Below are positions 1 through 64,000 of a stretch of 64,000 bases of DNA, one piece after another (the stretch's first letter is position 1; every line of letters begins with the position of its first letter). The stretch is taken from the NCBI GenBank assembly GCA_040753815.1, contig JBFMDU010000014.1:36527-100526 (forward strand), given 5' to 3'. A program made the translations under genes and the position numbers. This stretch comes from Chloroflexota bacterium. GTDB taxonomy: Bacteria > Chloroflexota > Dehalococcoidia > GIF9 > JBFMDU01. The notes below the pieces were generated by a model. It saw only the letters and a program-made list of their open reading frames with translations. It did no database searches and was not told the origin of the DNA.

Positions 1-119
1 GGTGCGGGTGCAGGTGCAGGGGCGGCCGGAGCCGGCGCAGTCGGTTGAGCACAAGCCGTTAGGGCGAATGAAGCGACGAGGGCCAGTGCAGCGCATATGA
101 AGAATAATTTCTTAGTCAT
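1..119 (-). CDS. Lipoprotein, N-terminal fragment (gene runs off the window start)
   Basis: Hand translation of the minus strand from the ATG at 119-117 gives MTKKLFFICAALALVASFALTACAQPTAPAPAAPAPAPA. It has a hydrophobic signal peptide, an LTAC lipobox and an Ala/Pro linker. A GGAGG RBS (complement of 128-132) sits 8 nt upstream. It is absent from the ORF track because the frame is open at the window edge. Confidence 0.55.
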   Translation of the reverse strand, partial: MTKKLFFICAALALVASFALTACAQPTAPAPAAPAPAPA

Positions 120-473
120 AAACCCTTCCTCCTTTGTTATCAGAAAACCGTCAGATAAATCCCGTCTACCAGGCTTGCATACTGGCGATACCACCTCCCT
201 TCGCCCTGACACCGGCTCCGGTGTTCAGATGGTGGAGCACGTTACTCCAAGTATTTTGATATTCTACCATACGTTAGGTAGTCTGTAAAACTCCAATGCT
301 AGGATAATAAACTGCATTACTCCATGACAATAAAACCGACAGTGACGCGAGCCTTTTTGGTTAGATCCAGCGCCTGCAAGTATTAGGCCTGTACCACTAT
401 TTATACGATATAGACAAAAGTACTGAATGTCAAGACGTGTTTGCACAGATAAGTCCCTGAAATATTTTCATCT

Positions 474-501
474 TTCAGCCTGATAGACGGGATGCTATAA
501 T
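474..501 (+). promoter_or_regulatory. Candidate promoter with extended -10 (TTCAGC-N16-TATAAT, with a TGC extension immediately 5' of the -10)
   Basis: TGCTATAAT lies at 493-501 and a weak -35-like TTCAGC at 474-479. It sits just upstream of the radical SAM gene. The same TGCTATAAT string recurs upstream of prs. Confidence 0.4.
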
Positions 502-518
502 CACTTTTGGGGTGGACG

Positions 519-1565
519 ATGTTCGAGGCTATTCTTTACGAAAAACTGCCAGGCCTGCAGGTTCAATGCAACGTTTGTCAGTGGCGCTGTAAAATCAACC
601 CTGGACAGCGCGGGGTCTGCCGCATGCGCCTCAACCGTGGCGGACGCCTCGACGTACTCGGGCATGAAGAGGTTTCCTCCGTCGCCGCTGACCCGATTGA
701 AAAGAAACCTCTCTTCCACTTTTTCCCGGGTACCCTGGTTTACTCGCTTGGATCCTGGGGATGCAATTTCCACTGCGTCCATTGTCAGAACTGGGAAATT
801 GCCTGTGTCGATGGCGTACTTGGTTCACGGAAAGTGTCGGCCGAGGCCGCCGTCAATAACGCCAGAAAGATGCACTGCGCCGGCATTGCCTGGACATACA
901 ACGAACCCGCCATTTGGCTCGAGTACACTATCGAGTCGGCCAGGCTGGCACGCAGGAATCAGCTTTATACCGCGTACGTTACTAATGGTTATTTGACTAC
1001 GGAAGCGCTTGATGCAATCGGCCCTTATTTAGATGCATGGCGCGTTGACATCAAAGGGTTCTCGGATGCTTTCTACGAGCACGTAGCCAAAGTACGTCGC
1101 TGGCAGTCTATTCTCGAGGTAACCAAAAGGGCTAAGAAGAAGTGGGGTATGCATATCGAAGTCGTAACCAACGTTATCCCGACGTTGAATGATGATGATG
1201 CCCAGCTCCGCGGTATTGCGAGATGGATTTACCACGAGCTCGGACCGCTGACGCCATGGCACGTGACCCGTTTTTATCCCCACCACAAGCTTGCCAGCCT
1301 ACCGCCAACGCCGATCAAGACTCTGGATAGAAGTGTAGAAATTGGCCGCGACGTCGGCTTGCGTTTCGTCTATACTGGCAATGTCGCTGGCCGTGATGAG
1401 AACACTGTTTGCTACCACTGCAACAAGCTAATCATCACCCGCGTTGGCTATAATGTTCAGTTACTAGGTGCTAAAGGGTCGAAGTGCGACTATTGCGGCT
1501 CCGAGCTTAATATACGGTCCTGGCTGGGTAGGTCTGCACCGCAGGTCCTGTTGGGAGGTGTGTAA
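519..1565 (+). CDS. amrS: AmmeMemoRadiSam system radical SAM enzyme
   Basis: Canonical CNFHCVHC (CX3CX2C) cluster motif. N-terminal Cys pairs (CNVCQWRC...C) and C-terminal CYHC...CDYC. It is directly followed by a Memo/LigB-AMMECR1 gene. The track ORF starts at TTG 507. The ATG at 519 (MFEAILYEK) is the likelier start. Confidence 0.8.
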
Positions 1566-2881
1566 TGACAGGAATTGTCTTCGGATGCATCGTTCCTCAT
1601 CCACCCCTGATGGTCCCGGGCATCGGCAGAGGTCAGGAGAAGGCCATTTCATCAACAATCGAGGCCATGGAAAAACTATCTACTATGCTTGCCGACCAGA
1701 AGCCCCAGAGCGTTCTTGTCATCAGCCCCCACGGCCGCAGTTTCTCTGACGCTATGGGGATTCTCACAGCGCCTTCTTCAAGCGGTGATTTGAGCAACTG
1801 GGGAGTATCTGGCCATGGGATCCAATTTGCCAACGACCTTGATATCGTCAAGCTGATACAGGAAGAAGCACGGCAAGCCGGCATCCCGTTACGCTCGATA
1901 GGCGATAAGCATTACGAGCTTGACCATGGCGTAATGGCGCCATTCCATTATCTGGCAAGGTCAATTAGGGACGCAGCACTTGTGGCCGTTACCTTCTGCT
2001 GGCTTTCACCCGTCACGCATTTTGACTTTGGCAAAGCCATCCGGCGTGCTGCGGAACGCAGTGGTAAGCGGGTCGCTATTATCGCCAGCGGCGACCTCTC
2101 TCACCGGCTCATCCCTCAAGCGCCGGCAGGTTATGACCCGGCTGGTAAAACGTTCGACGAGCGCTTGGTTATCGCTATTAAGTCTATGGATACAGGCACC
2201 ATACTTAATTTTGACCCTGACTTTGTCGAACACGCCGGGGAATGCGGCTATCGTTCAATCCTCATACTTCTGGGCGCTCTCGAAGGACTGAAGGCAACAT
2301 CACAGGTCCTTGCTTATGAAGGCCCCTTCGGTGTTGGCTACCTCACCGCCGCCCTCAACGTGCCTCCTAAAACTGATCCTCACCCGCTGGTCAAGCTGGT
2401 CAAAGAAACCGTGGAGGCATACATTACGTCTGGCAAGACTCCCAAAATTATGCAGACAACGGCGGAGATGAAAGAGAGGGCTGGAGTTTTTGTCTGTATC
2501 AAGAAACACGGCAACCTCAGAGGCTGTATCGGTACCTTTGAACCGACGACGCCCAGCATCGCCGCCGAAACGGTCAGGAATGCCATTGGAGCCGCTACTC
2601 AGGACCCGAGGTTCCCGCCAGTATCCGCAAACGAGCTCTCTGACCTTGAATATTCGGTTGACGTTCTTACCCACCCGGAGCCGGTGGGTGACCCATACAA
2701 GCTTGACCCGAAAAAGGATGGACTTATCGTCCAGAGCAGTCATCGCCGCGGTCTGCTCCTTCCTGACCTTGAAGGAGTGGACACCGTCCAACAGCAGATT
2801 GAGATATGCTGTGCCAAAGCTGGCATCGATCCAGCCGAGCCGCTCAAGTTTTACACTTTTCAGGTGAGAAGGTACCAGTGA
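1565..2881 (+). CDS. Fusion protein: class-III extradiol dioxygenase/Memo-like (LigB superfamily) N-domain plus AMMECR1 C-domain
   Basis: The N-terminus reads [12 protein letters not shown]...VISPHG...ASGDLSHRL, which is LigB/Memo-like. The C-terminus has the AMMECR1 hallmarks [11 protein letters not shown] and QDPRFPPV. Its start overlaps the amrS stop (ATGA-type junction at 1565). Confidence 0.8.
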
Positions 2882-4242
2882 CTCTCTTCAATCTGGATGA
2901 GGCCGGCAAGCCGCCGCTTCGCAGGACCACTAAGGAAATGCCCCTGGCGGCGCGTATGCGCCCCCGCGACTTCAGTGAGTTTGTCGGCCAGCAGAACCTC
3001 GTAGGAGAAGGCCGTATCCTGCGTAAAAGCATCGAGTCCGACCAGCTTCCTTCCATTATCCTCTGGGGACCGCCGGGCAGTGGCAAGACTACTCTCGCCT
3101 ATGTCATTGCCAACGTGACCAAGTCTCACTTCAGCCCATTGAGCGCCGTCACTGCCGGTGTGGCCGACCTGCGTAAAGTAATTGACGAAGCCCGCCTGCG
3201 ATTGAAACAGACCGGACAGCGGACTATCCTTTTCGTCGATGAAATCCATCGCTTTAACAAATCACAGCAAGACGCCGTTCTCCCCTTTGTCGAGGATGGC
3301 ACCGTTACCCTTATCGGCGCTACTACCGAAAATCCATCGTTCGAAGTAATATCAGCACTGCTGTCACGCTGCCGTGTCTTCGCTCTAAATGCCCTTACCA
3401 ACGATGAGATACTCACGGTTGTCAGAAGCGCACTGACTGATGCCGAGCGCGGCATGGCCAGATGGGAGCCTCAAATTGATGAAGAAGCGCTAAAACACCT
3501 GGTTATCATGTCTAACGGGGATGCCCGAGTCGCACTCAACGCCCTGGAAATGGCTACCCTCAGCACCAAGCCGGATGCGTCCGGCAAACGCCATATCAAC
3601 CTCGTCACCGTTGAGGACGCTCTCCAGCACCGCGCTTTGCTTTATGATAAGGATGGCGACCAGCACTACGACCTGATATCAGCCCTTCATAAATCACTGC
3701 GAGGTTCTGACCCCGACGCCGCTCTCTACTGGCTCGGCCGGATGCTCGAAGCTGGTGAAGACCCGCTTTACATCATCCGGCGCATGATACGCTTCGCTTC
3801 GGAAGATGTTGGCATGGCCGATCCACAGGCACTGGTCGTTGCCATGGCTGCCCAGCAGGCGGTACACTTCGTAGGGATGCCAGAGGCCAACCTGGCGCTT
3901 GCACAGGCTGCTGTCTACCTGGCGACTGCACCCAAGAGTAATTCTCTTTATGCCGCCTACTCTAAAGTTCAGCGCGATGTCCAGACTAGCCGGACTGAGC
4001 CGGTACCCCTTCATTTACGAAACCCTGTAACCAATCTTATGCGTGAACTGGACTACGGTAAAGGTTACAAGTATGCCCATGATTACCCCGGCCACTTTAT
4101 CGAGCAAGAGAACCTCCCTAAAACCATGAAAGGCAGACGTTACTACCAACCTAGCGATCAGGGGTTCGAAAAGACCATCACCGCCCGGCTAAAAGCCTGG
4201 TGGTCCAGCAGACACGGCAAGAATGAACCCGCTCCGGGTTAG
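2878..4242 (+). CDS. rarA: Replication-associated recombination protein A (AAA+ ATPase)
   Basis: Walker [12 protein letters not shown], Walker [10 protein letters not shown], and MgsA-type C-terminal domain strings ([31 protein letters not shown]). The track ORF (2806) overlaps the upstream gene by 76 nt. GTG 2878 overlaps the upstream stop (GTGA). ATG 2938 is an alternative start. Confidence 0.9.
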
Positions 4243-4858
4243 TTTCCCCAGCGGCACCCTGACGCTTGAGGGCAGTCTCACCCTGCCGGAAGCGGCTACC
4301 CGTGTGCCGGCTGTTGCCGTCTGTCACCCCCATCCTCTCTACGGCGGCTCGATGTATAACAATGTTGTTGATGCCATCATTTCAGCTTTAACCGAGCGCC
4401 ACATCGCCTCATTTAAGTTCAACTTCCGCGGCACCGGACAAAGTGAAGGGGAACACGATAACGGCAACGGCGAACAGGACGACCTCATCGCCGCACTGGA
4501 CTATCTGACCAGCCGGAACGAAATCGACAGCCGCCGCCTCGGCGTCGTTGGTTACTCCTTCGGCGGTATGGTCGCCGCCAGGCTGGCCAGCCGCGAAAAA
4601 CGCATCAAGACCCTCGCCCTTGTCTCCCCTGCCCTCTCCCCACCCGACTTAAGCAGACTCAAGGACCTGGCTTGTCCGGTTCTCATCATCAGCGGCGACC
4701 GTGACGATTTCGTTCCCTCAGCATCAGTACGCGCTCTCCAGAAATACTTACCGCAGCCATCTCTCGCGGAAACGGTTGCCTCAGCCGACCATTTCTGGTG
4801 GGGACAGGAAAAAACTATGGCCGATAAGGTGGCTGATTACCTTTTGTCCCATCTTTAA
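4223..4858 (+). CDS. Alpha/beta hydrolase (dienelactone hydrolase-like)
   Basis: GYSFGG nucleophile elbow (GxSxG), with a later SGDRDDFV Asp and ADHFW His. About 210 aa. Confidence 0.7.
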   Translation: MNPLRVSFPSGTLTLEGSLTLPEAATRVPAVAVCHPHPLYGGSMYNNVVDAIISALTERHIASFKFNFRGTGQSEGEHDNGNGEQDDLIAALDYLTSRNEIDSRRLGVVGYSFGGMVAARLASREKRIKTLALVSPALSPPDLSRLKDLACPVLIISGDRDDFVPSASVRALQKYLPQPSLAETVASADHFWWGQEKTMADKVADYLLSHL

Positions 4859-4933
4859 CCAGCGGCAATTCCGGTGGTAGACATAAGACTAATACGGTAT
4901 AATGCCGCCCACCAAATCAAGACCAGGAGCGTC

Positions 4934-5623
4934 ATGAACCCGAAAGTACTTCATAAACTCAGCTACGGTCTCTATGTCGTAACCAGCTGTGATGGCGATA
5001 GAATCAATGGGCAGATTGCCAATACCGTGTTTCAGATAGCGTCGGAGCCGGCCACTATCGCCGTAAGCATTAACAAACAGAACCTGACCCATCAGTTCAT
5101 CACCAAATCCCACGTATTTGCGGCATCCATACTCTCCCGTGATACACCGCTCTCTTTCGTTGGCCAGTTTGGCTTCAAATCGGGGCGGGATACCAACAAA
5201 TTCGCCAACGTCAATTATCGGGTAGGAAAGACTGGAGCGCCTATCGTAATCGATAACAGCCTCGCTTATATCGAAGCCGAGGTCATCAACCAGATGGACT
5301 GCGGCACCCACACCATATTTGTCGGCAGAGTCGTTGATGGGGAGACGCTCAGAGATACCGAGCCTATGACTTATGCTTACTATCACGAAGTCAAGCGCGG
5401 GACCGCGCCGAAGACAGCACCCACATATATTAAAGAAGAACCAGAGGAGGAGTCCCAGAAAATGGCCAAGTACCGATGTTCTGTCTGCGGTTACGTTTAT
5501 GATCCGGCTAAGGGCGATCCTGACTCCGGCGTGGCCCCCGGTACGCCGTTCGAAAAGCTGCCAGAAAACTGGGTATGCCCGGTCTGCGGCGCCGCTAAAG
5601 ACATGTTCGAAAAGATCGCTTAA
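4934..5623 (+). CDS. Flavin reductase domain fused to a C-terminal rubredoxin (high-molecular-weight rubredoxin type)
   Basis: The N-terminus has a flavin-reductase-like FMN-binding pattern ([10 protein letters not shown]...). The C-terminus is [12 protein letters not shown]...[13 protein letters not shown], i.e. rubredoxin CxxCG...CPxCG. AGGAG RBS at 4925-4929 before ATG 4934. Confidence 0.8.
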
Positions 5624-5628
5624 GCCGC

Positions 5629-6777
5629 CTACTCAATACCTGTTTTACGGCCGTATTCTCGATTTTTCCACTGCACCCCCCAGCCCGCCACGCGGCGAGA
5701 AAATGCCCACAGGCTGTCCACAAAGAAGAAGGATAACCCGACCGGATGCAGTATGGTCGAGAAGATAGACTCTTTGAAGTGCCGCTTGAGCAGGTATCGC
5801 ATCAACAGGACAATCAACACCTGGGCAATTAGAAGATTGCGCCACTCCGACGCCGATGTCGCCCAGAAGATATCGTTCCATAACCAGTAGAATGGCGACA
5901 GGAAAAAGATATAGGCTATGGCCATCAGGCTAAACAGGGCAAGCGGTGAAAAAGCCGCTACCGAGTACATGTTCTTGGCAAAGCCCTGCCACATTGACCT
6001 GAAGCTGCCATACATGTGACATGATACCACCGATGAGAGGTCAGCCAGCATAATCCGTCCGTCATGACGGCAAACTTCAGCTCCCAGCCATACATCCTCC
6101 GTAACCCTTGATTTTACTGCCTCGTGACCACCGACCCGCCAGTACTCATCACGCCGGAATAGAAAGAACTGCCCGATTGTAACCGAAGGCTTCGAGTCCT
6201 CACATCGCTGGAGCCACCACAGCGGCGCCCATGCCAGGATTATGAAGTAGAAGACCGGAATGACCACTTTCTGCGAAAGTGTTGTGGTAAGCTGGCGGGG
6301 GAACCCGCACAAGAGCGATGGACACTCCTCCAGAGCCAGGGCCATGACGCTCTTTAGCATTTGTGGCTCATGCCTGGTATCAGCATCAACAAAAAGCAAC
6401 CATGCTCCCCGGGCGGCTCTGGCAAGCTGATGACAGGCAAACGCTTTGCCTGACCAGCCAGGAGGTAATGGTGCCCCGTCAAGCACCTGCACCCGGCTGT
6501 CCATTGCAGCAATTCCCTTAGCTATGGCATATGTTCTATCCGTCGAGTTGTCATCGAGAACGAGTATTTCATAGGCCGGATAGTCCTGCCTCTGCAGACA
6601 CTCGATACAGGCCTCAATGTTGTGTTCTTCGTTTCTGGCCGGGACGAGAACTGAGACGAAAGGCGCAGGAGACGGCATACAGGCATTTGCCTGAGGGGCC
6701 CGGAGGCTCCTGAGGTTCATTATCAGATTGAGCAGGAAAATGACGAGACCAGCAAGGATGAGTATTTGCAGAATCAA
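5629..6777 (-). CDS. Membrane glycosyltransferase family 2
   Basis: N-terminal TM segment, then VSVLVPARNEE...VLDDNSTDRT...FVDADT (GT-A DxD-type motifs), with multiple C-terminal TM segments. Confidence 0.75.
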   Translation of the reverse strand: MILQILILAGLVIFLLNLIMNLRSLRAPQANACMPSPAPFVSVLVPARNEEHNIEACIECLQRQDYPAYEILVLDDNSTDRTYAIAKGIAAMDSRVQVLDGAPLPPGWSGKAFACHQLARAARGAWLLFVDADTRHEPQMLKSVMALALEECPSLLCGFPRQLTTTLSQKVVIPVFYFIILAWAPLWWLQRCEDSKPSVTIGQFFLFRRDEYWRVGGHEAVKSRVTEDVWLGAEVCRHDGRIMLADLSSVVSCHMYGSFRSMWQGFAKNMYSVAAFSPLALFSLMAIAYIFFLSPFYWLWNDIFWATSASEWRNLLIAQVLIVLLMRYLLKRHFKESIFSTILHPVGLSFFFVDSLWAFSRRVAGWGVQWKNREYGRKTGIE

Positions 6778-6798
6778 CCCGGCCTTACCTCACCGTAT

Positions 6799-7428
6799 TC
6801 AGGCGCCGCGCCTTATCGAGTTGAACCATGACACCGGTTTAACCCTTACATGAGGTGCTGTGCGTAGTCCCTGAATATGCTTGGTCCCGAGGACCAGTAA
6901 AAGGCTCCCCACGAACAAGACAGTCCACACATCTTTGCCAGCGACTATAACGTAGACCAGCGTCCCAATTATTGAGAGCGTCACTTCCCAGGCGTCGCTC
7001 TCCATCTCAATGAAGAGAAATGCCACTGCCATGAGCAGTACGAACGCGATGAAAACGTCCAGGTGCGGCAGGACGAGCAAGACTCCTCCTGTTGTTGCCG
7101 TTGCCTTGCCGCCGCGGAACCCGAGAAATGGCGAGTACATGTGGCCGAGCACTGCCAGAAGGGCCATCGCGTAGAGTGAAGGTTCGGATAAGCCGAGGTA
7201 ATAATGAGCGAACAGGATCGGCGGCGCCCCCTTAAGGATATCGGCGAAAACTGCTGTAAAACCCCACCCCCTGCCGCCAGCACGGAACACATTCGTCGCT
7301 CCAGGATTGTGGTCGCCGTATTCGGTAATATCCTTACCTAGAAACCGGCGGCCAATCCATACCGAAAATGGACAGGAACCCAGCCAGAAGGCAGTCACCA
7401 TCAACAACGCCGAATACAGTAATACCAT
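6799..7428 (-). CDS. plsY: Glycerol-3-phosphate acyltransferase PlsY
   Basis: HNPGATNVFRAGG and GHMYSPFLGFRGGKATATTGG motifs in a polytopic protein of about 200 aa. Confidence 0.85.
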   Translation of the reverse strand: MVLLYSALLMVTAFWLGSCPFSVWIGRRFLGKDITEYGDHNPGATNVFRAGGRGWGFTAVFADILKGAPPILFAHYYLGLSEPSLYAMALLAVLGHMYSPFLGFRGGKATATTGGVLLVLPHLDVFIAFVLLMAVAFLFIEMESDAWEVTLSIIGTLVYVIVAGKDVWTVLFVGSLLLVLGTKHIQGLRTAPHVRVKPVSWFNSIRRGA

Positions 7429-7463
7429 GTCTCCGGCTCCGCCGTTACTTCATGTACCTCGAT

Positions 7464-7479
7464 ATACTAGGTATAGTAT
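7464..7479. promoter_or_regulatory. Inverted repeat ATACTA-GGTA-TAGTAT in the divergent plsY / radical-SAM intergenic region
   Basis: Seen directly. Each arm reads as a -10-like box on its own strand (TATAGT on plus, TAGTAT on minus). The function is unproven. Confidence 0.3.
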
Positions 7480-7569
7480 AGCCTCATGGGCATGTCCCGT
7501 CAATTATTTTCAGGTTGAGAAGCTGGCAAGGTTAAGATAAAATTTCTCATTCATGAGCTATGGAAATCT

Positions 7570-8514
7570 ATGAGTAACCAGTCCCGATTTCAAAGGCCGG
7601 ACATCCTCCGGCCCCCCAGCGAATGGGACAGTTATTATCTCCCGCTTACGCACGGGTGTTCCAACAACACCTGCGCTTTCTGCTCCTTCTACGGATCCAG
7701 GCTTCAGGTGCGGGACATTGCCGAGGTCAAAGCTGAAATCGATGCCCTCGCCCTTTACATGAAGCATGGCATCCATACCCCGGGTATGCCCGGCATCATC
7801 TACGGCATCGCCCGGGAGTGGGATGGCAGAAAGGTATTCCTGCAGGATGGTGACGCCCTGGCCTATCCCTTCCCCAAACTTCTCGAGGCGCTAGACTACC
7901 TCAACGCCAAATTACCTGACATTGAGCGCATCGCCAGCTATGCTACTCCTCAGGACATCCTGCGTCGGACGGCGGCCGAGTTAAAGCAATTAAAAGCCAG
8001 AAAGCTTGGCATACTTTACATGGGCGTCGAGAGCGGCGATGACGAGGTGCTGAAAGCAATCGGCAAGGGCGTCACTCATGACCAGATTGTCCAGGCCGGT
8101 CGGAAGGTCAAGGAGAGCGGCATCGCCCTCTCGGTAACCGTCATCCTGGGGCTGGCCGGTGTTGAAGGGAGCGACCGGCACAGCCGCGAGACTGCCAGAA
8201 TCCTCATCGAGCTTGATCCCGACTACGCCGGAGCCCTGACCCTCATCCTCGTGCCCGGAACTCCTATCTACCGACAGGTGGAGCAGGGCACGTTCCACCT
8301 GATAACACCGCTCCGGTCACTGGAGGAGCTGAGAATCCTTGTTGCCGAGTCCCGTTTCTCCAACTGCTTCTTCAGTTCCATGCACGCATCCAACTACCTC
8401 TCCATCCGCGGGCGTCTCCCCGGGGACAGACAGCGGATGCTGAAACAGCTTGACGAAGTCTGTGCCAGAAAAGACCCGGCCCTGCTCCGCCCTGAGTTCA
8501 TGCGTGCTTTGTAA
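7570..8514 (+). CDS. Radical SAM protein with non-canonical CX4CX2C cluster motif (ELP3-like spacing)
   Basis: The DNA at 7657-7683 reads tgt tcc aac aac acc tgc gct ttc tgc, which translates to C-SNNT-C-AF-C. Downstream LQDGDAL and YMGVESGDDEVL are typical radical SAM core strings. Confidence 0.7.
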   Translation: MSNQSRFQRPDILRPPSEWDSYYLPLTHGCSNNTCAFCSFYGSRLQVRDIAEVKAEIDALALYMKHGIHTPGMPGIIYGIAREWDGRKVFLQDGDALAYPFPKLLEALDYLNAKLPDIERIASYATPQDILRRTAAELKQLKARKLGILYMGVESGDDEVLKAIGKGVTHDQIVQAGRKVKESGIALSVTVILGLAGVEGSDRHSRETARILIELDPDYAGALTLILVPGTPIYRQVEQGTFHLITPLRSLEELRILVAESRFSNCFFSSMHASNYLSIRGRLPGDRQRMLKQLDEVCARKDPALLRPEFMRAL

Positions 8515-8528
8515 CCGCTGCTAAAGCC

Positions 8529-9782
8529 TTATGTAGCAGTTGGTGACACCGATTCCACACGCGGCTTGCCCGCCAGCAACAGCAGTGGCCCCGTGGCAAA
8601 TGTGACCGCGGCAAAGACCAGCCAGATAAGCTGGTAGCTCTTGTTCACGTCAAATACCCAACCCGCCAGCACTGGCGCCGTCAGGCCGCCGACCTGCGTG
8701 ACTGCCAGAATCATACCTTGAATCGAGCCGAAAGCGGCGCGTCCAAAGTACTCGCGCTGGAGCGCCGGACGGCCCACGAATGTGCCTCCAAACGCCGGCC
8801 CGTAGAGTGCCAGAAAGACTACGAACTGCCACAACTGCGTACCGAGAGCAAAAAAGGTAAGCCCTACCCCCTGAAGTGCCATCGCCGCGAACAGCACTCG
8901 CCGGTGGCCGTATCTATCGCCCAGCCAGCCAAATACCAGCCGGCCAGCGATGCTGGTAACCGGAATGAGCATTCCGATTACTGCCCCGAGTTCCGGAGGC
9001 AGGTTAACGCTTATAAAGAACGGCATAGCGTGGAGGGTCACAGCGCTGGTCACGCCCATGTGGACAAGAAATACGACCGATAAGACCCAGAAGGCGCGGG
9101 TCTTGACCGCACGCCTTACTGTGAAATCGTCAGCGGCCGCTGGCTGTCCCTTGGTCACCGTTATGGCCGCTCCAGCCCCGGCCTTTTCGCCGTCAGGTAG
9201 TAACCCGAGTTCCTCCGGCCGGTGGCGCAGGAACACCGCCGCCGGGATAACGATAGCCCATGTTGCTAGACCGAGGACCACCAATGTCGTGCGCCAATCA
9301 TAGGCGCCAATCATCCACACGATAATTGGTAGAAAAATACCGCCAAGACCGTAGCCAATCAGGGTAAGACCTATCGCCCTCCCTGCTTTTTTTCTGAACC
9401 AGTTGGCCACTGCCGTAACAGTTACGCCATGTCCCATGCCGGTAAGCCCTATGGAATAGATAAAGAACCCGAGGTAAAATATCAATAATGTATTGGTGAG
9501 GCTCAGAGTAATGTAGCCCAGCCCGCCGATGATCCCGCCCACCAGTGCTACCCTCCTTGGCCCGAACCGGTCAGCCAGGAAACCGACAAAAGGAGCAATC
9601 AGCCCGATTTCGACGCTCCTGAGCGACCCGGCTATCGAAACTTCAAGGTAGCTCCAGCCGAACTGGTCGACGACCGGCTTGATGAACGCGGTGATGCAAT
9701 AGAAGCCAACGCCGCCCCAGAACGAGATGACGGCGGCGGTTACAACAATCCACCAGCCATAAAAAAACCCAGGCCGCTTCAT
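8529..9782 (-). CDS. MFS transporter
   Basis: About 12 predicted hydrophobic helices, FLADRFGPRR and LGDRYGHRR loop motifs (MFS signature D-R-x-G-R-R), and a central hydrophilic loop. Confidence 0.8.
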   Translation of the reverse strand: MKRPGFFYGWWIVVTAAVISFWGGVGFYCITAFIKPVVDQFGWSYLEVSIAGSLRSVEIGLIAPFVGFLADRFGPRRVALVGGIIGGLGYITLSLTNTLLIFYLGFFIYSIGLTGMGHGVTVTAVANWFRKKAGRAIGLTLIGYGLGGIFLPIIVWMIGAYDWRTTLVVLGLATWAIVIPAAVFLRHRPEELGLLPDGEKAGAGAAITVTKGQPAAADDFTVRRAVKTRAFWVLSVVFLVHMGVTSAVTLHAMPFFISVNLPPELGAVIGMLIPVTSIAGRLVFGWLGDRYGHRRVLFAAMALQGVGLTFFALGTQLWQFVVFLALYGPAFGGTFVGRPALQREYFGRAAFGSIQGMILAVTQVGGLTAPVLAGWVFDVNKSYQLIWLVFAAVTFATGPLLLLAGKPRVESVSPTAT

Positions 9783-9847
9783 ACGCTGAAAACCAGGCTA
9801 ACCGGGCTAAAAATCAGAGGCCGCAGTACCTCTGCTAAGGCCGTTGA

Positions 9848-10795
9848 CTAACCGCCCTGAGATTGTGCCGCACTTTTCGGAATGCGCGACTCACAGGGCA
9901 CCCCTGTCTGGCACATGCCGCAGCCCAGATACCGTCCTACGTAACCTTGGTCACGCCCCAGCCTCTTGAGAATTGCCGGCTGAGTAGTAACTACGAACTC
10001 ACGGCATTTGATTTTATCATGACCGTCTTCAGTTATTGCTCCGGCGGGACACCGCTCAGCGCACTTCCGGCAAGTGCCCTCGCGATAGAACAGGCAATTC
10101 GCGCGGTGGTTCGGATAGGGCCGTGGGGTTGGTGCGATTACCGCTGTAGTAACGACGCTCCCACAGCGCATGGCCACGCCTTTGGGAGTAATCAGGCCAT
10201 CGCTAAGGCTGAAGGTACCCAGTCCGGCGGCGTAGGCGATGTGACGCTGAGACCAGTTTGCCGCCAGTCCGTTAGGCAGGCTCTTGACCGTGTAGCATGG
10301 TGTCATGTCAGGCGCCACCGCCGTATACCCGAGGTTATGCAGACACTCCATCACAAAGGTCGCCAGTTCGTTCATCATCTCCTGTCCCTGCCAGCGTCCA
10401 TTGTTCCACTCCAGGGAGGGTACCTGTGTCTCGCGCCGGTTGCTGAGCTTGATCGCCGTTGTAAAAGGTAAAACCCAGGAAACTACACTGACCGGGGTGT
10501 GGTCCAATACCGTCATGCCGCCTGTTTCAAGGCATGCCTTCATTGCCTCACGAGGCGTCATGTGGAAGTCGCCGACCGCCGTTTTGAACTGCTCGAATAC
10601 AGGGTCATCACCGTCAGCGATGCCGACCATCGGCTCATCAAAGATAGGCCCGCCACCCAGTTTGGTCAAGCAGTTCTTGGGACTGCTTGCAACCAGTCCC
10701 TTGATAGCCCTGTCCAGAGAGGCGGCCAGACCGCCTGGCGAACGGTCGATATCAGTCATATGCAAGATTATGCCTTCTCCATCTTCTCTTCGCAA
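9848..10795 (-). CDS. Cytoplasmic RdhA/QueG-superfamily Fe-S protein (4Fe-4S double-cluster domain)
   Basis: C-terminal CLFYREGTCRKCAERCPAGAI and CGMCQTGVPC cluster motifs. No twin-arginine signal and no adjacent membrane-anchor gene. The start may be M13 (10759). Confidence 0.6.
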   Translation of the reverse strand: MRREDGEGIILHMTDIDRSPGGLAASLDRAIKGLVASSPKNCLTKLGGGPIFDEPMVGIADGDDPVFEQFKTAVGDFHMTPREAMKACLETGGMTVLDHTPVSVVSWVLPFTTAIKLSNRRETQVPSLEWNNGRWQGQEMMNELATFVMECLHNLGYTAVAPDMTPCYTVKSLPNGLAANWSQRHIAYAAGLGTFSLSDGLITPKGVAMRCGSVVTTAVIAPTPRPYPNHRANCLFYREGTCRKCAERCPAGAITEDGHDKIKCREFVVTTQPAILKRLGRDQGYVGRYLGCGMCQTGVPCESRIPKSAAQSQGG

Positions 10796-10945
10796 GGCCA
10801 GACGGTAAAGCTCAAAGAGACACCGCCTCTTCGAAACGAACTTTAAGGGTTGACTTGACCGAAGAGATTAAACTAACCTTATAGAATAAAGCAAAATAAT
10901 TTAGATAGCATTTATGGTAGCCGGGTAGAAAACAGTGAGGAATCC

Positions 10946-12565
10946 ATGAGAGTCCTCCGTCCGATGCCACTGGTGGCCGGTGCTTTGTCATGCGCCGTCG
11001 GCCTGATAGTAATCGTCGGCTGGTTTACCTCCATCCCTATCCTCACCAGCTTTCTGTCGGACGCGGTTTCCATGAAATTCAACGCCGCCCTTTGCTTCGT
11101 TTTTATCGGCGCGGCGCTATTACTCTCATCCCTGCCGGTTCCACGGAGAGCCGCCCCGGGCGTTTCCCTTGCCTTCTGCGCCGTCGCCATCGCTATCAGC
11201 GTCATCACTCTCTTCGAATATGCTTTCGACTGGAGCCCGGGCATCGACCTGCTAATTGTCAGCGAGCCGCCTGGCGCTCAATATACGGCCAGCCCTGGCC
11301 GCATGCCGCCACAGGCTGCGTTCAATTTTATACTCCTCAGTCTTTCGCTGGTCCTCATGAACCACCCGCGGCGGCGCTGGTGGCTGACCTCTCAAATAAT
11401 GGCCTATATCGTATCGGTCTTAGGACTTATTACCCTTGAAGATTATGTCTTTGGAGTCGAGGGTCTACATGGGCTTGGCGTCTATACCCATATTGCTTTA
11501 CCCGGAGCAGTCATTTTCCTCCTGCTTCCGGTTGGCATATTGGCCTGCCACCCACCCCGGGGACTGACCTTACCATTCTCTGGGTCGAGTGCCGGAGGCA
11601 GGATGGCGCTGTATCTCCTGCCAGCAATAGTAGTGGTAATAACTGTCCTTAACGTTGTGATTCATGCTGGCATGGATGCTGGTTTCTTCACCGAGAGTTT
11701 AGGCCATGCTATGTTAGTGGTAAGCTCAATTCTGATCCTGACGCTGGTCATAAGCATCGCCTCGCTCCGTCTCAGCACTGCGGACGAGCGGCGCCGCAGG
11801 GCCGAAAACGAAGTGCTGTCCCTGATGACCCGAAAAGTGAACGAACTGGAACAGCTCGACCAGATGAAGACCAACATGATATCCGTTGTCTCCCACGAGC
11901 TGAGGACGCCGCTGGCCATCATTAAGGGTTACAGCACCATGCTGCTCAAATACAACAAGACTCTTGGCGATGAGGAAAAAGTGGACTGCCTGGAGAAAAT
12001 CGACCAGGCCACCGACCGACAGGCCCGCCTTGTCGACCACCTCATCGACCTGTCACGGCTTGAAGCCGGCCTGCTCCACCTTGACCGGATAATGACCAGT
12101 GTTGCCGGCCTGATCGGAGACGCCGTCACGGAAGCGCGTCTGATATATAAGGACCACACCATCAACTACGCGCCAACGGACGGTGTGCTGGAACTTAATA
12201 TCGACCCCAGGCGCATCCGCCAGGTTATCGACAACCTTATCAACAACGCGGTGAAGTATTCACCGACTGGTACTACCATAGATGTCCGGGTAAGCGTGGA
12301 CGGCCGGGCAGTCCTGGTAAGCATCAGCGACCAGGGCGTCGGCATTCCTCAGGACGCCTTGGAAAGGGTTTTCGACCGTTCCTTCCGTGCCAAAGAACGG
12401 CTCTCATCACACGTGGACGGGCTTGGGCTCGGACTCAATCTCTGCCGGGGACTGGTTAATGCCCACGGTGGGAGAATCTGGGTGGAGAGCGTTATCGGAA
12501 AAGGCAGCACCTTCTATTTTACTCTGCCGATCGAAGGAGTTGACCGCCATGAAAAAAGAAGCTGA
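10946..12565 (+). CDS. Sensor histidine kinase with polytopic N-terminal membrane domain
   Basis: H-box SHELRTPL, N-box NLINNAVKYS, G1 DQGVGI, G2 GLGLGLNL. About 280 aa of hydrophobic N-terminal domain. Confidence 0.85.
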   Translation: MRVLRPMPLVAGALSCAVGLIVIVGWFTSIPILTSFLSDAVSMKFNAALCFVFIGAALLLSSLPVPRRAAPGVSLAFCAVAIAISVITLFEYAFDWSPGIDLLIVSEPPGAQYTASPGRMPPQAAFNFILLSLSLVLMNHPRRRWWLTSQIMAYIVSVLGLITLEDYVFGVEGLHGLGVYTHIALPGAVIFLLLPVGILACHPPRGLTLPFSGSSAGGRMALYLLPAIVVVITVLNVVIHAGMDAGFFTESLGHAMLVVSSILILTLVISIASLRLSTADERRRRAENEVLSLMTRKVNELEQLDQMKTNMISVVSHELRTPLAIIKGYSTMLLKYNKTLGDEEKVDCLEKIDQATDRQARLVDHLIDLSRLEAGLLHLDRIMTSVAGLIGDAVTEARLIYKDHTINYAPTDGVLELNIDPRRIRQVIDNLINNAVKYSPTGTTIDVRVSVDGRAVLVSISDQGVGIPQDALERVFDRSFRAKERLSSHVDGLGLGLNLCRGLVNAHGGRIWVESVIGKGSTFYFTLPIEGVDRHEKRS

Positions 12566-12932
12566 AAAATCAATCCTTATCGTGGAAGATGAGCCCGATA
12601 TCAAAAGGTTCGCCAGGCGGGTATTAGAGCTTGAAGGATACCGTGTTAATGCAGTGGGCGACGCTGAAACGGCGTGGAAAGAGCTAAAGAAAGAGAAGTA
12701 CTCACTACTTGTGCTTGACCTCAGGCTACCCGGCGAGAACGGCTGGGCCCTTTTCGAAAAAGTCAAGGCTGACCCGCAGACATCTGGCATGCCGGTACTT
12801 GTTTTCAGCGCCTCCGCCAGCTACGAATCACGCAAGCGGGCACAGGAGCTCGGCGCCGCCGGCTTCCTGGTCAAACCTGTTACCGCTCAAGGACTCGTCG
12901 ACGCCGTAGCCGCCATTCTGGGCAAAGCCTGA
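12549..12932 (+). CDS. Single-domain response regulator (receiver only)
   Basis: MKKEAEKSILIVEDEPD...LLVLDLRLPGENG...LVKP. It overlaps the kinase stop by 17 nt. The track ORF start (12387) is an in-kinase extension. Confidence 0.8.
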   Translation: MKKEAEKSILIVEDEPDIKRFARRVLELEGYRVNAVGDAETAWKELKKEKYSLLVLDLRLPGENGWALFEKVKADPQTSGMPVLVFSASASYESRKRAQELGAAGFLVKPVTAQGLVDAVAAILGKA

Positions 12933-13017
12933 TTCCAGCAAAAAGAGACCTCGCCTCTTTAAAACAAACGCCCCTTCCTTTGGCAAGGGAAGGTGGTTTG
13001 TGGGATGGGTTTCCCTG

Positions 13018-13046
13018 TTGACAAAATTAGCTTCGGGAAGTAAAGT
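13018..13046 (+). promoter_or_regulatory. Candidate sigma70-type promoter TTGACA-N17-TAAAGT
   Basis: TTGACA at 13018-13023 and TAAAGT at 13041-13046, about 75 nt upstream of the 13121 ATG. Confidence 0.5.
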
Positions 13047-13120
13047 ATCAAACGCAAGGCAGAATTTCTCCCCTTCCTTCAAACGGCCCACCGACGATAA
13101 CTGTTCTAGGAGGAGGCATC

Positions 13121-13441
13121 ATGGGAGAAGCTAAAGACGCCAGGAAGATGGAAAAGCTGGAGAAGCTCTACGCTATCGCTATGAGCAGTGGCCAGACGCC
13201 GCCGCCGAAAAAGTCCCTCTTCGCCGCCAAGTGTCCCAAGTGCGGTGCCAAGCTTAACAAGGAATCGGTAAAGGAACTCATCGTTGGCGTTGAAGGTGAA
13301 AGCGCCTTCGTCAACAAGGTTATCGCCGAGGCGCAACTGACTCCGGGCGCCTACTACCTCGCCATCGACCACTATACCTGCCCCAACGGCGACTATGAGT
13401 TCGCCAAGCGCAGCGTCGAGGAACTCGGCGAAGGCGCCTGA
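13121..13441 (+). CDS. Small hypothetical protein with split zinc-ribbon-like Cys pairs
   Basis: Strong RBS (AGGAGGAGG) 5 nt before the ATG. CPKCG ... CPNG pairs. It has its own candidate promoter and terminator. Confidence 0.6.
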   Translation: MGEAKDARKMEKLEKLYAIAMSSGQTPPPKKSLFAAKCPKCGAKLNKESVKELIVGVEGESAFVNKVIAEAQLTPGAYYLAIDHYTCPNGDYEFAKRSVEELGEGA

Positions 13442-13513
13442 CCACCCAGCGTCGATTAGAACAAAGCAAAGACCTCTTCTGGGGAAAGTCTTAATGTCAT
13501 CCTGGTAACTGAA

Positions 13514-13549
13514 ATGGGAGGGCCGTCAAGGCCGCTCCCATTCGATTTT
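13514..13549 (+). terminator. Rho-independent terminator candidate
   Basis: The stem ATGGGAGGGCC / GGCC(G)CTCCCAT gives 11 bp with one bulge and a 5-nt loop, followed by TCGATTTT. Confidence 0.6.
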
Positions 13550-13573
13550 CTAGCCTGATGAGGAGACTTCTCA

Positions 13574-16240
13574 GTGTCCGCTAAAGAACCGGGGCAAACT
13601 GAGACGCCGAAAGCTTACGAGCCGGCCCGCGTCGAGGGAAAATGGTACCGGTTCTGGGTGGAACGCGGCTATTTCACCCCGAAAATCGAACCGGGTAAAT
13701 CTCCTTTCGTCATCATCATGCCGCCGCCGAATGTCACCGGCGAGCTCCACCTGGGCCATTTTCTCACCATAGCCCTGGAAGACGCCATGACGCGCTGGCA
13801 CCGTATGAAAGGCGAGCCGACCCTGTGGCTACCCGGTACTGACCACGCCGGCATTGCCACTCAGGTAATCGTTGAACAGCAACTGGCCAAAAAAGGCCTT
13901 GACCGAAAACATATCGGCCGTGAAAAGTTCGAAGAGCAGGTCTGGGCCTGGGTGCGTCAGTGCCGTCAGACAATCAACCTCCAGCACCAGCGATTCGGCG
14001 CCTCCTGCGACTGGACGCGTGAGCGCTTCACTCTCGATGACGGCCCAGCCCGGGCGGTTCGCTCCGCCTTTGTTCGCCTCTACAACAAGGGCCTCATCTA
14101 CCGGGGAGAACGCCTCATCAACTGGTGCCCCCGCTGTCTTACTGCCATTTCCGACCTTGAAGTCCAGCACCAGGAACTAAAGGGGCATCTCTACTACATG
14201 CGTTATCCGCTGGCCGAAAGCGACGGCTTTGTGACTGTAGCCACCACCCGGCCCGAGACCTATCTCGGTGATACCGCCGTCGCTGTCAACCCTGCCGACC
14301 AGCGCTATGTCGGCTTGATTGGCAAAAAGGTTGTCCTGCCGGTCATCAACCGCGTCATCCCTATTATTGCCGATTCCGCCGTCGATTCTAGCTTCGGTAC
14401 CGGCGCCGTTAAAATCACCCCGGCCCACGACCCGGTTGATTTCGAAATGGCGGGCCGCCAGCATTTGCCCCTCGTTAACATCATGAACCCCGATGCTACC
14501 TTGAATGAGAACGCCGGTCCCTATGCGAGCATGGGTCGTGAGGCCGCCCGCAAGAAAATTCTGGAAGACTTCGAAAAGGCCGGGCTCCTTGAGAAGATTA
14601 CCGACCATGTCCACATGGTCGGCCACTGCGACCGCTGCCGCACCGTGGTCGAACCGCGCGTTAGCAAACAGTGGTTTGTCAACACGCCGCCTCTGGCGGC
14701 CCGTGCTATCGAGGCTGTCACCAGCGGCCGTATCATCATTATCCCGGAGCGCTTCACCCGGGTCTACCTGAACTGGATGGAGAACATCCGCGACTGGTGC
14801 ATCAGCCGCCAGCTCTGGTGGGGCCACCGCATCCCGGTCTGGTACTGCAGTAAGTGCAGTGTCATGACTGTCTCGGTTGAAACGCCGGACAAATGCTCTA
14901 AATGCGGCTCTCCCGATATATTCCAGGACCCGGACGTTCTCGATACCTGGTTCAGTTCCGGACTCTGGCCGCACTCCACTCTCGGCTGGCCGGACGACAC
15001 TGAAGACCTCCGTTATTTCTATCCAACCTCGGTAATGGAGACCGGCTACGACATCCTGTTCTTCTGGGTTGCCCGCATGATTATGATGGGACTCGAAGAC
15101 ACCGGCGATATTCCCTTCCGGACCGTTTACCTGCACGGGCTGGTGCGTGACGAGAAGGGCGATAAGATGAGCAAGATGCGCGGCAACGTGCTCAACCCGC
15201 TGGAGATGACCCGGAAATACGGCACCGACGCCCTGCGCTTCGCTCTGACCACCGGCACTTCACCGGGCAACGATATCAGCCTGAGCCAGCAGAGAATTGA
15301 GTCCGGCCGCAACTTCGCCAATAAGATATGGAACGCCTCCCGCTTTATCCTGCGCGCCATCGAGGCTAACCCTGAGGCCGTAAAGACGCCTGACCGCGAG
15401 TTTACCTGGGAAGACCGCTGGATTGTCAGCCGTCTCAACCGGGTCATCGGTGGGGTAAACCGCCTGCTTGAAGAGTACCAGTTCGGCGAGGCCGAGCGGC
15501 AGATACACGACTTCTTCTGGGGCGAGTTCTGCGACTGGTACTTGGAAATCGCCAAACTTCGCTTGCGCCAGGGCCAAGCATCCTGCCTGCCGGTGTTGGT
15601 TAGCGTTATGGAGATAGCTCTCCGCCTGCTTCATCCCTTCATGCCTTTTGTGACCGAGGAAATCTGGCAGTCGCTCAAGCCGTACCTTCCGCCGGACAAG
15701 CTCCCCGATTCTATCGTCATCGCCTCCTACCCCACTGCCAGACCCGAAGCCATTGACCCGGCCGCAGAAGACAACCTTGAGGCTGTTATCCAGGTTACCC
15801 GTTCCATCCGCAATGCCCGCGCCCAGTACCGGGTGCCGTCCGGTAAGGCTATCGCCGCGCAGGTCTACTCGGACAGCTTCGCCGGCGTGCTCTCGGAGTA
15901 CTCTGGCATCATCGAGAGTCTGGCTGTGGTGCGTCCGCTGACCGTTGCCCCGCGCAATCAGCGGCCTCAGACAGCGGAGAAGGTCATCGTGGACATTCTC
16001 AAAGACGCCGAGGTCGTCATTCCCATGGCTGGCATGGTTGACATCGCCGCCGAACGCCAGCGTCTTGAAAAAGAGATTCAGTCTGCGGGGGAGGCCATTG
16101 CCCGCCTTGAGGCCCGGTTGAAGGACCCGGCTTTCATTTCTCAGGCGCCAGCCGCAATTGTCGAGAAAGAAAAAGCCAGACTATCAGAGTATGCCGACCG
16201 TCTGGCCCGTCTCAAGCAGGAATTGTCCCAACTAGGCTAG
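13574..16240 (+). CDS. valS: Valine--tRNA ligase
   Basis: HIGH-type motif PPPNVTGELHLGH, KMSKS motif KMSKMRGN, and a C-terminal coiled coil. GTG start with an AGGAG RBS 8 nt upstream. Confidence 0.95.
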   Translation: MSAKEPGQTETPKAYEPARVEGKWYRFWVERGYFTPKIEPGKSPFVIIMPPPNVTGELHLGHFLTIALEDAMTRWHRMKGEPTLWLPGTDHAGIATQVIVEQQLAKKGLDRKHIGREKFEEQVWAWVRQCRQTINLQHQRFGASCDWTRERFTLDDGPARAVRSAFVRLYNKGLIYRGERLINWCPRCLTAISDLEVQHQELKGHLYYMRYPLAESDGFVTVATTRPETYLGDTAVAVNPADQRYVGLIGKKVVLPVINRVIPIIADSAVDSSFGTGAVKITPAHDPVDFEMAGRQHLPLVNIMNPDATLNENAGPYASMGREAARKKILEDFEKAGLLEKITDHVHMVGHCDRCRTVVEPRVSKQWFVNTPPLAARAIEAVTSGRIIIIPERFTRVYLNWMENIRDWCISRQLWWGHRIPVWYCSKCSVMTVSVETPDKCSKCGSPDIFQDPDVLDTWFSSGLWPHSTLGWPDDTEDLRYFYPTSVMETGYDILFFWVARMIMMGLEDTGDIPFRTVYLHGLVRDEKGDKMSKMRGNVLNPLEMTRKYGTDALRFALTTGTSPGNDISLSQQRIESGRNFANKIWNASRFILRAIEANPEAVKTPDREFTWEDRWIVSRLNRVIGGVNRLLEEYQFGEAERQIHDFFWGEFCDWYLEIAKLRLRQGQASCLPVLVSVMEIALRLLHPFMPFVTEEIWQSLKPYLPPDKLPDSIVIASYPTARPEAIDPAAEDNLEAVIQVTRSIRNARAQYRVPSGKAIAAQVYSDSFAGVLSEYSGIIESLAVVRPLTVAPRNQRPQTAEKVIVDILKDAEVVIPMAGMVDIAAERQRLEKEIQSAGEAIARLEARLKDPAFISQAPAAIVEKEKARLSEYADRLARLKQELSQLG

Positions 16241-16343
16241 TGTCGGTTTCCCTCGCCCTTAACGGGCTTTGCCTATAGAGTCGCTCTAGCAAGTTACTTT
16301 TTGTGCAACTGGCATTCTTGCCCCAAAAGTCTTACAGACCCGT

Positions 16344-16892
16344 TCAAATGAATGGCTTTCTCATACCAGCTCTAGTCTTGCCAATTTGCTTGATTAGTTT
16401 CTCTGTGCTTTCTCCAAGGGCTTGGTCCGCAGGAATAACTGGCCCTTTATCCCCGCTATGTGTGTTGAGGTATGTCTCATACGCTTGAATTGCATCTTCC
16501 AACTTCTTGATAACATCAGACACAGATAGCGAGATATTGGCGAAAGAAGATTTGGCTAGTTCAGCTATATACGCGCCTTTTGCTTTCAGGTGTTGGTAAT
16601 CTGATTTCGTCCGTTTAAGAACATCATCCTTTACTTCCTTATATGGGCGGCTTACAGCAATTTTATCAACGTCAGTTGCCCACTGCATGATTTCACTTAA
16701 CAATGCATGGGCGTGGTATCTGCGCTGGATATTACGTGTTTGCCATATGCCTACAGTAGCAGCAGCAAATATCAAGAAAGTAATGACAATTTGCCACTGA
16801 GGCGATAATATAGCATCCCAAAGTTTAGCCCACATACCGCTATTATATACTACTGATGCATGGTTCAGACCAAAAAGTCGGTACAAGGCCAA
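16344..16892 (-). CDS. Hypothetical single-pass membrane protein (AT-rich ORFan)
   Basis: Hydrophobic helix IVITFLIFAAATVGIW followed by a Lys/Glu-rich helical tail. I hand-counted 38-48% GC in three consecutive 60-nt lines, against roughly 55-58% in flanking genes. Confidence 0.5.
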   Translation of the reverse strand: MALYRLFGLNHASVVYNSGMWAKLWDAILSPQWQIVITFLIFAAATVGIWQTRNIQRRYHAHALLSEIMQWATDVDKIAVSRPYKEVKDDVLKRTKSDYQHLKAKGAYIAELAKSSFANISLSVSDVIKKLEDAIQAYETYLNTHSGDKGPVIPADQALGESTEKLIKQIGKTRAGMRKPFI

Positions 16893-16913
16893 ACTCGTAA
16901 ATGGCTCAAGCCG

Positions 16914-17603
16914 CTAAGAGAAGCCCTTATCTTCCGCTGGCGGGTTCTTCTGCCGCCACATCCGGTGAAGCCGTGTTAAAGCCTTCTTGGTATCGCTTGC
17001 CACGCGCGACTGGTCGCTCCGCTTGATACGGTACTTAAACAGCCAGTAGGTGAATTCCTTAAGCTCATTCAGTGAGGCCGACTTCAGGTAGGAGTAGCCT
17101 TTCTCGCGGCGGAAGCGGTCAAGAAGCTCCTCCTGGGAGGCCCCGTAGACGCGCTGGTAAGCCGCCTCGGTGACCCCTCCATCCTCCCCGATTCCGTGTA
17201 CCCGCCGTTCTTTGCGTATCTCGTCGGTCACCGCCATTATCAGCGACTCCTCGACCAGCACCCCGTATAGATAGTTCAGGTAAGCCTGGTACTTGCTGGC
17301 GCCAATCAGCCTGCGGAACTCCTGCTTGGAGATTTCCATCGGCGGGTGGTCGAACATCAAGAGGTTAGTCAGTTCGTCCTCGGGAATCAGCCCGGTGACT
17401 TCTCCGGTCAGCCTCTCCGCCAGCAACAGCCAGTCGAAGGCCTCCCCGGCGATCAGGTACTGATAATGACGCCCGTCGTAGTCCTCCTCAGGGCTTTGCC
17501 ACAGATGGATTGCCTCGAGCAGAGAAACGTACCAGTGCTTGCCGCTGGTCACGCTTTCCCGCAGGTGCTGGATCGCCTGTATGTCATGGTCGGTAAGCGT
17601 CAT
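16914..17603 (-). CDS. Hypothetical protein (229 aa, soluble, no recognisable motif)
   Basis: Long ORF with host-like GC and a GGAG RBS 5 nt upstream of the ATG. I recognise no family. Confidence 0.6.
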   Translation of the reverse strand: MTLTDHDIQAIQHLRESVTSGKHWYVSLLEAIHLWQSPEEDYDGRHYQYLIAGEAFDWLLLAERLTGEVTGLIPEDELTNLLMFDHPPMEISKQEFRRLIGASKYQAYLNYLYGVLVEESLIMAVTDEIRKERRVHGIGEDGGVTEAAYQRVYGASQEELLDRFRREKGYSYLKSASLNELKEFTYWLFKYRIKRSDQSRVASDTKKALTRLHRMWRQKNPPAEDKGFS

Positions 17604-17614
17604 AATGTCTCCGC

Positions 17615-17637
17615 ATGGTAACCCGATATATTACCAT
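17615..17637 (-). promoter_or_regulatory. Inverted repeat ATGGTAA-N9-TTACCAT just upstream of the 229-aa gene RBS
   Basis: Seen directly. The loop contains the TA-rich string TATAT. It could be an operator or a promoter. Confidence 0.35.
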
Positions 17638-17698
17638 CGGAGGCCGTGCAGGCTCAACGTAGAAGCGTGGGATAGCTCAAACCACTAACTCGTTGTAT

Positions 17699-20323
17699 CT
17701 ACGGGACCTCGTATACCTTCAACACCTCATCCCCATAGTGGTTGATGACCTTAACGGCTATTTTCCCCGTTTTTGGCTTATCGAAAGGCCGACTGACTGT
17801 GGAGTAAAGCGAGGACCACGCTGCCTCGTCTATTTCCGCCCGTAGCGCCCGCTTGAGTTTATCATACGGTTCTTCAGCGCCGGTGAAGTAGGCGTGGCGG
17901 ACGAAGAAGCTTTCCGCATTGTAGTCAGTATCGATAAACCAGCAAGCGATATCGTCGGTTGAATTACTGCGTATCTGGCCGGTGGTCGGGTCATAAACGT
18001 CCACACCCTTGATTCTTGCGACTACCTTGCCGTCCTTTTGTTTCCTGATTTCCACATCCGGCTCGCCGAAGACCATGAAGAGATTGCCGGCGCCTGTTGA
18101 TTTCAGTAGCTCATCTCCCATAGCTAAATCAGGGTTCATGCGTGTTATTAATATATTAAGTTTGCCGTAGCGCTTGGTTTCCTCGGAGACATGGGGGTCG
18201 AAGGCGAAACCACAAACCAACAGCAGGTCAAATCCCACCCCTTTCACCGCTTCCTTCGCCGCCTCTTTCACCAGGTCAGGACCTACGGTGCCGTGCTCGG
18301 GACCGATGCAAACTGCTATACGGCGCGCCTTACCATCCTTCTCTGTGTATTCGCCTTCTGCATGCAGCCATTCTCCGGCATAGGGTTCCAGACGGTCGAG
18401 TTTGAGCCGTTCATTCTTGACCCTGTTTTCTACACCGGCTTTTTTGAGGTTGTCCAGTATCATCGCCTCGAACTGACCGGCGCCGTTTTCTCCCCGGGCT
18501 CCGGCCTCTGTTGATGGTCTCTCCCCATCCACCGCAATGACGCGGTGCGGCGACAGACTTTCCACAGTGAATGGGCCGGTGACACGGATGCGCTTGTTAT
18601 CTTCATAAGGCTGGTCATACAGAGTCTCCGTTTCAGCGTAGCGGGCAATAGCCGCATCAATCTCCTTTCGGCTCATACCCTCTTTGATATCCGGGTTATT
18701 GGCGATGGACTTGAGGGTAATGTGCGGTACCCGCTTGTAGACGAAGCCTTTCTTGATATCATTCTCAGTCTTGTATGCCGGCGGCGTCCGACCGGTTAGT
18801 TCCGATTCCTTCTTGATGCCTTCGGGTGAATCCGCCAGCAGGTAGTAAGGGAAACGGGCGGCCATGAGGCGGGTGCGTGCCAGCGCCAGAGCTACCCGGC
18901 TGGTATCTATGGTTATCCAGCGCCGTCCCCACTGCTCCGCGACGTACGCTGTTGTGCCACTGCCGCAGGTAGGGTCAAGCACCAGGTCACCCGGATCGGT
19001 GGTCATGAGAAGGCAACGCTCAATGACTTTTGGGTTGGTCTGTACAACGTATACCTTTTTGTCTGCGAATCCACTGGTTCCAGCATCCATCCAAATATTA
19101 TTTATTGGAAAAGCCGGGAAATCATCTATATATCGCTTATATCTAAGAGAGCTCCCGATAGCCATGAGGCGATTTGCCATTGCGAGTCTTTGTAATCCAT
19201 CAGGGGTAGTCTTCCAATGCGAACTTGCAGGCGGTAAATAAGCTTTACCGTCAAAGACAAACGGACCCGAAGAAGTGGTACTTAACCCTTGTGATGCGGC
19301 TCCCTGATGTGAGAATACGTGAAAACCTTTTGGTATTAATGCTGGGTCTATGAATTCTTCATTAGTTAATTGTCTAATCTCTCCCTTGGGCGATTCTACC
19401 CATGTGTATTGGCCGGTCCCTTGACCCCCGACCTCTTTGTCTAAGTAGAGTTGTCGATACTTTACATTCTCCTGGTTCTTTGCATACCAGACGAGGTAGT
19501 CGGTCACCGTAGCTAGTAATAAACCAGTAAATCCACCAGTCTTGTTAAAAGCAATAATTCCACAGAAGTTTTCGCTACCGAACACCTCATCCATCAAGCT
19601 ACGTACGAGGTGCACATTTTCATCACCAATCTGCACGAAGACACTACCAGTCTCGGTAAGCAGGTCGCGCGCTACTACAAGCCTGTCCCGCAGATAGGCA
19701 AGGTACGAGTGGATACCTAGCTTCCAGGTATCCCGGAAGGCTTTTATTTGCTCCGGCTGGCGGGTAGTATCCCCGGCGCTACCGTCCTTCACATCCCGTT
19801 TGCGGGTGCTCACCTGCCAGTTGGAACCGAACTTGATACCGTAGGGCGGGTCAATGTAAATCATTTGCACTCTGCCCTTAAGCCCCTCTTTCTCCGCTAG
19901 GGAAGTCATCACCAGCAGGGAATCGCCCAGAACCATGCGGTTGGACCAGTTTTGCTCGTGCTGGTAAAACTCCACCATCTCCTCGAACTTGATGCCGTTA
20001 AAATCGGCAAAGAGGTCAAGCTGGGCAGGCTTGCCTCTGTTTGCTTGGGCACGGAGGTCTTCGATGATGTGCTTGGGGTGAATCTTCTCCTGGATGTAGA
20101 CGGGCACAGCGGGCACTATTAGGTCTTCAGCGTCTTGCTCGTCCTTGCCCTTCCAGACGAGCTGGGGGTCTAGCGAAGTATCACGCGGGTAATGAATGGT
20201 TTTGGGTCTCTCTTCATCCTTGACTACGAAATCCCGCAATTCCCTGGTCGGTATGTTGGCGCGCCGGTCCCTGTACTTAAACACCTCGACCGGGTTAGTT
20301 TGCCTCCCTGCTTTACGTGCCAT
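17699..20323 (-). CDS. mod: Type III-like DNA methyltransferase (Mod, beta-class N6A/N4C) with long C-terminal extension
   Basis: Motif IV IYIDPPYG precedes motif I LDPTCGSGTTAYVAEQWGRRWITID, which is the beta permutation. An AT-rich variable region between them is the presumed TRD. YQHEQNWSNRMVLGDSLLVM is a typical upstream string. Confidence 0.85.
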   Translation of the reverse strand: MARKAGRQTNPVEVFKYRDRRANIPTRELRDFVVKDEERPKTIHYPRDTSLDPQLVWKGKDEQDAEDLIVPAVPVYIQEKIHPKHIIEDLRAQANRGKPAQLDLFADFNGIKFEEMVEFYQHEQNWSNRMVLGDSLLVMTSLAEKEGLKGRVQMIYIDPPYGIKFGSNWQVSTRKRDVKDGSAGDTTRQPEQIKAFRDTWKLGIHSYLAYLRDRLVVARDLLTETGSVFVQIGDENVHLVRSLMDEVFGSENFCGIIAFNKTGGFTGLLLATVTDYLVWYAKNQENVKYRQLYLDKEVGGQGTGQYTWVESPKGEIRQLTNEEFIDPALIPKGFHVFSHQGAASQGLSTTSSGPFVFDGKAYLPPASSHWKTTPDGLQRLAMANRLMAIGSSLRYKRYIDDFPAFPINNIWMDAGTSGFADKKVYVVQTNPKVIERCLLMTTDPGDLVLDPTCGSGTTAYVAEQWGRRWITIDTSRVALALARTRLMAARFPYYLLADSPEGIKKESELTGRTPPAYKTENDIKKGFVYKRVPHITLKSIANNPDIKEGMSRKEIDAAIARYAETETLYDQPYEDNKRIRVTGPFTVESLSPHRVIAVDGERPSTEAGARGENGAGQFEAMILDNLKKAGVENRVKNERLKLDRLEPYAGEWLHAEGEYTEKDGKARRIAVCIGPEHGTVGPDLVKEAAKEAVKGVGFDLLLVCGFAFDPHVSEETKRYGKLNILITRMNPDLAMGDELLKSTGAGNLFMVFGEPDVEIRKQKDGKVVARIKGVDVYDPTTGQIRSNSTDDIACWFIDTDYNAESFFVRHAYFTGAEEPYDKLKRALRAEIDEAAWSSLYSTVSRPFDKPKTGKIAVKVINHYGDEVLKVYEVP

Positions 20324-20337
20324 CGGTTTAATTCCCT

Positions 20338-21849
20338 TCAGCGAACTATGAGCAACGTGGATAATGGGAGCGTCACGATACGCGGGTCAGTCACGGATGG
20401 GGTATCATCGCGTGCCACCAGCAACGCAAACGGCGCGTTGTTGACTGCCTTCTCGAGAAAAGTGCGTATTCCTACGGTATCGGATAGTGGGTCGATGACA
20501 CGACGGTACTTTACTTCCACCGGTATTCGTTTCTCGCCAATAGTGAGCACAAAGTCGACTTCCGGCTCACCGTGACGTTCCGGCAGATGCGCTACCGAAA
20601 GCCCACCAAGCGAGGCAAAGAAGTACCCCACTGTGCTTTCCGCAATACGCCCGGCCAGGTCATGGAGGTGTGGTACGCGGTCAAGCGCCACCATATCAAG
20701 CGGGACTACCTCGCTCAGCCAGGCGGCGCGTAAGGTGTGGTCGCACAGGCAGAGTTTACTGTAACCATGCTTTTTTTTGAGCCGGATCTCCAGCGGCTCT
20801 ATGGTTCTCAGCAACAGGCTCGTGTTAAGGAAATCCAGGTAGTGGCGGATGCGTTGAGGCCCGATGTTGGCGCCAAGTGTTCGCCGTGCCTCACCAGCAA
20901 GTGTCGCCGGATTTGGACTCTGACCAATGTACCGACAGCCCATGCGGAACACCTCTTCCAGTAGTTGGCTGTCGCGCTTACGGCCGCGCTCGCCGATGCG
21001 CAGGTCATGCTCGATCACACGCTTGACGACGGTCTCTTTCAATTGTTCGGCGATATCCTGCCACGATACTTCAGTATGTACCTGAGCTAACGGATAAGCG
21101 CCTCGTTCGGAGAAGGCGGAAAAGGCCTGCGCCAGGATTACCGACTGCGAATGAGTATGTACGGTTAGCTCCTGCCAGAATTCCCGCTTCAGCCAATCCG
21201 CCCAGCCGTTTTCGTCCTGCATCGGTCTGAGCTCTCCAAAACCGCGCAACGCCGCTATCTCAGTCAAGCGCAGCGGTCCAACCTCTAGAGAGTGGATACG
21301 TCCAGCCAGACTATCGCGGCCCATCGTGATCCGTAAGGCGGAACTGCCTGTCACCATTACACGAACGGTGGCATTGTCTACCAGCGACTTGAGTTGCACA
21401 TCCCAGGCCGAGAGGTTCTGTACTTCATCGAAGAATAAGTACGCCGGTTCCTGACGATGAGCACTCTCATTGAGCGTGGCCCCGAGAACAGTTCTCTCGA
21501 ACCAGTCCACGATACGCAAAATCGGCTCCTTGAACTTTGCGTGTACTAATGCCGGCAGTTCGTCGAATTGGATACGAAGTATCCTTCGCGGTGCAATGCC
21601 CTCAGTAAGTAATGACTGTATCAACTGAAGTTGCAGTGTGGTCTTCCCAATCTGACGTGGGCCGCGGATGACGACGATAGGTGCGATTGGATTATCAAGT
21701 CGATGGCGTAATCTATCGTATGGCCAGCGATGGAAAGGCGGTATAACCGGCAACGGTTTATTCTGCCACCACGGGTTCTGCCGTTGCAGGTCAAGAACCA
21801 ACTCTTCCTCCGCCGGGCTGAGTCCACTTAGCAGGAAATCAGTCATCAT
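20338..21849 (-). CDS. AAA-type ATPase (AAA_14 / DUF4143-like architecture)
   Basis: Walker A GPRQIGKTTL and Walker B LFFDEVQ. It overlaps the res stop by 4 nt (ATGA) and ends 14 nt before mod. Confidence 0.75.
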   Translation of the reverse strand: MMTDFLLSGLSPAEEELVLDLQRQNPWWQNKPLPVIPPFHRWPYDRLRHRLDNPIAPIVVIRGPRQIGKTTLQLQLIQSLLTEGIAPRRILRIQFDELPALVHAKFKEPILRIVDWFERTVLGATLNESAHRQEPAYLFFDEVQNLSAWDVQLKSLVDNATVRVMVTGSSALRITMGRDSLAGRIHSLEVGPLRLTEIAALRGFGELRPMQDENGWADWLKREFWQELTVHTHSQSVILAQAFSAFSERGAYPLAQVHTEVSWQDIAEQLKETVVKRVIEHDLRIGERGRKRDSQLLEEVFRMGCRYIGQSPNPATLAGEARRTLGANIGPQRIRHYLDFLNTSLLLRTIEPLEIRLKKKHGYSKLCLCDHTLRAAWLSEVVPLDMVALDRVPHLHDLAGRIAESTVGYFFASLGGLSVAHLPERHGEPEVDFVLTIGEKRIPVEVKYRRVIDPLSDTVGIRTFLEKAVNNAPFALLVARDDTPSVTDPRIVTLPLSTLLIVR

Positions 21850-24833
21850 ACTTTCTCCACACCGTATTTCAACATCGCCCTGATTATGTTCTTAGCGTCC
21901 CAGGGGTCAGTAATCTCCAGGAATGCCCATCTGCCAAAGCCACCGTGATTATTAACCGCCGGCACCCATAGCTTGCGGGCCGCGGCTACCTTAGCCGCCT
22001 TATCTTTCTTCTGCTCACCGGTCACTTCAACTATCAGGTTCAGTTGGTCTTCTTTACCATCCTTCACCCGGACGATAAAGTCCGGTATATAGTTCCTGTC
22101 CTCACCTTCAAAGGTATAGGGTATGGTGAAGCTAAGGTTGTGGTTTTTCACATAGCAGATGACCTCGTCCATCTCTTCGAGCGCCTGCGCCATCTTTTGT
22201 TCCCATGAGCCTGTATCCGCCACCACGTGGGAGATATGGCATTTGTTCGGGGTGGTCGCATACACCGGACGCGTCGTATCAAAATCAACGTAGCGAGTCG
22301 AACCGATGTAGTCATAAGATCGTAGAATAGGTTTGAGATATTTAGGGCCATCCTGTGAGGAAACGATGGCTTTATAAATACGGTCGGCGGCATCGTGGGC
22401 AAATTCAATCAACAGTAGAAGCTGGGGAAAGGTGTTGTCTTTCAGAGTGACGCACGTTTTCAGCCATTGGCGGGCGATTCCGACAAGCTGTGGAAACAAC
22501 CATGGTTTGTCATTCCCTTCACTATCCCGGAAATACTTGTCCAGCGTCAGCTTAGCCAGCAGAAAAGCCACTTCTTGCTCCCTGTGGTTTTTCAGGTCAT
22601 CAAGGGTATGAATGCTGGTCTCTCCAACGATGGGCGCGTTTTCCGTTTTGGTCGGTATGTCGCGGGTAGACAGCGACATCCGAGAATCCTCAGTGAAATC
22701 TGCCGTCAGACGCTCCATAGGCAGGTCGTAACGATAGCCGATGAGCCGGGGGAAGGTAAGCTCGCAGGCGATTCTCTCCTCCAGTGCGCGCACGCGGGTC
22801 GGCATGGGACCAGGTTTCGGGTCGGTTGCCGAGCCGGAGCAAGGGATGAAGGAGAAGGGCACCCCATAGACTTCGGCATACTCAGGGTCGAATTTATCAT
22901 CGCTGTTAGGAACATAGCTCATACGGCGTAACCCGCGCCCCACTACCTGCTCACAAAGGAGCTGTGTTCCGAAGGCGCGCACGCCCATGATGTGAGTGAC
23001 GGTATTGGCATCCCAGCCCTCCGTCAGCATGGATACGGAAACCACACACTTTACGTTCTCCCCGAGCTTGCCCGGTTTTCCAACCGTGTTCATTACCTCA
23101 CGCAGGAGGTCTTCGTCAATTAACTTCTCTGCATCCCGTCCCGGGAAGCGAATAGTGTATTCTCTCTTAAACTCTTCAATGGCGAGAGCAGCCATTTTCT
23201 TGAATTCTTTACTCATTGCTTCGCCCGATTCAAGCTGCTCGCTATCGATGAGAATAGTATTAGGTGTAGAAAGCCAGTTACTGCCATTCTCAGAGTTGCG
23301 GAATACGGGCAAGTTGCCGGGAACAATCACCGTAGAGCTATCCGGCAGTCTCTTATCCCAGCCAGAAATCCAGTCATAGACCAGCTTGGAAACGTTGGTA
23401 TTGTTGCAAACGACAATAAAAACCGGCGGAGTCTGCCCTTTGGCCCTGGCTTCAGTGTTCTGCTCCCACTTACGGTAGTATTTCTCATAGTTCCCATAAA
23501 GGCTGTAAAGAGCTCCTTCCAGTTCTTTCGGTAGTTTAGGCTCTCCACCGCTTTCATCTTTTGATCCACGGCCTTTCTTTGGCAGATGGTCGCGGATATG
23601 CATCCAGATGTTGCGGTAGGTGGGCATTTCGCTCGCCATAGAGTCATCAGAGACCGGCACCCGCGGCACCTTAACTATCCCGCATTCAATTGCATCAATC
23701 AGTGAGAAGTCCGAGACGACCCACGGGAACAGCGTTCCCTCGGGATAGCCAGAACCGCGCAGAAAGAATGGTGTGGCAGAAAGGTCATATATCGCCTTTA
23801 TACCAATCTTCCTTTTCACTGCCTCCAGTCCGGATATCCAGACACGGGCTTCCTCTTCTCGCTTTTCTGCCTCTTTTCGCTCGTCACCGACTAACTTAAC
23901 CTCGTCACCACCGGTACGCCGGCGGTAGCAGTGATGTGCCTCATCATTAATAATGATGATGTTCTTCTTGCTCCCCAGCTCACGGCAGACACGGCGCACC
24001 ATCTGGTCGGGTGTTTCAACGAGAGAATTGCTCTGGCCCTTGGATAAGATGTCCTTGGTCAGTTTACCGGCATTAACCAGTTCTCGCGGCTTAAAGGCAT
24101 GAAAATTCGTTATGATGATTTTCGCCTTGCCGAGTTCTTCCATCCATGAAGGCAGCAGAATGTCCCGCTGGCGATAGTAGTTTTGCGGGTCATTGGGCAA
24201 TAAAACGCGCAGACGGTCCCGGATGGTGATGCCTGGCGTAACGATAAGAAATGCATCAGAGAACCGGGCGTCCTGAGTATTGGCTTGCTTATTCAGGACG
24301 TGCCAGGCAATCAGCATGGCCATAACCACAGTCTTACCGCTACCGGTGGCCATCTTCAAGGCAATGCGGGAAAGCTCCGGATTGGCGTCAGCATTGAATT
24401 GCCTCAGGCTATTTTCGATCCAGGAATCGCCGTATTTACTTGCCGCCTCTGTTAGATAAATAGCCGTTTCCAAAGCCTCAATCTGACAGAAAAACAGCTT
24501 CTTTTCCCGGGATGGATTAGTCCAGTATTCCAGAAGGCTGCGTGTGGTCCTGGTGATACCCTGGTAGTTGCCCTTGCGCCACGCGGACACTCTGCCGCGT
24601 ACACGGTTAATGAAGACGTTTTCCTCTATCCGGTCTTGTGTCCATTCGGTATCAAAGGCAAGTTGGGCCGCCTTGCCCTTACTCTTTGGTTTGGCGATCG
24701 GAATAAAATAAGAGCTTACTCGCCGCGCTTCCACAATTTCGTTGGTGATGCCCTCATCGCCAAAGCGATAATGGCGCGTAGGCTCATCGAAGGGAGAGTT
24801 CAGGACAGGATTTTCAATTACTACTTGTTTCAT
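21846..24833 (-). CDS. res: Type III restriction enzyme Res subunit (SF2 helicase plus C-terminal PD-(D/E)xK nuclease)
   Basis: Motif I MATGSGKT, motif II NDEAHH, a later helicase motif MLTEGWD, and the C-terminal nuclease-like string YIPDFIV...LIVEVTGEQKKD. Confidence 0.85.
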   Translation of the reverse strand: MKQVVIENPVLNSPFDEPTRHYRFGDEGITNEIVEARRVSSYFIPIAKPKSKGKAAQLAFDTEWTQDRIEENVFINRVRGRVSAWRKGNYQGITRTTRSLLEYWTNPSREKKLFFCQIEALETAIYLTEAASKYGDSWIENSLRQFNADANPELSRIALKMATGSGKTVVMAMLIAWHVLNKQANTQDARFSDAFLIVTPGITIRDRLRVLLPNDPQNYYRQRDILLPSWMEELGKAKIIITNFHAFKPRELVNAGKLTKDILSKGQSNSLVETPDQMVRRVCRELGSKKNIIIINDEAHHCYRRRTGGDEVKLVGDERKEAEKREEEARVWISGLEAVKRKIGIKAIYDLSATPFFLRGSGYPEGTLFPWVVSDFSLIDAIECGIVKVPRVPVSDDSMASEMPTYRNIWMHIRDHLPKKGRGSKDESGGEPKLPKELEGALYSLYGNYEKYYRKWEQNTEARAKGQTPPVFIVVCNNTNVSKLVYDWISGWDKRLPDSSTVIVPGNLPVFRNSENGSNWLSTPNTILIDSEQLESGEAMSKEFKKMAALAIEEFKREYTIRFPGRDAEKLIDEDLLREVMNTVGKPGKLGENVKCVVSVSMLTEGWDANTVTHIMGVRAFGTQLLCEQVVGRGLRRMSYVPNSDDKFDPEYAEVYGVPFSFIPCSGSATDPKPGPMPTRVRALEERIACELTFPRLIGYRYDLPMERLTADFTEDSRMSLSTRDIPTKTENAPIVGETSIHTLDDLKNHREQEVAFLLAKLTLDKYFRDSEGNDKPWLFPQLVGIARQWLKTCVTLKDNTFPQLLLLIEFAHDAADRIYKAIVSSQDGPKYLKPILRSYDYIGSTRYVDFDTTRPVYATTPNKCHISHVVADTGSWEQKMAQALEEMDEVICYVKNHNLSFTIPYTFEGEDRNYIPDFIVRVKDGKEDQLNLIVEVTGEQKKDKAAKVAAARKLWVPAVNNHGGFGRWAFLEITDPWDAKNIIRAMLKYGVEKV

Positions 24834-25020
24834 TCTTTCGTAATCGCTCAGTTATCCATCCAACTTTACCCGAATCCTGTAACTTTGAACGCGTAGATCA
24901 GGACTAGCACATTCTACCACGACCCCCGGACAATTCTGGAAACTGGCAAAATAACATGCCTGACACCGAAAGCGACATTTTCTTGATGACGGATGCGGTC
25001 GGCATGGTGCAGTATTAGTG

Positions 25021-25036
25021 TAGAACACGTGTTCTA
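25021..25036. promoter_or_regulatory. Perfect 16-bp palindrome TAGAACACGTGTTCTA (candidate operator)
   Basis: Verified by eye: TAGAACAC is the reverse complement of GTGTTCTA. It ends 12 nt before the ATG of the wHTH gene and abuts its GAGG RBS. Confidence 0.6.
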
Positions 25037-25047
25037 GAGGTTGAGCC

Positions 25048-25716
25048 ATGCTGCCCGACTGGTTCGCCAAAGCCGTCATGTCCGGGTCGTTTGCCGCAAT
25101 CCGCATCGTTTGTTACATTGCCGAAAACGGCAAGGAGAGCGTTGGTCCGGACGGGCGGCGGGTAATCATCGCTTGTGTGACCTACCGCGAGCTGCAGCGC
25201 GCCTGCGGCTTCTCCAACCGACGGACTATCACCAACGCCATCAGCGACGCCGTCGCTGCCGGATGGCTTTCTCTGCGACGGTCCTATGCCCGCGGGTCGT
25301 CCGTCTACATCGTCCCACTTGCGCTCTCTGGTTCAGTGAGTGAACCAGGAGTGACCTCCAGCCACAACTTCTTGGCTTCTACTGGTTCGCCGGATGAACC
25401 AATACATGATAGTGGGGGGAGGGGTGGTAATGATGATGTTATACATCCAGAATATAGAGATATAGATAATCATCATCACCATGAACTGGTTCAAAAACTG
25501 AACCGCTACGGTTTTAGCGACGCTGCTTCGTTTGTTGAGCGGCATAGCCCGGAGCGCATTGAAGCCGCTATCAGGTTTATCAAAACGCTAAAAGGCGTTC
25601 GCAACTGGGGCGCTCTCATCCGCCGCACTGTGGAAAGGCCGGGTGAAATCCCCCGGCCGCCTGCTCCGGAAGAACTTTATTACGATGGCCCGTTTGGACA
25701 CCTAGTGGCACGATAG
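25048..25716 (+). CDS. Winged-helix / plasmid-phage Rep-like protein
   Basis: N-terminal wHTH-like segment (TYRELQRACGFSNRRTITNAISDAVAAGWL), a low-complexity His-rich linker (NHHHHE), and a C-terminal LVQKLNRYGFSD...ERIEAAIRFIK...VRNWGALIRRTV module like those I recall in replication-initiator C-termini. Confidence 0.5.
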   Translation: MLPDWFAKAVMSGSFAAIRIVCYIAENGKESVGPDGRRVIIACVTYRELQRACGFSNRRTITNAISDAVAAGWLSLRRSYARGSSVYIVPLALSGSVSEPGVTSSHNFLASTGSPDEPIHDSGGRGGNDDVIHPEYRDIDNHHHHELVQKLNRYGFSDAASFVERHSPERIEAAIRFIKTLKGVRNWGALIRRTVERPGEIPRPPAPEELYYDGPFGHLVAR

Positions 25717-25760
25717 AAGGCAACTATGGAGTCCCAACCCCCAGATTCCTCGGTCGCTTC

Positions 25761-25806
25761 GCTCCCTCGGAATGACATAAGAGGGTGAAGCTCCCCCGGA
25801 ATGACA
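25761..25806. repeat. Two 17-nt direct repeats GCTCCC(T/C)CGGAATGACA, 29 bp apart (REP-like element)
   Basis: Copies at 25761-25777 and 25790-25806 with one mismatch, in the convergent gap between the wHTH gene and polX. On the minus strand they read as the VIPRERS/CHSGG-type pseudo-peptide common in intergenic repeat elements. Confidence 0.6.
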
Positions 25807-25820
25807 AGTCAGCCGCAAAC

Positions 25821-27542
25821 TTAAGACAACCGGAACGCCGCCAGGAACTCCTTCATCGGCCGGGTATTCAGAATGTCCTTCGCCTCGCACCAGGCGCGAC
25901 GGGCGACGCCAACCCCGAAGCGCATCAGCGGCAGATGTCCCGCCTGGTGGGCATCGGTGCTGATAACCAGCTTGACGCCCAGCTCGCGGGCGCGGTAGGC
26001 ATGAATGTCTTTGAGGTCAAGTCGCGATGGCATGGCGTTTATCTCCAGCGCCTTGCCATGCTCCAGGGCCGCCTTGAAGACCGCCTCAAGGTCAACTTCG
26101 GACGGCTCGCGCTCGCCAATGAGCCGGCAGGTCGGGTGGGCGATGATGTCAATGTGCGGGCTGGCAATCGCCCCGAGTATCCGTCGAGTCATGCGTTCTT
26201 TAGACTGGCCCATTGCCGAATGTACTGCGCCGACCACGATATCCAGCTTTGACAGCATATCCTCCGGGGCGTCAATGCTCCCGTCAGCCCGGATGTCAAT
26301 TTCAGCGCCGGCCAGCAATCGGAACCTGGTAAACCGGCGGTTCAAAGCGGCAATACCCTCAAGCTGGCGGTTGAGCCGGTCTCTGTCCAGCCCGTGCGCC
26401 ACACCTAGCCCGGCCGAGTGGTCGGTGATCAGTAGGTATTCGTAGCCCTGCTTTATGGCGGCCTCGGCCATTTCCTCAAGCGTGTTCTGCCCGTCGCTCC
26501 AGTCGGTATGGACATGGAGGTCGCCCCTGATATCAGCAAACTCGACCAGTTCCGGTATCGTACCCTGCTCCGCCCGCTCGATTTCCCCCATGGCTTCCCG
26601 GATTTCCGGCGGTATGTATTGCAGGCCAAGCCGCCGGTAAAAGGCCTCCTCGCTGGCGAACTTCTCCAATTTGTCAGTAGCCCGGTCGGTAATACCGTAC
26701 TCGCTCAGCTTGAGGCCCTGCTTGACCGCTCTCTCCCGGAGAATAATGTTGTGCTCCTTACTGCCGGTGAAGTACTGGAGAAGCGAGCCGAAAGAGTCGT
26801 GCTCGACAAACCTCAAATCGACCTGAAGACCGTTGGCCGCGATGACGCTGGCCTTGGTCGGGCCCTGCCCGAGCACCTGCCTTACCAGCGGCAGACGCAC
26901 GAACGTTTGGATAACCGCTTCCGGGTCGTCTGCTGTGCCCATAAGGTCAATATCGCCGATGGTCTCACGGAACCGCCGGACACTGCCGGCCGGCGTCAGG
27001 TTCTTAACGCCGGGGATGGCTTTCAGGGCATCAATTATTTGATCGACGACGGGCAGAGCTTCGCCGATGGGGATGCGCGTGTCTTTATGACGCACCATCT
27101 GGATTTGCCGCAGGATGTTTTCAGCAGTCTTGTCGCCCATCCGGAAAAGCCTGGCCACCCGGCCGTCCTTAATCGCCTGCTCAAGCTCGTCAACGCTCCG
27201 GACGCCAAGCTCGGTGCTGAGCTTCATGGCGGTCTTGGGGCCAATGCCCGGGATGGTAAGCAGGGTGCTGATGCCCGGGGGGAATTCGGCGCGGAGTTCA
27301 TCGTAGTACTTCAGCTTGCCGGTGGTGAGAAGCTCAGTAATCTTTTTGGCAATCGCCTCGCCGACACCCGGTATGGCTTTCAGGTCCTCACCCGCCCCGG
27401 CCATCGCCTCAATTTCTTTCGGCAGGTAGCCTATTGCCCGCGCTGCCCGCTGGTACGCCCGGATTTTGAAGACGTTCTCACCCTTAAGCTCAAGGAAATC
27501 GGCGATGTCCTCAAAGACTTTAGCGATTTCAGTGTTGTTCAT
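25821..27542 (-). CDS. polX: DNA polymerase X family protein with C-terminal PHP domain
   Basis: N-terminal HhH/Pol-beta strings (FKIRAYQRAA, IPGVGEAIAKKI, GIGPKTA, GSVRRFRETIGDIDL). The PHP domain has LHVHTDWSDG and ISTDAH. Confidence 0.9.
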   Translation of the reverse strand: MNNTEIAKVFEDIADFLELKGENVFKIRAYQRAARAIGYLPKEIEAMAGAGEDLKAIPGVGEAIAKKITELLTTGKLKYYDELRAEFPPGISTLLTIPGIGPKTAMKLSTELGVRSVDELEQAIKDGRVARLFRMGDKTAENILRQIQMVRHKDTRIPIGEALPVVDQIIDALKAIPGVKNLTPAGSVRRFRETIGDIDLMGTADDPEAVIQTFVRLPLVRQVLGQGPTKASVIAANGLQVDLRFVEHDSFGSLLQYFTGSKEHNIILRERAVKQGLKLSEYGITDRATDKLEKFASEEAFYRRLGLQYIPPEIREAMGEIERAEQGTIPELVEFADIRGDLHVHTDWSDGQNTLEEMAEAAIKQGYEYLLITDHSAGLGVAHGLDRDRLNRQLEGIAALNRRFTRFRLLAGAEIDIRADGSIDAPEDMLSKLDIVVGAVHSAMGQSKERMTRRILGAIASPHIDIIAHPTCRLIGEREPSEVDLEAVFKAALEHGKALEINAMPSRLDLKDIHAYRARELGVKLVISTDAHQAGHLPLMRFGVGVARRAWCEAKDILNTRPMKEFLAAFRLS

Positions 27543-27679
27543 ACTTGAATAATCCCCATCCCCGCCGGATTTCTCGGGACTGAACCCTCGAAATGGTTGC
27601 CGTTACCCGCAAATAACCTCGAACACTTTCGCATACACCATATCGAACGTAGTGAGATATCTGGTTGGGTGCGCCCCTG

Positions 27680-27702
27680 CCCTCTCTCTTCAAGGGAGAG
27701 GG
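27680..27702 (-). terminator. Hairpin downstream of secA (9-bp stem, 5-nt loop); no U-run on the minus strand
   Basis: CCCTCTCTC-TTCAA-GGGAGAGGG with one G-U pair, 17 nt after the secA stop. The lack of a T-tract keeps confidence in a terminator call low. Confidence 0.4.
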
Positions 27703-27718
27703 ATTTATCAATACCACA

Positions 27719-30346
27719 CTATCGGCCACAGCACTTCTTATATTTCTTACCCGACCCGCAGGGGCAAGGGTCGTTACGCCCGACCGTCTTGCTAGCCGGT
27801 ACTGCAGCCTTCGGTGGGGGCGGTTCACCTTTCTTCTCCAGTCTGACACGAAAGATCATCCGCACCACATCGTGCTGGATGCTGGCCATCATCTCGTTGA
27901 AATGCCGGAAACCTTCCCGCTGGTACACGGTCACGGGACGCTCCTGGGCGATGGCATGGAGGCCGACCTCTTGCCGCATATCCTCCATGGTATTGAGGTG
28001 TTCTTTCCAGTGCTCGTCAATCGCCCGGAGCATCACCAGACGTTCAACCACCCGCATGTTCTCGGCGCCGAACTCCCCTTCCCGCTCTTCGTAGGCACGT
28101 TTCGCCGTCTCTTTGAGCCTTCCCACCACCTCTTTTTTACCCAGATTGGTGAGGGACTCAGGCGTCATATCCGGCGCAAGCGGGAAGATGACGCTGACTT
28201 CCTGGAGCAGGCCGAGAACATCCGGGTCGAGACGGGTGCCATAATGGGCCGCCGCCAGGGCATCGATTTCGCGGTTGACAATCGCCTGGATATTGGCCTT
28301 GAGGTCGGTGCCGGAGATAGCCTTCCGGCGTTCCTCGTAAATCACCTCGCGATGCTTGTTGATAACGTCGTCATACTCAACGAGGTGCTTGCGGATATCG
28401 AAATGGTAGCCCTCGGTACGCACCTGAGCGTTCTCAATGGCCTTGCTGACCATGCCGTGCTCAATCGGGGTATTCTCATCGAACCCCGCCCACTCCATGA
28501 TTCCTTTGACCCTCTCGCCGCCGAAGCGCTTGATGACATCGTCTTCCAGCGAGATATAGAAACGGGTACTGCCCGGGTCTCCCTGACGTCCGGCGCGGCC
28601 GCGCAACTGGTTATCGATGCGGCGTGCCTCATGCCGTTCGGTGCCGACAATGTGCAGTCCGCCGAGACTGACTACCCGGTCATGTTCCGTTTGCCACTCT
28701 TTAGGGTCCTGTCCCTCTGGATTGCCGCCCAGTATGATATCCACGCCTCGTCCGGCCATGTTGGTGGCTACGGTCACAGCACCAATGCGGCCTGCCTGAG
28801 CGATAATGGCGGCTTCCTTCTCATGGTGCTTGGCATTCAACACCTGGTGGGGAATGCCTCTTTTATTGAGAAGGTCGCTCAATACCTCAGATTTCTCAAT
28901 TGAGACCGTGCCCACTAACACCGGCCGGCCTTCCTTGTAGTACTTCTCGATCTCGTTGGCCGCCGCTTTGAACTTGGCGGCTTCGTCCTTGTAAATCTGG
29001 TCAGTGTTGTCCTCACGGACCATCGGCCGGTTGGTGGGAATAACGACCACTTCCAGCTTGTAAATCTTGAAGAACTCTTCTGCCTCAGTGAGTGCCGTGC
29101 CGGTCATGCCCGCCAGCTTCTTATACATACGGAAGAAGTTCTGGAAGGTGACGGTGGCCAGTGTCTCCATCTCCCGCCTGGGGACGACGCCTTCTTTGGC
29201 CTCGAGCGCTTCGTGGAGGCCGTCCGAGTAGCGGCGGCCGAACATCTTACGGCCGGTGAACTCGTCAACGATGATGACGCCCTCCTTAGGGTCAACAACA
29301 TAGTCACGGTCTTTTTTGAATATCACCTGGGCGCGGACGGCATTGTCAATCCGGTGCACCAGCACCGCGTTCTCCGGATGGGCTTCTAACTCGTGACGGG
29401 ACTCAGCACGGAGCAGCCCTTGGGTACGGAGGAGCCGGTCAACCCTGGCGTCGCCGTCGTTGGTGAGGGTGACCGACTTACTCTTAGCGTCTATCTCGTA
29501 GTCCGAGCCTTCCCGTAGTTGCGCTGCGATACGGGCGAACGGCCGGTATTCCTCCATCTGCTTACGGCGCTTCTCGTTAGAGTCCTGCGCCGACCCGCTG
29601 ATGATGAGCGGCGTCCGCGCCTCGTCAATAAGAATATTGTCCACCTCGTCGACGATGGCATAGTTGAGCGGCCGCTGGACGCATTGGGAAGGGTCAACCA
29701 CCATGTTATCCCGGAGATAGTCAAAGCCGAACTCGTTGTTAGTCCCGTAAGTTATATCTGCCTGGTAAGCCTCCCGCCGACTGACTGGACGCAAGTGGGG
29801 CATGGACGGGTGGTTGGAATCGACATGCGCCGGGTCATACAAATATGACGGCTGGTACAGTCCGGCCGTTTCCTGGCCGTGAATCGCGGCGACGCTGACG
29901 CCGAGGGCATGATAGATAGCCCCCATCCAGTGGGCGTCGCGCCGGGCCAGGTAATCGTTGACCGTGACCAGGTGACAGCCTTCACCGGCCAGCGAGTTGA
30001 GGTACAGGGGAAGGGTCGCCACCAGGGTCTTGCCTTCGCCGGTCTTCATCTCGGCAATCTTGCCATGGTGGAGGACCATGCCACCCAGCAACTGCACGTC
30101 ATAATGACGCTGGCCGATAGTGCGCCTGGCGGCTTCTCTGACCGCAGCAAAGGCTTCGGGCAGAAGCTGGTCCAGGGTCTCGCCGTTTTTGAAGCGGGAC
30201 CTGAACTGGTCGGTCCTGGCCCTGAGTTCGGCGTCGGTAAGTTTCTGGAACTCGGGTTCGAGAGAGTTGATCCGGGCGACGATGGGCTGGAGCCGCTTCA
30301 ACTCCTTTTCATTGGAGTCGAGCAGGCCGTTAAACCACTTGAACAC
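27719..30346 (-). CDS. secA: Preprotein translocase ATPase SecA
   Basis: Full-length SecA pattern ([42 protein letters not shown]) and a C-terminal zinc motif [15 protein letters not shown] place the start at GTG 30346 ([19 protein letters not shown]), 5 nt after the prs stop. The track start (30415) would overlap prs. Confidence 0.95.
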
Positions 30347-30350
30347 GGTC

Positions 30351-31295
30351 TCAACCGCTTTCGAACATAGCGCCGATGGACAGGCCGGTATGGATACGGT
30401 GGATAGCCTCTCCAAGTAGGGAAGCCACAGAGAGGACGGTAATCTTGTCCAGCTTTTTCTCGCCGTTCAACGGTATGGTATCGGTGACAATAACTTCTTT
30501 GATGGGTGAAGCCGCAATACGCTTCAGGGCCGGCCCGGAAAAGACCGGGTGAGTGCAGGCCGCATAGACCTCGGTAGCGCCGGCTTTCAGGAGGACATCG
30601 GCGGCGTTGACCAGCGAACCGGCAGTGTCTATCTCATCGTCAAAGGTCAGGGCGCGTAAACCATGTACATCGCCGATGATATTCAGAGTCTCGGTAGCAT
30701 CATTGTTGCCGAGACGCCGCTTCTCGATGATGGCCAGCGGAGCGCCAAGTCTGGCCGCAAGGTCCCGGGACTTCTTGGAGATACCGATATCAGTGGCTAC
30801 TACGACGATGTCCTTAAACCCTTTCTTCTGAACGTAAGTGCTCAAAAGATACATCGCGGTAAGCTCGTCCACCGGTATGCTGAAGAAGCCCTGTATCTGC
30901 GGGGCGTGCAGGTCAACGGTGAGGAGACGGTTGGCCCCGGCCACCGTCAGAAGGTCGGCGATAAGGCGGGCGGTAATGGGTACCCGCGGCTGGTCCTTCT
31001 TATCGGTACGCCCGTAGCCGTAGTACGGCACCACCGCAGTAATACGCTTGGCGGAAGCCCGCTTCAGAGCGTCCAGCATAATCAACAGTTCCACGATATT
31101 CTTGCTCACCGGCGACGACAGCGGCTGGACGACGAAAACATCCCGTTCGCGGACATTCTCCATAACGCGTACGAAGATATTCTCGTTGCTGAACTCGAAG
31201 ACCTCGACCTTGCCTAAAGGCATGCCTAAATAGTCGCAGATTGCCCTGGCCAGAGCGGGATGGCCGTTGCCGCTGAATACCTTGAGATCATCCAT
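30351..31295 (-). CDS. prs: Ribose-phosphate pyrophosphokinase
   Basis: [13 protein letters not shown]..., [34 protein letters not shown] 31295 has a GAGG RBS 6 nt upstream. The track start is GTG 31307. Confidence 0.9.
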
Positions 31296-31336
31296 TCCTG
31301 ACCTCACATGGTAATAACGCTGGAAAGCCGGAGGTG

Positions 31337-31365
31337 ATTATAGCACGAAATGTACATCCGCTGAC
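31337..31365 (-). promoter_or_regulatory. Candidate promoter GTCAGC-N17-TATAAT (with a TGC extension immediately 5' of the -10) for prs-secA
   Basis: The reverse complement of 31337-31345 is TGCTATAAT. A -35-like GTCAGC lies at 31360-31365. Confidence 0.45.
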
Positions 31366-31402
31366 ACGTGTGAACGAGCAAGGATGCCGGGTAGGGCCAG
31401 AA

Positions 31403-32707
31403 CTAGGCAATATCAGGAATTGGGAAACGTTTGCATAGGTCGGCTACCTCGGCGCTGACCTGCTTCCGGACGCGGGCATCGTCCGGCGAGGACAGCACCT
31501 TAACCATTAACTGAGCCACACGTTTGAACTCACCTGTCCCAAAGCTACGTGTGGTCATCGCCGGTGTTCCGAGGCGGATGCCGCTGGCTATCCGCGGCGG
31601 CTTTGGGTCGTAGGGAATCGCATTGCGGTTCACCTGGATGTTCACGCTCTCCAGTGCCTGCTCCAGCATCCGACCGGTCAAACCAGTTGAATTCAAATCA
31701 ACCAGGACCAGATGATTATCAGTGCCCCCCGATACCAGACGCAGTCCGGCCTGCTTCAACTCATCCGCCAGGGCGGCGGCGTTGCGCACCACCGAATGCT
31801 GATATTCGACAAACTCCGGCTGCATTGCCTCGTAGAACCCGACCGCCTTGGCCGCTATGGCATGCATCAGCGGCCCGCCTTGGATACCAGGGAAGACGCC
31901 GGAGTCAATCTTGGAAGCATACTGCTGGCGGCAGAGGATAAAGCCGGAGCGCGGCCCGCGCAGTGTCTTATGGGTAGATGAGGTGACAACATCAGCATAA
32001 GATACCGGCGACGGATGTATCCCGGCGGCGATAAGTCCGGCGATGTGCGCCATATCAACCAGAAGCAAGGCTCCTACTTTATCGGCGATAGCGCGGAACC
32101 TGGCAAAGTCAATTAACCGGGGATAAGCACTCGCCCCGGCAATAATCATTCTGGGGCGGCACTCAAGGGCTTGCTTCTCAATCTGGTCATAGTCGAGCAG
32201 CTCGCTCCCCTGGCTTACCCCATAGTGCACGAACTTGTAGTAGCGTCCGGAGAAGGAGATATGGTCGCCGTGACTCAGGTGCCCACCATGGCTCAGGCTC
32301 ATCGCCAAAACGGTATCGCCGACCTCCAGTAAGGCATGGTAGACACCCATGTTGGCCTGGGTGCCGCTGTGCGGCTGGACGTTAGCATGCTCCGCCCCGA
32401 ACAGCTTCCTGGCCCGTTCAATGGCCAGGTTCTCTACCGCGTCCATATTGGAACAGCCGCCGTAGTAGCGCCCCCCCGGGTAGCCTTCAGCATACTTGTT
32501 GGTAAAAAGCGAGCCCTGCGCCTCCAGCACAGCGCGGCTGGCGTAGTTCTCCGAGGCAATCAGGTTGATGGTATGCTTCTGGCGCTCGGTCTCATTTTTG
32601 AGTATGCTGGAAAATTCAGGGTCACGTTGGGTACTGATGGTTTTCTCTCCTGACTGTTGGGAATTAGCGGAATAAAATCTTGAAAATCTTAACATCGCCT
32701 CAGCCAT
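31403..32707 (-). CDS. glyA: Serine hydroxymethyltransferase
   Basis: [23 protein letters not shown]-lysine region [13 protein letters not shown]. The start is uncertain because M1 gives a 15-20 aa N-terminal extension relative to typical SHMTs and has no clear RBS. Confidence 0.9.
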
Positions 32708-32795
32708 TCGGTCAACACGTGATTTACTTAATTCGGTCGTACTACGCCGCTGATTTCCCGCACCGCGCCAACCTGATTTCCCATGGTTTGACCCC

Positions 32796-32824
32796 TTGAA
32801 AAACCCTCTTTAAAGTGGTAGAGT
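32796..32824 (+). promoter_or_regulatory. Candidate hrcA operon promoter TTGAAA-N17-TAGAGT
   Basis: TTGAAA at 32796-32801 and TAGAGT at 32819-32824. The CIRCE-like element begins about 9 nt downstream. Confidence 0.5.
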
Positions 32825-32832
32825 GTGCAAAA

Positions 32833-32859
32833 TTAGCAGATAGGTGAGGAGAGTGCTAA
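32833..32859 (+). promoter_or_regulatory. CIRCE-like HrcA operator (degenerate left arm)
   Basis: TTAGCAGAT-N9-GAGTGCTAA compared with the consensus TTAGCACTC-N9-GAGTGCTAA. The right arm is perfect, and the left arm matches 6 of 9 positions. It lies between the promoter and the hrcA ATG. Confidence 0.55.
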
Positions 32860-32863
32860 AAAA

Positions 32864-33898
32864 ATGAGCCGGGCTCTCGCGGCAAGACAGGAGCTTGTAC
32901 TCAGGATCATAGTGCAGGAGTACATCGCCAAGGCAGCGCCTGTGGCGTCGGAAATGCTTGTCCGCAATTATCAGTTGGGGGTAAGCCCGGCTACGGTGCG
33001 GAATTATATGGCACGGCTCGAGGAGCAGGGCTACCTCTCCCGCCCGCATGCATCTGCGGGCATTGTGCCTATGGCCAAAGCTTACCGCCATTATGTTCAG
33101 TCTCTGGCCCAGGACCTCGAACTTTCGTCTGCCGAACAACGCTTGATTAACAAGCTCTTTGAAGAGAGCGAGGGGGATGCGGAGGAGTGGGTCAAGCTGG
33201 CGGCATCGCTCTTGGCCAGGCTTGCCCATAACACGGCTCTTGTCACTATGCCTAAAGCTCCGACCGCCAGGCTCAAGCATGTGGAACTCGTCAGTCTTGC
33301 TGACCGGCTTGCTTTGCTAATAGTAGTGCTACACGAAATCCGAATCAAACAGCAGTTGCTCAGCTTTGCTGAGCCGATTAGCCAGGACGAGCTGGTCAGA
33401 GTTGCCAATAAGCTCAACACTGTCTTCAGTGCTATGACCAGCAGCGAGATACGCCGCAAGAAGGTAGAACTGCTTGCGCTCGAGCGCCATATTCTTAATG
33501 CCGTGCTTGACGTTATCGAAGAACAGGACCGGACTGGCCCGGAACGGCCTTACCTCGAAGGATTGCGTCTCATGCTGAACCAGCCGGAGTTTCTGCCAAG
33601 CGGCCGCATGCTCAATATCATGGAACTCATGGAGAACGTCGAGTGGTTGAGTTCGATACTATCGCGCCAGACCAAAGAGAGTGACGTCAACGTACTTATC
33701 GGCGAGGAAAGCCAGCAGGACGCCCTCCGTGACCTGAGCGTTGTTTTTGGCCGCTACGGAATACCCGATGATATCGGCGGCACTATCGGCGTGCTCGGCC
33801 CTACCCGGATGGACTACGGGCATTCCATCGCTGCTGTCCGGTACTTCTGCCACGTCCTTAGCAACCTGCTTATTGACCTTTACCAGCGCAAACGATAA
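32864..33898 (+). CDS. hrcA: Heat-inducible transcription repressor HrcA
   Basis: N-terminal wHTH (RQELVLRIIVQEYIAKAAPVASEML...GVSPATVRNYMARLEEQGYL), about 340 aa, upstream of grpE-dnaK. Confidence 0.85.
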   Translation: MSRALAARQELVLRIIVQEYIAKAAPVASEMLVRNYQLGVSPATVRNYMARLEEQGYLSRPHASAGIVPMAKAYRHYVQSLAQDLELSSAEQRLINKLFEESEGDAEEWVKLAASLLARLAHNTALVTMPKAPTARLKHVELVSLADRLALLIVVLHEIRIKQQLLSFAEPISQDELVRVANKLNTVFSAMTSSEIRRKKVELLALERHILNAVLDVIEEQDRTGPERPYLEGLRLMLNQPEFLPSGRMLNIMELMENVEWLSSILSRQTKESDVNVLIGEESQQDALRDLSVVFGRYGIPDDIGGTIGVLGPTRMDYGHSIAAVRYFCHVLSNLLIDLYQRKR

Positions 33899-33921
33899 AC
33901 ACCTGACGAAGGACGAAACAA

Positions 33922-34539
33922 GTGGTCGAAGAGAACTTGAACACTTCAAACACGGAAACTACAGCACAGGATGTATCATCTGCCATCGAAGCGCTCGAGA
34001 AAAGAGTTGCTGATGAGCAATCCAAAGCAGAGCGCTTCCTGGTTAACTGGCAGAGGGCCCAGGCTGATTTCCAGAATTACCAGAAGCGTGCTGAGCGGGA
34101 AAGAGTTGAGATGGCTGATTCGGTGAGAAACGCGGTATTGCTGGCCCTGCTACCGGTAGTGGATGAATTCGAACTGGCCGTAAGGTCAATGCCGGTAGAG
34201 TCCTCAACTGCCGAGTGGGTGAATGGCCTCCACATGATTGAGCGCAAGCTGAAAGGCTTCCTCGATAGCTACGGCATCACTGTCATTGAGGCATTAGGGA
34301 TGCCGTTCGATCCCAAGTACCACGAGGCGGTCATGAGAACTGAAGGTGAAGAGGGCGTGATTATTCAGGAACTGCGGAAAGGCTATTTGATAAGGGACGC
34401 CGTACTCCGGCCAAGCCTGGTTGTAGTCGGCAACGGACAGAAGCCGGAAACATCCACAAAGGACAAGCGTAAACTGGAAAAGGGGACCAGCAGAGAGAAG
34501 AATCCGGATGCCACGAAGAAGGAGGAAGACAATGGCTAA
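33922..34539 (+). CDS. grpE: Nucleotide exchange factor GrpE
   Basis: [16 protein letters not shown] coiled-coil signature and a C-terminal beta domain (FDPKYHEAV...[16 protein letters not shown]). GTG start. Confidence 0.85.
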
Positions 34540-36454
34540 AGCAATAGGAATCGACGTTGCCACTACATTCTGCAAGATGGCCGTCATGGAGGGCAGCGAG
34601 GTCAAGATGATACCCAACGCGGAGGGGGAAATCCTGACCCCTTCGGTTGTCGCTATCACCAAGGCTGGTGAAAGAGCTGTAGGCCTCCTGGCGAAGCGCC
34701 AGGCAATCATCAACCCCGAGAACACTGTTTACAGCATCAAGCGCCTGATGGGGCGCAAGTTCACTGACACTACCGTTCAGGATGACATGAAGCGCTTGCC
34801 TTACAAAATAGTCCCGGCATCCAACGGCGACGCTCACATCATCATGGGCGGGAAGGAATACAGCCCGCCGGAAATCACCGCCATGATCTTGCAGAAACTT
34901 AAGGCTGACGCCGAGGCTTATCTGGGTGAGAAAATCACCGATGCGGTGCTGACGGTACCGGCCTACTTCAATGACAGCCAGCGCCAGGCGACCAAAGACG
35001 CCGGGACCATCGCCGGTTTCAACGTTCTGCGCATCATTAACGAGCCGACCGCGGCCTCGCTGGCTTACGGTCTAGACAAGAAGAAGGACGAGATTATCGC
35101 CGTCTACGACTTTGGCGGCGGCACTTTTGATATATCCATCCTTGAAATCGGCGAAGGCACTTTCCAGGTGAAGGCGACCAATGGCGATACTCACCTCGGC
35201 GGTGATGACCTTGACCAGAGAATCATGGACTGGCTTGTCGCTGAGTTCAAGAAGGAAACTGGGATCGACCTGAAGCAAGACCGGATGGCCCTCCAGCGCC
35301 TTAAGGACGCGGCGGAGAAGGCTAAGCGCGAGCTGACCGGCGTTGCCCAGACTGACATCAGCCTGCCCTTTATCAGTGCTGACGCCAGCGGGCCGAAGCA
35401 CCTGAACATGACGCTCAGCCGCGCCAAGTTTGAACAACTTACGATGGATCTGCTGGAAAGGAGCATTGGGCCTTGCCGACAGGCGCTTGCCGATGCCAAT
35501 CTGACCGCTGGACAGGTCAATGAGATAGTCCTGGTTGGCGGCCAGACCCGCATGCTTAAGATGCAGGATATCGTCAAGCAGTTCTTTGGTAAGGAGCCAA
35601 ACAAAGGCGTCAATCCTGACGAGGCGGTCGCCCGCGGTGCCGCCATCCAGGCCGCCGTCCTTAAGGGCGAGGTCAAGGACGTCCTTTTACTCGATGTCAC
35701 GCCGCTTACTCTGGGTATCGAAACACTTGGCGGGGTAATGACGCCTCTAATACCCCGCAATACCACCATACCTACTTCTAAAAGCCAGGTTTTTAGTACA
35801 GCCGCCGATAACCAGCCGAGCGTTGAAATCCACGTGCTCCAGGGCGAGCGACCGATGGCCGCCGACAACCGTACGCTGGGCCGCTTCATGCTTGACGGCA
35901 TCATCCCGGCGCCGCGCGGTCTGCCGCAAATCGAAGTGACTTTTGATATCGATGCCAACGGCATCCTCAGCGTCCATGCCCGCGATAAGGGGACTGGCCG
36001 TGAGCAGAAGATTACCATCACCGCTTCCAGTGGACTCAGCAAGCAGGACATCGAAAAGATGCGCCGGGAAGCAGAGTCTCACGCCGCGGATGATACCAAG
36101 CGGAAGGAAGAGGTTGAGACTAAGAATGCCGCCGACAGCATGATCTACACCACCGAGCGTACCTTACGTGAGCTTGGGGATAAGGTCCCCGCCGATTTGA
36201 GACAACAAATCGAGGGAAAGATTGCTGCACTGCGCACCGCTATCCAGGGTCAGGATATTGCTTATATACGCCGCACCATGGAGGAGTTGTCACAAGCTCT
36301 CCAGCAAGTCGGCGCCAAGGTCTACGGCCAGGCCGGCAGTCCTCCACCAGGCGGTGCACCACCGGGTGGTGGCCCACCCCCCGACGGACAAAGCCCTAAG
36401 GGTGGTAAGGGTGGAGACGAGGGGACTGTCGAAGGTGAGTTCCGCGAGGTATAG
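34532..36454 (+). CDS. dnaK: Molecular chaperone DnaK (Hsp70) with divergent phosphate-1 motif
   Basis: Full-length Hsp70 pattern ([46 protein letters not shown]). GGAGG RBS before ATG 34532, with an 8-nt overlap with grpE. The N-terminus reads [14 protein letters not shown] instead of the usual IGIDLGTTNSCVAV. Confidence 0.9.
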
Positions 36455-36500
36455 CCTGGTATTTAATATAGAAGAAGTATAGTAACGCAAGGAGGCGCCG

Positions 36501-36860
36501 GTGAGAGGATGGGTTCCAGCCAGACGGTTTCTCGTCCGGCGGACAATCGTCCTTGCTGTTACCCTGATGGTCTTTATTCAGGCTTTCTACCACTTTGCTA
36601 CCGGTGGCTTGCCCTCGTTCATCACTGAGGCCGCGACCGGCGCTGTTCTGGGTCTGTGCCTCTGGCTATCAAACGGAAATGCAACCGGACGCCAGACATG
36701 GCGGTTAATCATGGAGCGTTGTCTCTTAATTACTATTGCTGTGGTACTCCTGGTCGCTGGCATCTATCACTTCACTCATGAGGGTTACTATTCAGGTGTT
36801 CTCCAACCGCTGGCGGCGGCACTTCTCGGTTTTACCGTGTACCTTTCCTTCGCCACATAA
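36501..36860 (+). CDS. Small integral membrane protein (about 4 TM), hypothetical
   Basis: AGGAGG RBS before GTG 36501 and four hydrophobic stretches. Confidence 0.55.
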   Translation: MRGWVPARRFLVRRTIVLAVTLMVFIQAFYHFATGGLPSFITEAATGAVLGLCLWLSNGNATGRQTWRLIMERCLLITIAVVLLVAGIYHFTHEGYYSGVLQPLAAALLGFTVYLSFAT

Positions 36861-36964
36861 AGCTGCTAAGTGCCTCGCCGCCTGACAATCACCATAGCCT
36901 GCAAGAAACCGTCGGTGGCTTTGGATAGACAGGCCGTTAGTATCGGCTCTAAAATAGCCATAAG

Positions 36965-37564
36965 ATGATTGTTATTGGTCTTACGGGCAATATAGGTACG
37001 GGGAAGAGCACTGTTTCTGGAATATTGACTGGACTTGGTGCGTGTGTTGTTGATGCTGACAGGCTGGGCCATGAGGCGCTGAGGCATGGTAGTTCGGTGT
37101 GGAGGGAAATCGTCGCTACGTTCGGGGAAAGGGTGGTTGGGAGTGACGGCGAGATCGACCGGAAGAAGCTGGCCGAGGCGGCGTTTTCCGACCCTGTAGC
37201 CCTTGAGAGGCTGAATCAGATTACCCACCCGAGAATTGTTCAAATGGTTAAGGATGCTATCGAATTGTGCCGAAGACAGGGAGTAAAAGTAGTAGTTGTT
37301 GAAGCGCCATTGTTGTTCGAAGCAGAGTGGACGTTGTCTATAGTTGACCAGGTATGGCTGACAGTAGCCTCCGAGGAAACCATCATAAGGCGGTTAACGG
37401 AGCAGAAGGGGTTTAAAGAGGAGGTGGTGAGAGAGCGACTTAAACATCAGTTACCGCCAGATAGTAAGGTAAAACGTGCCGCGGTAGTCATAAATACCGA
37501 CTGCGGGCGTAAGGAGCTTGAGTCGAGGGTGTATGATGCCTGGAAAAAACTGGGGGCGTCTTGA
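36965..37564 (+). CDS. coaE: Dephospho-CoA kinase
   Basis: IGLTGNIGTGKST P-loop, VVDADRLGHE, and ITHPRI. About 200 aa. Confidence 0.85.
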   Translation: MIVIGLTGNIGTGKSTVSGILTGLGACVVDADRLGHEALRHGSSVWREIVATFGERVVGSDGEIDRKKLAEAAFSDPVALERLNQITHPRIVQMVKDAIELCRRQGVKVVVVEAPLLFEAEWTLSIVDQVWLTVASEETIIRRLTEQKGFKEEVVRERLKHQLPPDSKVKRAAVVINTDCGRKELESRVYDAWKKLGAS

Positions 37565-37601
37565 GACACCCCCAGAATCATGTTTGTTAGCCTGATTACG
37601 G

Positions 37602-38219
37602 CTACGCTTTCTTGGCGGTTCCTTGAACGACCATCCTCAGGTCTTCTATCTGGACAGACTTGAATGAGATGGTTGTCCCGAATGATTTTAAGAGAGCCTC
37701 AAACTGGTCTTCTACGGTCTTCTTAATCATGTCGCTTATCGTGCCTGGCAAGCCGACCATGCCGAGATCAACGGTCAGGTTCTGCGCAACCGGCTTGCCA
37801 TCCTGGACAATAACGCCAGACCTAACTTTGGGGTATATGGAAACGCCCATGATGTTAGCGCTGATGTGCATTTCCATGACTCCCTTGCGGAAGTATATGG
37901 TGGCCTCTTTGAGGACTAAGTCACCAGTAGCTGGCGAACTCTTGAGTGCCTTGGCTATCTCATCGTTGGCCAGCTGCTCAGTGATGATAAGAGTAATATC
38001 CTGAGGTTGGCCGGTTTCCTGTGCTTTTTGTATTGCCTTCTGAACATCCTGCACCTGCTGTTGGAGTGATGGTGCTGGCTGGCTTGTGCCGGTAGATGGC
38101 GCGAGGGGAGGCGGCGCTGGTGCTGATGGTTTCTGGAACATCATGACGACTACAATAACAAGGACAATAACGACAACTCCGAAGAATGCTCCGACCCCAA
38201 TCCCGATCTTTTTGCCCAA
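37602..38219 (-). CDS. Membrane-anchored hypothetical protein (N-terminal TM, Pro-rich linker, beta-rich domain)
   Basis: MGKKIGIGVGAFFGVVVIVLVIVVVMMF followed by PSAPAPPPLAPS. I recognise no family. Confidence 0.55.
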   Translation of the reverse strand: MGKKIGIGVGAFFGVVVIVLVIVVVMMFQKPSAPAPPPLAPSTGTSQPAPSLQQQVQDVQKAIQKAQETGQPQDITLIITEQLANDEIAKALKSSPATGDLVLKEATIYFRKGVMEMHISANIMGVSIYPKVRSGVIVQDGKPVAQNLTVDLGMVGLPGTISDMIKKTVEDQFEALLKSFGTTISFKSVQIEDLRMVVQGTAKKA

Positions 38220-38334
38220 GTTTCACCTCTTTAAGACTAAAATTATCAGACTCCGACGCTTGCCGCTAATATAGTCTAGGAAGTGCGGCGTGTCAAGAAA
38301 TAAACTTTACATAACAGTATAAATGTGCGAGGGC

Positions 38335-38364
38335 TTGACAGAATCTGACGGGTAGACCTAAGAT
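38335..38364 (+). promoter_or_regulatory. Candidate promoter TTGACA-N18-TAAGAT with a 5-prime leader of about 250 nt before the TAXI gene
   Basis: TTGACA at 38335-38340 and TAAGAT at 38359-38364. Confidence 0.45.
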
Positions 38365-38620
38365 GGTTATATCGACCTCGATAATCGAAATTGTTTTAAG
38401 GCTCTCCAGCCTAGGAGACGCGTGAATTCCAGAGAGGTCGAATAGGATTTACCGCCAAAGTTGTTGATAAACTGCCGAAGATTCAATGAATGGGAGTTTT
38501 GTCCCCGGACTTTACTGAATTCTGGGGTCTGGTCTTAGAGTTATTAAGGCACCTTTGTCCTGGTAGTTATCGTTAATGTATGATGGTGCTTAAGTTCCGA
38601 ATACAAAGGGGAGGCAGATA

Positions 38621-40285
38621 ATGAGCAGAAAATTAAAGAGCCTCATTGTAGCAGGGCTGGCAGCGGCACTGACTTTCAGCGTAATCTTCGCCGGTTGTAC
38701 CGGTGCACCGTCACCCCAGACACCTGTAGTTACCAGCACGCCCTCAGCCACCTCTCCCGCCCCAACACCGACTACACAACCAGCCGCCTGGAAATGGCCA
38801 AATGCCATACACGTCCTTGGTATGGGTTCGTCCGGGCAGGTCAAGCTGGTCAGTGTCACTTCAATGTTGGAGGCTAAGACCGGCATGCTGGTCCGGGTGC
38901 AGTCTGAGGACAGCTATGTTATGGCCACCCGGGGAGTGAAGGAGAACAAGTTTGCATTCGCCGATTTTTCCGCTTCAGCGGTAGCCAATGCCGTCATGGG
39001 GCTTGATGAGTATGCTGTACGCGACGGTGGTCCATTTATCCCCATGCTGGTGTACTCGTCTTCCTACGGTAGCACCGGTTTCGTGGTGCGCGGTGATTCA
39101 CCCATCAAAACGCCGCGTGATATCAAGCCCGGGATGAAGATGGGAATTTCCCGCAAGACAACCGGTATGATGAATCCCTACCTGGCGCTTCTTAACTGGG
39201 CCGGTCTTAAGGAAGATGACGTGCTGTGGGTTGAGACCGGTGATACTACAAGCGCAGTTCGGGCCGTGGTTGATGGTCGCGCCGACCTTGCTTTTGCCCC
39301 GCCATCCGGGCCGTACATTTACGAAGCTGTGGCAGGCCCCAAAAGCGCGCGGTACATTGACATGAACCCGGAAAAGGATACGGAGGGCGCCAAGGCATTT
39401 ACTGCCATTGGCCCACTTTACGGCCTCGGCCCCGCAGAAAATGCTCCGCCATCTATTCGCGGCACCTGGGTCATGTCAAGCTATCGCTGGCTCTTCACCT
39501 CAAGCAAAGCCGACACGGAACTCATTTACCACATCGCCAAGTGGTTCGATGATAACTACAACTTGTTCAAAGACGCTCACGAGACTAACCGGTGGATGAC
39601 ACTGGATAGCATAAAGGAAGGGTTGAAGACGATATATTTCCCGGTTCACCCGGGTCTTAAGAAGTTTCTCATTGAGAAGGGCGTCTGGACCGACGCCCAT
39701 GAGAAGCGCAGTCAGTACAACTATGACCTCTGCGAATCGTATGTTAAAGCCTATGACGAGGCCATCGCCAAGGCCGATGCTCAGAAGATAACCGTATCGC
39801 CGACCAATCAGAAATGGCTTGAACTCTGGGAAAACTACAAGGCCGAAAAGAAGATACCACTGTTGCGGGTACATCCCAGCCTCACTGAAAACGCTCCTGT
39901 GATACCATCTCCAGGCTACAAGGTCCCTGTGCCCGAACCGTCTCCAACACCTGCTGCACCGGCTCCAGAACCAGGCGTTACCGGTGATGTTGCGTTCAAG
40001 TTTGTCTCGGTGACCGATCCGGTCAGCCCCGGCGGTGATGTAGTGGTCGTAGCCAAGACCGTTCCTGGTGCAAAGTGTAAACTTACCATGATGTACTCTT
40101 CTGGCGTAATAAGCAGCATAGTCTTTACCAAGCCCGAACAAGTGGCTGATGCCGATGGCAATGTCGCATGGAAAGGCGCACTCGACCCGGTACGTGTAAC
40201 TCGGGGCAAGACCACGCTGACTGTCAACATTACTGCGCCGGATGGTAAGACCGGTAAGGCAGTTACCTATTTCGAAATTAAATAG
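38621..40285 (+). CDS. TAXI-family TRAP solute receptor lipoprotein with extra C-terminal beta-rich domain
   Basis: Lipobox FAGC, a Pro/Thr/Ser linker and a periplasmic-binding-protein-like core. It lies directly upstream of a TRAP fused permease. The C-terminal 100 aa (39983-40282) align by eye with the free-standing lipoprotein at 59845-60324. Confidence 0.7.
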   Translation: MSRKLKSLIVAGLAAALTFSVIFAGCTGAPSPQTPVVTSTPSATSPAPTPTTQPAAWKWPNAIHVLGMGSSGQVKLVSVTSMLEAKTGMLVRVQSEDSYVMATRGVKENKFAFADFSASAVANAVMGLDEYAVRDGGPFIPMLVYSSSYGSTGFVVRGDSPIKTPRDIKPGMKMGISRKTTGMMNPYLALLNWAGLKEDDVLWVETGDTTSAVRAVVDGRADLAFAPPSGPYIYEAVAGPKSARYIDMNPEKDTEGAKAFTAIGPLYGLGPAENAPPSIRGTWVMSSYRWLFTSSKADTELIYHIAKWFDDNYNLFKDAHETNRWMTLDSIKEGLKTIYFPVHPGLKKFLIEKGVWTDAHEKRSQYNYDLCESYVKAYDEAIAKADAQKITVSPTNQKWLELWENYKAEKKIPLLRVHPSLTENAPVIPSPGYKVPVPEPSPTPAAPAPEPGVTGDVAFKFVSVTDPVSPGGDVVVVAKTVPGAKCKLTMMYSSGVISSIVFTKPEQVADADGNVAWKGALDPVRVTRGKTTLTVNITAPDGKTGKAVTYFEIK

Positions 40286-40300
40286 GTAGAGATTTTAGAA

Positions 40301-40350
40301 GAGCCCCCTGGTCCACGGGAGTAATTGCCAACTTCCCGGACCAGGGGCTC
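40301..40350 (+). promoter_or_regulatory. Large intergenic hairpin between the solute-receptor and permease genes
   Basis: GAGCCCC(C)TGGTCC..CGGGA / TCCCG GGACCAGGGGCTC gives about 17 bp in two helices with small bulges. No following T-tract, so it is more likely an mRNA stabiliser or attenuator than a full terminator. Confidence 0.55.
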
Positions 40351-40435
40351 CTGATATTCAGGCACCCCATACCATGCTTTGTTACAATTTGTGAACTGTG
40401 ACTGGTTATAGTTCTCTAAACGGAGGGAAACCGAT

Positions 40436-42490
40436 TTGAGTATGGGTGAGGCCAGACCAGTTACCCGTGAGCGAAAGCAGGGGCTGAGCCGTTACGCCCT
40501 GATGCCGCTCCCAATCAAGGTGATATTCCTGGTCGGCCCGGTTGTTGCCACCATACTTTTTATCCTTCACTGGTTTTCGGTTCCCGTTTTTGGCACCATT
40601 CTTTCATCCACGCCGTATTACTATCTTCTCCTGACTGTCCTGGCTTTCAATATTTTTATGGGTCTGGGGGCTTCCATGCGCAGGCGCCGGCAGCCGCCGC
40701 CATGGTACGACTATATCCTGGCCACGGCCACGCTCGGTTGTATGGTCTATTTCCTCATGAACTCTACCGAAATCGCGGCTCGGAACTGGGACCGTCCGCC
40801 TGGTCTTACACAGTTTGCCTTCGCTATTATCTTGGGCCTGCTCGCCCTTGAATCCGGCAGGCGCATCGGCGGTTGGCCTCTGGTGATTGTTTATCTTGTC
40901 GCTATCGCTTATCCTATGGTTGCCGAACGGATGCCAGGTATCTTCTACGCTATTAGCTTCAATTTCACTGAGGTCATAGGATATTATGCCTACAGCGCTG
41001 GCGGCATTCTTGGCTTACCATCACAGCTATTTGGAGAGCTTGTACTGGGATTCTATCTCTTTGCCGGGATGATGATGGGGCTTGGTGGTGGTGAGTTCTT
41101 CTTAAAACTGGCAACGGCTATTTCCGGGCATTTTCGGGGCGGTCCGGCGAAAGTATCGGTAATAGCAAGTGGCTTTTTCGGTTCTTTATCAGGCAGTATT
41201 ATCGCTAACATCGCCGGAACCGGTGCCTTTACCATACCGGCCATGAAGCGCCTTGGCTATTCGCCTGAGTACGCGGCGGCCATTGAAACATGCGCTTCAT
41301 CAGGTGGCGATACCATGCCACCGATAATGGGTGGAATCGCCTTTCTGGTAGTGGTTATTGCTGGCGTAGAGTATGCAGATATCATGGTTGCAGCCTTCCT
41401 ACCTACATTCCTCCATTATTTCGCTCTTTTGGTCCAGGTGGATTCTTACGCCGTTCGTCATAAGATCCACGGTCTTCCGCGGAATGAATGCCCGCGCATC
41501 GGCCAGGTTCTGCAAAACGGATGGCTCTATCTACTTATCATCCTGTTTCTGGTCTTTGGTCTTGTCTATATGCGCTGGGATGCTATTACCCCGATTTATG
41601 CTATTGGCCTTACGATTTTGCTTCAGTTAGCTACCTGGGGCGTGAAGCGAGTCGCATTAGCCATACGCAGGCAGAGCGAACCCGAGATGTCTCTAGCTAA
41701 CAGTGCACGGCGAGCTTTGACCAAGATGGAGACTTCGCTCTCAGAGGCGGCCGGCCTGATTAACTATGGCGCGGCTATTTTCATCGGTGTCCCATTTGTC
41801 CTTATCGGTCTTAACCAAACCGGCTTCTCAGCCGGCCTGACCAACTATGTAGTTAGCCTCGGAGGACAGAATATATATCTAATCCTGTTTGTTACCTTTG
41901 CCTTCTGTATCGTTATGGGGATGGTCGGTCTTGGCCGTGCCGCTTATCTGTTTCTGGCAGTTACCATGGCCCCTGCATTAGTCGCCCTGGGCAAAGTGGC
42001 CCCCGAGTTCCAGGCATCGGGAGGCATATCAATACTGGCTGTTCATCTGTTCCTTATTTTTTATGTAGGTGTAGGCGGATTTACGCCGCCAGTGGCGATA
42101 CATGCCTTTGTGGCGGCCAGCCTTGCCGGGGCAAGCCCGATGAAGACAGCCTGGATGTCATGCCGCCTGGGTATAGCGCTCATCCTGGTACCGTTTTTCT
42201 TCGTTCTTCGGCCTGCAATACTGATTGTTAACACTGAATGGTATCTGGTGATATTAAGCCTGTTTCTTGTACTCATCGGGATCTGGTTTCTTGCCTCCGG
42301 TCTGGAACGTTATATTGTTGGGGCTGGAAAGCTCGCTTTGCCCGCACGCATATCCATGATGATAGGAGGCTTCCTGTTTGCTTTCCCTGAAACAGTAACG
42401 ACGATTATCGGGGGCATCATCTGCATCATTGCGTACATATACACCATGTTCCGAAACCGGCGGGAGAGAGTAGCGGCAATAGTAGTGTGA
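40436..42490 (+). CDS. TRAP transporter fused permease (TAXI-associated 4TM/12TM fusion type)
   Basis: Highly hydrophobic, 684 aa. The signature GGPAKVSVIASGFFGSLSGSIIANIAGTGAFTIPAMKRLGY matches my memory of the TRAP fused-permease family. TTG start 7 nt after GGAGGG. Confidence 0.8.
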   Translation: MSMGEARPVTRERKQGLSRYALMPLPIKVIFLVGPVVATILFILHWFSVPVFGTILSSTPYYYLLLTVLAFNIFMGLGASMRRRRQPPPWYDYILATATLGCMVYFLMNSTEIAARNWDRPPGLTQFAFAIILGLLALESGRRIGGWPLVIVYLVAIAYPMVAERMPGIFYAISFNFTEVIGYYAYSAGGILGLPSQLFGELVLGFYLFAGMMMGLGGGEFFLKLATAISGHFRGGPAKVSVIASGFFGSLSGSIIANIAGTGAFTIPAMKRLGYSPEYAAAIETCASSGGDTMPPIMGGIAFLVVVIAGVEYADIMVAAFLPTFLHYFALLVQVDSYAVRHKIHGLPRNECPRIGQVLQNGWLYLLIILFLVFGLVYMRWDAITPIYAIGLTILLQLATWGVKRVALAIRRQSEPEMSLANSARRALTKMETSLSEAAGLINYGAAIFIGVPFVLIGLNQTGFSAGLTNYVVSLGGQNIYLILFVTFAFCIVMGMVGLGRAAYLFLAVTMAPALVALGKVAPEFQASGGISILAVHLFLIFYVGVGGFTPPVAIHAFVAASLAGASPMKTAWMSCRLGIALILVPFFFVLRPAILIVNTEWYLVILSLFLVLIGIWFLASGLERYIVGAGKLALPARISMMIGGFLFAFPETVTTIIGGIICIIAYIYTMFRNRRERVAAIVV

Positions 42491-42558
42491 GCACGACGCC
42501 TTAAATTAGTAATCCAGCTTTATAGCAAATGGCATGATAAGAATTTTGATTAAAAGAG

Positions 42559-43107
42559 GTGATGGGTTTGGGATATTCACATGAGTCCGGTGACAAAAAC
42601 CGTAACATTGGGGCGCCCGACACGCCTTCGAAGCCCCGGAATATCATGAAAACCTCGAACACTGAAGACAGTCTGTTTATTGTCTGGAGACTATTGCGCC
42701 GTACATCAGAGATCGTAGAACGTGCTCGTAATAGAGAACTGGCAAAATATGGTATTAACGTACGCCAGTCAGCAACACTGCATCTGATATCCATGTTGGG
42801 CGAGAGGGCCACTCCAACCTGTATCGCACGACTCGAGATGCGTCAGCCCCATACTGTCTGCCACCTTATGCAAACTATGGGAAAAGCTGGCTTGATAATA
42901 AGGCGTCATGACCTTGACCGGCGCAATAAAGTCAGAGCCGTACTCACCGATAAAGGTAAGAAGGCTTACGAACTATCTAAAGCAGGTAAGTCCATCCGCC
43001 AAATTATGTCCTGTCTGACGCCCGAAGAGATACAACAGCTCATGGTGCTCCTCGAGAAAGTCTCCGAAGCCGGCAAACAGTTACTCGACGGCTCCCGCGG
43101 TAAGTAA
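42559..43107 (+). CDS. MarR-family transcriptional regulator
   Basis: wHTH core INVRQSATLHLISMLGERATPTCIARLEMRQPHTVCHLMQTMGKAGLIIRRHDLDRRNKVRAVLTDKG. The start is uncertain: GTG 42559, ATG 42562 or ATG 42646. The last gives a typical 153 aa. Confidence 0.75.
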   Translation: MMGLGYSHESGDKNRNIGAPDTPSKPRNIMKTSNTEDSLFIVWRLLRRTSEIVERARNRELAKYGINVRQSATLHLISMLGERATPTCIARLEMRQPHTVCHLMQTMGKAGLIIRRHDLDRRNKVRAVLTDKGKKAYELSKAGKSIRQIMSCLTPEEIQQLMVLLEKVSEAGKQLLDGSRGK

Positions 43108-43264
43108 TTATCCTGGGTCTCAAGGTTGCTCTTGGTTCTGGCACAGGAACGCACTTGCTTGTCCCAAATTCCGCTACTCTTCTAGCGCCTCGCCCCATAG
43201 TAGGTTATAATATCTCGTTTGTTTCCAGACACAGGTATGTGAAGGCCGGAGGAAGTTCAGTCAG

Positions 43265-44989
43265 ATGGGCGTTCAGTTAACCGATACCACACTGCGGGAT
43301 GCACATCAATCGCTAATCGCGACCAGAATGCGTACCCGGGACATTCTCTCCGTCATCGAAAAGATGGATAGGGTGGGTTTCTTCTCATTGGAGGTGTGGG
43401 GAGGTGCCACCTTTGATACCTGCATCCGCTTTCTTAACGAAGATCCCTGGGAAAGACTACGCCAGGTGCGGGATAAGGCAAAACATACCCGTCTCCAGAT
43501 GCTCCTCAGAGGCCAGAACGTGGTCGGCTACCGGCACTATGCGGACGACGTACTAAATGAGTTTATCAGATTGTCGGTCAAGAACGGGATTGATGTTTTC
43601 CGGATATTCGATGCTTTGAACGACACGCGTAATATGGAACCGTCCATCAGGATAGCCAAGAGCCGCGGTGCACATGTTCAGGGTGCCATATGCTATACCA
43701 TCAGCCCGGTACACACTGTAGAGAGCTTCGTACAGTTAGCCATTACTTTAGCGGACCTTGGCTGTGATTCTATCTGCATTAAGGATATGGCTGGCCTCAT
43801 CTCGCCACCGGCGGCGGCTGAACTCATAAAAGGGGTCAAGGCCAAAGTCAGCATTCCGGTCGATCTTCACTCACATTGTTCTAGTGGCATGGCTCCCATG
43901 AGCTACCAGGCCGCAGGCGAAGCTGGGGCAGACATCATGGATACAGCCTTCTCGGCCCTGGCATGGGGAACTTCCCAGCCACCTACCGAGAGCGTTGCGG
44001 CTGCCTTTAAAGACACACCTTATGACACCGGATATGACCTCCAACTGCTTTACGAGATAGGTGAGGAGGTGGCCGATATTACCGCTAAATACCGGGTGCT
44101 GTTTACTGCAGAGGCGACCCGGGTAAATATCAACGCGCTTATTCACCAGATTCCAGGCGGTATGCTTTCAAACTTAGTGAGCCAGCTCCGGGAGCAGAAG
44201 GCTCTGGACCGGCTTAAAGACGTCATGGAGGAAATACCTCGCGTCAGGGCTGACATGGGTTATCCCCCCTTGGTCACACCTACCAGCCAGATTGTTGGTA
44301 TCCAGGCAGTCCTGAACGTGCTCGCCGGCGGCCGTTACAAGCAGGTCTCCGGAGAGGTGAGGGACTATATGCTTGGCAAGTACGGCCGTCCTCCGGCTCC
44401 CATAAACGAGGAGATACGGAAGGTCATCATTGGCAGCGAGAAGCCACTGAATGTCCGACCGGCTGAGGTTATGCCTGTGGAACTAGGCAAGCTCAGCGAG
44501 GAAGCTAACAAACTCGGCATTATCAAAAAGGAAGAGGATCTCATTACCTACGCTCTGTATCCGCAGGTAGCGACCAAATTCCTGCGCGGGGAGCTTAAGG
44601 AAGAGTCCATCCCAACAGCAATTGAGCCGGCTAAGACCAGCGCTCCAGTCACAGTTGCCCCAATGGAGTTTGCCATTGATGTTGACGGTGAGGTCTTCAC
44701 GGTGAAAATCTCACCGGTAGGCGGCAAACCGACTACCGAGATGGAAAGGGCCAAACCAAAAGAGGCCCCTGAAGGAGCTGTAGTCGCTCCGATGCAGGGT
44801 ATGGTACTTACTGTCAAAGTAAAACCTGGAGATAAAGTTATAGAAGGTGATGTCCTCCTCATTATCGAGGCTATGAAAATGCGGAACGATGTCCGCTCAC
44901 CATTCGGCGGCCTGGTCAAAGAAGTGCTCACTCATGACGGCGAAGTGGTCGCTACCGGGGATGTTCTGATGGTAATTGATACCAAATGA
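43265..44989 (+). CDS. pycB: Pyruvate carboxylase subunit B (carboxyltransferase plus biotinyl carrier domain)
   Basis: N-terminal TDTTLRDAHQSL...LEVWGGATFD (HMGL-like/5S carboxyltransferase) and a C-terminal biotinylation motif IIEAMKM. An oxaloacetate decarboxylase alpha subunit is the alternative call. Confidence 0.8.
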   Translation: MGVQLTDTTLRDAHQSLIATRMRTRDILSVIEKMDRVGFFSLEVWGGATFDTCIRFLNEDPWERLRQVRDKAKHTRLQMLLRGQNVVGYRHYADDVLNEFIRLSVKNGIDVFRIFDALNDTRNMEPSIRIAKSRGAHVQGAICYTISPVHTVESFVQLAITLADLGCDSICIKDMAGLISPPAAAELIKGVKAKVSIPVDLHSHCSSGMAPMSYQAAGEAGADIMDTAFSALAWGTSQPPTESVAAAFKDTPYDTGYDLQLLYEIGEEVADITAKYRVLFTAEATRVNINALIHQIPGGMLSNLVSQLREQKALDRLKDVMEEIPRVRADMGYPPLVTPTSQIVGIQAVLNVLAGGRYKQVSGEVRDYMLGKYGRPPAPINEEIRKVIIGSEKPLNVRPAEVMPVELGKLSEEANKLGIIKKEEDLITYALYPQVATKFLRGELKEESIPTAIEPAKTSAPVTVAPMEFAIDVDGEVFTVKISPVGGKPTTEMERAKPKEAPEGAVVAPMQGMVLTVKVKPGDKVIEGDVLLIIEAMKMRNDVRSPFGGLVKEVLTHDGEVVATGDVLMVIDTK

Positions 44990-46467
44990 TCAGCAAAATC
45001 CTTATCTCAAACCGGGGCGAGATTGCTATTCGCATCATGCGTGCCTGCCGCGAACTCGGTATACATTCGGTGGCAGTTTATTCTGACGCTGATAAGGACG
45101 CGCTTTTCGCCAAATACGCTGACGAGGCTTTTTACCTTGGTGCGGCGCCGGCTACCGAGAGTTATCTGAATATTCCCAAAATTATCAGTATCGCTAAAGA
45201 AGCCGAAGTGGATGCTATCCACCCGGGCTACGGCTTTCTATCGGAGAATCCCGACCTCGGGTTAGCCTGTGAAAAGGAAGCTATCAAATTTATTGGTCCG
45301 CCTAGCCGTACGCTGGACCTGACCGGTAATAAAATCGCCGCCAAGATTGCCGTCGAAGCGGCCGGGGTGCCGACAGTACCTGGTACCAACGAGTCGGTTG
45401 CCGACTTCGCTCAGGCCAAACTTATAACTGAAACTGTTGGATTCCCTGTCATAATTAAGCCTGCTGGTGGCGGCGGTGGCATTGGCATGAGCATTGTGAG
45501 CAATGAAACTCAATTACAGGAAGCGCTGGACTCGTCTCGTAAGATCGCTGGTACTGCCTTTGGCTGGCCAGATGTGTATATTGAGAAGTACATACCGCAC
45601 CCCCACCACGTCGAGTTCCAGATTCTGGCCGATTCGCACGGGAATATCATCCATCTTGGCGAAAGGGAGTGCTCCATCCAGAGACGCCACCAGAAGCTGA
45701 TTGAAGAATCGCCTTCTCCTACTTTGAACGCTCGGATGCGCCGACAAATGGGCGAAGCGGCTATTGCTGCAATGAAGGCGGTCGGCTATGAAAATGCCGG
45801 CACGGTCGAGTTCATCGTGTCCAACCACAAATTCTACTTCATCGAAATAAACGCCCGTATCCAGGTCGAGCATGCCGTTACCGAAATGGTCACTGGCGTC
45901 GATATCGTTAAAGAACAGATACGCATTGCTTCAGGTGAATCCCTCAGCATTCAGCAGAAAGATATTAAGATGAGTGGTTGGGCGATCGAGTGCCGCATCA
46001 ATGCTGAAGATCCGCTGAACGGTTTCGTACCATCTCCGGGTAAGCTTAGAGGCTATCGGTCCCCGGGCGGCATCGGTGTTCGTGTGGACAGTGGCGTACA
46101 CACCCGGTACACCATCCCTCACCTCTACGACCCTATGATTTCCAAGCTCATTGTCTGGGGCCGGAATCGGGAGGAGGCTATTTTAAGGATGCGGCGCGCC
46201 CTGTACGAGTACATCGTCGTGGGTGTCAAAACCAACATACCATTCCACAAAGCAGTCATGGAAAACCCGCGATTCGTGGCTGGTGACTTTGGCACCAGCT
46301 TCGTCGACCGCGAGACTACGCTGGTGGAGGATATGCGCGCTATTGTTAGTCGTGAGGAAGCGCTTGAAGATAAGCTGTCTCAGATATTCGATGAGAAAAG
46401 GCGGGTTGCAGCGGCCGCCGCGGCGGCCATTATCGTTCAGCTTCAACAAAGCGCTCAGTCGAAGTAA
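44986..46467 (+). CDS. pycA: Biotin carboxylase (pyruvate carboxylase subunit A)
   Basis: ILISNRGEIAIRIMRAC, HPGYGFLSEN, ATP-grasp glycine-rich loop KPAGGGGGIGM, ERECSIQRRHQKLIEE, EINARIQVEH. It overlaps pycB by 4 nt (ATGA). Confidence 0.85.
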   Translation: MISKILISNRGEIAIRIMRACRELGIHSVAVYSDADKDALFAKYADEAFYLGAAPATESYLNIPKIISIAKEAEVDAIHPGYGFLSENPDLGLACEKEAIKFIGPPSRTLDLTGNKIAAKIAVEAAGVPTVPGTNESVADFAQAKLITETVGFPVIIKPAGGGGGIGMSIVSNETQLQEALDSSRKIAGTAFGWPDVYIEKYIPHPHHVEFQILADSHGNIIHLGERECSIQRRHQKLIEESPSPTLNARMRRQMGEAAIAAMKAVGYENAGTVEFIVSNHKFYFIEINARIQVEHAVTEMVTGVDIVKEQIRIASGESLSIQQKDIKMSGWAIECRINAEDPLNGFVPSPGKLRGYRSPGGIGVRVDSGVHTRYTIPHLYDPMISKLIVWGRNREEAILRMRRALYEYIVVGVKTNIPFHKAVMENPRFVAGDFGTSFVDRETTLVEDMRAIVSREEALEDKLSQIFDEKRRVAAAAAAAIIVQLQQSAQSK

Positions 46468-46484
46468 TTTGGCATCTCTTCCCG

Positions 46485-48329
46485 CTAACAGGGCTCTGGA
46501 CGTCTTGTCTCCTCATGGATACGGAAACCGTGTTTGCTCCAGACACCAGTTAACCGGCGTGCCTTGAGGAGTTTATCGGCGACGTAGCGATTGTTCCTGT
46601 TGCCAACGTAGACCCAGGCTGGTACGCGGTGGAAGCCCTCTATCATCACCTCTCTGATAACCCTGCTGAAGACCGGGTTAGGATCATTGCTTCCTTCATA
46701 GTCGTCGAACCGAGCAGCGGTTTCTTCGAAGTTGCCAAGCGTAATCACCACACCATGGACTATACCCCCGCCAAGGTCATCGATTATTACCGGAAAATCA
46801 CCAAAATCATAGGCTTCTCCGTAGGCATGTCCGCGCCGCACCTCCGTAACTATTGCGCCGAAACGGCGTTCGTTCCGCTCCGGCGACATAAGGGTACCGT
46901 ACGCAAAAATAGTCCTGGGGTTGGATACGGTGTTGACAGCCTTAGTCCAACGTTTAATCTCGGCCAGAAAAACGTACGGCGTGCCGCAATAATCTTCAGC
47001 TCTGAGATAATCCGCCACCTCGCTGAGAGGTACCTCAAGAAGGTGTTGTGTCACCACATATTCGTCTTCCTCCACCACTTCAAGCGTAATGTGATTCCAG
47101 TCAAGTTTAGTTCCGAGGTTTCTTGTCAGACGCATCGGCAATCGCCGGCTGTAAACGCTGAGCACCCGACACGGGGACTCAAGAAATTTCAGGTGAATCG
47201 TAGCAGGTTCTATGACACGATGATCCCCAAGGAAAGCCCTTACTGACTTTCCTGTCGTCGCCTCGATGAAGCCTGTATGAAGACTGAAGAATCGAGGTGT
47301 CCCATCAAAATCAACCATCGGAGACTTCTGGCCGGTCAGATAGTCCTCTATCAACGATAACGCCCCGGCTCCACCGAAACGCAATATATCGTGTGACAGT
47401 GATTCCGTATAAGCCTTCCCCATGTCCACTACTGTCATCTCGCCTTGATCAGTCCCGATCATGGCTTGAGATCCCATTTCCATTACGTTTGTTTCCTGTA
47501 ATGAGCTTACCTGGTACCCCATCACATAATTGGGACGCTGATATGCAACATCACGGATAACCACCGGAAAATGCGGCAACAACGCTCTAAAGTAGTCCGG
47601 CGACCGATATCTCTCCTGCCAATTCCGATACTTGCTCAAGTCAGCTTTGATTAGACTGGTAAAGTATTCAACTGCCGCAAACCAGAAGGCAAAGCCGGCC
47701 CGCATCTGCTCGGGTTCCGTCACGTGTGGCAGACAAAGCTCCATCCGTCGGTTCTTTCTGGGGCGATACAACGCTCCTTTACGGGGATAACGATTAAAAA
47801 GCAAGAAAGCTAGGACCGGTGCTACTGTATGCGTCGTAAGTAGGGCAATATCCGCTCCGAGTTTTTGAGCAGGAACGCTTACGAATTCGTCACTCGGCAC
47901 AGAGGCTTCGAATCGGCAAAGGTCATCACCGGCGAAAAAAGAGTCCAGTGTTAGATTAAGATGGGTGCTGACGCCAGTAATCTGGCACTCGCGACACAGC
48001 TCGAGTAACTGTGCCCGCTGGGTCAAAACACAGTCAACCAGTGTATCAACACCATCCCGTAAGAGAACAAGCGGGGTTGTAGCCTCAACGAGACTACCTG
48101 CCGCATCATAGTCGTGGTAAAGAGTGCCTCCATACCATGTCCATATCCTTCCATTCCCCTGCTCCTGCTGTAGGTCTCCTTTTATTACTGGCACATGTAC
48201 GGCTTCGTCAAAGAAAAACCGTTCTGAGCGTCGAACAAGCTCGTCTATCAGGACACCGCGGCCGTCACTGCCTACGACGCGGAACTCATCCTCTACCCCG
48301 GCAAATCTTTCGTTCCCCAGAATAGACAT
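46485..48329 (-). CDS. Fusion: GCS2-like carboxylate-amine ligase-like N-region plus gamma-glutamylcyclotransferase (GGCT/AIG2-like) C-domain
   Basis: The C-domain (about 46560-46910) reads IFAYGTLMSPE...GIVHGVV...FDDYEG...VYV, a YGTL-type GGCT pattern. The N-region has spaced strings GVEDEFRVV, LVEATTP and GVSTHLNL, reminiscent of the GCS2/YbdK ligase fold. The N-domain call is an inference. Confidence 0.55.
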   Translation of the reverse strand: MSILGNERFAGVEDEFRVVGSDGRGVLIDELVRRSERFFFDEAVHVPVIKGDLQQEQGNGRIWTWYGGTLYHDYDAAGSLVEATTPLVLLRDGVDTLVDCVLTQRAQLLELCRECQITGVSTHLNLTLDSFFAGDDLCRFEASVPSDEFVSVPAQKLGADIALLTTHTVAPVLAFLLFNRYPRKGALYRPRKNRRMELCLPHVTEPEQMRAGFAFWFAAVEYFTSLIKADLSKYRNWQERYRSPDYFRALLPHFPVVIRDVAYQRPNYVMGYQVSSLQETNVMEMGSQAMIGTDQGEMTVVDMGKAYTESLSHDILRFGGAGALSLIEDYLTGQKSPMVDFDGTPRFFSLHTGFIEATTGKSVRAFLGDHRVIEPATIHLKFLESPCRVLSVYSRRLPMRLTRNLGTKLDWNHITLEVVEEDEYVVTQHLLEVPLSEVADYLRAEDYCGTPYVFLAEIKRWTKAVNTVSNPRTIFAYGTLMSPERNERRFGAIVTEVRRGHAYGEAYDFGDFPVIIDDLGGGIVHGVVITLGNFEETAARFDDYEGSNDPNPVFSRVIREVMIEGFHRVPAWVYVGNRNNRYVADKLLKARRLTGVWSKHGFRIHEETRRPEPC

Positions 48330-48520
48330 TCTTGTTTAATATTAGCGATTCTCAGAAACTTGCGGCAAATTCTACCCCCTACGCATCCGGAATGCCAAGG
48401 TGTTCAACCCCTACTCATATCAAGCGCACCCAGGGATCCCAGATTGAATGAATGTCAGCAGTTCAGTATAATCCTTGATCTGCCAAGCGGACTTTCATCT
48501 AACTACAGAGGAGATGTACC

Positions 48521-49318
48521 ATGCCTGTCAACATTATCGTTTGTATGAAACAAGTGCTTGACCCGGAAGCTCCGGTTTCCGCGTTCAAAATAGACACTGA
48601 AGCCAAACGGGCTATTCCGGCCCAAGGCATACCACCAGTCCTTAGCCCCTTCGATGAAAATGCACTGGAAGGGGCGCTCAGGATCAAAGCCGCTAACTCC
48701 GGTAGCAAAGTTACCGTCATTTCAATGGGTAAGCAGATAGCGAAGGCTGTAGTTAGAAAATCCCTGGCTGTGGGTGCCGATGACCTTATATTGCTTGAGG
48801 ATCCGGCCTTCGATATTTTTGACCCGTACTTCACAGCCTATGTTCTAGCCGCTGCTGTTAAAAAGGTAGTTAAGTATGACCTGATCATGTGCGGCCGCCA
48901 GGCGGCGGATACCGATGCTGGACAGGTAGGCTCTGGCTTGGCCGAGCTCTTGGGGATACCATCTATCACTGTAGCTAAAAAGGTGGAGGTAACCGACGGT
49001 AAAGTCAGGGTAGAGCGGGTGCTTTCAGATGGCTACGAAACGGTTGAAGCATCACTCCCGGCTCTCATCACCGCTACTAATGAGTTAGGAGAACTGCGCT
49101 CAGCGAATGTGGCCGCAATCATGCAGGCTCAAAAGAAGCCGCTCGTGACCTGGAAGGCTCAAGACCTGGGAATTGATACTTCTAAACTCCAGCGTACAGC
49201 TTTCACCAAGCTGTTCCAACCAGTGCGTGAGGTGAAATGTCAGATGGTTGCTGGTGCAACTCTGCAAGAGGCTGGCCAAAACCTCGCCGTTAAGCTGAAA
49301 GAGGTAAAGCTAATCTAG
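48521..49318 (+). CDS. etfB: Electron transfer flavoprotein beta subunit
   Basis: MPVNIIVCMKQVLDPE..., CGRQAADTDAGQVG, ELLGIPSIT. No etfA follows; the next genes are convergent. Confidence 0.85.
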   Translation: MPVNIIVCMKQVLDPEAPVSAFKIDTEAKRAIPAQGIPPVLSPFDENALEGALRIKAANSGSKVTVISMGKQIAKAVVRKSLAVGADDLILLEDPAFDIFDPYFTAYVLAAAVKKVVKYDLIMCGRQAADTDAGQVGSGLAELLGIPSITVAKKVEVTDGKVRVERVLSDGYETVEASLPALITATNELGELRSANVAAIMQAQKKPLVTWKAQDLGIDTSKLQRTAFTKLFQPVREVKCQMVAGATLQEAGQNLAVKLKEVKLI

Positions 49319-49360
49319 TTGTGCCCATATCATGTCCAGCCGCGTCAGTACTTGTCACAA

Positions 49361-50152
49361 TTACATCGGTATTTCCGGCTGAATTACCAACCTGGATATG
49401 CCCTTCTCTTCAAAGCCCTCCGGTAGGGCCGTATTCTTAAAAAAGATAGTATTCCCCTTGCGTATCAACATCACCGGCATTATCTCGCTGGTCAATCCGA
49501 AGGAATACTTACGGCATTCACGTCGGCATGGGAAGATACCAATCTGCTCCTCCATCTCTGGAACATCGCATGAAGCTGTGAGACACATCCGGGTGGTCGT
49601 CACGTAGGCATATGGTATATAGAGTGAGACTTCAAGCCCTTCTAACGGTAAATCAATTCCTTGAAGTATGTTATCCAGTTCGACACGTCTGACCCTGTGT
49701 TCCATAAGGAACTCCTGTACCAAGGGTACTGTCAGGCTGGAATTACTAAAGTATTCAATAGTAGTCTCGGGAAGACGGTCAATGACCATCATCAATCTGG
49801 GCCCACGCTTCATCTTGTTAAGCAACCGTCCCATCACCGGCACCAGATTCGGGAATCGCTGTCTCATCAGCCTGAGCACACCGTAATCGTTGAATACGAC
49901 TTCAGAACCAGGCCTCTGATTAACCACAGCATCCAACAGTGCCTCGACTCGCCTTATGCCCGCTTCGGTAACGTATGGAGTTACCAGAGCGAACCCGGCA
50001 CCATTATCACAGGCGAACTTCAATGCTGTCGCTAATTCATCAGACGTTGGAAGCAACCGCTCACAAAACTCGTTGCCAAAATACAAGCATGAAAAATTCT
50101 CCGCCCAATAATGCAGGTGGTCCGGCCTGGTAATGAATAACGCCTGTTCCAT
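49361..50152 (-). CDS. U32-family-like protein with 4-Cys cluster (partner B)
   Basis: LYFGNEFCERLLP start of a TIM-barrel-like domain and a Cys cluster MCLTASC-x13-CRREC (CX4CX13CX3C). The ATG at 50152 shares one base with the upstream stop (TGATG), implying translational coupling. The track start at 50182 is less likely. Confidence 0.6.
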   Translation of the reverse strand: MEQALFITRPDHLHYWAENFSCLYFGNEFCERLLPTSDELATALKFACDNGAGFALVTPYVTEAGIRRVEALLDAVVNQRPGSEVVFNDYGVLRLMRQRFPNLVPVMGRLLNKMKRGPRLMMVIDRLPETTIEYFSNSSLTVPLVQEFLMEHRVRRVELDNILQGIDLPLEGLEVSLYIPYAYVTTTRMCLTASCDVPEMEEQIGIFPCRRECRKYSFGLTSEIMPVMLIRKGNTIFFKNTALPEGFEEKGISRLVIQPEIPM

Positions 50153-51132
50153 CAGACTATCATCACCTCCGGGTAATAACACATGTAGACCCGGCAGGGA
50201 CGCTTGTACGTCTCCTGGTACCGCTTCCTTGCAGTAGCATAAAACTCCTGTTTTGTTGGCCCTTGAGACAGCAGGTCAAGAAGCGACCTTAAAAAACGTA
50301 TATCGGTTAACTTCCGAATACTCTGATTGCCACGGCCGACTATCTTTACACTTTTTATCCCAATCTGGTTAAAGTCCCATAGAGCACAGGCGCCGCATGG
50401 AAAATCGTCCACGTGGGCCAGTTCCCATATCCGCTGACGCTTAATTGATATGCGTGCCGCTGTGTCTTCGGCGCCATCTTCAACCGCTACCGAAACGTCG
50501 TATGGCAACATGCAAGCGTTGCGGTAAAGCAGGTCCATCGACTTGTCAGCAAGTCCGTGGTGAAAGGTACAAAACCCATCAACATTAGGACAACGAGAGT
50601 TGAAGACGAATGTCTCCAGATCGATTCCTTTCACATTCCCCACGATACTCTGGATTTCATCAATCGTAAGATGCCTGGGAAGAATGATTCTCGATGCACC
50701 CAGGTTCTGATAGAACTTGACAGCTTCGGAATTGAAGGCAGTGCCCCCGGTGCTGATCACTACTTTAGCTCTTGCCCTCATCTGACGGAGGAGTAGAAGA
50801 ATGGCAAGGTCAGCAACGATAAGCGCGTTCACACCTATGCTATCGGCTCTCTCAATGAAATTCTTGATGTATGGATACTGTTTTTCAATGTAGTAGTGCT
50901 CATTAAGTGTTAGAAAGACAGGGATAGTGTGCGAATGGGCAATGCTGACACACTCATCAAGTTGGTCGAACGTAGTGAAATTAGCACCGCCGCCGGGACG
51001 GCGGTTGATGGAGCCTGCGATGTATTGGTTGTGCCATTCCTCGGTTAGTAGGCCACAGTAAAGTTCGTCAGCGCCGGCCTGGATTAGCGGCTCTACCTCT
51101 TCAACTTTGTCGACTGGAGAAAGTAGTTTCAC
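50152..51132 (-). CDS. U32-family protein (peptidase U32 / UbiU-UbiV-RlhA-like fold) (partner A)
   Basis: MKLLSPVDKVEEVEPLIQAGADELYCG matches the U32 N-terminus, with IVADLAILLLLRQ and a Cys pattern RCPNVDGFC (CX6C) plus later C...CGAC. GTG start with an AGGGG RBS. Confidence 0.65.
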   Translation of the reverse strand: MKLLSPVDKVEEVEPLIQAGADELYCGLLTEEWHNQYIAGSINRRPGGGANFTTFDQLDECVSIAHSHTIPVFLTLNEHYYIEKQYPYIKNFIERADSIGVNALIVADLAILLLLRQMRARAKVVISTGGTAFNSEAVKFYQNLGASRIILPRHLTIDEIQSIVGNVKGIDLETFVFNSRCPNVDGFCTFHHGLADKSMDLLYRNACMLPYDVSVAVEDGAEDTAARISIKRQRIWELAHVDDFPCGACALWDFNQIGIKSVKIVGRGNQSIRKLTDIRFLRSLLDLLSQGPTKQEFYATARKRYQETYKRPCRVYMCYYPEVMIV

Positions 51133-51273
51133 TATACCCCTATGCTATGACTACTCAATAAAGAACAAATTTTTACATTAGCTAGTACGATGTAAAGACC
51201 ACAGTTAACGTCAGATATAATTTACTATAAGTTCTCGCCTGTACCCCGGACACCCGAGGCTCAAGCTTTCCAA

Positions 51274-52836
51274 CTACTTTGTCTTGTCGAGTGACTCCAT
51301 ATCGATAATACGGGTAGGATTGGCATGGTTACCAGGGTCCAGGTTTTTTTTAATGCTCAAGAGTAATTTCATACCTACAGGGTGTGCTGGCCAGAAGATT
51401 TTCCCGGGACCGGTTATATTAATGGTACTGATAGCCTGACCTTCTATACCAGAAGCGCTCACTTCGGTCATGCATTTTGCAAGTGTCAGATCGTTTTCGT
51501 CAGTCTTTTCCCTGGGGAAGTCAACTTCCGCCAGGGAAAAATGACCGAGGTCGTAGGGAGCTATCCAGGCCGGATGCGCACTGTCCAAAAATGGCGGCGT
51601 GTACTTGTCCAGTACTTCCCACGATGCTGGTAGGCTCCGTTCACCGTCGTCAACAGAGTCGATCGTCAGATTAACTAACGAGTAACCGCCGCCGATACGC
51701 ATCATCCGGCATCCGTTAGTGTCGCGTATCCAGTTATTAGCAGCGTAGGGGACCCACCGCTGGTAGACTTCATCTGGCACTGGAGTACCGCCAGTCTCCT
51801 TGGCGATTTGCCTCAGCACTTTCTCCTCGTACTTTACCTGTCGTGGCGACGCACAGCCCCAGAGACAAATGGCAACACAGTTCTTGACGTTCTTCAGCCA
51901 GTACTCCGAGACCCACGTGTCCCAATATTCCTCACGCGACTTCGCCCACCACCAGTCGTAATAGCCAGGCGGCCATATATGAACCACTGCACCTATCTCA
52001 CAATGTGAAATTTCATAGATAGCATCAATAGCTTGATGCATGGTCGGGTAGGATAAAAGACACCATTTGAACCTATCAGCAGGTAGTTCGCACTTCTTTT
52101 TTGGGGCAATCCCTTCTGTCGGCAATACATCTGGGCCAGGCCATGGGAACAGCTTGATAGCTAGTTTAGTGACAATCCCTAGAGTGCCGATGCTACCAAC
52201 AACCCCTCTCAATATTGCTCTGGCATCTGGACCCGGCCCCTCGCCCCAGGAGTAATTGTTTCCTGAGAGGGCCAGAGAGCCCGTCCGCAAAATATCGCCG
52301 GTAGGCAGAACCCATTCAACCCCAAGGATGTTTCTGGCGGCAAACCCGCTTCGATATGCTGTACCTTGTTGACCAAAAGCAATATGATTGGCCAAACTGC
52401 AAGATTGCGCGCCGGCTTCCGGGGTTCCATTGACCAATCCGGTCTTCATCGCCTCCACCGATACCTGAGCATGGGTCACATAGGGCTCGATCAGCGCATA
52501 CATATTGCGCTGGTCAATCACGAGCCGGTTCATGCGCTTGGTATCGATAATTACCCAGTATGGTTTGACCGCTGCGGTTATACCAAAGGCAAGGCCCGAC
52601 CCCACTACTGAATACGGGAACCCAAGTCGGTTCGCCAGACGAATAATCTCCTGGACATCACCGGTACTGCATGGCATAGCAATGAACGCAGCACGCCGCC
52701 GTGTAGCGACGCTTGGCGCCTGGGATTCACGGCTATATGACTCGAGCACTAACGGATCATCACAGACATATTCATGCCCCAGAATATCAACCAGACGGTT
52801 ACGAATTAGACTGTGTTTCTCGTCACCGAGTGGCAT
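51274..52836 (-). CDS. FAD-binding oxidoreductase (PCMH-type, GlcD / D-lactate dehydrogenase / VAO family)
   Basis: FAD-binding-4-like N-domain ([28 protein letters not shown]...[45 protein letters not shown]). Confidence 0.75.
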
Positions 52837-52855
52837 CCATCATCTCCCATGGCCA

Positions 52856-54115
52856 CTAGAGCGCATTTTGCACCATTTGCGCTAAATCAAGTACCTGAAG
52901 GTGAGAGCCATGGCTTGCCACCGCATCAATAAAATTCCACTCGCACCAGGGACAAGCCGAGACCAGTACCTCAGCACCGGTTGACTCCGCTTCTTCTACC
53001 CTGTCTGCTGCGGAGAACTTATTGAAGTCCGGATAGGCTTCGTATACACCGCCACCAGCTCCGCAACACCAGGCATACTCCTTGATACGTTCCATTTCAA
53101 CCAGTCGAACACCCGGAATACTCCTGATAATGTTCCGCGGTTCTTCATAGAGTCCAACAATCGGTTCTCCTGGCACGTAGACTGGCAGACGTCGACCGAT
53201 GTGACAGGGGTCATGATAGGTGACTGTAACCGGCATCTTCCTGCTTGGCTTAAGGCGGCCGTCCTTCAGGGCAGCGTCGATGAATTCCACCATGTGTAGG
53301 ACCTCTAGTTTCAACCCGTACTCAGGATACAGCCGTTTGAAAGCATAATATCCGTCGGAACATGCGGTCACCACAGTCTTGACACCGGCGTTCTTCCACG
53401 CCTGGATATTATGCTCGGCAAACTTGGCAAGCTCTCCTTTATAACCCATCTCGTAGACACGGCCGCCACAGCAGGTCTCGTCCTGCCCCATAATACCCAC
53501 ATCCACCCCGGCCCTCTGCATTAACTGGACTGCACTATGCAGTGAAGGCCATAATACTGAATCAAAACTCGCCCGACAACCAGCATGGAAAACCACTTCA
53601 GCCTTCTCTTGTGTCAGGTCCTTTAGCCCAAGGCCCTCAGCCCACCTGCTTCTTTCGGCCTTAGGTTTCATCATTATGTTATCTTCCTTGCGTAGATGGT
53701 TGATGACCGGTATCAAGGCTGGATGAAGCTGGCCATCTCCTACCAGTTTAAGCCGCATCTCCTGGATAACCCGTAGCGGCTCCATGTCCTGCACACGCTT
53801 GCACATGGCATCACAGCCGCCGCAGAAATTGCATCGATAGAAGACGTCAAGGAGCATAGGAGAATCGTCGTACTTAAGCCGCCCATCAATTAAGGCTAGC
53901 GATACGTCCATTCGCCCCTGGCAGGAGAAGGCATCGTATAAGTAGTACTGGCTTGAAGGACAAATCTTAGCAAAGCGCCAGCTTTTGACCTCCCAGGAAT
54001 CCACCCATTTGCAGTTCGAGCATCTGGAGCAATTCCAGGCATTCTTGCGAAGGTCCCAGTAGTACTTTAGGTGCCAGTCATCTTTAGGCAGGCACTTACC
54101 GTTAACCATTACCAT
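52856..54115 (-). CDS. HdrD/GlcF-like Fe-S protein with two CCG domains
   Basis: Two ferredoxin-like Cys groups (CSRCSNCKW..CP; CNFCGGCDAMC) and two CCG motifs (ETCCGG, AWCCGAGGG). Confidence 0.8.
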   Translation of the reverse strand: MVMVNGKCLPKDDWHLKYYWDLRKNAWNCSRCSNCKWVDSWEVKSWRFAKICPSSQYYLYDAFSCQGRMDVSLALIDGRLKYDDSPMLLDVFYRCNFCGGCDAMCKRVQDMEPLRVIQEMRLKLVGDGQLHPALIPVINHLRKEDNIMMKPKAERSRWAEGLGLKDLTQEKAEVVFHAGCRASFDSVLWPSLHSAVQLMQRAGVDVGIMGQDETCCGGRVYEMGYKGELAKFAEHNIQAWKNAGVKTVVTACSDGYYAFKRLYPEYGLKLEVLHMVEFIDAALKDGRLKPSRKMPVTVTYHDPCHIGRRLPVYVPGEPIVGLYEEPRNIIRSIPGVRLVEMERIKEYAWCCGAGGGVYEAYPDFNKFSAADRVEEAESTGAEVLVSACPWCEWNFIDAVASHGSHLQVLDLAQMVQNAL

Positions 54116-54184
54116 GGGAGTCTTTCCTTCGCCCTATCATAACCACATCAATTACCCCCGGTCACGGCTAAAGCTTGTTTGGCT

Positions 54185-54451
54185 CTATACTTCCTTTGGT
54201 GTCTTATCAGGGTGCAGTTTTTTAAACTTTGCTAGAAGTTGTTCTTTGGTTTCTTTCCTCTTCGGGTCCGGCTGGGGTGCCTCGACCGGGCAAATCTCAG
54301 CGCATTTAGATGTTTTGTAGAAGCCGACGCACTCTGTACATTTCTCCGGGTCTATCTTATAAATGGTGTCGCCTTCACTTATCGCCTGGTTAGGGCACTC
54401 AAGCTCGCACGACCCACACGCCGCACATTCCTCAGTAATTCTGTAGGCCAT
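54185..54451 (-). CDS. 2x[4Fe-4S] ferredoxin
   Basis: CAACGSCELECP and CTEC...CAEICP motifs. 88 aa. Confidence 0.8.
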   Translation of the reverse strand: MAYRITEECAACGSCELECPNQAISEGDTIYKIDPEKCTECVGFYKTSKCAEICPVEAPQPDPKRKETKEQLLAKFKKLHPDKTPKEV

Positions 54452-54512
54452 GTTTTTTTACCTCCTTAGTTATTTTGTGAACGTTGTGTATGAACTCAAC
54501 ACGGGCAATCGA

Positions 54513-55544
54513 TTATTGTGGCTTGATGACGTACTCAAACCAATGCGGGCGGCTTGCATCCCCGTTTACAACTTTAAGCTGGTAAAGCCCTGGCATGTCG
54601 ACATCATTGTTGTCCGGCCTGGCTATCAGCGTCATCTCCACACGTTTCCCGCCATCGAGCCGATTATACCCCTTGACGTCTACTCTACCCCACAAATACG
54701 ACCATTCGGCGCGGTCCTTATTGTATCTGGTCACCTGGGATATATCTACATCCGGTCCTGTTTTATGTTCTGAAGCTCGCGGTGGCAGATGAATACCTAT
54801 TGGTGCATCTGAAACCACCATCACAGAGAAAGCTTCGCCTTCTGAAAGACTGAAGACCGGGCTAAAGTAGAGGTTGTCGATAACCGTAGCGGCGTACCGG
54901 GAAACAAGTACTGGCATCACATTGGATAAGTCAGTCTGTGGCGCCGCTTGGAGTTCAATCTTCCCTGAAAGCGGCAGTTTTGCAACCGAGCCTTCGACCG
55001 GTAGAGCGTCATAGAAAAAGGTGCCAACCGCTACCCGCGCATCTTTAAACGACTTGGTATCGTTGATGAAACAGAAGTACCGTAGCTCCTGGTTGTACCG
55101 TCCTTTACTCACGGCTGTCAAACCACCCAGTCCAAACTCAATTATTCCCTCCGGGTCACGCACCATGTAGCCAATGGTTGTCGGCCCCGAGACCAGCTTC
55201 CAGCTTAGCATGTATTTCTCGCCAGGCTTGATACGTACCGGTACAATAACCGTCTTGCCTGCGGGAATAGTGAGTAACGCTACACGTTCAAGTTCGGCCT
55301 TTGGGATATCAAGGACTGATGAATTCTCTGGGAGCCATGCTGGCGGAGTTGGCAATGGCTCGTTCACTCTACTGCAACCCGACACTGCTATCCAGGCAAC
55401 CAGCGTAATGGCGACGACACCCAAAAATAAGTTTAGCGAACGGAACTCAGGCTTCATTACGGTGCGATGCTCCAATTCCATGCGGGCAGTTCCGTAAAGT
55501 ATACCAGCTAATTGTTTTCGCAAGAAGGATTGGCGAGCGTTCAT
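54513..55544 (-). CDS. Hypothetical lipoprotein
   Basis: Signal peptide LFLGVVAITLVAWIAVSGC with a lipobox, followed by a beta-rich body. The true start is probably M30 (ATG 55457). Confidence 0.55.
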   Translation of the reverse strand: MNARQSFLRKQLAGILYGTARMELEHRTVMKPEFRSLNLFLGVVAITLVAWIAVSGCSRVNEPLPTPPAWLPENSSVLDIPKAELERVALLTIPAGKTVIVPVRIKPGEKYMLSWKLVSGPTTIGYMVRDPEGIIEFGLGGLTAVSKGRYNQELRYFCFINDTKSFKDARVAVGTFFYDALPVEGSVAKLPLSGKIELQAAPQTDLSNVMPVLVSRYAATVIDNLYFSPVFSLSEGEAFSVMVVSDAPIGIHLPPRASEHKTGPDVDISQVTRYNKDRAEWSYLWGRVDVKGYNRLDGGKRVEMTLIARPDNNDVDMPGLYQLKVVNGDASRPHWFEYVIKPQ

Positions 55545-55593
55545 GCCGAAAGTTTTCTCGGTCAGAAATGTGTCTGTCGTCAGACAACAAGGG

Positions 55594-56772
55594 CTAGATC
55601 AGGCCGGTTTGTTTCCCCACCGACCTAAAAACATCAATTACGTAGTCAAGCTGCTCATCAGTATGAGTTGCCATAAAGCTGGTGCGCAGGAGTTCACGTC
55701 CTTCCGGAACAGCCGGGGAAAGAGCGACATTAACAAACACACCTTTGTCAAATAGCAGTTTCCACGTCATGATGGCCCGGTAGACATCGCCGACGACGAT
55801 TGGGACTATCGGAGTAGTTGATTTTCCGATGTTGAAGCCGAGCCTCTGAAACTCCTGGCGCATCCGAGCAGCGATGTTGTTGACCCTGGCAACCCTATCC
55901 GGCTCTTCTCGCATCAAACGCAAAGCGGCCAGGGCTGCTGCGGCGCTGGCCGGCGGGATACTTGCACTGAATATTAGAGCCCGGGCATGGTGCTTGACAT
56001 AATGCATGACAACCTCATCGCCGGCAACAAAGCCGCCAATAGAGGCTAGCGACTTGCTGAATGTACCCATTATCAAGTCAACTTCACTGGTGAGCCCGAA
56101 CTGAGCCGCCGTACCTTTGCCGCTACCCAACACCCCCAGCGCATGAGCATCATCAACCATCAGCCTTCCTCCATGCTTGTGGCACAGTCTTACTATATCT
56201 GGTAGAAGCGCAATGTCACCCTCCATGCTGAATACCCCGTCGACAACGACCAGCTTACCTTTGTCAGCTGGTGTCCCAGCCAGCACTTGCTCTAGGTCAG
56301 CCATATCGTTATGCTGGAACCGTCTTGTCTCCCCCCAGCTCAGCCTGGCGCCATCAACAATGCTGGCGTGATCGTCTTTATCCAGAATAACGATGTCGCC
56401 GCGTCCGACCAGCGCACTGATAGTACCCAAGTTAGTCTGCATGCCGGTCGAGAAGACCAGAGCCGCCGGCTTCCCTACCCAGTCAGCCAGTTCTTTTTCA
56501 AGTTGCTCATGTAATTCCAGAGTGCCGTTAAGGAAGCGTGAGCCAGTACAACTGGTGCCGAACCTATCGATTGCCTCATGAGCTGCCTGCACTACTCTCG
56601 GGTGTTTGGTAAGACCCAGGTAGTTGTTTGAGCCACACATGATCAATCGGTGTCCCTTATACTCTGCTATAGCGCCGTCGTTTTCTGTTAAGGGGATAAA
56701 AAATGGGTAGAAGCCGGCATCCATAGCCTCCCTGGCAGCGGTGAACTGAGGGCACTTCTCAAATATGTCCAT
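55594..56772 (-). CDS. spt: Alpha-oxoamine synthase, serine palmitoyltransferase-like
   Basis: PLP-lysine motif GTFSKSLASIGGF, with GSRFLNGT, VFSTGMQTNLG, DKDDHASIVDG and a C-terminal VNVALSPAVPEGRELLR. From memory the string-by-string match is closest to Sphingomonas SPT. It is followed 3 nt later by a KDSR-like SDR. BioF, KBL and CapB remain alternatives. Confidence 0.65.
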   Translation of the reverse strand: MDIFEKCPQFTAAREAMDAGFYPFFIPLTENDGAIAEYKGHRLIMCGSNNYLGLTKHPRVVQAAHEAIDRFGTSCTGSRFLNGTLELHEQLEKELADWVGKPAALVFSTGMQTNLGTISALVGRGDIVILDKDDHASIVDGARLSWGETRRFQHNDMADLEQVLAGTPADKGKLVVVDGVFSMEGDIALLPDIVRLCHKHGGRLMVDDAHALGVLGSGKGTAAQFGLTSEVDLIMGTFSKSLASIGGFVAGDEVVMHYVKHHARALIFSASIPPASAAAALAALRLMREEPDRVARVNNIAARMRQEFQRLGFNIGKSTTPIVPIVVGDVYRAIMTWKLLFDKGVFVNVALSPAVPEGRELLRTSFMATHTDEQLDYVIDVFRSVGKQTGLI

Positions 56773-56775
56773 AGC

Positions 56776-57609
56776 CTACCTCTCTTGTTCGTTTTCCGCT
56801 TTCTTGTGAGCTCTCGCCACCAAGCGGTCCAGCAAGCTGTATGTTGCAGGCCCCGCCAGACTTGTCATCCAAAAGAGTAGCTTGCCTTCCATCCCAGGAA
56901 TGATGAGATATTGCCTTCGGGCAATGCCCCTCATAATTGCCTCAGCCACCTTTGCAGGGGTCATCACCTTTGTGCTATCGAGATGCTTGACAACCGCTGG
57001 CTTCAACTGGCTCTCACGTTGTAATTGTGGAGTATCAGTGTTCTGTGGGAAAACAATTGATACGTTGATCCCCGTAGGCTTTAACTCGGCTCTTAGAGAA
57101 TCCGAAAAACCCCGTACGGCGAATTTTGATGCGCAGTATGCTGAATAGCCGTAGCCGCCAATAAATCCGTAGACCGACGATACGTTTACAATGTGTCCTG
57201 AGCGGCGCTCCAGCATCGATGGCAAGCACGCAGAGACCATATTCACAGTACCAAAGTAGTTAATCTCCATAATCCGGCGAAACACTTCGGCACCCGTTGT
57301 CTGGAAAAATCCGACCTCAACATCACCAGCACTGTTAATCAAGATATCGGGTGCCTTACACCTTTTTATCATCTCGGTAACAGCGGCCTCGCACTGGTGT
57401 AGGTCGGTCACATCCGCAACGATCGTTCCGCAATACTGCTCCGGGCTTCGGCGTGCTGTTTCGACCTGTGCCAGCGCCGATTCTAACCGTTCCCGGTCAC
57501 GTGCCAGCAGGCAAACGTGGGCGCCCCGTCGTGAGAACAGCCTGGCTGTCTCCAGCCCGATGCCGCTTGAGCCGCCGGTAATAAGCGCCGCCTTACCGCA
57601 GAATTCCAT
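56776..57609 (-). CDS. SDR, 3-ketodihydrosphingosine reductase (KDSR)-like
   Basis: ITGGSSGIG cofactor loop, INYFGTV, catalytic YSAYCASKFAVRG, then LKPTGINVSIVFPQNTDTPQ. From memory this parallels the human KDSR string [20 protein letters not shown]. Confidence 0.6.
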   Translation of the reverse strand: MEFCGKAALITGGSSGIGLETARLFSRRGAHVCLLARDRERLESALAQVETARRSPEQYCGTIVADVTDLHQCEAAVTEMIKRCKAPDILINSAGDVEVGFFQTTGAEVFRRIMEINYFGTVNMVSACLPSMLERRSGHIVNVSSVYGFIGGYGYSAYCASKFAVRGFSDSLRAELKPTGINVSIVFPQNTDTPQLQRESQLKPAVVKHLDSTKVMTPAKVAEAIMRGIARRQYLIIPGMEGKLLFWMTSLAGPATYSLLDRLVARAHKKAENEQER

Positions 57610-57611
57610 AT

Positions 57612-58778
57612 CTATGCCAGCGCCATGTCATAGATGCGCCAGGTCTTGGTGTGCCGCATTCCGATAGTCTCCAGTGCTTTAATAGTCCGCCAGTTATCTT
57701 CAAGATGCATTGACCCTTCAATAAATTTGTAATTGCGGCTGGCCAGATACTCAAGAACCTCGGCTCCCAAAAGCATGTCTGCCCCCAACCCGCGGAATCG
57801 CTCCCTAACACCAAAGAAGAACCAGCGCAGGCGTCCTATCCGCTGCCGACCAACCAGCAGTCTTATTATACGTATGGCATCCGTATCGCCATACCACTGC
57901 CAGATTGGTCTTAGACACCAGTTCGGGTCTGGAAGAATACCCAGCATTGCCGCGGCCTCTCCCTTCACGAAGGCCAGCCGCGCCAGACCAGGGTCTCCAA
58001 AAACACGCAGGTAACTGGCTAGCCCCTCCGCCTCGTTGGGCGAGACCGGTAAGAAACCCCAGTTCTGTGCCCAGGCATCATTATAGATTTCCATCATCAG
58101 TCGAACGTCAGCATTCAGGCTTTGCTGAGTGACACAACGTGTTTTGAATCTGGCGCGCTGTCTTATTTTCGCGGCTAACTGCCGCACCCGGGCCAACATG
58201 CCAGGAGAGAGGTCCATAGCGTGAGCCAGATAGTCCTTGGCCTTAACGAATCCGTAGCGTTCCAGAAACCCCTGGTAGTATGGGAAGTTGTAGACGGTAT
58301 CAAAACAGTTTGGGTAATTGAAACCCTCTACAAGCACCCCCTGTCTCTCGTGTGTGGCGCATGAGTACTCACCCGGCCCTCTTATTACTGTCATGCCACG
58401 TTTTTTAATCCAGTCATATGCGTGATCAAGTAACACTCGTGCGACCTCGTAGTCGTTCACTACGTCAAAGAAACCGAAAAACCCAAAACGGTCTTTGTGG
58501 TATTCATTGAACCGATGGTTAATCGCCGCGCTGGTTCTCCCAACGGGCCGGTCGTCTCGCCAAGCAAGGAAATGCGTGACCTCAGCCTCGCGGTGATATG
58601 GATGACGCGGTGTCAGCAGACCGGGCATCTTCAATAACCGATTACCTAGCAATTCCGCTGTGAGCGGGGGTGTCCAATAAGGATTACCATGATAAAGTTG
58701 CCACGGGAAACGTACGAACCACCGCAACCTTTGGTGTCCTAGAGGTAGCTCTTCTACTCGAATAGAGTTGGACGGCAT
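57612..58778 (-). CDS. GNAT-fold N-acyltransferase-like protein (388 aa)
   Basis: GNAT motif-A-like VRERFRGLGADMLL near the C-terminus. The N-region NPYWTPPL...FLAWRDDRPVGRTSAAINHRFNEYH...FGFFGFFD is typical of a widespread uncharacterised acyltransferase family. It ends 2 nt before the SDR gene. Confidence 0.5.
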   Translation of the reverse strand: MPSNSIRVEELPLGHQRLRWFVRFPWQLYHGNPYWTPPLTAELLGNRLLKMPGLLTPRHPYHREAEVTHFLAWRDDRPVGRTSAAINHRFNEYHKDRFGFFGFFDVVNDYEVARVLLDHAYDWIKKRGMTVIRGPGEYSCATHERQGVLVEGFNYPNCFDTVYNFPYYQGFLERYGFVKAKDYLAHAMDLSPGMLARVRQLAAKIRQRARFKTRCVTQQSLNADVRLMMEIYNDAWAQNWGFLPVSPNEAEGLASYLRVFGDPGLARLAFVKGEAAAMLGILPDPNWCLRPIWQWYGDTDAIRIIRLLVGRQRIGRLRWFFFGVRERFRGLGADMLLGAEVLEYLASRNYKFIEGSMHLEDNWRTIKALETIGMRHTKTWRIYDMALA

Positions 58779-58863
58779 GGTTAATTTGTCTCTTTACCGC
58801 AAGTAAGGGGGATAAAGTGTCCCCATAATACCACAGATACAACCGGTCTCGTCTGCCAGCCCG

Positions 58864-58872
58864 TGCTATACT
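58864..58872 (+). promoter_or_regulatory. Extended -10 box TGCTATACT, 10 nt upstream of the GT2 ATG (possible leaderless mRNA)
   Basis: Seen directly. There is no SD sequence between the box and ATG 58883. Confidence 0.4.
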
Positions 58873-58882
58873 TTAGATAGCC

Positions 58883-59707
58883 ATGGCCTCCTCAGCTCTA
58901 CGTTTATCACCTCCCTTCATTACAGTAGTTGTTCCGGCTCTTAACGAAGAGCTTGCACTGGGGCATTGCCTTGAATCATTGATCGCTCAGGAATGTGCCT
59001 TTACCTACGAGATAATCGTTGTCGACAATGGTAGTGTCGACTGCACTGCCGAGGTGGCACACCGTTACGGCGCCAGAGTAGTATACGAAAAGCGCCGGGG
59101 GGTTGGCTGGGCCAGAGCAAGCGGTTTTGCCAACGCAAGAGGTACAATTATCGCAAGCACCGATGCGGATACAGTTGTACCTCGAGACTGGCTTGCCCGG
59201 TTTGCACAGATATTCCAAAAACACTTGGAGGTAGTCGGGGTTGGAGGCCGGTTTATCTACGTAGACGGACCGGTCGGAGTCCGCTTGCTAGGGCGCTTGG
59301 CCAACTATATGACACCACTGATCGTCCGCATGGCCCCTTGGTTCTGGAGTTTTTCTGGTTTCAATTTTGCCGTTCGTCGTGAAGCCTACCTTGCTTCAGG
59401 CGGTTTCCGTAATGACCTGATGTATGGCGAAGATTGGGACTTGGGGAAAAGATTGTGCCGGCTGGGACGCGTAGTAGTCGACAGTGGGTCATGGGTAAAA
59501 ACATCCGGGAAGGCAAGTGAGCGGGACACTCTCTGCATACGTCGAGTCATCAACTACTTTAGCTTGGTTTTTTGGGGACACACGTATCTGCGTCCTATAA
59601 TGCGAAAATCCGGTTTATTTGGTGAAGATGACGCCGATACTCGCAACCATGCAGCCATAAACAGACCGAGTAACACCCGTAACAAAGGCAAAGCCAAACT
59701 CCTGTAA
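58883..59707 (+). CDS. Glycosyltransferase family 2
   Basis: ITVVVPALNEE, IVVDNGSVDCT, STDADT (DxD). It is divergent from the spt-like operon. Confidence 0.75.
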   Translation: MASSALRLSPPFITVVVPALNEELALGHCLESLIAQECAFTYEIIVVDNGSVDCTAEVAHRYGARVVYEKRRGVGWARASGFANARGTIIASTDADTVVPRDWLARFAQIFQKHLEVVGVGGRFIYVDGPVGVRLLGRLANYMTPLIVRMAPWFWSFSGFNFAVRREAYLASGGFRNDLMYGEDWDLGKRLCRLGRVVVDSGSWVKTSGKASERDTLCIRRVINYFSLVFWGHTYLRPIMRKSGLFGEDDADTRNHAAINRPSNTRNKGKAKLL

Positions 59708-59718
59708 CCGTCAACAAA

Positions 59719-59775
59719 ATTATCAACGAAAAGGGAACGTGGCTAACGTGTGCACCCCGTTGACAGGCAACTATA
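59719..59775 (+). repeat. Upstream element copy 1 (ATTATCAACGAAAAGGGAACG..GCTAAC..TTGACAGGCAAC)
   Basis: Aligns by eye at roughly three-quarters identity with 60535-60590. It contains TTGACA at 59760-59765. Confidence 0.6.
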
Positions 59776-59844
59776 TATATGGGATTTTTATACTAACCTG
59801 ACATAGCATCCTAATTTCAGAAAATGATCCAGGGAGGTAGAGGT

Positions 59845-60324
59845 ATGTTCTGGTCTAAAAAGGTCGTCATCATGTTCGCTAGTCTCTCATTAATACTAAG
59901 CATTTTACTTCTAGCGGCGTGCGCAGCGCCAGCGGCGGCTCCGGCGTCAGCTCCAACCCCAGCCCCGAAACCCACACCAGCGACAGCTCCCGCTCCGACT
60001 TCAACCACAGCCGCTACCGGTGAACTTAAGTTTGAGTTTGTCTCCGTTACACCTAAGGTTAAGAAGGGTGGCGAAATCGTTGTCATCGGTAAGACCAGCC
60101 CGGGTGCTGAGTGTACCATTGTTATGACCTTCGCCAACGGGCAGGTATCCAAGCTCGTTTTCCCAGAGCCCATGGATAAACAGGTGGCTGATGCTGATGG
60201 CAAGGTGGAGTGGAGGAGTGTTGTTCCGCGAGTGATCATCGGCACGACCAAGCTCGATGTCACTGCCGTAAAGGACGGGAAGAAGGCAACTGCGTCCACG
60301 ACCTACGAGATTATTGAGAGTTAG
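59845..60324 (+). CDS. Small lipoprotein: signal peptide, Ala/Pro linker, beta-rich domain homologous to the C-terminus of the 38621 TAXI protein
   Basis: MFWSKKVVIMFASLSLILSILLLAAC lipobox. The domain alignment shares FVSVT, KT-PGA-C, VADADG-V-W and T-YEI. GGGAGG RBS before ATG 59845; the track start is 59824. Confidence 0.7.
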   Translation: MFWSKKVVIMFASLSLILSILLLAACAAPAAAPASAPTPAPKPTPATAPAPTSTTAATGELKFEFVSVTPKVKKGGEIVVIGKTSPGAECTIVMTFANGQVSKLVFPEPMDKQVADADGKVEWRSVVPRVIIGTTKLDVTAVKDGKKATASTTYEIIES

Positions 60325-60534
60325 ACCAATTAGGCCGGGCAGGCTGGCAAGCTAATTATCGTCTGCAATAGGTGGGGAAAACCTGGGGATGCGGCGGGCA
60401 CAATATCCGCATGCCGTGATGGTGAGCGCATATTCCGCCCCCTGACATTACGGCTCATAGTAAGTCAAGGGGGAGATACTATGTTCCGCAACTTACCTCC
60501 ATTCGTCAGGTGTTGCCTGCCGTGGCCAGCAGGA

Positions 60535-60590
60535 AATTAATCAACGAAAACGGAACGCTAACAACGTCTGCGCCTTTTGACAGGCAATAG
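60535..60590 (+). repeat. Upstream element copy 2 (AATTAATCAACGAAAACGGAACGCTAAC..TTGACAGGCAAT)
   Basis: See copy 1. TTGACA at 60577-60582, 181 nt upstream of the second TAXI gene. Confidence 0.6.
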
Positions 60591-60757
60591 TAATTGTGAG
60601 ACTGTAAGTCTTGGAGACACCAAGATGGCTTCAAATCAATGGCAGATACCGTAACATGAATTTCGCAGGTGATTAATCTAGCTGGCAGTCTAATTAGATG
60701 TTGAAGGGTGTCCATCGACTTCGTCGGTGAGGGATATCTTATGGAGGTGAGTGCTCG

Positions 60758-62005
60758 ATGAAATGCGACCCTAGTAGGTTAATCAGGCTTGTTGTTTTGC
60801 TCGCTGTGGCAGGTGCCATAGTTTTTGCCGGTTGTGCCGCGGGAAAGGCTTCGCCTTCAGCGACAGGCGGGTGGCAGTGGCCGGAGACACTTCATATGAC
60901 TGGGACCGGCACCTCAGGAGTGGCTAAAGGTGTTAGCTGGGCGTCTCTAATGGAAGTGGACACCGGTATGAAAATCAGGGTGGTCCAAGAAGCCAGTCCA
61001 ATCAAGGAGTTGCTCTTTGTGAAGGATGGCCAGATGTTTGCCGCCTCTATCTCCTATACTGCCATGACGGACCTGCTTGATGGGAGGGAAGGGTATGCCA
61101 GTGCTCAGCTCGGCCCGTTCCCGGTGAGGGCGCTATGGGTTCATGATCTTTCCAACGCGGGGTTCTTTGTCAGGGGGGACTCATCAATCAAGACGATCTA
61201 TGACATACGTCCCGGCACCAGGTTTGCCGTCTGGGATCTGAGGTGGTCGACACTGCGCTGGTGCAGGGCATTCCTTAAGTGGGTCCAGCTTGATGAAAAA
61301 GACATCGTCTGGTTCGATGCTGGAACCACCAATGCCGCGGTGCGCGCCGTGATGGACGGGAGGGCCGATATCATGTTTTTCTTCCCAATAGCCCCGCAGA
61401 TGTATGAAGCCGCGGCGGCGCCTCACGGCATAAGGTTCCTTGACCTTAATTCGGACAAGGACCCCGAAGGGGCAAAAAGGATGATGGCCGACTTTCCCGG
61501 CACCACCACTGTCTTCGGCCCCATAACCTCGGGTCCTGAGGGGGCTGTGGGTCACTGGGGTACGGTAACCTACAAACTAATGTATACCCGGGAGGCCTCC
61601 GACCCGGAACTGGTATACCACTTTGTCAAGTGGCTGGATGAAAACTACGCCAAGTACAAGGACACCTACGACACCAACCGGTATATGAGTATTGACCATG
61701 TCAGACAAGCTATGGAAGGCACTTTCATCCCGGTTCATGAGGGCCTTATAAGGTACCTCAAGGAAAAGGGACTCTGGACTGAGGCTCTTGAAAGCCGGAA
61801 CCAGGCCAACCTGGCCGCGCTCAACACACGAGTCGAAGCTTATAAAGGCGCTTTAGCAGAGGCCGGGAAAAAGGGTATAACCGTTGACCCTAACAACGAG
61901 GCCTGGCTGGACTTCTGGGAAAAATATAAGGAAGAACATAAGGTATCTCCAGTTGCCCCAATACCTACACCAACACCGACCCCAACAGCAGCTTCTACAC
62001 GGTGA
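60758..62005 (+). CDS. TAXI-family TRAP solute receptor lipoprotein (paralogue, no C-terminal extra domain)
   Basis: Lipobox FAGC. It is colinear by eye with the 38621 protein (W-WP...H..G.G.SG, FVVRGDS-IKT..DI.PG, AVRAV-DGRAD) and ends in a Pro/Thr linker PIPTPTPTPTAASTR. Confidence 0.7.
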   Translation: MKCDPSRLIRLVVLLAVAGAIVFAGCAAGKASPSATGGWQWPETLHMTGTGTSGVAKGVSWASLMEVDTGMKIRVVQEASPIKELLFVKDGQMFAASISYTAMTDLLDGREGYASAQLGPFPVRALWVHDLSNAGFFVRGDSSIKTIYDIRPGTRFAVWDLRWSTLRWCRAFLKWVQLDEKDIVWFDAGTTNAAVRAVMDGRADIMFFFPIAPQMYEAAAAPHGIRFLDLNSDKDPEGAKRMMADFPGTTTVFGPITSGPEGAVGHWGTVTYKLMYTREASDPELVYHFVKWLDENYAKYKDTYDTNRYMSIDHVRQAMEGTFIPVHEGLIRYLKEKGLWTEALESRNQANLAALNTRVEAYKGALAEAGKKGITVDPNNEAWLDFWEKYKEEHKVSPVAPIPTPTPTPTAASTR

Positions 62006-62133
62006 TTATCGGTCTTCCGGGTCCAGCGATCCAAGTGGTGACTCTCGCAAGACGGGCCGCTTACGGAGCCGTCGTCTACGACTATTCCAGTCAGGCCAGT
62101 CTAAATTATATGCCGGAATGAGAGCGGACTGTA

Positions 62134-62889
62134 ATGTCGGCGTCAGAGTTATCAGGTAAGGTATCCATGGTCACTGGTTCGGCTATGGGAATCGGTAGAG
62201 TGATTGCTCTCAAACTAGCGTCGCTCGGGTCCAGGGTCGCCATTAATGACCTGCCTGGCGGAGATGGAGGACAGAAAACCCGGATGGAAATTGAGGAACT
62301 GGGGGGCGAGGCTATGTTAGCCCTTGCTGATATTAGAGACGGCGCTGCCGTTAAGACGGCTGTCGAGAGCGTCGTCGATAGATGGGGTCGGATAGATATT
62401 CTGATTAACAACGCCGCTATCGGAGGCGCGGGCAGACCAGTGGTGAACACAGCGGAAGAGGAGTGGGATTCTATTCTCAACACAAATCTGCGTGGTGCGT
62501 TCTTGTGTTCTAAATACTGCTTGCCTCATATGATAGATGCCGGCTGGGGACGCATCATAAATATTGCCTCAATAGCTGGAACAAGGGGAACTCCGGGTAA
62601 GGTAGGCTACTCGGCATCTAAGGGAGGGCTAATCGCTTTTACCCGCAGCCTGTCCCGTGAGGCCGGAGTGTACAACGTCACTGTGAATGCTATTGCGCCC
62701 GGCTTTATTGTGACCGAAAAGACACAGGGCCAGCTATCCAAAATACGAGATACTGTCCTGGCGCGGAACTCTCTGAAGAGACTGGGTACTCCGGAGGACG
62801 TCGCGGAGTTGACGGCTTTCCTCGTCGGCGTACGCGCCGGCTTTATCACTGGCCAGGTCATCTGTGTTGACGGAGGAGAGACCGCGTAG
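62134..62889 (+). CDS. SDR family oxidoreductase (FabG-like)
   Basis: TGSAMGIG, NNAA, catalytic YSASKGG, PGFIVT. 251 aa. Confidence 0.8.
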   Translation: MSASELSGKVSMVTGSAMGIGRVIALKLASLGSRVAINDLPGGDGGQKTRMEIEELGGEAMLALADIRDGAAVKTAVESVVDRWGRIDILINNAAIGGAGRPVVNTAEEEWDSILNTNLRGAFLCSKYCLPHMIDAGWGRIINIASIAGTRGTPGKVGYSASKGGLIAFTRSLSREAGVYNVTVNAIAPGFIVTEKTQGQLSKIRDTVLARNSLKRLGTPEDVAELTAFLVGVRAGFITGQVICVDGGETA

Positions 62890-62992
62890 GCGATAACGTC
62901 AAAGCAGTTACGAGGTCATCTGACTGCCAGTCGGGTGAGTTATCTTGGATGAAGCTGAAAAGGCCGGAGCTGTAGGAAGGATTAGGATATAG

Positions 62993-64000
62993 ATGAGCAG
63001 GTATCGGTTCATGCCATGGCCAGTAAAGATTGTCTTCATCGGCGGCACCATTGCCGCACTGATCCTCTACGTTTTTCACTGGTTTGGTATACCTGTTGCT
63101 GGAAATCTTTTAAGCGGGACTTTTTATGCTTTTCTCCTCTACGCCGTGCTCGGTTTTAATGTCTTCATGGGGCTAGGTGCGACTAAAGCCACCAAGATGA
63201 AAGCCCCGCCGTGGTACGACTACGTGTTATCTTTTATCCTCTGGGGAATCATAATTTTCATGCTTATCAATTCACAAGCAATATCTGCCAGGATGTGGGA
63301 GCCGCCTCCCACTACACTCCACCTGGTTCTCGCTGTGATCTTGGGGGGTCTGACACTAGAGGCTGGCAGAAGAGTAGCCGGCTGGGGTTTTGTTGCCCTG
63401 CTGGGTGTTTGCATAATTTACCCATTATTCGCTGATAAATTACCCGGGATGTTCTATGGCTACAGATTGAGTTTTGCCGATCTTATGGGTGACTTCGCCT
63501 ACGGCGCCAACGGCCTGCTGGGGCTACCGGCACAGATCATTGGAGAGGTGATTCTTCCCTTCTTTCTCTTTGCTGGTGTAGTAGGTGCTCTTGGGGGAGG
63601 TCCGTTCTTCTTGAAGTTAGCCAGTTGCATTGGTGGCCGATTTAGGGGGGGACCGGCTAAGGTCGCCGTGCTGGCCAGCGGATTCTTTGGCAGTCTGACC
63701 GGCAGTCCAATCGCTAATATCGCCGCAACCGGCTCCTTTACTATCCCGGCAATGAAGCGATTGGGGTATCCTCCACATTACGCCGGGGCGATTGAGGCTT
63801 GCGCCTCAAGCGGCAGTGATACGATGCCACCTGTATTAGGTGGCTCGATTTTTCTGATGATAGTAATTGCTGGCGTGACCTATGCTGATGTAGTTATTGC
63901 CGCTTTTCTGCCTACCGTACTTTATTATCTCGGTCTGATAGTACAGGTCGATGGCTACGCTTATAAGCACGGTTTAAAAGGGATGAACAAGGAATCAATT
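62993..64000 (+). CDS. TRAP transporter fused permease, N-terminal 336 codons (runs off the window end)
   Basis: Hand translation from ATG 62993: MSRYRFMPWPVKIVFIGG...GGPAKVAVLASGFFGSLTGSPIANIAATGSFTIPAMKRLGY. It is colinear with the 40436 permease, with the frame open to 64000. It is not in the ORF track. Confidence 0.8.
   Translation, partial: MSRYRFMPWPVKIVFIGGTIAALILYVFHWFGIPVAGNLLSGTFYAFLLYAVLGFNVFMGLGATKATKMKAPPWYDYVLSFILWGIIIFMLINSQAISARMWEPPPTTLHLVLAVILGGLTLEAGRRVAGWGFVALLGVCIIYPLFADKLPGMFYGYRLSFADLMGDFAYGANGLLGLPAQIIGEVILPFFLFAGVVGALGGGPFFLKLASCIGGRFRGGPAKVAVLASGFFGSLTGSPIANIAATGSFTIPAMKRLGYPPHYAGAIEACASSGSDTMPPVLGGSIFLMIVIAGVTYADVVIAAFLPTVLYYLGLIVQVDGYAYKHGLKGMNKESI

Follow-up and report, generated by a model that had tools for sequence, protein, structure and literature searches.

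A predicted carboxylate-amine ligase fold of an orphan family fused to a GGACT-type cyclotransferase

What might a single polypeptide do that ends in a gamma-glutamyl cyclotransferase domain and begins with 470 residues of no obvious family? The question is raised by ORF P0001 (46485..48329, minus strand; 614 aa, complete with its stop codon), which lies in the window, the whole 64,000-nt stretch of DNA analysed here. Its reading frame runs from an ATG at 48329 to a stop codon at 46485-46487 with zero internal stops, so that start, stop, strand and length are as originally predicted. Because about 20 full-length homologs align to it at 49-82% identity (mean column identity, 68%), P0001 is, by sequence comparison, a real and conserved gene. 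It is convergent with a biotin carboxylase gene (pycA-like, 44986-46467, plus strand), the two stop codons lying 17 nt apart, and divergent from an ETF-domain gene (etfB-like, 48521-49318, plus strand) at a distance of 191 nt, which is also the arrangement first described. A promoter-like site (TTGGCA-18-TAGAAT, 10/12 matches; 48369..48398, minus strand) about 40 nt 5' of the ATG is weak evidence, since it is a consensus match only and three such sites were observed against 1.7 expected in shuffles.

For the C-terminal part the answer is direct. Residues 473-590 (46560..46913, minus strand) match the GGACT/AIG2-like gamma-glutamyl(amine) cyclotransferase domain; Pfam GGACT (PF06094) hits residues 474-578 with E=2.1e-12 and 48.1 bits against a cutoff of 22.8, and it matches all 18 members of the P0001 family. 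The family profile also finds solved AIG2/GGACT structures, including YkqA (2qik, 1.5e-7), YtfP (1xhs, 3.7e-6) and mouse GGACT (1vkb/2kl2, 1.6e-4), as well as 2g0q and 3jub. In alignment to the mouse enzyme, the putative YGTL motif, F475-A-Y477-G478-T479-L480 (46890..46907, minus strand), of a kind that binds the gamma-glutamyl substrate through its backbone, places Y477-G478-T479-L480 on Y7-G8-T9-L10, which are listed catalytic-site residues (PMC2954230); all family members have G478, T479 and L480, and 17 of 18 have Tyr at position 477. The segment D542-D-Y544-E545-G546 (46692..46706, minus strand) places E545 (FDDYEG) on mouse Glu82 (LDDFEDC), the catalytic glutamate of GGACT (PMC2954230), with D542, Y544, E545 and G546 invariant in 18/18, while F554 and Y574 fall on GGACT Y88 and Y115. 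Going by these alignments, residues 473-590 are a bona fide GGACT cyclotransferase with its predicted catalytic residues intact. The domain had been recognised from the strings IFAYGTLMSPE (474-484), VHGVV (523-527), DDYEG (542-546) and VYV (573-575), all present, and the Pfam match bears this out; the catalytic Glu and the YGxL pocket, on which the assignment had been staked, are both in place.

The rest of the protein, residues 1-470 (46920..48329, minus strand; hereafter the N-module), is harder to name. No Pfam or NCBIfam model matches it at E<=10, PDB sequences searched by phmmer and by profile hmmsearch gave only chance hits (Sam37 and bS16m), and a Pfam search with stand-alone N-module homologs yielded no meaningful match, all in keeping with the original impression of no obvious family. 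A profile built on the N-module by itself returned the same family set plus one distant 703-aa protein. The AF2 model (pLDDT 87.7, pTM 0.89) is laid out as a beta-sheet-cradle core (residues ~1-385) and a small C-terminal subdomain (~386-470) with an invariant W411. Among 350,542 PDB chains, its specific Foldseek matches are PafA, Dop, GshA, plant GCL and several glutamine synthetases. The domain-only model, which is the better one, has PafA-Pup on top (4bjr, E=9.5e-8, probability 1.0, TM 0.42/0.40), and the full-length P0001 model has Dop chains on top (7oxy, 7oyh, 4b0r and 7oxv, E 1e-5 to 1e-4); a second tier at E 0.03-0.5 consists of glutamate-cysteine ligases (3nzt, E=0.026; 2gwc, E=0.08) and then glutamine synthetases. 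Because the AlphaFold models match PafA/Dop, then GCL and glutamine synthetase, the N-module is predicted to have a carboxylate-amine ligase (glutamine-synthetase-like) fold, an assignment read from predicted models with TM-scores of only ~0.4; the low scores make any relation to PafA/Dop a distant one.

The original prediction had likened this region to GCS2/YbdK ligases. The structure search it called for does relate the N-module to GS/GCS-type ligases, so the predicted fold class stands, but the GCS2/YbdK assignment is not supported. GCS2 (PF04107) is absent at E<=10 from P0001 and its 18-member family, HHalign of the N-module against a GCS2 alignment gives P=0.026 (probability 1.9%, not significant), and Foldseek E-values are 1e-7 to 1e-4 for PafA/Dop vs 0.03-0.1 for GCL. 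The Pup_ligase model (PF03136) is likewise absent at E<=10 from 18/18 family members, and HHalign against PafA/Dop gives P=0.029-0.063 (probability <2%, not significant); the GCS2 score is no better than these. Both reference alignments were built from genomes of the phylum, and since the scores are marginal and indistinguishable, sequence cannot decide between the two families. GCS2 itself is nearly absent from the class (1 of 101 genomes) and has no match at E<=1e-10 in the genome containing the window. On the predicted models, the N-module would be an orphan, highly divergent and previously unannotated family of the fold, structurally closest to PafA/Dop and not to GCS2/YbdK; it is recognised by no current annotation resource, and seems to form a branch of its own within the fold from which glutamine synthetase, glutamate-cysteine ligase and the Pup ligase/depupylase pair arose. 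Two side proposals were discarded: (i) a Dop-loop analogy for residues 38-69, where the better model is of low confidence at 52-58 only and the beta1-beta2 spacing is nearer that of PafA; (ii) a link to phage amidoligase cassettes, as a profile search with Amidoligase_2 (PF12224) left the P0001 family unmatched and the BFVD viral structure library held no N-module relative at E<=0.001.

Conservation, counted over 14 N-module sequences that include stand-alone ones, singles out a collinear set of residues (E13-x-E15, Y71-x-D/E73, E82, H/Q123, R189, R191, R195 and E197) that persists at 23-35% identity in members with and without the fusion. The strings picked out originally, GVEDEF (11-16), LVEATTP (80-86) and GVSTHLNL (119-126), are all present and coincide with conserved motifs. 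The set was aligned with PafA/Dop and GCS2 counterparts, although these alignments are not statistically significant. In the first-strand E-x-E motif, G11-V-E13-D-E15-F-R17 (48279..48299, minus strand), which contains putative Mg/ATP ligands and aligns with GIETEY of PafA/Dop and GIEEEF of GCS2, G11, E13 and E15 are invariant (14/14). A loop and strand with a putative catalytic acid/base follow, W63-T-W-Y-G67-G68-T-L-Y71-H-D73-Y-D75 (48105..48143, minus strand); W63, G67, G68 and Y71 are invariant, and residue 73 is always D or E. Its GGTLY71HD73 part aligns, non-significantly, with NGARFYND of Dop, which in the A. cellulolyticus enzyme is R90-Y92-D94 (PMC8599861); nothing in the GCS2 alignment corresponds to the Y71-x-D73 loop. 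The second conserved Glu strand, L80-V-E82-A-T-T85-P86 (48072..48092, minus strand; E82 invariant, T85 in 13/14), aligns with PEYCTD of PafA/Dop and VEVGTE of GCS2. Relaxed, low-confidence alignments place the His strand, S121-T-H123-L-N125-L (47952..47969, minus strand), on GCHENY of PafA/Dop and GLHVHVG of GCS2; residue 123 is His in 10/14 and Gln in 4/14, the latter being a distant clade, and N125 is found in 12/14. Last comes Y188-R189-P-R191-K-N-R-R195-M-E197-L-C199-L-P201 (47727..47768, minus strand), with Arg-rich candidates for phosphate binding and a final conserved Glu strand (E197 invariant, R189 and R195 in 13/14, R191 in 12/14). By eye, RRMELCLP may be the counterpart of RRLHVIxGD in PafA/Dop, with His replaced by Glu, and of the EFRVCD strand in GCS2.

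These motifs divide between the two best-known branches. PafA (Pup ligase) and Dop (depupylase/deamidase), both of PF03136 (4bjr, 4b0t, 7oxy, 7oyh, 4b0r), which the predicted N-module matches best in structure, consist of a ~400-aa beta-sheet cradle and a small C-terminal domain (PMC3511204), a size and two-part layout that the N-module resembles. Relaxed alignments, again not significant, also put the E-x-E first strand of the N-module, its G-x-x-Y-x-D loop with the putative catalytic Asp, and the Trp conserved in its C-terminal subdomain on counterparts in PafA/Dop. Unlike PafA/Dop, the N-module has E197 where they have His (RRLHV), and Leu or Tyr in place of the HENY Glu, a canonical metal-binding residue. 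It is, moreover, fused to a GGACT domain, which needs a free alpha-amine on the glutamyl group, whereas the C-terminal Glu of Pup has none. GCS2/YbdK, GshA ligases and glutamine synthetase (PF04107; 2gwc, 3nzt, 2d3a) belong to the same predicted fold class; GCS2 and the N-module have their E-x-E, E, H and Arg/Glu-strand motifs in the same order, and E197 would sit on the last metal-binding strand as does the Glu of the GCS2 EFR motif. Against the H-x-H and E-x-R of GCS2, the N-module has a single His (H123) and C199 in place of the Arg, and it carries the extra Y-x-D loop and C-terminal subdomain. It thus seems to mix a loop and subdomain of PafA/Dop type with a terminal-strand Glu of GS/GCS2 type, and is therefore informative on the origin of pupylation enzymes.

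The losses just listed, namely one PafA/Dop metal ligand and the Arg of the GS/GCS2 E-x-R, together with the lack of significant sequence similarity to characterised enzymes, could mean that the N-module is no longer an enzyme and has turned from a ligase fold into a substrate-binding or regulatory scaffold by which the GGACT domain is supplied with a target. We hold this to be very unlikely: the residues that stay invariant at 23-35% identity are those expected in an active site (E13, E15, D/E73, E82, R189, R195, E197), and the existence of N-modules that stand alone, with no GGACT domain, implies that the module has a function by itself.

If both domains are enzymes, how would they work together? 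We tentatively favour, at a probability of roughly 0.4, an ATP-dependent gamma-glutamylation of an amine followed by removal of the group as 5-oxoproline; the chemistry of P0001, and the direction and substrate of the N-module reaction, are what we infer here. With Mg-ATP, the N-module would convert the gamma-carboxylate of free L-glutamate into an acyl phosphate, from which the glutamyl group would pass, D73 serving as base, to an amine that might belong to a small molecule, to the head group of a lipid or to a lysine side chain. Later, in the GGACT domain, attack by the free alpha-amine of this gamma-glutamyl group would release 5-oxoproline and the amine. P0001 would then be a self-contained unit for installing and removing a transient gamma-glutamyl tag, in the manner of PuuA/PuuD (gamma-glutamyl-putrescine) and BtrJ/BtrG (butirosin), where an amine is likewise gamma-glutamylated with ATP and later freed. 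BtrG, the remover in the butirosin pathway, is a GGCT-fold cyclotransferase. By analogy with these systems the mechanism is plausible, but BtrJ is an ATP-grasp enzyme and PuuD a GATase-type hydrolase, unlike the domains of P0001, and the operons or clusters of both pairs encode the intermediate steps, whereas P0001 has no such linked genes.

The two-enzyme reading is supported by the strong joint constraint on both domains (68% mean column identity). Both would act on the same bond type, because the substrates of GGACT are gamma-glutamyl-amines (Oakley 2010, as cited in PMC2954230); PafA/Dop also act on a gamma-glutamyl-amine (isopeptide) bond, and the free glutamate used by GCS2, GshA and glutamine synthetase is what the downstream GGACT would need. 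Iyer, Burroughs and Aravind (2008, PMC2588565) described a precedent for the pairing in Firmicutes, e.g. C. perfringens CJD_1902: conserved gene neighbourhoods of a carboxylate-amine ligase family contain an Aig2-family cyclotransferase or, in its stead, a GATase-like peptidase, and this choice of partners argues that the partner cleaves the ligase product. In that computational prediction, as in our reading of P0001, an amide ligase of the GS fold is combined with a gamma-glutamyl cyclotransferase, and the neighbourhoods concerned, like the P0001 locus, have no Pup-like small ORF nearby (PMC2588565); against its use here, the ligase probably belongs to a different family, and ligase and Aig2 are separate genes rather than one polypeptide. 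The GGACT fusion is the strongest form of the association predicted in 2008. Our literature search found no paper on the fused form, so the original remark that the architecture is undescribed holds for the fusion and not for the pairing. A single soluble polypeptide with both predicted activities is a convenient entry point: with the cyclotransferase inactivated, the ligase product should accumulate and so show which amine is used.

Several points count against installation and removal by P0001. The conserved neighbours encode no enzyme for a gamma-glutamylated intermediate, so that, unless unlinked genes supply partners, the cycle would amount to a futile ATPase; the HENY Glu is replaced, as noted, and H123 is Gln in the distant clade. 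Gene fusions, moreover, join consecutive steps more often than opposing ones. This general tendency suits an alternative that we regard as unlikely: the GGACT domain would release 5-oxoproline from a gamma-glutamyl-amine, and the N-module, at the cost of ATP, would re-open the ring to give glutamate. Its target for phosphorylation would be the lactam oxygen, much as Dop phosphorylates the amide oxygen of the Gln in Pup. In the Dop mechanism the phosphoryl group of ATP goes to an amide or carboxylate oxygen, with D94-assisted hydrolysis following (PMC8599861), and it is with Dop Y92-x-D94 that Y71-x-D73 aligns. Neither PxpA/LamB_YcsF nor Hydantoinase_B was found in the genome (89.7% complete), which nevertheless has two GGACT genes, or above cutoff in three other fusion-bearing genomes; within the class Hydantoinase_B occurs in 81 of 151 genomes and PxpA in 17 of 151 (union ~57%, counted from the listed genomes), which puts the naive chance of 0/4 carriers at ~0.03. 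A metabolite-repair enzyme would also suit the minimal DPANN-type genomes with stand-alone N-modules. Against this, only four genomes are involved, two of them ~70% complete, Hydantoinase_B includes enzymes other than 5-oxoprolinases, and ~43% of class genomes have neither known type and no P0001-type gene either. We know of no 5-oxoprolinase with the GS fold. The product of the GATase-like peptidase of Iyer et al. would presumably be glutamate and not 5-oxoproline, which suits a partner that cleaves the ligase product better than it suits this alternative. Were re-opening of 5-oxoproline the function, P0001 would represent a third type of 5-oxoprolinase, relevant to the ~43% of the class sample without either known type.

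If the chemistry of the N-module is of the PafA/Dop kind, it might just as well proceed hydrolytically, as in Dop. Both domains would then be catabolic, the N-module as an ATP/ADP-Pi-dependent amidase or isopeptidase for gamma-glutamyl or glutamine-type amides and the GGACT domain taking the gamma-glutamyl-amine fragments. Dop and PafA share one fold with only subtle differences (PMC8599861, PMC3511204), the full-length model has Dop chains as its top matches, and the conserved acidic residue 73 may correspond to the water-activating Asp of Dop. Yet the better, domain-only model has PafA on top, two domains cutting the same bond type would be redundant, there are no conserved peptidase partners and the genome has no Pup, all of which makes this reading quite doubtful. 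A role in pupylation proper was rejected for this organism: Pup (PF05639), PafA and Dop are absent from the 89.7% complete genome, although the C. glutamicum control registered in the PF03136 search, and canonical PafA+Dop pairs, found in 30 of 301 genomes of the phylum, occur in none of its class. Nor was a conserved small ORF seen beside P0001-family genes in the compared neighbourhoods. A Pup-independent variant, which we consider highly improbable, is that P0001 writes and erases a previously undescribed protein modification in which free glutamate is attached to lysine by N-epsilon-(gamma-glutamyl)ation. The ligase, PafA-like with an open cradle, would put Glu on protein lysines; epsilon-(gamma-glutamyl)-lysine being the canonical substrate of GGACT, that domain would take the mark off again as 5-oxoproline. 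Dehalococcoidia would then have a minimal relative of pupylation, with stand-alone writers in DPANN archaea.

The P0001 family is rare, occurring in 4 of 301 genomes of its class, while N-modules without a GGACT domain occur in DPANN-type archaeal contigs. No partner gene is common to the six fused and six stand-alone contexts compared, and a 200-aa gene adjoining P0173 was considered as a hidden GGACT and rejected. The second GGACT gene of the genome is stand-alone, with uninformative neighbours. Adjacency to pycAB is restricted to a close clade, and public records label proteins of the P0001 family 'hypothetical' or merely 'gamma-glutamylcyclotransferase'.

The gene for P0001, the 614-aa fusion protein, is an uninterrupted ORF with an ATG start (window 46485-48329 (-)), and every motif quoted in the original prediction was found at its position. 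The gene layout described there also holds: a biotin carboxylase (pycA-like) gene is convergent with the fusion gene at a stop-to-stop gap of 17 nt, with a pycB-like carboxyltransferase gene still further upstream, and an ETF-domain (etfB-like) gene is divergent, 191 nt distant. Weak evidence points to a promoter-like hexamer pair ~40 nt 5' of the ATG.

The fusion gene is real, conserved and rare. A search of 5.8 billion proteins yielded ~20 full-length homologs (604-627 aa, 49-82% identity); the named ones come from Dehalococcoidia MAGs, where they are annotated as 'hypothetical' or 'gamma-glutamylcyclotransferase family'. Aligned, the homologs average 68% identity per column, and dense invariant blocks lie in the N- and C-terminal halves alike. 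Scanning 1.84 billion representatives exhaustively with phmmer returned a full-length member of 37% identity (P0023), many ordinary single-domain GGACT proteins, and stand-alone homologs (P0027, P0028, P0029, P0031, P0041 and P0123) that cover the N-terminal 430-480 aa and lack both a GGACT domain and any Pfam match. Contigs of the stand-alone forms bear the archaeal markers eIF-1A, aS21 and EF-1beta, and one is named Woesearchaeota. The N-module (residues 1-470) occurs in 4/301 sampled genomes of the window's class, belonging to four different families.

The only Pfam domain in P0001 is GGACT/AIG2-like (PF06094; residues 474-578, E=2.1e-12, 48.1 bits vs a cutoff of 22.8). A profile built from the C-terminal domains of the family matches the solved AIG2/GGACT proteins YkqA (2qik, 1.5e-7) and YtfP (1xhs, 3.7e-6), as well as mouse GGACT (1vkb/2kl2, 1.6e-4) and, more weakly, At5g39720 and human GGACT. 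In the profile alignment Y477-G478-T479-L480 correspond to Y7-G8-T9-L10 of mouse GGACT, E545 (FDDYEG) to Glu82 (LDDFEDC), and F554 and Y574 to Y88 and Y115, all catalytic-site residues of the mouse enzyme (PMC2954230). Of 18 members, 17 have Tyr at position 477, and G478, T479, L480 and E545 do not vary. Because the PF06094 match, the YGTL motif, the catalytic Glu and the conservation agree, the domain belongs, as originally claimed, to the GGACT family on every feature checked; with both the Glu (E545) and the YGxL pocket (Y477-L480) present, it is predicted to be an intact cyclotransferase.

The preceding ~470 aa had been described as having no obvious family, and Pfam and NCBIfam searches are indeed empty there: P0001 has no NCBIfam match and is not hit by Pfam Pup_ligase, GCS2 or Amidoligase_2, and sequence methods match nothing meaningful in residues 1-470. 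For a full-length AlphaFold2 model (pLDDT 76.8), the best PDB matches were the depupylase/deamidase Dop (7oxy, 7oyh, 4b0r, 7oxv) and the Pup ligase PafA (4bjr), at E 1e-5 to 1e-4 and probability 1.0, followed by plant GCL (2gwc) and GshA (3nzt) at E ~0.1 and then by glutamine synthetases. A better model (pLDDT 87.7, pTM 0.89) came from the domain alone, built on a deeper alignment with stand-alone members added; it matched PafA-Pup (4bjr, E=9.5e-8), GshA (0.026) and several glutamine synthetases (0.3-1.9). TM-scores of the models against these structures were only ~0.4, and the relationship is therefore distant; no viral relative was found in a viral structure library. Since all specific structural matches are ligase-fold enzymes rather than an unrelated fold, the models place the N-module in the carboxylate-amine ligase superfamily. 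The GCS2/YbdK family proposed originally did not emerge: with PafA/Dop and GCS2 genes from the same phylum's genomes as references, HHalign gave equivalent, non-significant values for both (P=0.029-0.063 and P=0.026, respectively). Judged from the predicted structures, the superfamily was right but the family wrong.

Relaxed alignments of the N-module are collinear with both PafA/Dop and GCS2, with the classical motifs aligned; outside residues 7-86 the correspondences depend on inspection by eye and on alignments of low confidence. GVE13DE15F aligns to PafA/Dop GIETEY and GCS2 GIEEEF, VE82ATTP to PEYCTD and VEVGTE, and, at low confidence, STH123LN to GCHENY and GLHVHVG. By eye, the strand RRME197LC may correspond to PafA/Dop RRLHVI and GCS2 EFRVC, where a Glu instead of His would be GS/GCS2-like. 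In these non-significant alignments two likenesses are to PafA/Dop only: the GGTLY71HD73 loop aligns to NGARFYND, whereas GCS2 is gapped there, and in the C-terminal subdomain the invariant W411 aligns, at low confidence, to an invariant PafA/Dop Trp. In Dop of A. cellulolyticus, NGARFYND comprises R90-Y92-D94, of which D94 is the catalytic Asp (PMC8599861). That the N-module is a Dop-like hydrolase is a lesser possibility.

Among 14 N-modules with identity down to 23%, G11, E13, E15, W63, G67, G68, Y71, E82, E197, Q208 and W411 are invariant and position 73 holds D or E throughout; R189 and R195 are found in 13, R191 in 12, and position 123 is His in ten and Gln in four. A functioning Mg-ATP active site would be expected to show just this pattern, which argues against another lesser reading, a non-catalytic scaffold.

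Pupylation was rejected as the role of the fusion: the genome that contains the window (at C14:36527-100526; 1.99 Mb, 89.7% complete) yielded neither a Pup_ligase nor a Pup match, with a C. glutamicum control detected, and no neighbourhood compared has a small Pup-like ORF beside the fusion gene. Canonical PafA+Dop pairs were present in 30/301 sampled genomes of the phylum, none of them in the window's class. These tandem Pup_ligase-family genes (~500 aa each, 0.5 kb apart; loci L009-L020 and L025-L029; genomes G010, G023, G035, G238, G294 and others) are concentrated in families f28, f35 and f50, and suggest that pupylation machinery is present in the phylum. For GGACT chemistry the glutamyl group must have a free alpha-amine, which the C-terminal Glu of Pup lacks; if both domains work on one and the same substrate, the donor of the glutamyl group would therefore have to be free glutamate, as it is for GS and GCL.

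We favor, with a probability of about 0.4, a self-contained install/remove unit, for which Puu and Btr are working analogies. The N-module would use ATP to activate the gamma-carboxylate of L-Glu and ligate it to an amine, and the GGACT domain would later take the gamma-glutamyl group off as 5-oxoproline. The neighbourhoods compared hold no linked gene able to act on the tagged intermediate, so that, without unlinked partners or a regulatory role of the tag itself, this would be a futile cycle. As the main rival reading, the domains might instead act consecutively in salvage, GGACT turning a gamma-glutamyl-amine into 5-oxoproline and the N-module, as a Dop-like ATP-dependent lactam opener, yielding Glu. 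At least one known 5-oxoprolinase type occurs in ~57% of class genomes, while all four fusion-bearing genomes lack both (naive probability ~0.03, undercut by the small sample, the incompleteness of MAGs and the breadth of the Hydantoinase_B family); we consider salvage unlikely. Neither PxpA/LamB_YcsF nor a Hydantoinase_B-type 5-oxoprolinase was found in the window's genome, which has two GGACT-domain genes, the fusion and a 133-aa stand-alone one at C18:65588-65989 (L035:1495-1896).

The install/remove unit would resemble the pairing of a GS-fold amidoligase with a cyclotransferase, there as neighbours and here fused: as its conserved neighbour, another carboxylate-amine ligase family has an Aig2 cyclotransferase or, alternatively, a GATase-like peptidase (Iyer et al. 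2008, PMC2588565), an alternation implying that the partner cleaves the ligase's product. Our literature search found no paper on a ligase-GGACT fusion. On this search, the claim that the architecture was undescribed holds for the fused form but not for the pairing, already known as a 2008 prediction.

Adjacency to pycAB is limited to close relatives (L001, L002, L004); distant fused homologs adjoin unrelated genes (MerR and HATPase; radical SAM; acetyltransferase and ATP-grasp; old-yellow-enzyme-type). The stand-alone homologs compared have no neighbour common to all. Their sole recurring neighbour is a CDP-alcohol phosphatidyltransferase gene (PF01066; L030:8422-8955 (+), also L031:1816-2349; L054:77-679 (-)), adjoining two very divergent members, P0029 and P0175 (703 aa, 25% identity to P0029, family profile match at HHalign probability 98.2%). 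With only ~25% identity between the two transferases, this is not recent synteny; one substrate that the adjacency could suggest is an amine-bearing lipid head group.

Some other loci deserve mention. Some 2 kb upstream of P0006, a fused homolog, a DnaJ - ThiF (E1-like) - 85-aa ORF - UQ_con (E2-like) string (L004:552-2694) resembles a bacterial operon for ubiquitin-like conjugation; since other contexts lack it, a connection with the fusion gene is improbable. One DUF4349 (PF14257) gene lies immediately downstream of the fused homolog P0009, and another follows P0027, a stand-alone archaeal homolog, at a distance of 5 kb downstream (L006:3844-4686, L007:3747-4589, L032:12091-13011), a recurrence that may be coincidence. 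In the window, a 273-aa ORF lacking a Pfam match (49361-50182 (-)) shares 31 nt with a gene of the peptidase U32 family (50152-51132 (-)); the two could be a two-subunit U32-type pair, and are adjoined by genes for an FAD_binding_4 oxidase (51274-52836) and a CCG-domain Fe-S protein (52856-54115). Between a DctM-type TRAP transporter gene and pycB lies a 182-aa ORF (42559-43107 (+)) with no Pfam match at E<=1e-5. Its position in L001, a syntenic contig, is taken by a 104-aa gene, and the ORF may encode a small regulator whose start was overcalled.

Follow-up and report, generated by a model that had tools for sequence, protein, structure and literature searches.

Does this Chloroflexota DNA encode a route to ceramide-type lipids? 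The question is raised by a locus within the window (the whole stretch of 64,000 nucleotides analysed here), where a first-pass annotation had seen a compact module of an alpha-oxoamine synthase (AOS), an SDR and a 388-aa GNAT-fold protein beside a divergent GT2 glycosyltransferase. Judging from the sequence comparisons described below, we consider it quite probable that the Chloroflexota host uses the three genes, as one operon, to build a ceramide-type membrane lipid (an N-acylated long-chain amino alcohol), dihydroceramide being the most likely product.

The open reading frames are exactly as claimed, three minus-strand genes with gaps of 2 nt (GNAT/SDR) and 3 nt (SDR/AOS). The 2-nt junction reads GCA TAG at ATG and the 3-nt junction GAGAGG TAG gct ATG, in which GAGAGG is Shine-Dalgarno-like. 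We infer co-transcription of the three genes. Both promoters presumably lie in the spacer between GNAT and GT2, and a TATACT located there 11 nt upstream of the GT2 ATG makes the suggested leaderless start possible. A consensus promoter scan of the region gave 9 sites, not above the background of 5.4 ± 2.2, and the promoter and terminator scans of the region did not delimit the transcription unit.

Features of the putative lipid locus (positions in the window)
Feature	Positions	Strand	Remarks
388-aa tandem-GNAT N-acyltransferase, bCerS/YghO family	57612..58778	-	Operon gene 1; from the ORF listing
277-aa classical SDR, KDSR (3-ketodihydrosphingosine reductase) subfamily	56776..57609	-	Operon gene 2
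392-aa PLP-dependent alpha-oxoamine synthase (AOS), Spt type	55594..56772	-	Operon gene 3
274-aa GT2 glycosyltransferase	58883..59707	+	Divergent; Pfam Glycos_transf_2
Divergent intergenic region, 104 bp, GNAT/GT2	58779..58882	.	Presumed site of both promoters

The AOS matches Pfam Aminotran_1_2 (1e-55) and retains the catalytic residues His135 (DHASI), Asp207/208 and His210 (DDAH) and Lys240 (TFSKS). Among NCBIfam models it scores highest with SPT-CFB (504 bits), followed by SPT-BetaP (410), bioF (383) and KBL (350), all of these scores being under the curated cut-offs (640 for SPT-CFB). The best PDB match is the S. multivorum SPT at 394 bits, compared with at most 261 for KBL and BioF structures and 232 for cysteate acyltransferase. 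A neighbour-joining tree that included E. coli BioF and Kbl grouped the AOS with Spt proteins, among them those of the sphingolipid clusters of E. coli and Roseomonas, with a bootstrap support of 97 out of 100. Pairwise identities are 38–40% to proteobacterial Spt, 35% to E. coli BioF and 33% to Kbl. The earlier impression that the protein is nearer to bacterial SPT than to BioF is thus upheld by both scores and tree, and the grouping with BioF or KBL that would speak against it was looked for and is absent. The predicted reaction of the enzyme is the condensation of an acyl thioester and an amino acid, probably serine, to a 3-keto long-chain base.

The SDR belongs to Pfam adh_short (9e-54) and carries the motifs TGGSSGIG (11–18) and NSAG (92–95); Ser145, Tyr158 and Lys162 are invariant across 19 homologues. 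The strings ITGGSSGIG, SKFAVRG and VFPQNTDTPQ, on which its likeness to KDSR had been based, are all found in it. In phmmer comparisons it scores 136–146 bits with verified vertebrate KDSR and no more than 107 with any SDR in the PDB; the FabG-like gene of the same window reaches 54 bits, against 142 for KDSR. As a yardstick, primate KDSR and fungal TSC10 give only 104.7 bits. A profile built from Spt-adjacent SDRs gave 232–256 bits with KDSR and 155 with the best single-domain PDB match, and tree building united these SDRs with KDSR in one clade, apart from generic SDRs. IMG already names homologues 3-dehydrosphinganine reductase. Evidently, the SDR tracks KDSR; equidistance from generic SDRs, which had been named as a counter-argument, was examined and KDSR is clearly favoured. 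We therefore speak of a predicted NADPH-dependent 3-keto reductase. KDSR-like SDRs are also found alone and beside non-Spt AOS/PKS systems. In a plasmid search, the closest relative outside the Spt-linked set was an S. meliloti SDR (42% identity), whose gene directly follows an AOS gene.

For the 388-aa protein, Pfam gave weak GNAT matches only (4.9e-4). The proposed fold was borne out by an AlphaFold (AF2) model (pLDDT 84.5, pTM 0.84), for which Foldseek retrieved tandem-GNAT structures (E 5e-13). By BLASTP the protein aligns end to end with E. coli YghO (26% identity, E 6e-40), whose gene is given as the counterpart of the Caulobacter ceramide synthase CC_1154 (PMC9386255), and it is 30% identical (E 5e-38) to a Roseomonas protein whose gene occupies the CC_1154-equivalent, syntenic CerS position. 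The lack of any relationship to lipid N-acyltransferases, another objection raised beforehand, is thus answered by homology to YghO. The proposed membership of the bacterial ceramide synthase (bCerS) family stands, with one correction: the protein is a homologue but not a close orthologue, as phylogeny puts it in a divergent Chloroflexota-specific clade, sister to canonical bCerS, to which it is only 26–36% identical. It is predicted to be a (dihydro)ceramide synthase. Genomic context was inspected for seven members of this clade, and four of them (L001, L003, L089 and L092) have no Spt gene anywhere near; a different substrate is therefore conceivable for the clade.

The GT2 shows Glycos_transf_2 similarity at 1e-27 and the motifs DNGS (at 48), DAD (94–96) and EDWD (at 183). 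Its NCBIfam matches are all far under cut-off, its PDB matches are generic GT2 enzymes, and no transmembrane segment was predicted in it. The gene is divergent as described, but its proposed role in adding a head group draws on adjacency in four close relatives, L004 (gene incomplete at the locus end), L005, L006 and L007, the only loci in which it lies beside the cluster. It is, with low confidence, a possible ceramide head-group transferase.

The conserved gene neighbourhoods were established in a survey of 83 related loci. In 22 of them, mostly Chloroflexota with two Spirochaetales, Spt is immediately preceded by a gene for a KDSR-like SDR, and in 44, from many phyla, it is immediately followed by one for a bCerS-like GNAT (27–36% identity); a CerR-type epimerase often accompanies these Spt-GNAT loci. 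The four-gene layout of the window is repeated in relatives at 73–87% identity. All three genes co-localize in three different orders, two in Chloroflexota and one in a Spirochaetales MAG: GNAT-SDR-AOS in the window and L004–L007, SDR-AOS convergent with GNAT in L012, L090 and L099/L100, and SDR-AOS-GNAT in L048, the Spirochaetales MAG. Because it recurs in independent lineages, the arrangement is more than chance.

Taken together, the tests of the AOS, the SDR and the 388-aa protein all support the proposal of a ceramide-type lipid module. In the predicted pathway, the Spt-like PLP enzyme would condense L-serine (most likely) with a fatty acyl-CoA or acyl-ACP to 3-ketodihydrosphingosine; the KDSR-type classical SDR would reduce the 3-keto group with NADPH; and the tandem-GNAT bCerS-family enzyme would N-acylate the amine to give dihydroceramide. 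We infer these substrates and this product from the family assignments, and reduction is taken to precede N-acylation in the same spirit. As neither a signal peptide nor a membrane span is predicted in GNAT, SDR or AOS, all steps would take place on the cytoplasmic side of the membrane. Chloroflexota are usually described as single-membraned.

Could the SDR-Spt pair be functional alone? Its product would then be a long-chain amino alcohol, free or modified in some other way: a base resembling sphinganine, or an anchor lipid like those of PKS/AOS/KDSR-homologue systems. The GNAT would acylate an unrelated amine, its adjacency being the result of lineage-specific rearrangement. Indeed, it is SDR-AOS adjacency that is widely conserved in Chloroflexota, and the majority of the Chloroflexota loci surveyed have no GNAT within 10 kb of the pair. 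The window-type GNATs far from Spt point the same way, as do the AOS and KDSR-like SDR pairs without bCerS in S. meliloti and in P. fluorescens SgaBC. Nevertheless, GNAT and SDR-AOS come together in three independent gene orders, GNAT homologues regularly follow Spt directly, at 44 loci from many phyla, and the 2-nt gap suggests translational coupling. Moreover, unlinked bcerS and spt are normal in proven ceramide producers (Bacteroidota), and the Caulobacter genes lie 8 apart. We regard this reading as unlikely.

The doubt may also be directed at the first substrate, for few residues decide substrate choice in the AOS family. With alanine or glycine, reduction and N-acylation would lead to 1-deoxy-ceramides, a class abundant in anoxic waters of the Black Sea, and with cysteate to capnine-type sulfonolipids; cysteate-C-fatty acyltransferase is a clear homologue of the AOS, which reaches the curated cut-off of none of the SPT equivalog models. 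Such a non-serine lipid is rather improbable, as SPT models and structures outscore cysteate acyltransferase and KBL by 130–160 bits, the AOS shares a clade with Spt proteins from sphingolipid clusters (E. coli, Roseomonas), and none of the neighbouring genes scanned stood out as a cysteate synthase. That the cluster is a chance assembly of housekeeping genes, a BioF/KBL-type synthase, a generic FabG-like reductase and an acetyltransferase, is very improbable indeed. The AOS still scores well on the BioF and KBL models, and its identity to E. coli BioF and Kbl is only slightly under that to proteobacterial Spt, but tree and HMM ranking both point to Spt, the SDR is far nearer to KDSR than to the FabG-like gene of the window, and the synteny with bCerS and CerR homologues spans many phyla. 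Neither do the genes adjacent to the cluster include other biotin or threonine-degradation functions.

Sphingolipid synthesis in Chloroflexota had been called unexpected by the first-pass annotation, a view that does not hold: it has been predicted from Spt-like genes in 218 Chloroflexota MAGs, and in Black Sea lipidomics ceramides and glycosyl-ceramides correlate with Chloroflexota, including Anaerolineae (Ding et al. 2024, PMC11334938). The locus shares phylum and prediction with those MAGs. According to the sections of that study drawn on here, only Caulobacter-type bCerS and CerR homologues were searched and non-homologous replacements were raised; these sections make no mention of a KDSR-type reductase upstream of Spt or of a divergent GNAT clade. 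The combination of genes had been considered unusual as well. Clustering of an AOS gene with a KDSR homologue is already published for P. fluorescens MYb115, with SgaA (PKS), SgaB (AOS) and SgaC (KDSR homologue) (Nat Commun 2025, PMC12134224), whereas our literature search found no description of Spt, KDSR and bCerS together. The window resembles SgaABC and the S. meliloti PKS-AOS-SDR locus in this clustering; in those systems, however, an iterative PKS supplies very long acyl chains and bCerS is missing, while the window has a bCerS-family gene and no PKS.

KDSR-type reductases are otherwise known from eukaryotes, Pseudomonas (SgaC) and Bacteroides thetaiotaomicron. In the last, the classical SDR BT_0972 has been shown to act on 3-KDS as a reductase, and a eukaryote-like sequence of steps is implied; its gene does not cluster with SPT, and it is only 16–30% identical to eukaryotic KDSR (Lee et al. 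2022, PMC9278070). Going by this description, the window SDR is likewise a classical SDR and predicted 3-KDS reductase in a bacterium, and differs in sharing an operon with an Spt gene. As in the eukaryotic de novo pathway (SPT, KDSR/FVT1/TSC10 and a Lag1-type synthase), the Spt and KDSR steps are assigned to homologous enzymes; the window SDR is closer to vertebrate KDSR (142 bits) than primate KDSR is to fungal TSC10 (about 105), and the window SDR and KDSR share the motif PPDTDTPxxxxExxxKPxET. Unlike their eukaryotic counterparts, the window proteins have no membrane anchors, the Spt is presumably of the soluble homodimeric bacterial type, and the N-acyltransferase is a GNAT rather than a TLC/Lag1 membrane protein.

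In Caulobacter crescentus (CC_1162-1165 and CC_1154) and E. coli (yghO locus), the ceramide pathway comprises spt, acpR, cerR, aasR and bcerS (Olea-Ozuna 2021; Stankeviciute 2022; PMC9386255). The window shares with it an Spt (40% identical to that of the E. coli locus), a tandem GNAT homologous to YghO/CC_1154, soluble or peripheral enzymes and clustered genes. It differs in that a scan of the window found no CerR-type extended SDR, dedicated acyl carrier protein or acyl-ACP synthetase, its reductase belongs to the classical SDRs (KDSR subfamily), and its GNAT is of the divergent sister clade; the host is a Chloroflexota and the Caulobacter CerR is periplasmic. The predicted module is a hybrid in which Spt and a bCerS-family acyltransferase of the Caulobacter/E. 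coli style are combined with a KDSR-type reductase replacing the extended-SDR CerR. Bacteria are already known to possess a pathway of this kind, of which the module would be a plausible variant, with an animal-type reductase in place of that of the well-studied bacterial ceramide pathway.

The GNAT, SDR and AOS genes are separated by two junctions, TAG-at-ATG (2 nt) and GAGAGG-TAG-gct-ATG (3 nt), while a spacer of 104 bp divides the GNAT gene from the divergent GT2 gene. The ORF list reproduced exactly the coordinates of all four genes in the first-pass annotation. Strong Pfam scores were obtained for Aminotran_1_2 (AOS), adh_short (SDR) and Glycos_transf_2 (GT2). Promoter and terminator scans of the cluster region did not rise above the shuffled background. 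A hydropathy scan found no hydrophobic anchor in the AOS, SDR or GNAT proteins, which are predicted to be soluble or peripheral.

Positions of the four genes of the cluster in the window
Gene	Position	Strand	Remarks
GNAT	57612-58778	-	388 aa, ORF list
SDR	56776-57609	-	277 aa, ORF list
AOS	55594-56772	-	392 aa, ORF list
GT2	58883-59707	+	274 aa, divergent, ORF list

Several features were observed around the cluster. A 343-aa ORF without family match (54513-55544, minus strand) lies 49 nt downstream of the AOS gene, with which it may be co-transcribed; its single N-terminal hydrophobic segment ends in ...AVSGC and is lipoprotein-like, and a copy with 73% identity follows the AOS gene only in L006, a close relative. 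Downstream of the cluster (50152-54451, minus strand) are ferredoxin, CCG-domain, FAD_binding_4 and Peptidase_U32 genes. The close relatives L004 and L007 (3777-10794) keep the ferredoxin and Peptidase_U32 genes, and four paralogous FAD-dependent genes, FAD_binding_3 / geranylgeranyl-reductase-like, replace the CCG-domain and FAD_binding_4 genes, which looks like local gene replacement among close relatives. At 59817-60324 the two strands carry ORFs of 160 and 166 aa that overlap in antisense, and likely at most one of them is real; the one on the plus strand is hydrophobic at its N-terminus, contains a linker rich in Ala, Pro and Thr, and gave no match in Pfam.

The AOS is a PLP enzyme of fold-type I (Pfam Aminotran_1_2, 1e-55) with the catalytic residues His135, Asp207/208-His210 and the Schiff-base Lys240 in TFSKS. 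Among the NCBIfam models it scored highest with serine palmitoyltransferase (SPT) of the CFB type (504 bits) and the Betaproteobacteria type (410), followed by bioF (383), the BioF/Kbl-related TIGR01825 (366), KBL (350), ALAS (262) and CqsA-type (209). None of these matches, bioF, KBL and ALAS included, attains its curated cut-off; the shortfalls from the SPT equivalogs (504/640 for CFB, 410/500 for BetaP and 333/670 for AlphaP) concern models built for phyla other than Chloroflexota. Searching the PDB returned the Sphingobacterium multivorum SPT at 394 bits and other SPTs at 288-304, against 261 for the best KBL/BioF and 232 for cysteate-C-fatty acyltransferase. In a neighbour-joining tree, the AOS formed one clade with two Spt proteins, one from the yghO locus of E. 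coli and one from a sphingolipid cluster in Roseomonas, in 97/100 bootstraps, and the non-Spt references, E. coli BioF and Kbl, both fell outside the Spt clade. The proposal that the AOS stands closer to Spt than to BioF thus held in the models, the PDB and the phylogeny alike, and its assignment as BioF or KBL was rejected on the same three grounds. No second AOS was found within the 64-kb window. On the best-supported reading, the enzyme would condense an amino acid with a long-chain acyl thioester to a 3-keto long-chain base; the sequence does not discriminate the amino acid (Ser, Ala, Gly or cysteate) or the acyl donor.

The SDR contains TGGSSGIG at residues 11-18, NSAG at 92-95 and the triad S145/Y158/K162, which is invariant in 19 homologues. 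Arg37, which follows the second beta-strand, is also invariant among homologues and hints at the use of NADP(H). The PDB search alone was non-discriminating: a generic SDR came top at 107 bits with fungal TSC10 (8jat) second at 98, and the profile of 19 Spt-adjacent SDRs found TSC10 as its best single-domain match by only 155 vs 152 bits. Verified vertebrate KDSRs were therefore retrieved with a human KDSR sequence as bait, which matched at 99% identity a database protein under the name 3-ketodihydrosphingosine reductase, and the test became decisive only once these sequences were added. Five vertebrate KDSRs aligned over residues 5-256 of the SDR, with two one-residue indels, at 136-146 bits, in comparison with at most 107 for any PDB SDR and 54 for the FabG-like gene of the same window. 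The profile scored KDSR at 232-256 bits, well above its best single-domain PDB match. In the reverse search, a primate KDSR matched bacterial Spt-adjacent SDRs at 140-169 bits vs 104.7 for TSC10, its best PDB match. Since these scores exceed those of other characterised SDRs, the protein is placed by homology in the KDSR subfamily, in agreement with the resemblance to eukaryotic KDSR proposed in the first-pass annotation.

Two other identities were rejected for the SDR. The FabG-like one fell on the low score with the FabG-like gene of the window, and orthology with CerR, the extended-SDR ceramide reductase, fell because the window protein is a classical adh_short SDR while CerR is a ~320-aa extended SDR (Epimerase PF01370, ECD_02852 / CC_1164). 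The SDR has no counterpart of the terminal membrane helices of eukaryotic KDSR, as no 19-residue Kyte-Doolittle window reached 1.6 (maximum 1.05). Many of its homologues are already named '3-dehydrosphinganine reductase' in IMG, and a 100%-identical protein is recorded as 'MAG: SDR family oxidoreductase [Chloroflexota bacterium]'. Two uncharacterised bacterial SDRs resemble it even more than KDSR does (171-175 bits), one from S. meliloti and the other, an orphan gene, from Kitasatospora. The S. meliloti SDR (L097, CP090106.1, 1-5792; 42% identity) is the closest outside the Spt-linked set among plasmid-collection records. It directly follows a 471-aa PLP AOS, which shares 39% identity with that of the window, with a giant PKS-like 'SDR family' ORF also before it and capsule biosynthesis genes after it. 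With its PKS, AOS and KDSR homologue, this locus resembles lipid modules such as Pseudomonas SgaABC; it is probably the rkp-1 capsule-lipid region.

For the 388-aa protein, Pfam gave only sub-threshold GNAT matches, the NCBIfam and PDB sequence searches gave no match, and queries with canonical Spt-adjacent GNATs found no NCBIfam model for bacterial ceramide synthase (bCerS). As library searches were uninformative, the family was set by synteny, tblastn and predicted structure. Using tblastn on plasmid records followed by pairwise alignment, E. coli YghO was matched over residues 6-384 (26% identity, pairwise E 6e-40) and a Roseomonas protein, mis-named dATP pyrophosphohydrolase, over its full length (30%, E 5e-38). 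The gene orders, LptF-LptG / AOS-ACP-epimerase-acyl-AMP ligase / YghO in E. coli and ACP-AOS ... LptF-LptG-desaturase-[GNAT match]-NTP transferase in Roseomonas, mirror the Caulobacter sphingolipid region. The tie to the Caulobacter ceramide synthase (CC_1154/CCNA_01212) runs via the equivalence 'aca: CC_1154, yghO ECD_02850' listed in PMC9386255. In one plasmid-labelled E. coli record (L088, NZ_MG591698.1, 2343-10122), a complete Caulobacter-type cluster lies beside glcC, comprising LptF/LptG paralogues, AOS, ACP, epimerase, a fatty acyl-AMP ligase and, as the named protein most closely related to the window GNAT, YghO; such a cluster in some E. coli strains was already noted (PMC9386255). 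BL21 is among the carriers, and K-12 is not known to have an intact yghO/spt cluster.

The AlphaFold model (pLDDT 84.5, pTM 0.84) is a tandem GNAT, which agrees with the fold assigned in the first-pass annotation. Its best structural matches are a clavulanate tandem-GNAT protein, glucosamine N-acetyltransferase, MshD, VipF, FemX and the C-terminal domain of MprF. In the protein collection, 888 homologues reached E ≤0.001; the best 120 of these are mostly ~55% identical, and the organism-named ones among them are all Chloroflexota. A neighbour-joining tree placed the window protein together with its relatives from Chloroflexota in a clade of their own, sister to canonical bCerS and outside the Spt/CerR-linked clade. 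Window-type GNATs are 26-36% identical to canonical bCerS, the members of which are 33-45% identical among themselves. The suggested kinship with bacterial ceramide synthase therefore stands as full-length homology with YghO and a sister-clade position, and the best-supported prediction is an N-acyltransferase of a long-chain base.

Gene neighbourhoods were compared in 83 loci, 80 from an AOS scan with one genome per species and three from metagenome contigs of close relatives. The neighbourhood counts were taken from tblastn because a simple ORF caller had missed the AOS in 23 of the 83, apparently mostly GC-rich loci in which longer overlapping ORFs displaced it. The best related locus, in a MAG labelled Dehalococcoidia, has an AOS of 85% identity. 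A KDSR-like SDR lies directly upstream of Spt, on the same strand and within 328 nt, in 22/83 loci (four close relatives, 16 other Chloroflexota and two Spirochaetales), and in one more, L017, the SDR is spread over two frames. The splits of this SDR (9169-9991) and of the AOS in L022 and L031 (about 10001-11177), in MAGs labelled 'MFD...', are probably assembly frameshift errors and not pseudogenes. In two loci only, HlyD-like genes stand upstream of the SDR: in L018 (5639-8880) an FtsX-type permease, an ABC ATPase and an HlyD-like membrane-fusion protein immediately precede SDR-Spt, and L008 likewise has an HlyD-like homologue. These could form a lipid exporter.

A bCerS-like GNAT is directly downstream of Spt in 44 of the 83 loci, from phyla including Nitrospirota, Gemmatimonadota, Thermodesulfobacteriota, Planctomycetota, Verrucomicrobiota and Myxococcota as well as from Rhodothermus and Ignavibacteriales. 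These loci often carry a 320-aa Epimerase-family protein, regarded as CerR-type because it is homologous to the epimerase of the E. coli cluster. The Chloroflexota MAG L027 has the canonical order Spt-bCerS-CerR; hence both pathway types are present in this phylum. In the 64-kb window, tblastn with three CerR-type proteins and the E. coli epimerase gave only a weak Rossmann-fold match, and neither a dedicated ACP nor an acyl-ACP synthetase was found there.

Four of seven window-type GNATs examined in context (L001, L003, L089 and L092; 52-56% identity) lie far from any Spt gene, which counts against a linkage of this GNAT with Spt, as does the absence of a GNAT within 10 kb in most SDR-Spt loci. 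L001 and L003 had at first seemed to speak against linkage, and wider sampling then revealed three co-localised arrangements: the order is GNAT-SDR-AOS in the window and its close relatives L004-L007, a GNAT faces an SDR-AOS pair convergently in L012, in L090 and in L099/L100 (a contig of 242 kb), and SDR-AOS-GNAT occurs in a Spirochaetales MAG (L048). The distant GNAT of L089 (4001-5173) is in another lipid-flavoured context, with LPG_synthase_TM, UbiA and inositol-1-phosphate synthase genes as neighbours.

The GT2 gene adjoins the cluster only in the closest relatives, and its product matches only generic GT2 models in NCBIfam and the PDB. That it is a ceramide glycosyltransferase is a guess, to which slight support comes from the correlation of glycosyl-ceramides with Chloroflexota in the Black Sea (PMC11334938) and from GT4 genes that adjoin Spt in other loci. 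These GT4-type glycosyltransferases (371-401 aa) are directly beside Spt in L024 (2923-4038), L059, L061 and L062, which are non-Chloroflexota and Anaerolineales loci. The observation suggests that glycosyl head-group enzymes are recurrent neighbours of Spt, though of a family unlike the GT2 of the window.

Taken together, the best-supported reading is a three-step route in which Spt would form the 3-keto long-chain base, the KDSR-type SDR would reduce it (as 3-KDS or as 3-oxo-ceramide) and the tandem GNAT would N-acylate the amine to give dihydroceramide. We consider an N-acyl long-chain-base lipid, with reasonable confidence, the probable product of the module. The order of the last two steps differs among known systems, acylation preceding reduction by periplasmic CerR in Caulobacter and reduction preceding acylation in eukaryotes and with Bacteroides BT_0972 (PMC9278070). 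The eukaryotic order is plausible at this locus because the KDSR-type SDR has no signal peptide and both GNAT lineages found with a KDSR-type reductase diverge from CerR-linked bCerS. A wider proposition, which we hold only tentatively and think rather unlikely, is that Chloroflexota and some Spirochaetota possess a fully cytoplasmic ceramide pathway (Spt, KDSR, then N-acylation). The KDSR-linked GNATs would then have diverged because they acylate reduced sphinganine and not 3-keto-sphinganine, and the Spt-KDSR pair would be a prokaryotic counterpart of the first two eukaryotic steps, perhaps related to their source.

Sphingolipids are nowadays regarded as common among bacteria and as abundant where waters and sediments are anoxic. 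The proposal that Chloroflexota are major producers was based on Spt-like genes alone, and many Spt-bearing lineages of the phylum have no recognisable CerR or bCerS near Spt. The locus offers candidates for these missing steps in its operonic KDSR-type reductase and divergent bCerS clade, and bears on the live dispute of whether bacterial reduction comes before or after N-acylation. Three soluble enzymes expressible in E. coli would allow a direct test of the step order. Moreover, fungal TSC10 is more distant from animal KDSR than these bacterial homologues are, which bears on the origin of the eukaryotic pathway. The locus is useful and testable, not startling.

Much of the setting was already published, namely bacterial ceramide clusters spt/bcerS/cerR, a bacterial classical-SDR KDSR, BT_0972 (PMC9278070), and an AOS and KDSR-homologue cluster in Pseudomonas (PMC12134224). 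The first-pass annotation had regarded sphingolipid synthesis in Chloroflexota as unexpected, a view that does not survive the Spt-like genes reported in 218 Chloroflexota MAGs (PMC11334938). Our literature search found no description of Spt-KDSR as the operon arrangement that prevails in Chloroflexota, of Spt-KDSR combined with a bCerS-family gene, or of the divergent GNAT clade. Compared with eukaryotic KDSR, the window SDR is without the terminal membrane anchor, and compared with the Caulobacter/E. coli pathway, the window is without CerR, dedicated ACP and acyl-ACP synthetase; the KDSR-type SDR of this locus is a candidate replacement for CerR.
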